A stretch of 20,841 nt of DNA, taken from Candidatus Helarchaeota ASGARD archaeon Hel_GB_B (lineage in GTDB: Archaea > Asgardarchaeota > Lokiarchaeia > Helarchaeales > HEL-GB-B). The DNA is taken from NCBI GenBank assembly GCA_005191425.1, contig SUPR01000066.1, forward strand, positions 1 through 20,841. Direction: 5' to 3'. The translations under genes were made by a program, and so were the position numbers. Under the pieces are notes generated by a model. The model was not told where the DNA came from. It searched no databases and saw only the letters and a list, made by a program, of their open reading frames with translations. Shown piece by piece: positions 1 to 20,841 of the stretch; positions within the stretch are counted from its first letter, which is position 1, and every line of letters starts with the position of its first letter.

Positions 1-561
1 ATATTCAGAATATCTTGAGATAATAATAATTGAAATCCGAGATTGACCATATTCATCATCAGAAGCTCCATGAATAAATTCTAAAATCTCTTTATTTCCA
101 AGTAAATTTGCTTCGTCGATGGCTAAAATTAATCGCGCCTCCTCTTTTCGTAATCGCTGTTTTAACAAAGTTAGAAGTTGTTCATCGCCAAATCCTCTAC
201 TAAAAATTCCAAATCTATTTAATAGGTCCATTAAAATAGAATTTTTTGACCGAAATGAATAACAATTATAATATTTGAAATAAATAAGATGGTTGTTTTT
301 TATAGAAATATTCTGTATGGCTTTTCCAAAATTTTTTACAAGAGCAGTTTTTCCGACACCTGGGGGACCAATAATTGCAACATTTATTCCTGATGAATTA
401 TCAAAACTCATAATCGGTTTAAAAGCTCGGGCTAGACTTACAATTTCAGTTTCACGCCGTGGAAGTTCATTAGGTACATAATTACTTAAGAGTGTTTCTT
501 CATTTTTGAAAAAAGACCGTTTAAATAATATATTTTCAATAAATTTTTCAGAATCTGACAA
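1..561 (-). CDS. cdc6: Cdc6/Orc1 AAA+ replication initiator, N-terminal part (runs off the window start; absent from ORF track)
   Basis: Manual translation from TTG at 561 is open for 187 codons to base 1. It shows the Orc1 N-terminal signature FKNEETLLSNYVPNELPRRETEIVSLA, Walker A GPPGVGKT, YYNC and Walker B ILAIDEA. Confidence 0.92.
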   Translation of the reverse strand, partial: MSDSEKFIENILFKRSFFKNEETLLSNYVPNELPRRETEIVSLARAFKPIMSFDNSSGINVAIIGPPGVGKTALVKNFGKAIQNISIKNNHLIYFKYYNCYSFRSKNSILMDLLNRFGIFSRGFGDEQLLTLLKQRLRKEEARLILAIDEANLLGNKEILEFIHGASDDEYGQSRISIIIISRYSEY

Positions 562-603
562 TTTTACCCGACCTTATTAAAGTAAAAAATAGTAATAATA
601 AAA

Positions 604-1812
604 TTAATCTTCAATTCCATGTTCTGTTATTGAAAATATCGCTTCTGCTTCAGGTAAACACGGACTGTCTATTAGACGTGCTACTCTTTTATTTGCCTTC
701 GATTTTCTTAAATATAATCTAAAAGTACTAGCATGGGCTAATACATTTCCACCTGTAGGTTTTGTAGGATCTCCGAAAAAAACTCCCGGTGATGATTGGA
801 CTTGGTTTGTTATATAAACTGTTAAATTATGTGCCTCCGCAAGCTGGAGTAATCTATGTAGGAATTTACTTAATTTTTGCTGTCTATCACTTAGCGTCCC
901 TCTACCAATATATTCTGATCTGAAATGAGATATAATTGAGTCCACAATTATTAGTCTTATATTTTTTTCTTTAATAATTGGAGCTAATTTCTCAACAATT
1001 AATTGTTGATGGTCACTATTATATGCCCTACAATAAATTACATTATCTAATACTTTATTCTTATCTAAAAAGTCATATCTATCTAAAATCTGTAAAAGTC
1101 TTTCAGGCCTAAAAGTACCTTCAGTATCAATATAACAGACGGCACCATTAAGTCCCCCTTTATCTGTTGGCAATTGGACTGTAACACATAATTGGTGCGC
1201 AATTTGAGTTTTACCCGTCCTAAATTCTCCAAATGCTTCGACAATTGACCTTGTCTCTATTCCTCCTCCAAGAATACCGTCTAATTCTTTAGAACCTGTG
1301 GTGAATCTTATTATCTTTTGTCTATCAGATAAAACTTCATTTGCAGTCTTAAATCCAATTTTTAATTGAGACCTTGCACTTTGGATTATTTTAGCACAAA
1401 CTGTTTCTCCAATACCTGTAGCTCCAGAAATTTCTGATGGACTGGCAACTGCAATAGCTTCCGCGCTATTATAACCTGCATCTTCAAGTTTAGTAGCAAT
1501 GGCAGGCCCAACTCCTTTTAAATCTCTTATATGTATGATTTGAACTTCATTATCTAAAATAGGTGCTTTTTCGATGATTGCTTTTTGATCGATAGGTATG
1601 TTATTTTCAACTTCATTGTAATCAACATCATTTAGTTCTACTAAATTAGTAAGTTCTTTTTCAATTTCTGATTCATTTAAATCATCAATAGGTTTACTAA
1701 TACTTTCAATTTTAATGTTTTTATTAGAATTCTTTTTTTTACTTTTCGAACTATTAGATGTGGTAGTTCTTTTTGTTGATTTTCTACTACTTGATTTTGA
1801 ATTTGTAGCCAT
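604..1812 (-). CDS. radA: DNA repair and recombination protein RadA with ~90-aa N-terminal extension
   Basis: HhH motif DLKGVGPAIATKL, FKTA polymerisation motif, Walker A GEFRTGKT, YIDTEGTFRPERL, Walker B LIIVDS, and GGNVLAHASTFRLYLRK. ATG at 1812 is preferred over GTG at 1821 because GTGATAAAAATG gives an SD-like GTGA. Confidence 0.97.
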   Translation of the reverse strand: MATNSKSSSRKSTKRTTTSNSSKSKKKNSNKNIKIESISKPIDDLNESEIEKELTNLVELNDVDYNEVENNIPIDQKAIIEKAPILDNEVQIIHIRDLKGVGPAIATKLEDAGYNSAEAIAVASPSEISGATGIGETVCAKIIQSARSQLKIGFKTANEVLSDRQKIIRFTTGSKELDGILGGGIETRSIVEAFGEFRTGKTQIAHQLCVTVQLPTDKGGLNGAVCYIDTEGTFRPERLLQILDRYDFLDKNKVLDNVIYCRAYNSDHQQLIVEKLAPIIKEKNIRLIIVDSIISHFRSEYIGRGTLSDRQQKLSKFLHRLLQLAEAHNLTVYITNQVQSSPGVFFGDPTKPTGGNVLAHASTFRLYLRKSKANKRVARLIDSPCLPEAEAIFSITEHGIED

Positions 1813-1864
1813 TTTTATCACTTTTTAATTTTGTAATTTATAATTGTTTTTTTAAATTTAAAAG

Positions 1865-1877
1865 ACTCTCAGAGAGT
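1865..1877. promoter_or_regulatory. Perfect 6-1-6 palindrome ACTCTC-A-GAGAGT upstream of radA; possible operator
   Basis: GC-richer palindrome in an AT-rich spacer, about 53 bp upstream of the radA ATG. Function is inferred only. Confidence 0.25.
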
Positions 1878-2064
1878 AAAATATAAGTAAAAAATCAAGC
1901 AACTACCTGAAAATTTAGTTAGCCATTAAGGAGAAATTAAGAGAATAGGAATTGATATATGTGTAATATCCGTTCAACTAATAATTGAAATTTAGAACAA
2001 AATAGATTTAATAAATAATTATTAGAAACAAAATTTGGATAATTACTAATTTTAACAAAAATAA

Positions 2065-2517
2065 TTACTTGATAATTATTTTATTTCCCCCTTTTTTCTT
2101 TGCCTCTTTTAATGCATTCTTAGCTAATTTTCTTAAAGGGTCACTCAATAAAAATTGCTTTTTCTTAGAAATTATAGGTTTATAGTCCAAATAAATTCCC
2201 TTTGCTATACCGATTGAAATTGTTGCATTTGATTTTGTAGTTTTCCCTAACTTTTCTATTTTTTGTCGAATATTGTCTAAATCTTTTAATAATTGATCAA
2301 AATCGGGCATTGAAAATAATAACATACATTCTTCTGTACCTTCTTTTCTATTTAATCCATATAATATTGAGCATGAATGTTTACTTGCTAAGTCAATTAT
2401 CATATCAGTTAGACATGATGTGATAATATTTTTTCTATATTTTTTCCAGCCTAAGTTCGCAACAACATCTTTAAACCTATCCAAATCTAGGAAAACTATT
2501 ACATTATATGGTCTCAT
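2065..2517 (-). CDS. Stand-alone GGDEF-like (nucleotide cyclase palm fold) protein with GTEEC motif
   Basis: IVFLDLDRFK matches the DxDxFK motif, GTEEC sits at the GG(D/E)EF position, ATISIGIA matches TxSIGVA, and the C-terminal ALKEAKKKGGNKIII matches ALYxAKxxGRNxV. Confidence 0.75.
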   Translation of the reverse strand: MRPYNVIVFLDLDRFKDVVANLGWKKYRKNIITSCLTDMIIDLASKHSCSILYGLNRKEGTEECMLLFSMPDFDQLLKDLDNIRQKIEKLGKTTKSNATISIGIAKGIYLDYKPIISKKKQFLLSDPLRKLAKNALKEAKKKGGNKIIIK

Positions 2518-2651
2518 TTCTATAAATTTTGCTAAAATATCTTAAATTTTTTATTTTATGTTTTTCTTCTTTAAAAAAATATTATAATATTATAATACCT
2601 AATAATAAATAAAATTAAATTTTATCATTTATTAAAAAACAATGAATTAAA

Positions 2652-3113
2652 ATGATTGGAAGGTATTTAGAAGATTTTAAAATTGGTGAAGAATTTATAA
2701 CACCACAAAGAACTATACATTTGCATGACATAACTCAATTTTGTAACTTAACCTGGTTTAACTTATCTATATTTTATGATGAAAATTATATTAAAGAAAA
2801 TACTGTTTGGAAAAATTATGTAGTACCTGGCCCATTTTTAATTGCCCTAGCATTAGGGTTGTACTTGAAACTGGGTCTATATGAAAAAACAATCATTGCA
2901 TTACTTGGTATTGAAAATATGAATTTTAAAAACCCTCTTATTGCTGGAGAAACAATGAAAACTATAGTAAAAGTTTTAAATATTAGGAAATCCACAAAAA
3001 ATCCGGATAGAGGAATTATACATTTACAATTTATAATAAAAAAATCTGATAATACTTTTGTAATGTCTTTTGAAATGTATCATTTATTAAAATGTAGAGA
3101 TCACAATAAATAA
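2652..3113 (+). CDS. MaoC-family (hot-dog fold) dehydratase
   Basis: GRYLEDFKIGEEFITPQRTI, VVPGP, LLGIENMNF and PLIAGETM..RKSTKNPDRGII are typical of MaoC/PaaZ C-terminal domains. Confidence 0.88.
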   Translation: MIGRYLEDFKIGEEFITPQRTIHLHDITQFCNLTWFNLSIFYDENYIKENTVWKNYVVPGPFLIALALGLYLKLGLYEKTIIALLGIENMNFKNPLIAGETMKTIVKVLNIRKSTKNPDRGIIHLQFIIKKSDNTFVMSFEMYHLLKCRDHNK

Positions 3114-3173
3114 ATAATATGCAAATCACTTTATAGAATAAATGTATAATAATGATTTATAATAAAATAAAAA

Positions 3174-3524
3174 TTAATAACGTTTAGGTCTTAATTGTGG
3201 TTTAGCTATTTTTATTAATTCTGCTGCTTTTTCTCTTAATGTTTCAATAGGTGTAGCCCAGATAATTTCTCCATTTTCAAAATTGACATAGATTTCACCA
3301 ATTATCCCATAACCATAAAGATTTCCATCGTCTAAAACAGCTGTCAAATCTATTAAAAATTTTATTGCTTTTTTTCCATTATCTAGTTCCACAAGACTTG
3401 GTGAGCATGCTGTATAGCCTGGGCCTCGCTCGTTCATTAAGAATTTATATACATTCCAATCTATTTCATCAGAAACTTTCCCATGTTCTGCCAGTACCTT
3501 TACAACTTTGGGTTTAGACTCCAT
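3174..3524 (-). CDS. Hypothetical protein, 116 aa
   Basis: Clean ORF with SD-like GGTAGTGA before ATG and globular alpha/beta composition. No family recognised. Confidence 0.8.
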   Translation of the reverse strand: MESKPKVVKVLAEHGKVSDEIDWNVYKFLMNERGPGYTACSPSLVELDNGKKAIKFLIDLTAVLDDGNLYGYGIIGEIYVNFENGEIIWATPIETLREKAAELIKIAKPQLRPKRY

Positions 3525-3596
3525 TTATATCACTACCTACAATTTTTCTTATTATCTAATAAAAACTTTATTTATACACTTATATTTATATACTTA

Positions 3597-3743
3597 TTAT
3601 CTGAGTTTCTGTAATTCATCCCATAAATAGTCTCTTAATGCTATTCTTATGCACTCAGTAATATTTGAATATAGTCCGTATTCAATAAATTCTTTTATAA
3701 TTTTAATATCCTGAAGGGGAATTGAAACAGTTAAAATTTTCAT
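3597..3743 (-). CDS. Ribbon-helix-helix (CopG/Arc/MetJ-like) DNA-binding protein, 48 aa (below ORF-track cutoff)
   Basis: MKILTVSIPLQDIKIIKEFIEYGLYSNITECIRIALRDYLWDELQKLR: an alternating beta strand (ILTVSI), a helix, then the GxYxxxxExIRxALRxxL pattern. Confidence 0.85.
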   Translation of the reverse strand: MKILTVSIPLQDIKIIKEFIEYGLYSNITECIRIALRDYLWDELQKLR

Positions 3744-3869
3744 ATATTTCAATTTTCTATTTGAAAATATAAAAGTTTAATTTATTAAAGTCGGAATTTA
3801 AATTCAAAAAAATTAAAATATACATTTAATTATAAATTATACCTAATAAATTAAAAAAGGGAAAATGAA

Positions 3870-4598
3870 ATGACTAAAAATAAGATCAATGCATTAACAA
3901 AAAAGATCATTACATCTTCAATAGACGAAAGTCTCGAAGCTTCTATGGAAATACAAGACCTAATTATTGAAAAAAAAGATAATAAAAATATTTTAGGGCC
4001 TATCTTAATAGATAACTTAAAAACAGAAAAGGACATCTTAAAATTACGTAGAATCGTTTGGGCTATTAGTATTTTTGAAATTGAGGAAGCCAAGCCATTA
4101 TTAAGAAAATTTATTAAGCATGAAAATCAATTTTTAAGAGAAGAAGCAATATTAGCTCTCGGTATTTTAAAAGATGAGGAATCTATTGATGAGTTGAAAA
4201 AGATTTTAAACGATAAAAATGACCTTGCGAGGGAGGAAGCAGCAATTGCATTAGGTCTAATGGGAGTTAAAGATGCTATTGATATCTTAATAGACCAATT
4301 AGATGATGAAGATATCAATATTGTTATTGCGACATGTTTAGCCCTGTCTTATCTGCGAGACCCTAAGTCAATTCCACCATTAATTAAAAAAATAACTGAT
4401 GATAATAAATATGTAAGAAGATATGCAAAAAAGTCCGTTTTTACCTTTGGCAGAGCTGCACTAGATGATTTAAGAGAAGCATTAAAGGAAGCTCCGTTTC
4501 TAAAGAAAAGATATATTCGTTCATTGATAAATGAGATTGATAAAAGTGATTATTCCGAAGTACACCAAGTTTTTGAAAAAGTCTCATTCCCCAGATAA
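3870..4598 (+). CDS. HEAT/PBS-lyase repeat protein
   Basis: Repeated ~31-aa units: LREEAILALGIL, AREEAAIALGLM, IVIATCLALSYL, VRRYAKKSV, each followed by AIxxLIxxLxD-like helices. Confidence 0.88.
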   Translation: MTKNKINALTKKIITSSIDESLEASMEIQDLIIEKKDNKNILGPILIDNLKTEKDILKLRRIVWAISIFEIEEAKPLLRKFIKHENQFLREEAILALGILKDEESIDELKKILNDKNDLAREEAAIALGLMGVKDAIDILIDQLDDEDINIVIATCLALSYLRDPKSIPPLIKKITDDNKYVRRYAKKSVFTFGRAALDDLREALKEAPFLKKRYIRSLINEIDKSDYSEVHQVFEKVSFPR

Positions 4599-4757
4599 TT
4601 AATAACTTTTTATACATTATTTTATTAATTTAGATTAATAATTTCTATTACATTTTTCTTTTATCTTCTTCTTTATATCTATTTTTGAGTTTTTACAAAA
4701 ACCTTTGCCTAATAAAAATATAAGTAATTTTATTTAGCTATTTTCTTAATGAAATTT

Positions 4758-4774
4758 GAAAAGATTTTTATATA
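4758..4774 (+). promoter_or_regulatory. Candidate BRE/TATA promoter for the structured element
   Basis: GAAAAG (4758-4763) followed by TTTATATA (4767-4774), ~25 nt before G4799 where GC-rich sequence begins. Weak evidence given the AT-rich background. Confidence 0.35.
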
Positions 4775-4798
4775 TTTAACCACTTTTTGTTGTCTAAA

Positions 4799-5039
4799 GG
4801 TGAGGGGAGGCGAGCTTAGAAGAGTATTATATACCTAAGTATTATTATAACCTAAAATATAAGCTGGACAATATTATAACATCCCCAAAAGTCCTAGCTC
4901 TGCGCCCATGCCTCTCTAGTGAGAGTGACTCTCGTAAAGCTGAGCGAGATGGACATGATATACATGTGCGTGGCAATCCTCAAAAAAGTATCCACAAAAG
5001 TTGCCGAGGGACTTTCTATGTACATTCCAGCACTTTTTT
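4799..5039 (+). ncRNA. Candidate structured non-coding RNA of unknown family (core 4863-5031; strand tentative)
   Basis: About 48% GC over 4891-5030 inside a very AT-rich spacer, no ORF, and ten mutually compatible nested helices. Bounded by a TATA-like box upstream and a T6 run downstream. Confidence 0.55.
5034..5039 (+). terminator. Oligo-T tract directly after the closing stem of the candidate RNA
   Basis: TTTTTT two nt after TCCAGC. Oligo-T tracts terminate archaeal transcription, but T runs are common in this window. Confidence 0.3.
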
Positions 5040-5182
5040 CAAAAATTTAATTTCATCGATTAGTAATACTATTAAATTCTTTATCAAATTTCATAAAATT
5101 TTCAAAAATCTAAAAATATTCTAAAAAATTAGTTTAAACATTGATAATGTATAAAATCAAAAATTTTCAGGCGATTTACTAA

Positions 5183-5884
5183 TTGGAAAAAATAAATACA
5201 TATATTAATATTTTAGATAAAAAATTAAATGGTGGTTTTTTAAAAAGTAGTTCATTTCTTCTATATGGCGAACCAGGTATTGGAAAAACAATATTTAGCC
5301 TTCAATTATTATTAAATCAAGCATTAAATAATGATATTTCGATATTGGTAAGTTGTGATAATTCAACTAATTCCATTAAATTAATGCTGAATACTTATTG
5401 GAAAAATATCATTTCTGAAATAAATTATAATAAATTTATAATTGTTGACAGTTATTCATGGCGGTTAAGCAGGATACTTAATCCAAATCAAATTTCATTA
5501 CAAAATTTGTCCGACTTTTTTAGTAATTTAATTGATACAATTGAAAAAATAAATAATACCCAAAATAAAATGCCTACAATGATTGTGGTTGATTCTATTA
5601 CCACAATTATTGAATATAATGGTATAAATGCAACGTCCAAATTCTTACAGACATTGTCAGCAATTAACAACGAATGGGAAATGGTAATTATTTTTATAAT
5701 GGAAGAAGGAGTCCATAACGTACAAGAAATGAAAAAGATTGAATATATATTGGACGGACTTATTTATTTATATAAAAAAAAGAACCAAACAAGATATCTT
5801 GAAATTCCACATATTCGATTTTCCAACCCAATTGGTCCAATAGAATATTCTATAGATAATAATGGCTTCCATTTCATAGAATAA
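5183..5884 (+). CDS. Single-domain KaiC/RAD55-like RecA-superfamily ATPase
   Basis: LDKKLNGGF, Walker A GEPGIGKT, IIVDSYSW, Walker B IVVDSIT, EYILDGLIYL, C-terminal YSIDNNGF. TTG start. Confidence 0.88.
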   Translation: MEKINTYINILDKKLNGGFLKSSSFLLYGEPGIGKTIFSLQLLLNQALNNDISILVSCDNSTNSIKLMLNTYWKNIISEINYNKFIIVDSYSWRLSRILNPNQISLQNLSDFFSNLIDTIEKINNTQNKMPTMIVVDSITTIIEYNGINATSKFLQTLSAINNEWEMVIIFIMEEGVHNVQEMKKIEYILDGLIYLYKKKNQTRYLEIPHIRFSNPIGPIEYSIDNNGFHFIE

Positions 5885-5924
5885 ATTTTATTAAAGATAA
5901 TTGTTGAAAGAAATGCAAAACTCT

Positions 5925-6527
5925 TTATTTTTCATATTTGGGTAAAATAGTTTCTCTAATTTTAGTTTCTAATGAATCGAATTCCTCAAACTTTCCTTCA
6001 ATTAAATAATTAAATAGAATATCAATTGATGAAATAAGATTATCAGGTTCTAAATTAAATTCTTGTTCATAGCGTTCTATTTTTTCGTGAGTAACTTTCA
6101 TAATGCTGGCAACTTTTTGCATAGAATTCATAGTATCTTCTATTTCTTTCCATAAGTCTTCAAGATATAAAATATTTAGTAAAAATTCTTCATGAGCCGA
6201 TTTACCAAACATTCTTAGACGGTCTTTAATTTCTTTAACATTTTTTGAATCATTTATTGTATTTTCAATGACAGAATATAAGTTTTTAATAGAATTTAAA
6301 GTGTTTCTCCTTATATTTAACCATTTTTTAATTTTCTTTATATTATTTGCCACTGTTTCTATATCTCTATTTAATAATTCAATTACTTGATTAATTTGTT
6401 CTGTAAATTCTTTTTTGCGAAGAACTAAAGAAGACCTTAATCTTACACCACTTATGTCTTTTTGAATCAAATAAATCAAATCAGATAACTTAGATAATGC
6501 CTCTTTATATTGTGTTATATCGTCCAT
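5925..6527 (-). CDS. Hypothetical alpha-helical/coiled-coil protein, 200 aa
   Basis: Long ORF with SD-like GGAG upstream and heptad-like charged helices. No family recognised. Confidence 0.8.
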   Translation of the reverse strand: MDDITQYKEALSKLSDLIYLIQKDISGVRLRSSLVLRKKEFTEQINQVIELLNRDIETVANNIKKIKKWLNIRRNTLNSIKNLYSVIENTINDSKNVKEIKDRLRMFGKSAHEEFLLNILYLEDLWKEIEDTMNSMQKVASIMKVTHEKIERYEQEFNLEPDNLISSIDILFNYLIEGKFEEFDSLETKIRETILPKYEK

Positions 6528-6681
6528 TTTTTGATTTGGCTCCTATTATTTTTAATTGAATTTAAAAAATTTCTATATTTAAATTTCATTTTGTTAATTT
6601 CTTAATAACTTTTTGATTAATTTTTTAACTCATTTTATCATTAAATAATATTTATATAATAGATATCTCAATCCATTTAAT

Positions 6682-7380
6682 ATGGTAAATCTAAGTGAAT
6701 TAATAAACTATTGGTTACCATTAATCTTCAAATTAATTAAAATTTGCTTGTATTTTAGTGCAATGATATGGTTTATTAAGAAAGCTCATAAAAAAGAGGA
6801 TAGTGCAAAATTTGAAATATTAATAAGTTTATTTTTTATGTTTATGGGAATAGGGAGCCTGTTAGAAGTTATAACGCAGAATTATTATCCTGAATTTTAT
6901 AGTGGTGTTGTATATTTATTATGGCCGGCTATATCAGCAGAAGCTCTTGTTTATTTTTTTGGATTTGTTGCTATTGGGCTGTTAACATTAGGAACAGAAA
7001 TCAATGTAAAGTTAAAAACTCATGGTATTCTGTCAATTATACCTTTTGCTTTAGCTGTAGCCACTTTATATTTTGGTATCTTAATTACTGAATATATTTA
7101 TCTTTCAGCTTTAATTATAGTAATTATCCCAATCTTATACTTTTATATTGCATTTAAAGCTCCAAAAGGACTAAAAGAAAAATCATTTTGTGTTGCAATT
7201 GGATATTTTTTAGTTTTTTTTGGTGAAGCTGCAAATTATTCAATTATGATGAGAGTTGAACCATTTAAATCCCTTTTTACAAATGTAGAATTATTATTTG
7301 GATATAAAATAGCTTTTATTCAGCCGTTAATTATAATAATTGGACTATTTTTTTTGTTCTATGGTTATAGAACAAAATAA
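6682..7380 (+). CDS. Integral membrane protein with ~7 TM helices and no cytoplasmic effector domain
   Basis: Seven hydrophobic segments counted by eye (e.g. ILISLFFMFMGIGSLL, GILSIIPFALAVATLYFGIL, IAFIQPLIIIIGLFFLFYGY). Confidence 0.8.
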   Translation: MVNLSELINYWLPLIFKLIKICLYFSAMIWFIKKAHKKEDSAKFEILISLFFMFMGIGSLLEVITQNYYPEFYSGVVYLLWPAISAEALVYFFGFVAIGLLTLGTEINVKLKTHGILSIIPFALAVATLYFGILITEYIYLSALIIVIIPILYFYIAFKAPKGLKEKSFCVAIGYFLVFFGEAANYSIMMRVEPFKSLFTNVELLFGYKIAFIQPLIIIIGLFFLFYGYRTK

Positions 7381-7682
7381 TTTATTTATTTTAAATTCAT
7401 TTTTGAATTTTTTAATTTTACATTATATATTTGTGAAATATTTTATGATTATAAAAATTTTAAAATATAAATTTTATTTTTTAATATTAAGAAAAATTTA
7501 AAGATATAAATGAAAATAATTTTTTTAATATTATAAAAATTAAAGATTCAAAAAGATTGTATAATTTAGAAATAAGTTCAATTTAAATAGCTAACTAAAA
7601 ATAAATTATTAAGATAAAAAATTTATTAAATTAAAAAATTTGTTTAAATTGAACCGATAATTTTAATCAAAAGGTCTAAATT

Positions 7683-8501
7683 ATGGCTATTTTAGGTATT
7701 TTTATTCAGTCAAAAAATGGAATTCCAGTATATAAAGAAACATGGTCTCCAAAAATAAAAGCGCTTGATGAAGGAGATGAATTATTAATATCCGGGTTTA
7801 TGAGTGCTATAAGTCAATTTGCAAATACATTTAAGCAAGATATAGCTTATATTAGATTTATACCACTTGAGTTTGCAAATGACAAAGGAATAGATTCAAT
7901 TTTGGTAGATTTAAAAGAATATTTAGTATTTGTATTTGTAGACCCATATCAATTTCATGATATGGTAAAAATTAAATTAGATATTATTTACAATCATGTC
8001 CTAAGTAAATATAAAAAGAATTTATCATATGGAAAAACGATTAAATTATCTCAAGATGACAGATCTTTTTGTTCAAAAATATTACATGATTCTTTAATTA
8101 AGGATTATATAAGTCAAAAGAGAATAATGTTAATTGAAACATTAGATTTATTTATAAATAATAACCCCGAAATTAGAGGCATTTCTATCAATTCATTTGA
8201 TAATACAATATTATTTAATTATAATATAGAACGAACTTATTTAGAAAATTTATTATATATGATGGGTAGTGGTATTACAAAAGTATCTGAATATGAAATA
8301 ATTCATAAACCTGTTATTGAAGATGGTGATTCTTTATTGGTTTGTTTAACAAATCCAGCAATTTCTTTTGATTTATCAGAGATAGGAGATAATATTGATT
8401 ATAATGTACCTTTATATTATTATGTTATTACAGATGCAGATTCTTCAATTGGCCCTTTAATTGGAGCTCTAATTGATATTATAAATCCAATTTTTTATTA
8501 A
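7683..8501 (+). CDS. Longin-like domain protein with a second roadblock/longin-like domain
   Basis: N-terminal ILGIFIQSKNGIPVYKETW...DELLISGFMSAISQFA is a longin pattern (beta-beta-helix, LxSGFxSAI). The second half IRGISINSFDNTILFNYN resembles a roadblock/profilin-like start. Confidence 0.65.
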   Translation: MAILGIFIQSKNGIPVYKETWSPKIKALDEGDELLISGFMSAISQFANTFKQDIAYIRFIPLEFANDKGIDSILVDLKEYLVFVFVDPYQFHDMVKIKLDIIYNHVLSKYKKNLSYGKTIKLSQDDRSFCSKILHDSLIKDYISQKRIMLIETLDLFINNNPEIRGISINSFDNTILFNYNIERTYLENLLYMMGSGITKVSEYEIIHKPVIEDGDSLLVCLTNPAISFDLSEIGDNIDYNVPLYYYVITDADSSIGPLIGALIDIINPIFY

Positions 8502-8512
8502 ATTTTTTAGTC

Positions 8513-11500
8513 TTATTTCTTATTATTATCTTGAGATTTTTCGGTCTTTTTTTCTTTTTTTAAAAGATTTTTAGGTTTTTTAGGGATTCTGGGACTACCA
8601 CCTCGAATTTTATCAAATTGAATTTTGTCATTTTTGTCTGTTTGTAATTCAGGACAGTCATTTTACTTATCAATTTTCACAGGACTTGGTGGTGGAGTCT
8701 TAATTTTTATTTTAGTAGTGGGCTCTTCTATTTTTATTTCGATAGGTTTTTCTGAATTTTGTAGATCATTATTTTGATCATTTTTGTTATAGGAATCTTG
8801 TGAATGATAAATTGCTTTAATACCTGTTTCTGTAAGGTTTAGGTCGTTATAATTGTCAATAAATCCGTTGTCAATTAGAAATGTTATATCTAATTTTACT
8901 TTTTCAATTTCCAAATCACAATATGTGGCTATAAGGTCAAATGACTTTAGGCCGTCATTAATGGAATTAAGAATTTTTAATAGTTCTTTATTTAAGACTA
9001 ATGGGACATGTTTTTCGACTAAAGGTTCTCTATGGGAAACAATTGAACTAAATGGAAAAATTGTATTGGTTAATTTATCAATATTCATAAATATATTAAT
9101 GTCTCCAGTCCATGCCAATAATTGGGCTTGGTATTTTGTTTCAAATAAGAAAATAAATTCCTTTAATTTTTTTCTAATAATTGGGAGGTCAGCTTCTGCA
9201 AGAATTGCTTCGATGACTTGATCGCCATATTCAAATATTATTTTTTTGTCCATATGGTCTATTGTTTTCAATTTTTTTTGGCTTGAAGTAAGTTCTTTTA
9301 CCATTCCTCTAATACCCATTAAAGCTGCCGAAACTAGTTGAGAATCCATTTGTATCTTGGTAAGTGCGCGGTCATAAATAGCAACTCCATCATGAGCATG
9401 TATAATATAAAGTCGTTTAATTTTTCGTTCCCAATTTCTAGATTTCAACTTTTGTTCAAATTTATAACCTGCAAATACGGCTATTAATGCAGCACTAATC
9501 CCTAAAAGCCAGCCCCATTGAATATACCAAGGAGTTGCTATAGTTTTTTCAATTATAGTTAGGGGTATAGATAATGTTTGAATGGAATAATTTTCTTTTT
9601 CAATATAAATAACTATAGAATAAGGTTGTGACCTTGGAGGAATATTGAATTGTATGTGAATATAATATCGACCCGGATAACTTTTATCTTCAAGGAAAAA
9701 ACCTTCTCTCCCTAAAAAGAAATATGAGACATTAGCATTTATAATTGGTTTATCGCTTACTTTTTCTTTTAATCAAATTTCTAACTCTATTGTACTTCCA
9801 GAATATTGGACTAATGAATTCGGACTTGTAATGTTAATTTGAAGGGGAATTATTTTTAAAACTATATTTGTGGAAACAAATCCAAAATTATTACTAGAGA
9901 TTACTATATAATAAGTCCCAATTTCTAAGAAAGATGAGTTCAGGGTAAAGTAATAAAAGCCATTTCCCAGCTCAGTTAGGTTATTAATACCAATAGAAAT
10001 TTCATAATAACTTAAAGTTGCACCTAATATTGGTCTGCCATCTGAAAAATTATACGAAACTGTTATATTTATTAAATCCTTAAAAGGAACCTCAAAATAA
10101 GGCTTTAATGAATAGATATATGTTGGGACATTTTGAATTGTAACTGGAATTATTATAGAAGAAAAAGAATAATTTTCCTTAGAGAAATCAAGTATCAAGT
10201 CATATGGGACAACTCTCGGGGAAATTGACGCAGTAATTGAAGTATTATAATGCCCAGGTCTACCATATAATGATAAATCAGTTAAATTACCATTTAATGA
10301 TTGTAAAACATACGAAACGAAAACTCCAGAAACAGGTATATTGTGGTCAGTGTCATTGATATTTATTTCCAATGTAAAATTATTTAAAGTTTCTATAGAG
10401 ATTGCTGTTGGATATTCTATTTTAGTATCAATTTTTCTAATAGTTAGCAAGGCTTGTGTAGAAACAATTCCATATTTTGTGCCACATAAATTGATATAAT
10501 AACTTCCTATGCTTAATTTGCTTGAATTTATTGTAAAATAATACATTCCTGAATTTAATTCTTTTAAATTTCCAGTCCCAATTGTAGGTTCACTGTACGT
10601 CAAATTTGCACTTAGAATAGAGTTACCCATTGAATCATTAAAAATAGCCGTGATATTTATCTGATCTCCGATAGGTATTATAAAGTTGGGCTGAGTCACA
10701 TAAATATATGTTGTCCTTGCGTCTACTTGAAAAATATAGGTAGAATTAATATAATTTTTATGCGTTGCATTTATAATAATTGTATGAACACCTTCAAAAG
10801 GTAAATCTGAAGTTTCTAGATTAATTCCATAATATCCTCCACCCAACGAATTTAATTTTTTAATAACTGGCATATGAGAAGAGTTCGTCCAATTACATTG
10901 TACATCAGCATCTAATACCGGTTTATTACTATCATTATCATTTAATATTATTTCTAAATAAGTTAAGTCCCCAAATTTTTTATAAATAATGTTGTATTTT
11001 GATAAATCTTGAGGATAATTTGGAATTATTTTTAATTTATGGAGTATAGTAAAATTTCCTTCAATGTAACCTGCTTCATTTGATCCCATCCAATTAACTT
11101 CATATTTATAAACACCAATAGTTGAATTTAATCCAGAAATGGTAATGTTAGGAAAAATGCATACTCCATCATTTTTAGGGTTAGTTGAATTAAAAAACCA
11201 GATTTCATTATTAGGGTCTGTAATAGTCAAATTAACTTTATAATTTTCCACATTTTTTGGTATTTCGTTGGTCAAATTTCTAATAGTGGCTATAATATGA
11301 GATGTATTTCCCGGATAAAAAATTAAATTGTTTTCCCATTTATTTCCATTTAAAATTTGACTTGAAGTATTTACGATATAATTTATTGATATTACTTTAA
11401 TAGTCCAATATCCATCAGGAAAATTTGTGAGGTTATTTGTATTAACTTGGAATTTGTTACCATATAAATTACCAAATTGACATAACCCTCTTAAATTATT

Positions 11501-13399
11501 GGTAGAATTTATTGGTTCATATACATCAGTAATATTCCAGTCAATTGGTTTCGAGAAATTAAAGAAATGGTTTTTATATTTTGAAGGGACTTGAATATAA
11601 GGAGTAAATGTCCATGAATTATTTGCATTATTGATGGTATTTACGGTTGGTGTCAATTGGGTATTTTTGTTAATAAATAAATTTAAATCACAATCAAATG
11701 AAATTTCCGCATCCGTAGTAATATTATTAAAGGGATACCAATTAAAGAAGACTTCTATATTTCTAGTAGTTGAATTATAAACAAAATTGTTTGTTTGTAT
11801 AAATATACCTTTTCCAAATTCACCTTTATTCTCATTTGTAATGTTATTTGCTGTAATATTAATTTGAGACGGAAGAGCTTTTGTCTTTAAAAATAAATGA
11901 AAATTATCAATCCAGACTTCCGGACTTGGGTCTGACCCACTATATACGACTGAAGATGTAGATTGCAGACCAATTTTAATATTTGTTAAAGATAAACTTA
12001 GATACTTTGGATTTATTGGAATTAACCCAGTATTATACCAAATATTTTTATCAGAAATTTCATCAAAATGTAAATTAAAAACTTTTTTTAATGAACTTTT
12101 CTGAGAGAATAATTCAACATCAATAGAATCTGAATTTGGATAATATCCTAAATTTCCAAGAGCTTGTATAATTTTTTCTGCAGAATCGGAAGTACCATCA
12201 TCGACCACCAGGATATTTTTTATATTAGAAGGGTCTAAATATTCAAGAGTTCGGTTTAATATTAATGTCCTATTAATTTCGCTTGCAATAGAAGCAAAAT
12301 TTAAAGAATGAAACATAGTTTTGTTTGTTCTCACACCTGCATAGTCGCCAGTATCGAATTTAAGGCAGTTAATACCACCATTGGTCCGGTTAATATTGTC
12401 TATTTCATTAGCATCTATTAAACTCATATTATATATTCCATTATAAGGGTCAGATATTCCACTTATTGATGACTTATCGCTAAATGAAATATATGTGACA
12501 TTAAAATATTGACTGAGCCAATCATCCCAATTTGGGGAGCTAATTGAATCGTATGCTATTGAACTACCAGTCATATAGACTTTTCCACCATTATCAAGAT
12601 AATTTCCAATTTCAGTCTGTTCTTCTAAAGATAAAATATCGGTTAAAGTATCACCAGTTGACCAAATAGCAATATCATCATTTGAAACCAAGGGGTTTCC
12701 ACTCCAATCAGTGGTCCAATAAGAATACGTTTTATTTGGATTTTGAGGACGTGTACTATTAACTGCTACAAAGATATTAAATCCAAGTGATGATAAATCC
12801 CAACTATATGCATTTACCTTATAATCAAAACTTAAATATGCCTCAGAAATATCATCTCTATTTATATTTGTCAGGTTCTGAGAAACATATATTGAGTCTA
12901 ATTTATTATAAGAAGTTTCACCTGATACTGTTTCACTGTCCATTTTCATATATATACAACTTGAATCATCTAGCCCAGTTCCATTGAAACCAATATACCA
13001 AGAATCACCTGTTTTATTATGAAACGTATATAAACTCCAATTATTTGGATATTCAAACCCAGAATCAGTTATCCAATCCCTTTTCTCTTTTAAATTGTAA
13101 ATATTTCCTATTAATAAATAGGGAGTCCAAGATGGTGGAAGTGGGACTCCAGCTTGTCCTATATTTGTTAGTTTAGTCGTATAATTATATGTAATTAATA
13201 AATTAAAAATAGAATCTGTCCTATTTGCATATTCATTAATAGTTATTGGATCTCCTCGAGTAGATAATAAATTATTCTTAACTGAAATCTCATTTGAGAT
13301 ATGCATTGAATCAATTGAATTTATTTCATTAATATAAGTGATTATAAGTATAATTATAAATAGCAAAAATATTAAAATAAAAAACCTTTTTGACTTCAT
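8513..13399 (-). CDS. Receptor-like surface protein (~1628 codons): N-terminal signal/anchor, large ectodomain with Ig-like repeats, TM helix, longin-like domain, winged helix, Pro/Lys-rich tail. Interrupted by in-frame TGA (9773-9775) and probably TAA (8663-8665); may be a pseudogene or contain assembly errors.
   Basis: Track ORFs 9773..13399 and 8663..9448 share a frame, and the intervening 108 codons are open. They complete an Ig-like repeat and encode TM WYIQWGWLLGISAALIAVFAGY. A further 49 open codons follow the TAA, ending at TAA 8513-8515. Confidence 0.75.
9540..10711 (-). repeat. Tandem duplication of a ~196-aa two-domain Ig-like unit
   Basis: TYIY starts at 10711 and 10123 (588-nt period). 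Paired motifs: INITAIF/INITVSY, ELNSGMYYFTINSS/ELGNGFYYFTLNSS, PGHY..PRVVPY..KENYS/PGRY..PRSQPY..KENYS. Confidence 0.85.
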
Positions 13400-13710
13400 A
13401 TTTTTGTCTCACTTGTATTATTATTGAAATTTTATCTGTTTTGTTAATATAATATTTGAAAATTTATTTTCAACTTCAAAATTTAAATAATTATAGATAT
13501 TGGCTTTTTTCACCTATAATCTGTAGTATATTTACTTTACTATAAAAAAATGGAAATATTGATAAAAATCATTATTAAACTATAATAAATAAATGGCTTA
13601 AACATAAAAAAGATAAAAATAATAATAAAAAAATCTTAAAATAATTTAAAAAGATATTTTTTAAAGTTTCTATTTAATTTAAAATTAATAAATCAATATG
13701 AAAAAATATA

Positions 13711-15078
13711 TTAATGTCGTGGAGGAGAATATAGCATTCTTCCAAATAAACGGATTACAAATTTATAGCCTGAAATCTCTTGGATTGCTTGTTCTTGAAT
13801 TTTTTGCGGGTCATTGTTTAATTTAGCTTTCCGCCAGATATTTTCGGACAATTCATTTAATTTATCTTGAAGAGTTTTTACAACTTCTGGATATTTTTCA
13901 ATTAAATTATTAGATTCTTCAATATCATTTTCTCGATCATAAAGTTCGGAAAAAGGAGTACCTCTTAAATATTTGTCATTAATTGTTGTGATAAATTTCC
14001 ATTTAGGAGTGATTAATGCTCTTTTTGAAAGGGCAGTATGTTCCAAAGTTACGATTTGGTCGTGAATTTTTGAAATATTGCCTTTAATCAAGGGTAAAAA
14101 TGATTTTCCGTCCATTATTTGGTCGGTATCTATTCCTGCCCATTCAAGAATTGTAGGGACAATATCCGAGTGCTGAACTAAAGCTGAAATTCTTTTATTT
14201 CTATATTTGTTTCCTATTCTAACTATTAATGGAACTTTAATTGTATCATCAAGCAATAAAAAATGCATAAAGTAAACACCATGTTTGTCCATAATTTCTC
14301 CATGGTCTGAGGTAAAAATTATGAGCGAATCATCATAAAAATCATATTTTTTAAAAGCTTCAAAAAGTCTTCCAAGATTATCGTCTAAATATTTAATTTC
14401 CGAATCATATTGCGCTTTGACCCATTCAATATCAGTTATTTTCGACGAAATCCAAATATTTAATACAAACCACCCAATAAATTCTTTTACAGGTGCCATT
14501 GAATTATTATTTTTATCTTTTTTATTTCCTTTATAAAAAATATTTCTATATTTCTTAGGCGGTAGATATGGAAAATGTGGATCCCAGTAATGAATAAATA
14601 GAAATAAATCGTTAGAATTTGTATTATTTTTCTTATTATAGTTCTTTAACCATTTTATAATTCTATTTGTTAATTGTGTAGCTCCAACAACGGTATAAGA
14701 CGGCGATGTCCCATACCAAAATTTATTTTTAAAGGCAGGATAATTATATTCATCAAAACCTCTTTTAAACCATCTATACATATTGTCGAATGCAACTGTT
14801 TTAAATCCATTATCTCTCAAAATTTGAGCTATATTTTGAATATTTTTCTTTAATTTTATTTTACCTTGATGAGCTATTATTTCATGACTTAAAGGATGCC
14901 TTCCAGTTAAAATTGTTGTAAATGAAGGATGGGTTGCATTATTATTGGCATAAGCATTATCAAAAATTATAGAACTTTTTGCAAATTTATCAATATTTGG
15001 ACTGGTATCTCTGTGCCAGCCATAACAACCTAAATGTTTTGATGAAAGAGTATCAATACAAATCAAAATTATTTTCAT
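13711..15078 (-). CDS. Sulfatase/alkaline-phosphatase superfamily enzyme with Thr at the nucleophile position
   Basis: ICIDTL..HLGCYG...TSPNID, THPSFTTILTG, IHYWDPHFPY, FTSDHGE, VPLI, ELYDRENDIEESNNL. Confidence 0.9.
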   Translation of the reverse strand: MKIILICIDTLSSKHLGCYGWHRDTSPNIDKFAKSSIIFDNAYANNNATHPSFTTILTGRHPLSHEIIAHQGKIKLKKNIQNIAQILRDNGFKTVAFDNMYRWFKRGFDEYNYPAFKNKFWYGTSPSYTVVGATQLTNRIIKWLKNYNKKNNTNSNDLFLFIHYWDPHFPYLPPKKYRNIFYKGNKKDKNNNSMAPVKEFIGWFVLNIWISSKITDIEWVKAQYDSEIKYLDDNLGRLFEAFKKYDFYDDSLIIFTSDHGEIMDKHGVYFMHFLLLDDTIKVPLIVRIGNKYRNKRISALVQHSDIVPTILEWAGIDTDQIMDGKSFLPLIKGNISKIHDQIVTLEHTALSKRALITPKWKFITTINDKYLRGTPFSELYDRENDIEESNNLIEKYPEVVKTLQDKLNELSENIWRKAKLNNDPQKIQEQAIQEISGYKFVIRLFGRMLYSPPRH

Positions 15079-15162
15079 TTAAAATTACCTATAAACTTTT
15101 AGAAATTTTGTAAAAAATAATAATATATAATATAAATAATTTATTATTATGCTTTTTTTTAC

Positions 15163-15966
15163 TCACAGCCTATAGAATTCTATTCGTCTATCTTTTATAA
15201 CATCATTATATTCATTTAATTTCTTATTTCGTGCTAGATTAGGTTCTATTTGGCATGATAATATCTCTTCTTGATTATTTGATGCTTGTTTTAATATTTT
15301 ACCAGTATTGTCGATTATAACACTTCTTCCAATAAATTCCAAATCATCTTCTTTCCCTATTCGATTTGCTAAAATTATAAATATTCTATTCCATTTTGAA
15401 TAATAAGTATCTCCAATATAAGCCCCGTCAGGAATAACTGCATTCATAATATGACAGATTATATCGGCTCCATTTAAAGCTAAAGTTCTAGGTATTTCAG
15501 GAAAAAACCAATCAAAACATATCATAATCCCAACTCTATATCCATTTAATTCAAATATTTGGAGTGGTAAGTTTCCAGGAGTAAAAAACTTTTTTTCTCT
15601 ATAATATAATTGCAATTTTCGATATTTTGTAATAAATCCACTTGGTCCATAAATCACTGCTGTATTATAATATTTTTTCTCCGATTGCTCGTTAATACCT
15701 GCTACAATAAAAACTTTATATCTCCTTGAAAGTTTTTCCAGCAATTTACAGCTTTCAGAATCTGGAATTTTCTCTGAAGTCATCTTCACTTGATCTAAAT
15801 TTTTAAAATTATAACCTGAAAAAGATAATTCGGGTAAAACAATTAATTCTGAATTATTTTCTGATATTGTTTTTGTTATTAAATTTTCAATTTTTTTTCT
15901 ATTAATATTCATATCTAAAAATTCAGGCTCAAATTGAATTGCTGCTATATTTAACATTTTGACCAT
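15163..15966 (-). CDS. Carbon-nitrogen hydrolase (nitrilase family)
   Basis: Glu-Lys-Cys triad in LPELSFSGY, YRKLQL and ICFDWFFPE, plus ANRIG and C-terminal DRRIEFY. Confidence 0.93.
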   Translation of the reverse strand: MVKMLNIAAIQFEPEFLDMNINRKKIENLITKTISENNSELIVLPELSFSGYNFKNLDQVKMTSEKIPDSESCKLLEKLSRRYKVFIVAGINEQSEKKYYNTAVIYGPSGFITKYRKLQLYYREKKFFTPGNLPLQIFELNGYRVGIMICFDWFFPEIPRTLALNGADIICHIMNAVIPDGAYIGDTYYSKWNRIFIILANRIGKEDDLEFIGRSVIIDNTGKILKQASNNQEEILSCQIEPNLARNKKLNEYNDVIKDRRIEFYRL

Positions 15967-16088
15967 TTTTTAATATATAAAATGATTTATTTTTTCATTT
16001 TTTCATACGAAAACATTCTCTTAAATTTTATTCAAATAGAAATAATTAAGGGAAAATCCAATTATAATATTTTTTATTATATAATTGA

Positions 16089-16964
16089 TTATTTAGATAT
16101 CCAACTTTTGGGAAAATAATATGGTTTCCAGTCATCTCTTATTACCATAGTAGTTGCATTCTCAGGACAAGAATTAGCACAAAGCCCACAACCATAACAG
16201 TTCTCTTTAATTACTATACTTTTATTGTCAACTGAAATTCGTGCATGAAATACACACCTTGTTAAGCAAATTCCGCAAATATCGACACCTCTACATTTAT
16301 CAATGTCTACTACGGCGATACTTGGCCCTTTCCTGAGCCCTTGTTTGATATCACGTCCTAACACTGCTTGTAATACAAAGCAAACTGATTTATGACAATT
16401 ACATATATTTATTCCTCCACCATTTAACCCTAAACACCCCAATACCATGTGTACTAATCCCTTTTTATCGAAATAATCTAATTTCTGGAATAATTCAGAT
16501 TTCGTAATAAATTTATTATTTGAAGTTTCTTGAAAATTCCTTTTATTCATTGTCAAGAGTACATCAGTTACATTTGGTAATTTTTTACTATATTTACCTT
16601 GAGCATCTCTACATGGACATGGTCGTATTAAAAATTTGGGACTTTCATCTGTTAGATTAAAATATTTCTCACTTATATGATCCAAAATTCTCTTAAGCTC
16701 GTCTAATGTAAAAATTACTGGTCTAACACCATTCGCTGCAAAATAAGCTACTATCTCAGGAATAAAACGTATCAGTCTATTACGATATAGAAAATTAGTT
16801 TTTAATAGAACAAACATAAGTTTCATATAATACATTTCAAATCTGGAAATTAGTCTTATTAAAAAAGGAAATGGTAATTTATAAGAATATCTTAAGTGAA
16901 ATAGATGTAAGAAAGGAACTAAAACTAATGATAACCAGATTAAATTTGATATTAATAACATCAT
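16089..16964 (-). CDS. 4Fe-4S dicluster (ferredoxin-like) protein with hydrophobic N-terminus
   Basis: RPCPCR, ICNCHKSVC, CRGVDICGICLTRC and CYGCGLCANSCP. The start is uncertain. Confidence 0.85.
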   Translation of the reverse strand: MMLLISNLIWLSLVLVPFLHLFHLRYSYKLPFPFLIRLISRFEMYYMKLMFVLLKTNFLYRNRLIRFIPEIVAYFAANGVRPVIFTLDELKRILDHISEKYFNLTDESPKFLIRPCPCRDAQGKYSKKLPNVTDVLLTMNKRNFQETSNNKFITKSELFQKLDYFDKKGLVHMVLGCLGLNGGGINICNCHKSVCFVLQAVLGRDIKQGLRKGPSIAVVDIDKCRGVDICGICLTRCVFHARISVDNKSIVIKENCYGCGLCANSCPENATTMVIRDDWKPYYFPKSWISK

Positions 16965-16997
16965 CTTTTTTGTCCATCTAATTACTTATTTAAAAAA

Positions 16998-18578
16998 TTA
17001 TTTTTCTAAATCTTTTTTTTGTATATAACATAAACAAATTTTCAATGCGTTTTCTAAAGCACATCTAACATTTCTATTATTCCATTTTGTTCCATAATCA
17101 TTACAAGGCCTACGTTCTTTATTAATAAGATTCAAATTATCTCGGTCAGTATGATAATAATATAGATAGTCCGAATATTTTAATCCCACAAAAGCTGCTG
17201 TTTTTTTAAGCCCTTTTTTAACAAGCCCTGAACCGTCAGTACCCCCGGAAACCCATGGCTGTACTGAAATTCTGTAATTAACATCATTTTCTTTCGCACA
17301 TCTGGCTAAAAGATTATAAACATCTGGATGAAAATCAATTCCTGTAGAACCTTCACGAGTAAATATATTCAATAACTCCGGATCGCCAATAGTATCTAGG
17401 GCTATACAACTTGTATCTATTTTATTATATTCATTAGAATATTTTTCAGCAAACGCTTCAGCCCCTTTCACACCAACCTCTTCACAACCAAACATCGCTA
17501 ATATAACTTCAGTATTTTTTGGATATAGATTAGGATACTTTTCTCGCCAATCATTTAATATTTTTCCAATACATGCCACAATGGCACATGCCGATAAATT
17601 ATCTAATGCCCCGGGAACTGCTTTTTTACTTGAAAAATAGGTCATTCCTATTAAAAACTGAATACTATTTAAAAATAATAATCCAATAGTTTTCACTAGT
17701 GTTGGATTAGTAAACAAAAATTTGAATAAGACTAAATTTATAACTAATTGATATATTATTACCGATATCATTAGAATTACATTATTTCTTGTTAGATCAC
17801 TTATAGCACCGTATAATATTTTTTCGCGTACCTTTTTATTAACTGAAACTGATATTATTTCAAGTAAAAATATAAAAATTGTACAACCTGGTAAAAAAAT
17901 CAATATAATCCAATTTAATATAATGGAAATTCCTTCCGTATTTATACCGCCCAAAAAGATTTCTAAAATTGAATATACCAATTGGACCAAATATATTATT
18001 AAAAAAAAGAAAATTGATAAAATTGTTCCCACTATTATGTAAATATAGCCCTCTCTAAAATATTGTGCAATATTAAATCTTTGTGCACTGTCTAAATGGC
18101 TTGCAAAAATTACCCGTTTCTTAATTTCTTCTTTTGGCTTTATGATTCCAATTACATTTTGTGATTGCTTCTTTTTATAAAAGAAAAAAATCTTTGCACC
18201 CCACATTTCTGAACGCAAGTAATGCTTGTATACTAAAAATAAATTAAAAAATAATAATAAGGTAGATATTAAAGAAATTATTAGAGAACTTAAATTGTAA
18301 AAAATTACAAATAATAAAACTGATAGTGAAATAAAAAACGCGGATCTGGGTATCCAAGAATGGACTGATAATTGTGGATATGTTTCAAAACGTTCTGTAT
18401 ATACTGAATCACAAAAACTACTTAATTCCTTTGAAAAAAATTCAGCCGACTTTTTTTCTTCTTCTGTACAGGAACCACGCGGCCCAATCTGTTCTAATAC
18501 ATCTTTTATAATATTGTACATATAATCCGAATTTTCTTGTGAACCAATTACATATTCTTCTTTAGTCAAGAAAACCAC
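16998..18578 (-). CDS. M28-family Zn metallopeptidase with inserted transmembrane helices
   Basis: IGPRGSCTEEE, ASHLDS, PGALDNLSA, GCEEVGVKGA, IALDTIG, GGTDG and YYHTDRD provide the H/D/EE/D/H ligands. GTG start. Confidence 0.88.
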   Translation of the reverse strand: MVFLTKEEYVIGSQENSDYMYNIIKDVLEQIGPRGSCTEEEKKSAEFFSKELSSFCDSVYTERFETYPQLSVHSWIPRSAFFISLSVLLFVIFYNLSSLIISLISTLLLFFNLFLVYKHYLRSEMWGAKIFFFYKKKQSQNVIGIIKPKEEIKKRVIFASHLDSAQRFNIAQYFREGYIYIIVGTILSIFFFLIIYLVQLVYSILEIFLGGINTEGISIILNWIILIFLPGCTIFIFLLEIISVSVNKKVREKILYGAISDLTRNNVILMISVIIYQLVINLVLFKFLFTNPTLVKTIGLLFLNSIQFLIGMTYFSSKKAVPGALDNLSACAIVACIGKILNDWREKYPNLYPKNTEVILAMFGCEEVGVKGAEAFAEKYSNEYNKIDTSCIALDTIGDPELLNIFTREGSTGIDFHPDVYNLLARCAKENDVNYRISVQPWVSGGTDGSGLVKKGLKKTAAFVGLKYSDYLYYYHTDRDNLNLINKERRPCNDYGTKWNNRNVRCALENALKICLCYIQKKDLEK

Positions 18579-18958
18579 TTTTCTAAAATTTAAATATAAA
18601 TAAAAGTAATTAGAATATTTTCTATTATTTCATTTTTTGTTAAGTTAATTATTTTTTGAAAAATAAAAATTTAAAATTTTCTATGGTGATTTTATAATCT
18701 CTGGACAATTTAGATATGATTCTAAATATAACAGAAATTGAATTTTAATCTTCAATTCATAATATATTTATAGACTTAATATGCAATGAATTGTTGAACT
18801 TTTTAAATCTTTAATTATTGGTTATTGAAAAAAATTCTAAAAGTGAGAATATATTTTACTATTAATATAAGGTTATTTAAAACCAATTAACGATATAAAG
18901 ATTGAGTATATTTTATGTCGATAAATAATTATATGAATATATAAAAATGAGTAGAATT

Positions 18959-20841
18959 TCATTGATTTAGTTCCATTGTAGACTTAATTTCTAAAAAGTT
19001 TAATTTTTCACTCGTATTCATGTTTGGCATGGCAGAAAAAACACCTTTTAGAGGATTATCACCTACAAATAATCTTTTTAATTTTTTTAAATTTTTCAAT
19101 GAAAATGGTATTCTTTTTAAATTATTTTTATTTAGCATCAAAATTTCCAAATTTTTTAAATTACCTAATGTATCAGGTATTTCTTCTAACTCATTAGAGT
19201 TTAAATAAAGTCTTTTTAGATTAGTTAAATTGCCTATTTCTCCGGGCAATTCTTTTAATTTATTATTATTTAAAAAACATATTAGAAGCTTGTTTAATGA
19301 TCCAAAAGAAGGGTCAAGCCTTGATATTCTATTTCTTGATAGATATAGTTTTTCAAGTGAGACCAAAGATTTGATAGAACTTGAAATTTTCACTAATTTA
19401 TTTTGGCGTAAGTCAAGATTTTTTAAATTAGAAAATGATTTTTTGAAATTTGGTAAATTTTTTATCTGATTTCCTTCCAGATCAAGTAATATTAATTCCT
19501 TTAGATTTGAAATTTCTGGTGGTAATTTTCGAATCAGATTCCATTTGCAATATAATAATTTAAGATTTTCAGAATTACACAATGATTGTGGGATTTTTTT
19601 TAATTTATTATTATTAATGTTAAGTTTTTCTAAAGATTTAAGATTTAAGTTTTTAGGAAGCTCTTCAAGATTATTATTTTCTAAATATAATACTTTTAGA
19701 GAGGATAAATTTCCAATGCTATCAGGTAATTTCTTTAATTTATTGAAAGATAAATCAAGGATTCTCAGTTTTTTTAAATTTCCAATATTATCTGGTAATA
19801 TAGTTAGATTATTTGAGGAAATTTTTAAAATTTCTAAATTGTTTAAATTGCATATAAAAGATGGAAATTCATTAAGACATGTAAAATTTAAATTTAACTT
19901 TTTTAAATATAAGAAATTTTCAATTTCTTCGGGAATTTGAGTTAATTTATTTGTTAAGAAATTAATACTTATAACATGTCCATTTTCAATGGTATATTCT
20001 ATTTTTTTAGAAATTATTTTTAAAATCCTGAGAGAATATTGCTCTTTTTCATTAAGATCTGGCTCATCTAATTTATAATTTTCCTTAATATAAGATTCTG
20101 GTAGATACTTGACCATCATTTCAATTGGATTATTTTCAATTTGAATTCTACTTAAATTGTTTAGATTTTTGAAGGATTCAGGTAATGAAATTAAATTATT
20201 ATTATTTAAACTGATGGTCGTCAAATTTTGTAATTTTCCAATATCTTCGGGTAATTCTGTTATGTTATTATCATCTAAGTTTAAATTTTTAAGGGAATTT
20301 AGTTCACATATAGAGTTTGGTAATGAAGTTAAATTGTTTTTAGCCAAATTTAGAGATTCTAATTTTTTTAGTCTGCCGATATCTTCTGGGATTTGTATTA
20401 TTTCATTATTTTCCAAATATAATTCTTTTAATTCCTTACATTCACATATATTTTCAGGAATTTGCGTAATACCACAATCACGGACGTAAAGGTACTTAAG
20501 TTTCTTTAAGTTCCCGATACTTTCAGGGATTTGCTTAGATTTAATATTCCAATATTTCCAATTCCTAAATCGAATCTCAACAGCGTGTCCATCTTTTAAT
20601 ATAAAACCTGAAAATGAAATTGAATTTTTAAAGCTATCTACACATATATCTAATTCACATTGGTCTTTACAAAATTGTCATTCTTCGTCCAGGATATACC
20701 CATTGTCCATTACTAATTCCACAATTTCTTTTGCGATTGGATTTTCCGAATTTTCATATAATTCTAGAAGTTTTTTACCTATTAGATAAAGTCGGTGATA
20801 TTTACGATCAGAATTATTCAAATGGATGTTATGATCAACTT
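18959..20841 (-). CDS. Leucine-rich-repeat protein (5' end beyond window), with in-frame TGA at 20678-20680
   Basis: Many 23-aa LxxLxLxxNxLxxLPxxIGxL repeats. The track start (TTG 20416) falls mid-repeat (LYLENN). The frame stays open for 141 further codons to the window edge except for one TGA, and includes more LRR (QIPESIGNLKKLKYLYVRDCGITQIPE). Confidence 0.85.

Follow-up and report, generated by a model that had tools for sequence, protein, structure and literature searches.

What does an archaeon do with a GGDEF-like domain that stands entirely alone? The question is raised by a gene in the window analysed here, a 20,841-nucleotide stretch of DNA from the Helarchaeota archaeon Hel_GB_B. 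The whole gene occupies positions 2065 to 2517 on the minus strand (ATG start, stop codon included), and its 150-aa product, P0001, is a stand-alone minimal GGDEF-like palm domain. A first-pass annotation had read it as a GGDEF-like cyclase fold with the metal ligands kept and the guanine-specificity residues replaced, making some product other than c-di-GMP.

Sequence comparison gave the first part of the answer: the likeness of P0001 to GGDEF domains exceeds chance. The best single-sequence Pfam match was to GGDEF_GdpP (PF24898; 9.4e-5, 23.1 bits against a cut-off of 30), an annotation that one homologue also bears in precomputed form. TIGR00254 matched at 1.3e-4 (21.7 bits, curated cut-off 37.4) and Pfam GGDEF, PF00990, at 0.022 (15.0 bits, curated cut-off 23.8). 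A profile of 10 homologues found DgcR in the PDB at 4.7e-5, and found canonical GGDEF proteins among 1.84 billion proteins at about 3e-7 to 4e-4. The PF00990 match begins only at model position 34 of 161, leaving the first ~33 positions absent from P0001, and the structural alignment to PleD likewise begins at PleD residue 317. As the annotation had noticed, the protein is the palm domain alone, with no sensor domain and no RxxD I-site upstream of GTEE. A dimerisation domain is lacking too. Among related palms, the mCpol model PF18182 gave no match at E<=10, the mCpol protein OptS (9mnr) was absent from the profile matches in the PDB, and Pfam gave no match to Thg1 (PF04446) or to GCH-III (PF05165), whose two-domain architecture the single domain of P0001 lacks.

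AlphaFold2 was used to predict the structure of P0001, and the model (pLDDT 88.9, pTM 0.85) confidently predicts a GGDEF-type palm, in agreement with the fold first proposed. GGDEF domains rank first in Foldseek, followed by class III cyclases. With VIA, the model matched GGDEF domains at Z 13.7 (rmsd 3.0 over 129 residues), and OptS at Z 13.4 with the best fit by rmsd (2.5 Å over 111 of 119 residues); GCH-III (2qv6) was weaker than either, at Z 10.9. Atlas feature scores were 0.91 for GdpP-type clusters, 0.90-0.91 for mCpol clusters and 0.88-0.89 for short archaeal GCH_III-type clusters. Thg1 was not among the best 50 structural matches listed, which is still compatible with a distant relation.

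The gene genuinely belongs to a conserved archaeal family, as yet uncharacterised, that counts at least 93 non-redundant members. It was found, always as a single copy, in 95 of 251 genomes of Desulfurococcales-type Thermoprotei, where the surrounding synteny is stable, so the similar short proteins that the annotation had suspected in TACK archaea do exist. In Asgard archaea it is patchy (13 of 201 genomes), and it occurs further in Methanomethylicota, Nezhaarchaeales and Theionarchaea. Fusions above 345 aa were looked for and none was found, which is weak evidence, and 390-aa open frames in two Thermoprotei genomes were rejected as fusions because they are adjacent genes.

HMMER alignments of P0001 with DgcR and further GGDEF chains, read together with the 93 homologues, show what this family has kept of a diguanylate cyclase and what it has changed. 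At the end of strand 1, the DLDRF motif (D11 to F15, positions 2473 to 2487, minus strand) places D11 on the metal-binding Asp of those enzymes, PleD D327. An extended hairpin, GLNRKEGTEEC (G54 to C64, positions 2326 to 2358, minus strand), is the GG(D/E)EF equivalent, with G60-T61-E62-E63-C64 aligned onto the motif as had been proposed, and K140 matches the transition-state Lys. The family thus has the D-x-D-x-F metal Asp, the hairpin acidic pair and the last-helix Lys in common with canonical GGDEF cyclases (PleD, WspR, DgcR; PF00990). D11, D13, N30, G54, G60, T61, E62 and K140 are invariant across all 93 members and E63 is kept in 92, so that the D-x-D and GTEE residues singled out by the annotation hold almost without exception; D11, E62, E63 and K140 span Asgard, TACK and euryarchaeal members.

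The base-reading positions differ. V19 falls on the guanine-binding Asn, a column (PleD Asn335) occupied in the 93 members by V, T, M, I, S or A and never by N. The next stretch, GH..GD in diguanylate cyclases, is replaced by a family-specific loop, W24-x-x-Y27-x-(P)-N30-x-x-T33 (positions 2419 to 2448, minus strand), in which W24 aligns to the His of GH and T33, past a 5-residue insertion carrying Y-x-P-N, stands on the guanine-binding Asp (PleD Asp344). That Asp is never present in the family; 91 of 93 members (98%) have Thr instead, in line with the annotated loss of the downstream GD. Y27 is present in 92% of members, and P0001 itself has Lys at the near-invariant Pro29 position. The hairpin is 3 residues longer than in canonical domains and reads G-T-E-E-(A/V/C), with the second Gly of GG replaced by the invariant Thr61 and Phe found in just 3 of 93 members. 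The signature of the family can be written D-L-D-x-F ... G-W-x-x-Y-x-P-N-x-x-T ... G-L-D-x-x-R-G-T-E-E ... K-(K/R)-x-G-G-N. Since the catalytic core is kept while the guanine-reading residues and sensor domains are lost, the family probably carries out a nucleotide transfer that does not yield c-di-GMP, and a cyclase or transferase with another product is the best general reading.

Two further features bear on what that product might be. One is the C-terminal third (residues 96-150, positions 2068 to 2232, minus strand), which consists of the last sheet strand, a flexible basic loop (pLDDT ~57), the last helix with the invariant K140 and K/R141, and then GGN. Across the family the C-terminal ~50 residues have a median net charge of +10 (10th-90th percentile +7 to +12), against +1 (-1 to +4) for the equivalent region of 91 canonical GGDEF domains.

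The other is the set of linked genes. A PHP phosphoesterase of ~190-230 aa, with its metal ligands intact, lies directly downstream on the same strand in 11 loci from Heimdall, Loki and Methanomethylicota genomes, the spacing ranging between a 26-bp overlap and a 46-bp gap. In 3 Theionarchaea/Thermococci loci it sits immediately upstream, it also adjoins the family gene in G172, G129 and G176, and in locus L067 a short ORF sits between the family gene and the downstream PHP gene. In the family tree these loci spread over at least four clades, and their remaining neighbours vary. The closest named relatives of the operonic PHP, both weak, are pAp phosphatase and RNase RNM (TrpH-type). One PHP protein, P0055, is fused to a degenerate copy of the family domain, and in P0050 the family domain is fused to a Toprim-family domain and followed, with a 17-bp overlap, by PHP. 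TgtA (1e-167) overlaps the start of the family gene by 4-13 bp in Jord-/Freyarchaeia and Asgardarchaeum, and a Methanomethylicota MAG has TgtA, the family gene and PHP in one operon. A divergent TGT-like gene lies two genes away in Pyrodictiaceae, TRAM and RsmB-like genes are neighbours in the Nezhaarchaeales clade, and a metallophosphoesterase gene is nearby in Desulfurococcales. PHP is not an exclusive partner of the family, a candidate idea that was rejected because 27 of 35 Asgard genomes have PHP paralogues, some of them without the family gene. A complex prediction for the family protein and operonic PHP of locus L011, run with alignments, scored 0.00 and counts neither way.

Parts of this family were probably seen before. 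A small archaeal group, the relatives of MK0296/APE1864, was described as having a truncated GGDEF domain with three acidic residues kept and no signalling domains (PMC1183210, PMC2904730). The family studied here matches in being archaeal, truncated and stand-alone and in its three acidic residues, a comparison made by description only, with no Methanopyrus or Aeropyrum record among the 80 family loci listed; Aeropyrum does belong to the Desulfurococcales group, where the family is common. Going by these published descriptions, the 'truncated' archaeal GGDEF relatives of 2005 and 2010 are probably the same family. The links to PHP, Toprim and TgtA, the set of motifs, the pattern of charge and the Asgard members appear in neither paper (PMC1183210, PMC2904730), and the PHP operon link, the Toprim fusion, the TgtA overlap in three lineages and the C-terminal charge pattern are new.

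By combining these data we lean slightly towards a nucleotidyltransferase that acts on RNA or DNA ends together with PHP, over a synthase of a new second messenger. The end transferase is a tentative reading, with activity, substrates and acceptor all inferred. P0001 would be a catalytically competent palm nucleotidyltransferase of the GGDEF superfamily, in which D11 and E62/E63 bind two metal ions, while K140, K/R141 and the main chain past strand 1 grip the triphosphate of an NTP. The base would be recognised by the Y-x-P-N-x-x-T loop in place of the guanine-selecting Asn/Asp pair, and a 3'-OH would attack the alpha-phosphate. The acceptor, presumably held in the strongly basic C-terminal third, may be an RNA end (possibly of tRNA), a DNA end or a short 5'-phosphorylated oligonucleotide. 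The action would be akin to Thg1-like or terminal-transferase end repair, and the partner would be an end-processing PHP phosphoesterase, operonic in several lineages and unlinked in the genome studied here.

The invariant active site and the confident fold argue for an active enzyme of this kind, and the PHP link that persists in at least four clades though other neighbours change, the Toprim fusion that itself has PHP next to it, the RNA-type neighbours (TgtA, TGT-like, TRAM, RsmB-like) and the basic C-terminal third point towards nucleic-acid ends. Always being a single copy, having stable synteny in Thermoprotei and matching none of the PADLOC defence models are also consistent with it. 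Anantharaman et al. predicted in 2010 that the archaeal GGDEF relatives are active enzymes with no part in signalling, and that there may be RNA nucleotidyltransferases among GGDEF domains (PMC2904730). Thg1 and Thg1-like proteins (PF04446), which belong to the same palm superfamily (PMC2904730) and are likewise stand-alone and archaeal, set a precedent for a GGDEF-related palm working on a tRNA end. PolX and LigD-type end repair offers a works-like analogy only, a nucleotide-adding domain with an end-cleaning phosphoesterase; those transferase folds are unrelated (Pol beta-type or AEP), and nothing here points to DNA-break repair.

Several observations pull the other way. The nearest relatives by sequence and structure, GGDEF and mCpol, form cyclic oligonucleotides from free NTPs, and a 150-aa palm that has neither fingers nor thumb domains is small for gripping nucleic acid; Thg1 has an extra domain and ~100 residues more. 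The RNA-type neighbours vary by lineage, each is weak alone, and RNA-type genes are dense in archaeal genomes. A TrpH-type PHP would be equally suited to degrading linear dinucleotides, Asgard genomes that lack the family commonly have PHP paralogues, and in the genus studied here the gene lies beside neither PHP, TgtA nor Toprim; the two PHP genes of this genome are both in unrelated contexts. Alternatively, the basic region may be a binding site for a nucleic-acid activator or have a part in oligomerisation. Ignicoccus pacificus carries both a Thg1 homologue and the family gene, so the family is not a simple Thg1 substitute, and replacement of Thg1 was rejected as an explanation.

A second-messenger synthase is the closest competitor, and still somewhat doubtful. 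Self-associating palms would each bind one purine NTP and jointly condense these into a cyclic or linear di- or oligonucleotide other than c-di-GMP, which the operonic PHP, or the nearby metallophosphoesterase in Desulfurococcales, would degrade. By analogy with cGAS, OAS and DisA, the basic tail might be where a nucleic-acid activator binds. The fuller version, in which the family makes an undescribed purine messenger across TACK and Asgard archaea and the operonic PHP is its phosphodiesterase, seems rather unlikely. The closest relatives in sequence and structure are cyclases, and OptS, a bare palm of like size that makes 2',3'-c-di-AMP constitutively as a tetramer, is a precedent for a palm of this kind being an enzyme in itself. 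Thr at the Asp344 position is reminiscent of Ser in the Hypr GGDEF enzymes, a residue that, in the 2016 work of Hallberg et al., reportedly admits ATP. Operons of a synthase with a phosphodiesterase are the rule for such messengers, and 5'-phosphorylated dinucleotides are hydrolysed by TrpH-type PHP enzymes.

The rest of the genome adds a little to this. In line with the annotation's remark that no EAL partner accompanies the gene in the window, the genome (93.7% complete) contains no match to GGDEF (PF00990, E<=0.01), EAL, PilZ or DAC, and the family-bearing genomes tested lack DAC, the c-di-AMP synthase domain, so no other cyclic-dinucleotide synthase was seen. A distribution complementary to DAC was considered and rejected, since none of 35 Asgard genomes, whether they carry the family gene or not, was found to have DAC. 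Against a messenger, the 81 loci examined have no fused or linked receptor, effector or sensor domain, and no 2TM-beta, CARF or similar nucleotide-sensing effector in the operon. The wHTH-DUF4443 neighbour, a candidate receptor, was rejected as a general archaeal gene: of 201 Asgard genomes 147 carry it, whereas 13 carry the family gene. Unlike mCpol, the family has no sequence match to PF18182, no linked effector and no defence-island setting, and it is single copy with synteny stable within clades. For a messenger synthase it is atypical to have a Toprim fusion or TgtA, TGT-like and TRAM neighbours, and canonical GGDEF domains show no +10 C-terminal third. A transferase linked to nucleic acids would account for the charge and the nucleic-acid-type partners no less well than a messenger synthase would.

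GdpP/YybT contains a degenerate GGDEF domain that binds ATP and hydrolyses it weakly. A similar module here, binding or slowly hydrolysing NTP with no nucleotidyl transfer and modulating a partner such as PHP, is improbable. It would account for GGDEF_GdpP being the top Pfam match and for the GdpP-type atlas clusters, and the two are both N-terminally 'truncated' GGDEF forms, listed together by Galperin in 2005 (PMC1183210). The degenerate copy fused to PHP in P0055 suggests that a non-catalytic role is possible. The (near-)invariance of D11, E62, E63 and K140 exceeds the needs of simple binding, the GdpP cut-off was missed, and, unlike GdpP/YybT (PF24898), the family is never fused to PAS or DHH/DHHA1 and its catalytic acidic residues are not degenerate.

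An ordinary diguanylate cyclase, making c-di-GMP despite its divergent motifs, is very improbable. A 2026 paper reported canonical GGDEF proteins of archaea that have cyclase activity (PMC13725321), which dates the earlier remark that c-di-GMP signalling is not established in archaea; the present family is outside the coverage of that paper, whose survey of archaeal GGDEF proteins makes no mention of Asgard archaea, Desulfurococcales or Thermoproteota. The GGDEF homology, metal ligands and Lys would suit such an enzyme, as would the cyclase activity of the canonical archaeal proteins. The Asn column that is never Asn, the Asp column that is nearly all Thr, the invariant Thr in GG, the Phe turned into Ala, Val or Cys, the missing N-terminal part of the domain, the missed curated cut-offs and the absence of EAL and PilZ from this genome all argue against it. 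A GCH-III-like GTP hydrolase feeding a purine-derived pathway, prompted by the link of TgtA to 7-deazaguanine metabolism, is hardly credible, for although 2qv6 and the GCH_III-type clusters resemble P0001 and TgtA is operonic in three lineages, there is no PF05165 match, the structural match is poorer than to GGDEF or mCpol, and preQ0 synthesis begins with the product of GCH-I, not of GCH-III.

Nucleotide signalling and RNA-end chemistry are both poorly mapped in TACK and Asgard archaea, and this family combines an intact catalytic core with an altered base-reading loop and a recurrent PHP partner. Either function would be new. A messenger synthase would mean a new archaeal messenger, while an end transferase would add to Thg1 another lineage whose GGDEF-related palm works on nucleic-acid ends, and would bear on the proposal that GGDEF, Cas10 and Thg1 share an origin. 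The motif set, gene links and charge pattern suggest specific mutants and partners with which to test the matter directly, and since the gene occurs in the cultivated hyperthermophiles Ignicoccus, Pyrodictium and Staphylothermus, a thermostable protein should be readily obtained.

On the contig itself, a RadA gene (Rad51/RecA family, positions 604 to 1821) lies 243 bp downstream of the P0001 gene on the same minus strand, followed downstream by a Cdc6/Orc1-type AAA+ gene (positions 1 to 561, minus strand) that is cut off by the end of the window. For positions 600 to 3200 no RNA sequencing run was listed. RadA adjoins the family gene only in this genus (L003, L004), so RadA was dropped as a functional partner and its adjacency is only noted here; the order family gene, RadA, Cdc6/Orc1-type AAA+ gene is repeated in L004.

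The GGDEF-like gene at window 2065-2517 (-) is an ORF of 150 codons plus stop with an ATG start, and it encodes a conserved, stand-alone, N-terminally shortened palm of the GGDEF superfamily with an intact two-metal catalytic set. Its DLDRF motif lies at window 2473-2487 (-) and its GLNRKEGTEEC motif at 2326-2358 (-). With the window protein alone as query, GGDEF matches were weak but consistent, every one below the curated cut-off: Pfam gave GGDEF_GdpP (9.4e-5) and GGDEF (0.022), and NCBIfam TIGR00254 (1.3e-4) and SiaD (1.4e-5). The Pfam GGDEF model (161 positions) was matched from position 34 onward. A profile of ten homologues matched solved diguanylate cyclases, with DgcR at 4.7e-5, and, run exhaustively against 1.84 billion proteins, it reached canonical GGDEF proteins at whole-library E of about 3e-7 to 4e-4. 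In HMMER alignments to GGDEF chains, D11 falls at the metal Asp, V19 at the guanine-binding Asn and W24 at the His of 'GH'; a five-residue insertion precedes T33, which falls at the guanine-binding Asp. G60-T61-E62-E63-C64 matches GG(D/E)EF, and K140 the transition-state Lys. The window protein has neither an RxxD I-site nor any second domain. The first-pass annotation is confirmed in every point that it observed; it had quoted the motifs, aligned them with diguanylate cyclases, and described a retained metal Asp, a guanine-binding Asn changed to Val, a GTEEC with its acidic pair kept, and a missing sensor domain and I-site.

The AlphaFold2 model built from the same ten-homologue alignment has a mean pLDDT of 88.9 and a pTM of 0.85, and is uncertain only at residues ~110-120. 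Foldseek against the PDB ranked GGDEF domains first, then class III cyclases. In an independent all-against-all structural alignment GGDEF domains scored Z 13.7 (rmsd 3.0 A over 129 residues) and OptS (9mnr), the minimal palm enzyme (mCpol) of Panoptes, Z 13.4 (rmsd 2.5 A over 111 of 119 residues); the window protein also resembles mCpol in size. Y-family polymerase palms (Z about 11), the Cmr2 palm (Z 11.0) and GTP cyclohydrolase III (Z 10.9) were matched as well. By these matches the predicted fold is that of a GGDEF-type palm, as the first-pass annotation had read it.

The motifs hold across the family. D11, D13, N30, G54, G60, T61, E62 and K140 are invariant in 93/93 non-redundant members and E63 is kept in 92/93, while L12, F15, G23, Y27, P29, T33, L55 and R59 are 90-98% conserved. 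The base-recognition loop is replaced: the column equivalent to Asn335 (PleD numbering) holds V, T, M, I, S or A and Asn in none of the 93, the Asp344 column holds Thr in 91/93, and Ala, Val or Cys stands for the Phe of GGDEF. The window protein itself has Lys for the near-invariant Pro29 (codon at window 2431-2433 (-)), the sole case in 93, and Glu for the likewise near-invariant Arg59 (codon 2341-2343 (-)), shared by 9/93 including its closest homologues, P0003 and P0004.

At E<=1e-10 the exhaustive scan gave 40 cluster representatives, and a further scan, with each prokaryotic species represented by one genome, gave 115 loci; databases name the members 'hypothetical protein' or 'GGDEF domain-containing protein'. 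Asgard carriers among these loci are Jord-/Freyarchaeia, Heimdall- and Lokiarchaeia-type MAGs. Broad-sense Desulfurococcales (Ignicoccus pacificus DSM 13166, Pyrodictium, Hyperthermus, Staphylothermus, Acidilobaceae), Methanomethylicota, Nezhaarchaeales, Geoarchaeota, Culexmicrobium, Theionarchaea and one Thermococci MAG also carry it; the loci bear out an earlier guess that similar short proteins occur in TACK archaea. Of 251 genomes sampled from the class that includes I. pacificus, 95 carry the gene, always as one copy; 13 of 201 Asgard genomes carry it, patchily by family. The 40 relatives of the window's genome include a single other carrier, the sister genome of the same genus.

ORFs were called in 81 family loci, and their neighbours were clustered and annotated. 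No neighbour was universal among the 81, and four links recurred. A PHP phosphoesterase recurs in operons or fusions; links to Toprim and TGT-family genes are rarer. The PHP protein is ~190-230 aa long (PF02811 and PF13263) with metal ligands intact, and its closest named relatives, both weak, are pAp phosphatase and RNase RNM. In 11 loci from Heimdall, Loki and Methanomethylicota genomes its gene is immediately downstream of the family gene, on the same strand (26-bp overlap to 46-bp gap), and at one more locus, L067, a short ORF separates the two; in three Theionarchaea/Thermococci loci it is immediately upstream (2-bp gap to 10-bp overlap); genomes G172, G129 and G176 hold three additional adjacent pairs. 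In the family tree the PHP-linked loci occur on both sides of the midpoint root, in at least four clades; other neighbours of the Heimdall and Loki ones are unrelated between loci. The window protein is placed next to Heimdall-type sequences, its clade being sister to the Heimdall PHP-linked clade under midpoint rooting. Its own genome has two PHP paralogues, both away from the family gene and in unrelated contexts; one belongs to a compact cluster of four genes, the others being two DUF2889 genes and one DUF169 gene (L084 514-2950 (+), contig C176).

Two fusions were found. P0050 joins a Toprim-family domain to an almost intact family domain whose second acidic residue is Gln, and stands between a YggU-like gene (PF02594) and a PHP gene at L090 4457-6237 (+), with a 10-bp gap and a 17-bp P0050/PHP overlap. 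P0055, from a JGI metagenome contig of 1123 bases, joins a PHP domain to a degenerate family copy in which D-L-D and G-T-E-E are both missing, which suggests a non-catalytic, possibly scaffolding, derivative. A search for fusions above 345 aa, weak evidence in itself, found no longer forms.

In Jord-/Freyarchaeia and Asgardarchaeum, TgtA (TIGR00432, 1e-167) and the family gene overlap by 4-13 bp at the start of the latter. In a Methanomethylicota MAG, TgtA, the family gene and PHP form one operon of three overlapping or abutting genes (L011 about 6350-9019 (+)), an order that may be ancestral to the TgtA-only and PHP-only links. Pyrodictiaceae have a divergent TGT-like gene of 375-403 aa two genes away, beyond FeoB (L062 10671-11798, L069 10593-11717, L057 10710-11918, all (-)); its product aligns with TgtA residues 35-260 (BLASTP 5e-9), scores below cut-off against Pfam TGT (1.9e-4) and matches no curated family. 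In the Nezhaarchaeales clade the neighbours encode a TRAM-domain protein and an RsmB-like methyltransferase, and Desulfurococcales loci have TBP and an SbcD-related metallophosphoesterase (TIGR00024) upstream, with a radical-SAM gene and an aKMT-like methyltransferase nearby in varied order. A wHTH-DUF4443 gene follows in one clade; since DUF4443 occurs in 147/201 Asgard genomes, this was treated as local synteny.

In the window and its genus (window 604-2517 (-); L003, L004), RadA and then Cdc6/Orc1 follow the family gene. Bacteria have a radA-disA operon, disA being a c-di-AMP synthase, and the likeness is superficial: the RadA link is absent from every other lineage among the 81 loci and so is probably coincidence. 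The window's largest gene, a 1208-aa ORF (9773-13399 (-)), has no Pfam match at E<=0.001. A 485-aa leucine-rich-repeat protein (18959-20416 (-)), a HEAT-repeat protein (3870-4598 (+)) and a KaiC-like ATPase (5183-5884 (+)) are also present, and such eukaryote-like repeats are in keeping with an Asgard genome.

The C-terminal third of the family is basic. Its last ~50 residues, comprising the final sheet strand, an Arg/Lys-rich flexible loop and the helix bearing K140, have a median net charge of +10 (10th-90th percentile +7 to +12; n=93), against +1 (-1 to +4) for the region that the same profile aligns in 91 canonical GGDEF domains; the first two thirds carry -8. In GGDEF enzymes the corresponding region flanks the triphosphate site. 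The patch suggests contact with a polyanion, as substrate or activator, or could instead serve head-to-tail oligomerisation.

We infer that the family protein is an active NTP-dependent nucleotidyltransferase whose product is other than c-di-GMP. Two acceptor models remain close to each other. Tentatively preferred is a transferase that would add nucleotides to nucleic-acid or oligonucleotide ends with PHP as end-processing partner, because every partner is an enzyme of a nucleic-acid type, the 81 loci show no signalling partner and the charge pattern differs from that of cyclases; Thg1-like proteins and polymerase-plus-phosphoesterase end-repair pairs are its proposed working likenesses. Anantharaman et al. 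(PMC2904730) had expected something similar of the GGDEF relatives in archaea. Also possible, if a second choice, is a synthase of a new di- or oligonucleotide messenger with PHP as its phosphodiesterase: the close relatives are all cyclases, and in OptS a palm by itself is enough, set against the same partners and charge. A regulator that binds NTPs or acts as an ATPase, as the GdpP GGDEF domain does, would suit the GGDEF_GdpP match and is unlikely alongside the invariant catalytic residues. An ordinary c-di-GMP cyclase is very improbable with the guanine-binding residues replaced, and a GCH-III-like hydrolase, for all its structural match, least probable of all.

The window's genome (93.7% complete) gave no match to GGDEF, EAL, PilZ or DAC models, with named control genomes positive for all four. 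DAC was likewise not found in 5 other family-bearing genomes or in 35 Asgard genomes, carriers and non-carriers alike, so DAC and the family show no complementary distribution.

The family is already known to exist, yet uncharacterised, since earlier literature describes relatives that fit. Galperin 2005 (PMC1183210) listed 'truncated' GGDEF sequences MK0296 and APE1864, which would belong here by their published description and by the abundance of the family in Aeropyrum's group. A 2023 review reports c-di-GMP undetected in archaea (PMC10249747), and a 2026 study of archaeal GGDEF cyclases covers canonical multi-domain proteins of Methanocella and haloarchaea and is silent on Asgard, Desulfurococcales and Thermoproteota (PMC13725321). 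What appears to be new is how the motifs are defined, how widely the family is spread over Asgard and TACK archaea, its links to PHP, Toprim and TgtA, and its charge pattern. Atlas clusters also hold short stand-alone GCH_III-type proteins (118-134 aa) from Nitrososphaerota, another uncharacterised archaeal 'minimal palm' family.

Follow-up and report, generated by a model that had tools for sequence, protein, structure and literature searches.

A probable young pseudogene from a family of giant longin-tailed surface proteins in Helarchaeales

The minus strand of the window (the whole 20,841-nucleotide stretch of Candidatus Helarchaeota archaeon Hel_GB_B that was analysed, contig SUPR01000066.1) carries a single gene of a genuine Asgard surface-protein family, whose architecture of Ig-like ectodomain, transmembrane (TM) helix, longin domain and winged helix is real. 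The copy in this strain is very probably a recent pseudogene rather than a gene decoded by readthrough. We also consider likely the overall explanation of the locus as a recently inactivated copy of a genuine single-gene surface protein; the mechanism proposed below for the intact form is held more tentatively. As far as the searched literature goes, the family of giant longin-tailed Asgard surface proteins is undescribed. An earlier note on this DNA had proposed a receptor. Its single-pass layout, Ig stalk, longin, winged helix and intact homologues stand, but a working receptor at this locus does not: the TGA is a nonsense allele, selection is relaxed and the sister haplotype is broken elsewhere. 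The features are as follows.

8513 to 13399, minus strand: whole ancestral gene, 1628 codons, now with two in-frame stops; the sister haplotype B is colinear (4887 nt, 0 indels)
13328 to 13399, minus strand: signal peptide or signal anchor, aa 1-24, strongly hydrophobic (Kyte-Doolittle up to 2.99)
11873 to 13099, minus strand: jelly-roll head with CBM-like fold, about aa 101-509, split by an inserted domain (AF2 pLDDT 84.6)
12878 to 12880, minus strand: codon 174, CAG here and TAG in sister haplotype B (L076, L077, L078, L080)
12095 to 12730, minus strand: alpha/beta domain of GATase-like type, inserted in circularly permuted form at about aa 224-435; DUF4960 matches it with an Atlas feature score of 0.94
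11033 to 11389, minus strand: macroglobulin-type Ig beta-sandwich, aa 671-789 (VIA Z 11-12 to MG domains of C5, TEP1 and alpha2-macroglobulin)
9548 to 11026, minus strand: stalk built from five repeats, each about 98 aa long and invasin/Big_1-like, aa 792-1284 (repeat profile against PDB)
9773 to 9775, minus strand: nonsense TGA at W1209 (TGG>TGA), in the early part of the final Ig repeat; haplotype B and the same-genus orthologue (G001) read TGG
9461 to 9529, minus strand: single TM helix, about aa 1291-1313, then a basic R-x-W-E motif (model and homologue alignment)
9047 to 9424, minus strand: longin domain, aa 1326-1451, conserved better than any other part (structure search)
8795 to 9007, minus strand: winged helix, aa 1465-1535, acidic in this lineage (net charge -6)
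8516 to 8794, minus strand: low-complexity Pro/Lys tail with PRIP motif, interrupted by the second stop; PRIP repeats in orthologues
8663 to 8665, minus strand: second nonsense codon, TAA at Q1579 (CAA>TAA); CAA in haplotype B
7683 to 8501, plus strand: neighbouring gene in convergent orientation, 272 aa, its N-terminus weakly longin-like (hhalign probability 38.9%)

The frame runs from the ATG at 13399 to the TGA at codon 1209 (9775-9773), then to the TAA at codon 1579 (8665-8663), and continues for 49 further codons to a TAA at 8515-8513. The joined frame that the earlier note gave for 8513-13399 is present, but its end crosses a second stop which that note had not recorded. As had been foreseen for automated annotation, gene calling with table 11 splits the locus into two pieces of 1208 and 261 aa, and Pfam and PDB sequence searches with each half returned no significant match. 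That the frames on both sides of the TGA form one gene was borne out by intact full-length homologues, which occur, fused, in other Asgard archaea; the intact orthologues measure 1483-2472 aa and are spread over Helarchaeales, and three paralogues are intact in the same genome. Since the orthologues are fused and, past the TGA, the sole restart codon ahead of the longin (TTG, codon 1318) lies downstream of the TM helix, two separate genes with their own starts were rejected. The convergent neighbour adjoins the gene in L083 and L084; this adjacency is lost in G001, G003 and G005, and the neighbour was therefore not accepted as a dedicated partner. No GTPase gene is encoded beside this locus.

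The two haplotypes of the species are broken at different places. Haplotype A, represented by this sequence, carries the stops at codons 1209 and 1579, while haplotype B carries only that at codon 174 and retains W1209 and Q1579; all three are single C>T-type changes, each present in several assemblies, and an intact allele was not seen within the species. In this strain W1209 has turned into TGA and Q1579 into TAA, its sister carries Q174* independently, and between the two haplotypes the gene drifts nearly neutrally. Between A and B it shows 31 non-synonymous and 15 synonymous changes (omega 0.54-0.80, a noisy within-species estimate resting on 46 changes). The flanking genes stand at 20:40 and 82:188 (together 102:228; Fisher p 4e-6), and three giant surface proteins that are its paralogues at 41:56 (p 0.007, or p 0.017 when missense changes alone are counted). 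Because of this excess over both the flanking genes and the paralogues, the ratio fits relaxed selection, and it is indistinguishable from neutral (p 0.3-0.6 for kappa 3-8). An inactivating lesion in the presence of intact orthologues and relaxed purifying selection, by which pseudogenes are recognised, are both found here.

Loss of the gene could alternatively have been selected in parallel in both strains, e.g. as an escape from a virus using the protein as its receptor. Different stops in two sister haplotypes would agree with this, as would the paralogue C132, which is also stopped (R218*) in haplotype B, and the rarity of internal stops, found in only about 1% of the compared genes. We regard selected loss as unlikely: three nonsense among 31 non-synonymous changes is the expectation of drift after a first hit, these genes are five times the average length, and once the gene chosen for being broken is excluded, one of six paralogue alleles is hit. 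Still less probable is that strain A retains its 1208-aa truncated ectodomain, either secreted or held by the N-terminal segment, as a useful decoy or matrix protein, having dropped the signalling tail alone. The stop does come late, past the head and four of the five stalk repeats, and no lesion lies upstream of it in A. The ratio of non-synonymous to synonymous changes, however, is as high upstream of codon 1209 (25:12) as downstream (6:3), at least 10 upstream missense changes are derived in A, the stop cuts a repeat within its second strand, and haplotype B ruins the same ectodomain at codon 174.

Programmed readthrough or recoding of the TGA (as Trp, as Sec or through a changed code), which would yield a full receptor and a shed form from one gene, has hardly any probability left. 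The frame is indeed open on either side of the TGA, which occupies a Trp position; yet the codon is not conserved, all relatives having TGG or another aromatic codon there, and the genome uses TGA as a regular stop: it terminates 341 long ORFs (median read-on 7 codons), and 1284 TGG against 5 TGA stand opposite Trp of the sister species. No stimulatory structure was found in the 100 nt after the TGA, whose folding energy does not stand out from that of shuffled sequences (-14.1 vs -13.4 +/- 3.1 kcal/mol); haplotype B is broken by a TAG elsewhere, and a TAA is also present in this copy. Code 4, selenocysteine and readthrough were rejected on these grounds of conservation, genome-wide usage and structure. 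Eight tRNAs were called in the genome, and the exact DNA pattern around the TGA had no match in the metagenome collection. Finally, sequencing or assembly errors in an intact gene are scarcely credible even for a metagenome assembly such as the source genome, since the identical TGA and TAA recur in ENA ERZ27227322, a record that over 15.6 kb departs from this sequence at 12 further positions, ERZ2433807 again has the TGA, JGI proteins terminate at the same residues, and Q174* is present in five other assembly records.

The ancestral protein that the pseudogene records can be read domain by domain. Its ectodomain of about 1290 aa is rich in N-x-S/T sequons, as the earlier note had seen: 52 lie within the first 1290 residues, where composition alone predicts 26, and one lies in the cytoplasmic part. 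The head adopts the jelly-roll fold of carbohydrate-binding modules, a fold also common to MAM and reelin domains. Several CBMs match at Z 12-13 (VIA: 13.1 to the alginate CBM 8zqf, 13.0 to the hyaluronan-binding module 4d0q, 12.3 to CBM16 2zew), and Foldseek, queried with a head model of 746 aa, returned no more than a weak mixture of beta-sandwich matches; the modelled head is lectin-like by fold, and glycan binding is predicted. The GATase-like insert is probably non-catalytic. Many Asgard homologues lack it and have the flanks joined directly, and its first strand-helix unit, which precedes the domain in L089, L094 and L095, follows it here. The assignment of the Ig-like stalk was upheld by a profile of 33 repeats, whose matches to the invasin domains 5n40 (E 1.8e-5) and 5ldy (E 7.3e-5) point to Big_1/invasin repeats by sequence similarity, single repeats being below Pfam cut-offs; repeat number varies from 5 here to 7 in P0026 and 13 in P0024.

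Single-pass topology is corroborated by the TM helix, which is of moderate hydrophobicity only, forms one long helix in the model and aligns across homologues. The longin that follows has the highest identity to close orthologues of all parts (76-81%). The motifs quoted for it earlier are present, and structure search confirmed the fold, with Z of 12-13.6 to solved longins including Fuzzy and AP-sigma (VIA: 13.6 to CPLANE chain C (7q3d), 13.1 to Sec22 (3egd), 12.9 to synbindin, 12.7 to AP-3 sigma, 12.6 to VAMP7; Foldseek E 3.6e-5). In the model, strands (43-50, 56-61, 95-98, 101-107, 111-117) and helices (69-88, 122-138, 156-163) follow the longin order beta-beta-alpha-beta-beta-beta-alpha-alpha. 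Curated Pfam longin families appear among 19 members without exceeding their cut-offs (Intu_longin_1 in 3, best E 0.021; Fuz_longin_1 in 1). A homodimer model reached ipSAE 0.70, vs 0.23 for the best control, with contacts agreeing at least 97% between runs and pLDDT of at least 89; its edge is formed by helix 1 and strand 3 (alpha1/beta3; interface residues 65-103). In the benchmark, 20 of 30 solved homodimers and 1 of 23 monomers attained the mark for dimers; the score may owe its height to solved look-alikes (e.g. 8yqg and Mon1-Ccz1). In this copy G1397E places a charge in core strand 5, where no other aligned homologue has one.

The winged helix (wHTH) was likewise recognised correctly: the quoted motifs are present, and structure search retrieves a three-helix bundle with a wing that matches MarR-type domains (VIA Z 11.3, rmsd 2.2 over 70 aa; Z 11.1, rmsd 1.4 over 68 aa), PF24409 being found in the orthologue P0027 (32.6 bits vs a cut-off of 27). 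The suggestion that it binds nucleic acid is not favoured, because the domain is acidic in close orthologues, and DNA binding is unsupported. A membrane-tethered one-component regulator of ToxR/CadC-like logic, in which the wHTH of intact orthologues would be the DNA-binding module, accordingly seems improbable. Its top matches are MarR-family regulators, and net charge, a crude proxy, is +4 to +6 in distant Helarchaeales orthologues; against it, the five closest sequences are acidic (-4 to -8), the wing is minimal, and the domain is gone or replaced in many homologues that retain TM helix and longin. Besides, Asgard wH domains frequently mediate protein contacts in ESCRT systems (PMC10936438).

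An intact orthologue comprises the signal segment, CBM-like head, Ig stalk, one TM helix, longin and wHTH. Such a protein could act as an N-glycosylated adhesin or lectin that extends outwards on a stalk whose length varies and binds glycans on a partner cell or a surface. Two copies would pair through the modelled alpha1/beta3 edge, and this pairing would create a longin-dimer platform tethered to the membrane, comparable to those on which TRAPP and Mon1-Ccz1 dock small GTPases, with the wHTH and the PRIP tail offering protein-interaction sites. Most likely the intact protein anchors a dimeric longin platform beneath an adhesin; the GTPase-platform mechanism itself we hold tentatively, somewhat short of even confidence, and signal transduction by the intact protein we infer. 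More doubtful is the wider proposal that intact members are undescribed Asgard single-pass receptors, in which a glycan or partner cell bound by the lectin-like head clusters the proteins and thereby builds a membrane-bound longin dimer, which serves small GTPases as a GEF or docking platform; sister strains would shed individual members, possibly under viral pressure. If true, cell contact would be coupled to GTPase-driven remodelling of membranes in a prokaryote. A TM-anchored longin beneath an adhesin would be one direct answer to how Asgard archaea bring longin platforms and small GTPases to a membrane without prenylation. For this locus, the joined frame gives the right ancestral protein and not a case of recoding, and intact orthologues are preferable for work.

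Eukaryotes dock small GTPases with the longin fold, and their longins (Sec22, VAMP7, AP sigma/mu-N, synbindin/sedlin of TRAPP, Mon1-Ccz1, Fuzzy-Inturned, SRX) share the fold found here (Z 12-13.6; about 120 residues aligned, rmsd 2.4-2.9) and the alpha1/beta3 dimer edge predicted for it, but identity is 7-17% and no Pfam longin family exceeds its cut-off. In longin SNAREs the longin is N-terminal and a large ectodomain is absent; here, by contrast, it sits after the TM helix, below a 1290-aa ectodomain. Invasins are anchored through an outer-membrane barrel, unlike this protein. The invasin/intimin Big_1 adhesins and the Asgard adhesin-like surface proteins (bioRxiv 10.1101/2025.07.22.663070) nevertheless share with it a signal sequence, beta-sandwich stalk, distal globular head and membrane anchor; a cytoplasmic longin-wHTH module is not reported for the Asgard proteins of that study. 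Among Asgard longin/roadblock proteins (Tran et al. 2024, PMC10933270; PDB 8yqg) a dimer-forming longin is matched at Z 10.3 (8yqg), and PMC10933270 describes longin fusions to GTPase, roadblock and TRAPPC3 domains without using the word "transmembrane". The Asgard ESCRT-related multidomain proteins have a domain vocabulary in common with this gene (longin, Ig-like, HTH/PCI), but carry Vps28-C or steadiness-box domains, neither of which was found here, and the available sections of PMC10936438 describe no single-pass surface layout among them. As to the lesions, ordinary nonsense-mutation pseudogenes of AT-rich prokaryotes likewise show Trp and Gln codons turned into stops by C>T-type changes, second hits and omega nearing 1, and the present gene does not differ from them in any essential respect, its own mark being that two sister haplotypes carry different first stops.

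The gene under study (13399-8513, minus strand, 1628 codons) had been read in an earlier note as one frame joined across a TGA. The single frame stands, but it holds two internal stops and not one, a TGA at codon 1209 and a TAA at codon 1579, before it ends at codon 1629. Gene calling under table 11 splits it in two, as the note had foreseen, with both parts in the same minus-strand frame:

13399-9773, minus strand: open reading frame of 1208 aa
12095-12730, minus strand: GATase-like domain
9448-8663, minus strand: open reading frame of 261 aa
8515-8513, minus strand: final TAA

The unity of the gene is seen in its relatives. In three other genomes of Helarchaeales the part after the TGA belongs to frames that run unbroken for 1483, 1570 and 1664 aa, and it is also found inside proteins of 1827 and 2472 aa at the same sulfatase-flanked locus, so that homologues are not always two separate genes. 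The same-genus orthologue has TGG in place of the TGA, and the 49 codons beyond the TAA have their counterpart in its tail. Orthologues are present in Hel_GB_A and LW55_61, and near-identical proteins are labelled Candidatus Helarchaeota.

Recoding of the TGA finds little room in this genome, where TGA is an ordinary stop: it ends 341 long ORFs (median read-on 7 codons), and opposite tryptophans of the sister species there are 1284 TGG and 5 TGA codons, four of the latter judged to lie in antisense shadow frames. The 100 nt beyond the TGA fold no better than shuffles, giving no sign of a stimulatory structure. Nor is the stop a one-off error, because the same allele (haplotype A) occurs in ENA ERZ27227322 and ERZ2433807 and in JGI proteins ending at the same residues, although these assemblies may come from the same source samples. 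A sister allele (haplotype B), carried by JGI 3300033149, three NCBI genomes and ENA ERZ27248458, is colinear and reads TGG at 1209 and CAA at 1579, but with a TAG at codon 174; the 1392-aa call downstream of it is without the signal segment. None of 11 cluster members carries an intact allele. Of the genes of this genome compared with the sister species, about 1% are interrupted by internal stops, of all three types (contig:position C86:367, C171:33932, C150:928, C160:12016, C26:23871 and C26:23787).

Several further observations concern the surrounding sequence. Haplotype B has a 554-aa MULE-family transposase between genes of 272 and 232 aa (contig L076, 11278-12942), which is missing from the window. 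The ENA contig L082 (1-3680) departs from the window at position 10178, within the stalk, and joins there to radical-SAM and oxidoreductase genes that were not found in the target genome; either the assembly is chimeric or the ectodomain has really been deleted. An LRR gene at the contig end (18959-20841, minus strand) is open for 53 codons before an in-frame TGA, beyond which comes a Cys-rich stretch, and the RadA/Rad51 gene (604-1821, minus strand) has about 100 extra N-terminal residues ahead of its HhH domain, or a mis-set start.

Selection on the gene is relaxed. Between haplotypes A and B, 31 of its codons differ non-synonymously (28 by missense, 3 by nonsense changes) and 15 synonymously, with an omega of 0.54-0.80 depending on the assumed transition bias, against 20:40 in eight neighbours and 82:188 in 28 genes at two other loci (p 4e-6 versus both combined). 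Three paralogues, included to control for fast evolution among surface proteins, gave 9:8, 17:18 and 15:30 (pooled 41:56; p 0.007 versus the target), and no departure from neutrality was detected in the target gene (p 0.3-0.6). Derived changes fall on both branches, alike before and after codon 1209; one of them, G1397E, puts into a longin core strand a charged residue found there in no other aligned homologue. The window copy is most likely an ordinary young pseudogene, and its product in strain A is probably no more than an unanchored fragment of 1208 aa. Elsewhere, two blocks differ between A and B at 10-20% of synonymous sites versus about 1% otherwise (comparison loci L120, 17418-19719, and L121, 21236-23432), a pattern that suggests tracts acquired by recombination from a more distant donor.

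The ancestral protein begins with a hydrophobic N-terminus. The proposed NxS/T-rich, Ig-like ectodomain is borne out by 52 sequons before the TM helix (26 expected) and one after it, by a stalk-repeat profile matching invasin structures (E 1.8e-5 and 7.3e-5), and by a macroglobulin-type Ig domain in the AF2 model of the head (pLDDT 84.6). The stalk is built of five repeats, each about 98 aa long, and orthologues have 7 (P0026) and 13 (P0024); across the stalk regions of the related proteins P0024, P0025 and P0026 length changes in steps of ~196 aa, i.e. pairs of alternating repeats, with repeat numbers of 5, 7 and 13. The same head model contains a jelly roll of CBM-like fold (Z 12-13), interrupted by the alpha/beta GATase-like domain, an insert of about 210 aa that is absent from many Asgard homologues. 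In the target the first strand-helix unit of this domain comes last, whereas in other Asgard surface proteins (L089, L094, L095) the domain opens with it; the insert is therefore circularly permuted, a form common to the intact orthologue P0026, the related protein P0032 and the orthologue in a relative's genome (G003).

For the TM and cytoplasmic part (AF2, pLDDT 72), modelling agrees with the longin- and wHTH-like folds suggested earlier: model residues 42-168 match longins (Z 13.6 CPLANE chain C, 13.1 Sec22, 12.9 synbindin, 12.7 AP-3 sigma, 12.6 VAMP7) and residues 181-251 MarR-type winged helices (Z 11.3). The longin is the best-conserved part (76-81%, versus about 55-65% over most of the ectodomain). 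Two copies were folded as a dimer via helix 1 and strand 3 (with a score of 0.70 versus 0.23 for the best control; contact agreement at least 97%, pLDDT at least 89), passing a mark that 20 of 30 solved homodimers attained, as did 1 of 23 monomers; since solved longin dimers exist, this may reflect likeness to them. Among the five nearest sequences the wHTH is acidic; those further removed have a basic one, and in some homologues other domains take its place.

Relatives of the TM-longin module are numerous (885 representatives at 50% identity, E <=0.001); by rough hydropathy classes, the best 150 comprise ~82 multi-pass proteins, 23 with a large ectodomain, 32 with a short N-terminal part and 13 without a TM. 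In the genome collection, 44 of 45 such loci are titled Asgard or uncultured archaea, the exception being a contig labelled Deferrimicrobium. The target's own genome has 29 longin-like segments, three within intact giant surface paralogues. One of these (L121 9230-13774; contig C132, 2054-6598) is interrupted in haplotype B by a stop at codon 218 and stays open in other assemblies. Another, on contig C134 (L123 8001-15583), has an Arf/Rag-like small GTPase of 393 aa two genes away and sits downstream of a cluster of transglutaminase-like, DUF4350 and MoxR genes, which makes the locus a candidate for testing a longin-GTPase link.

The intact protein would be an adhesin or lectin that is glycosylated and sits on an extensible stalk; its paired cytoplasmic longins could form a membrane-tethered platform, and the family merits testing in an intact orthologue. 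The note's word 'receptor' would imply, in addition, that the platform is gated by binding of a ligand. Our literature search found no paper on a single-pass adhesin-longin-wHTH fusion; the parts of the family are known, and Asgard adhesin-like proteins have already been described (bioRxiv 10.1101/2025.07.22.663070). The wHTH and PRIP tail might provide further protein contacts (compare PMC10936438), and by analogy with TRAPP, Mon1-Ccz1 and MglB (PMC10933270) the likeliest client of the platform would be a small GTPase.
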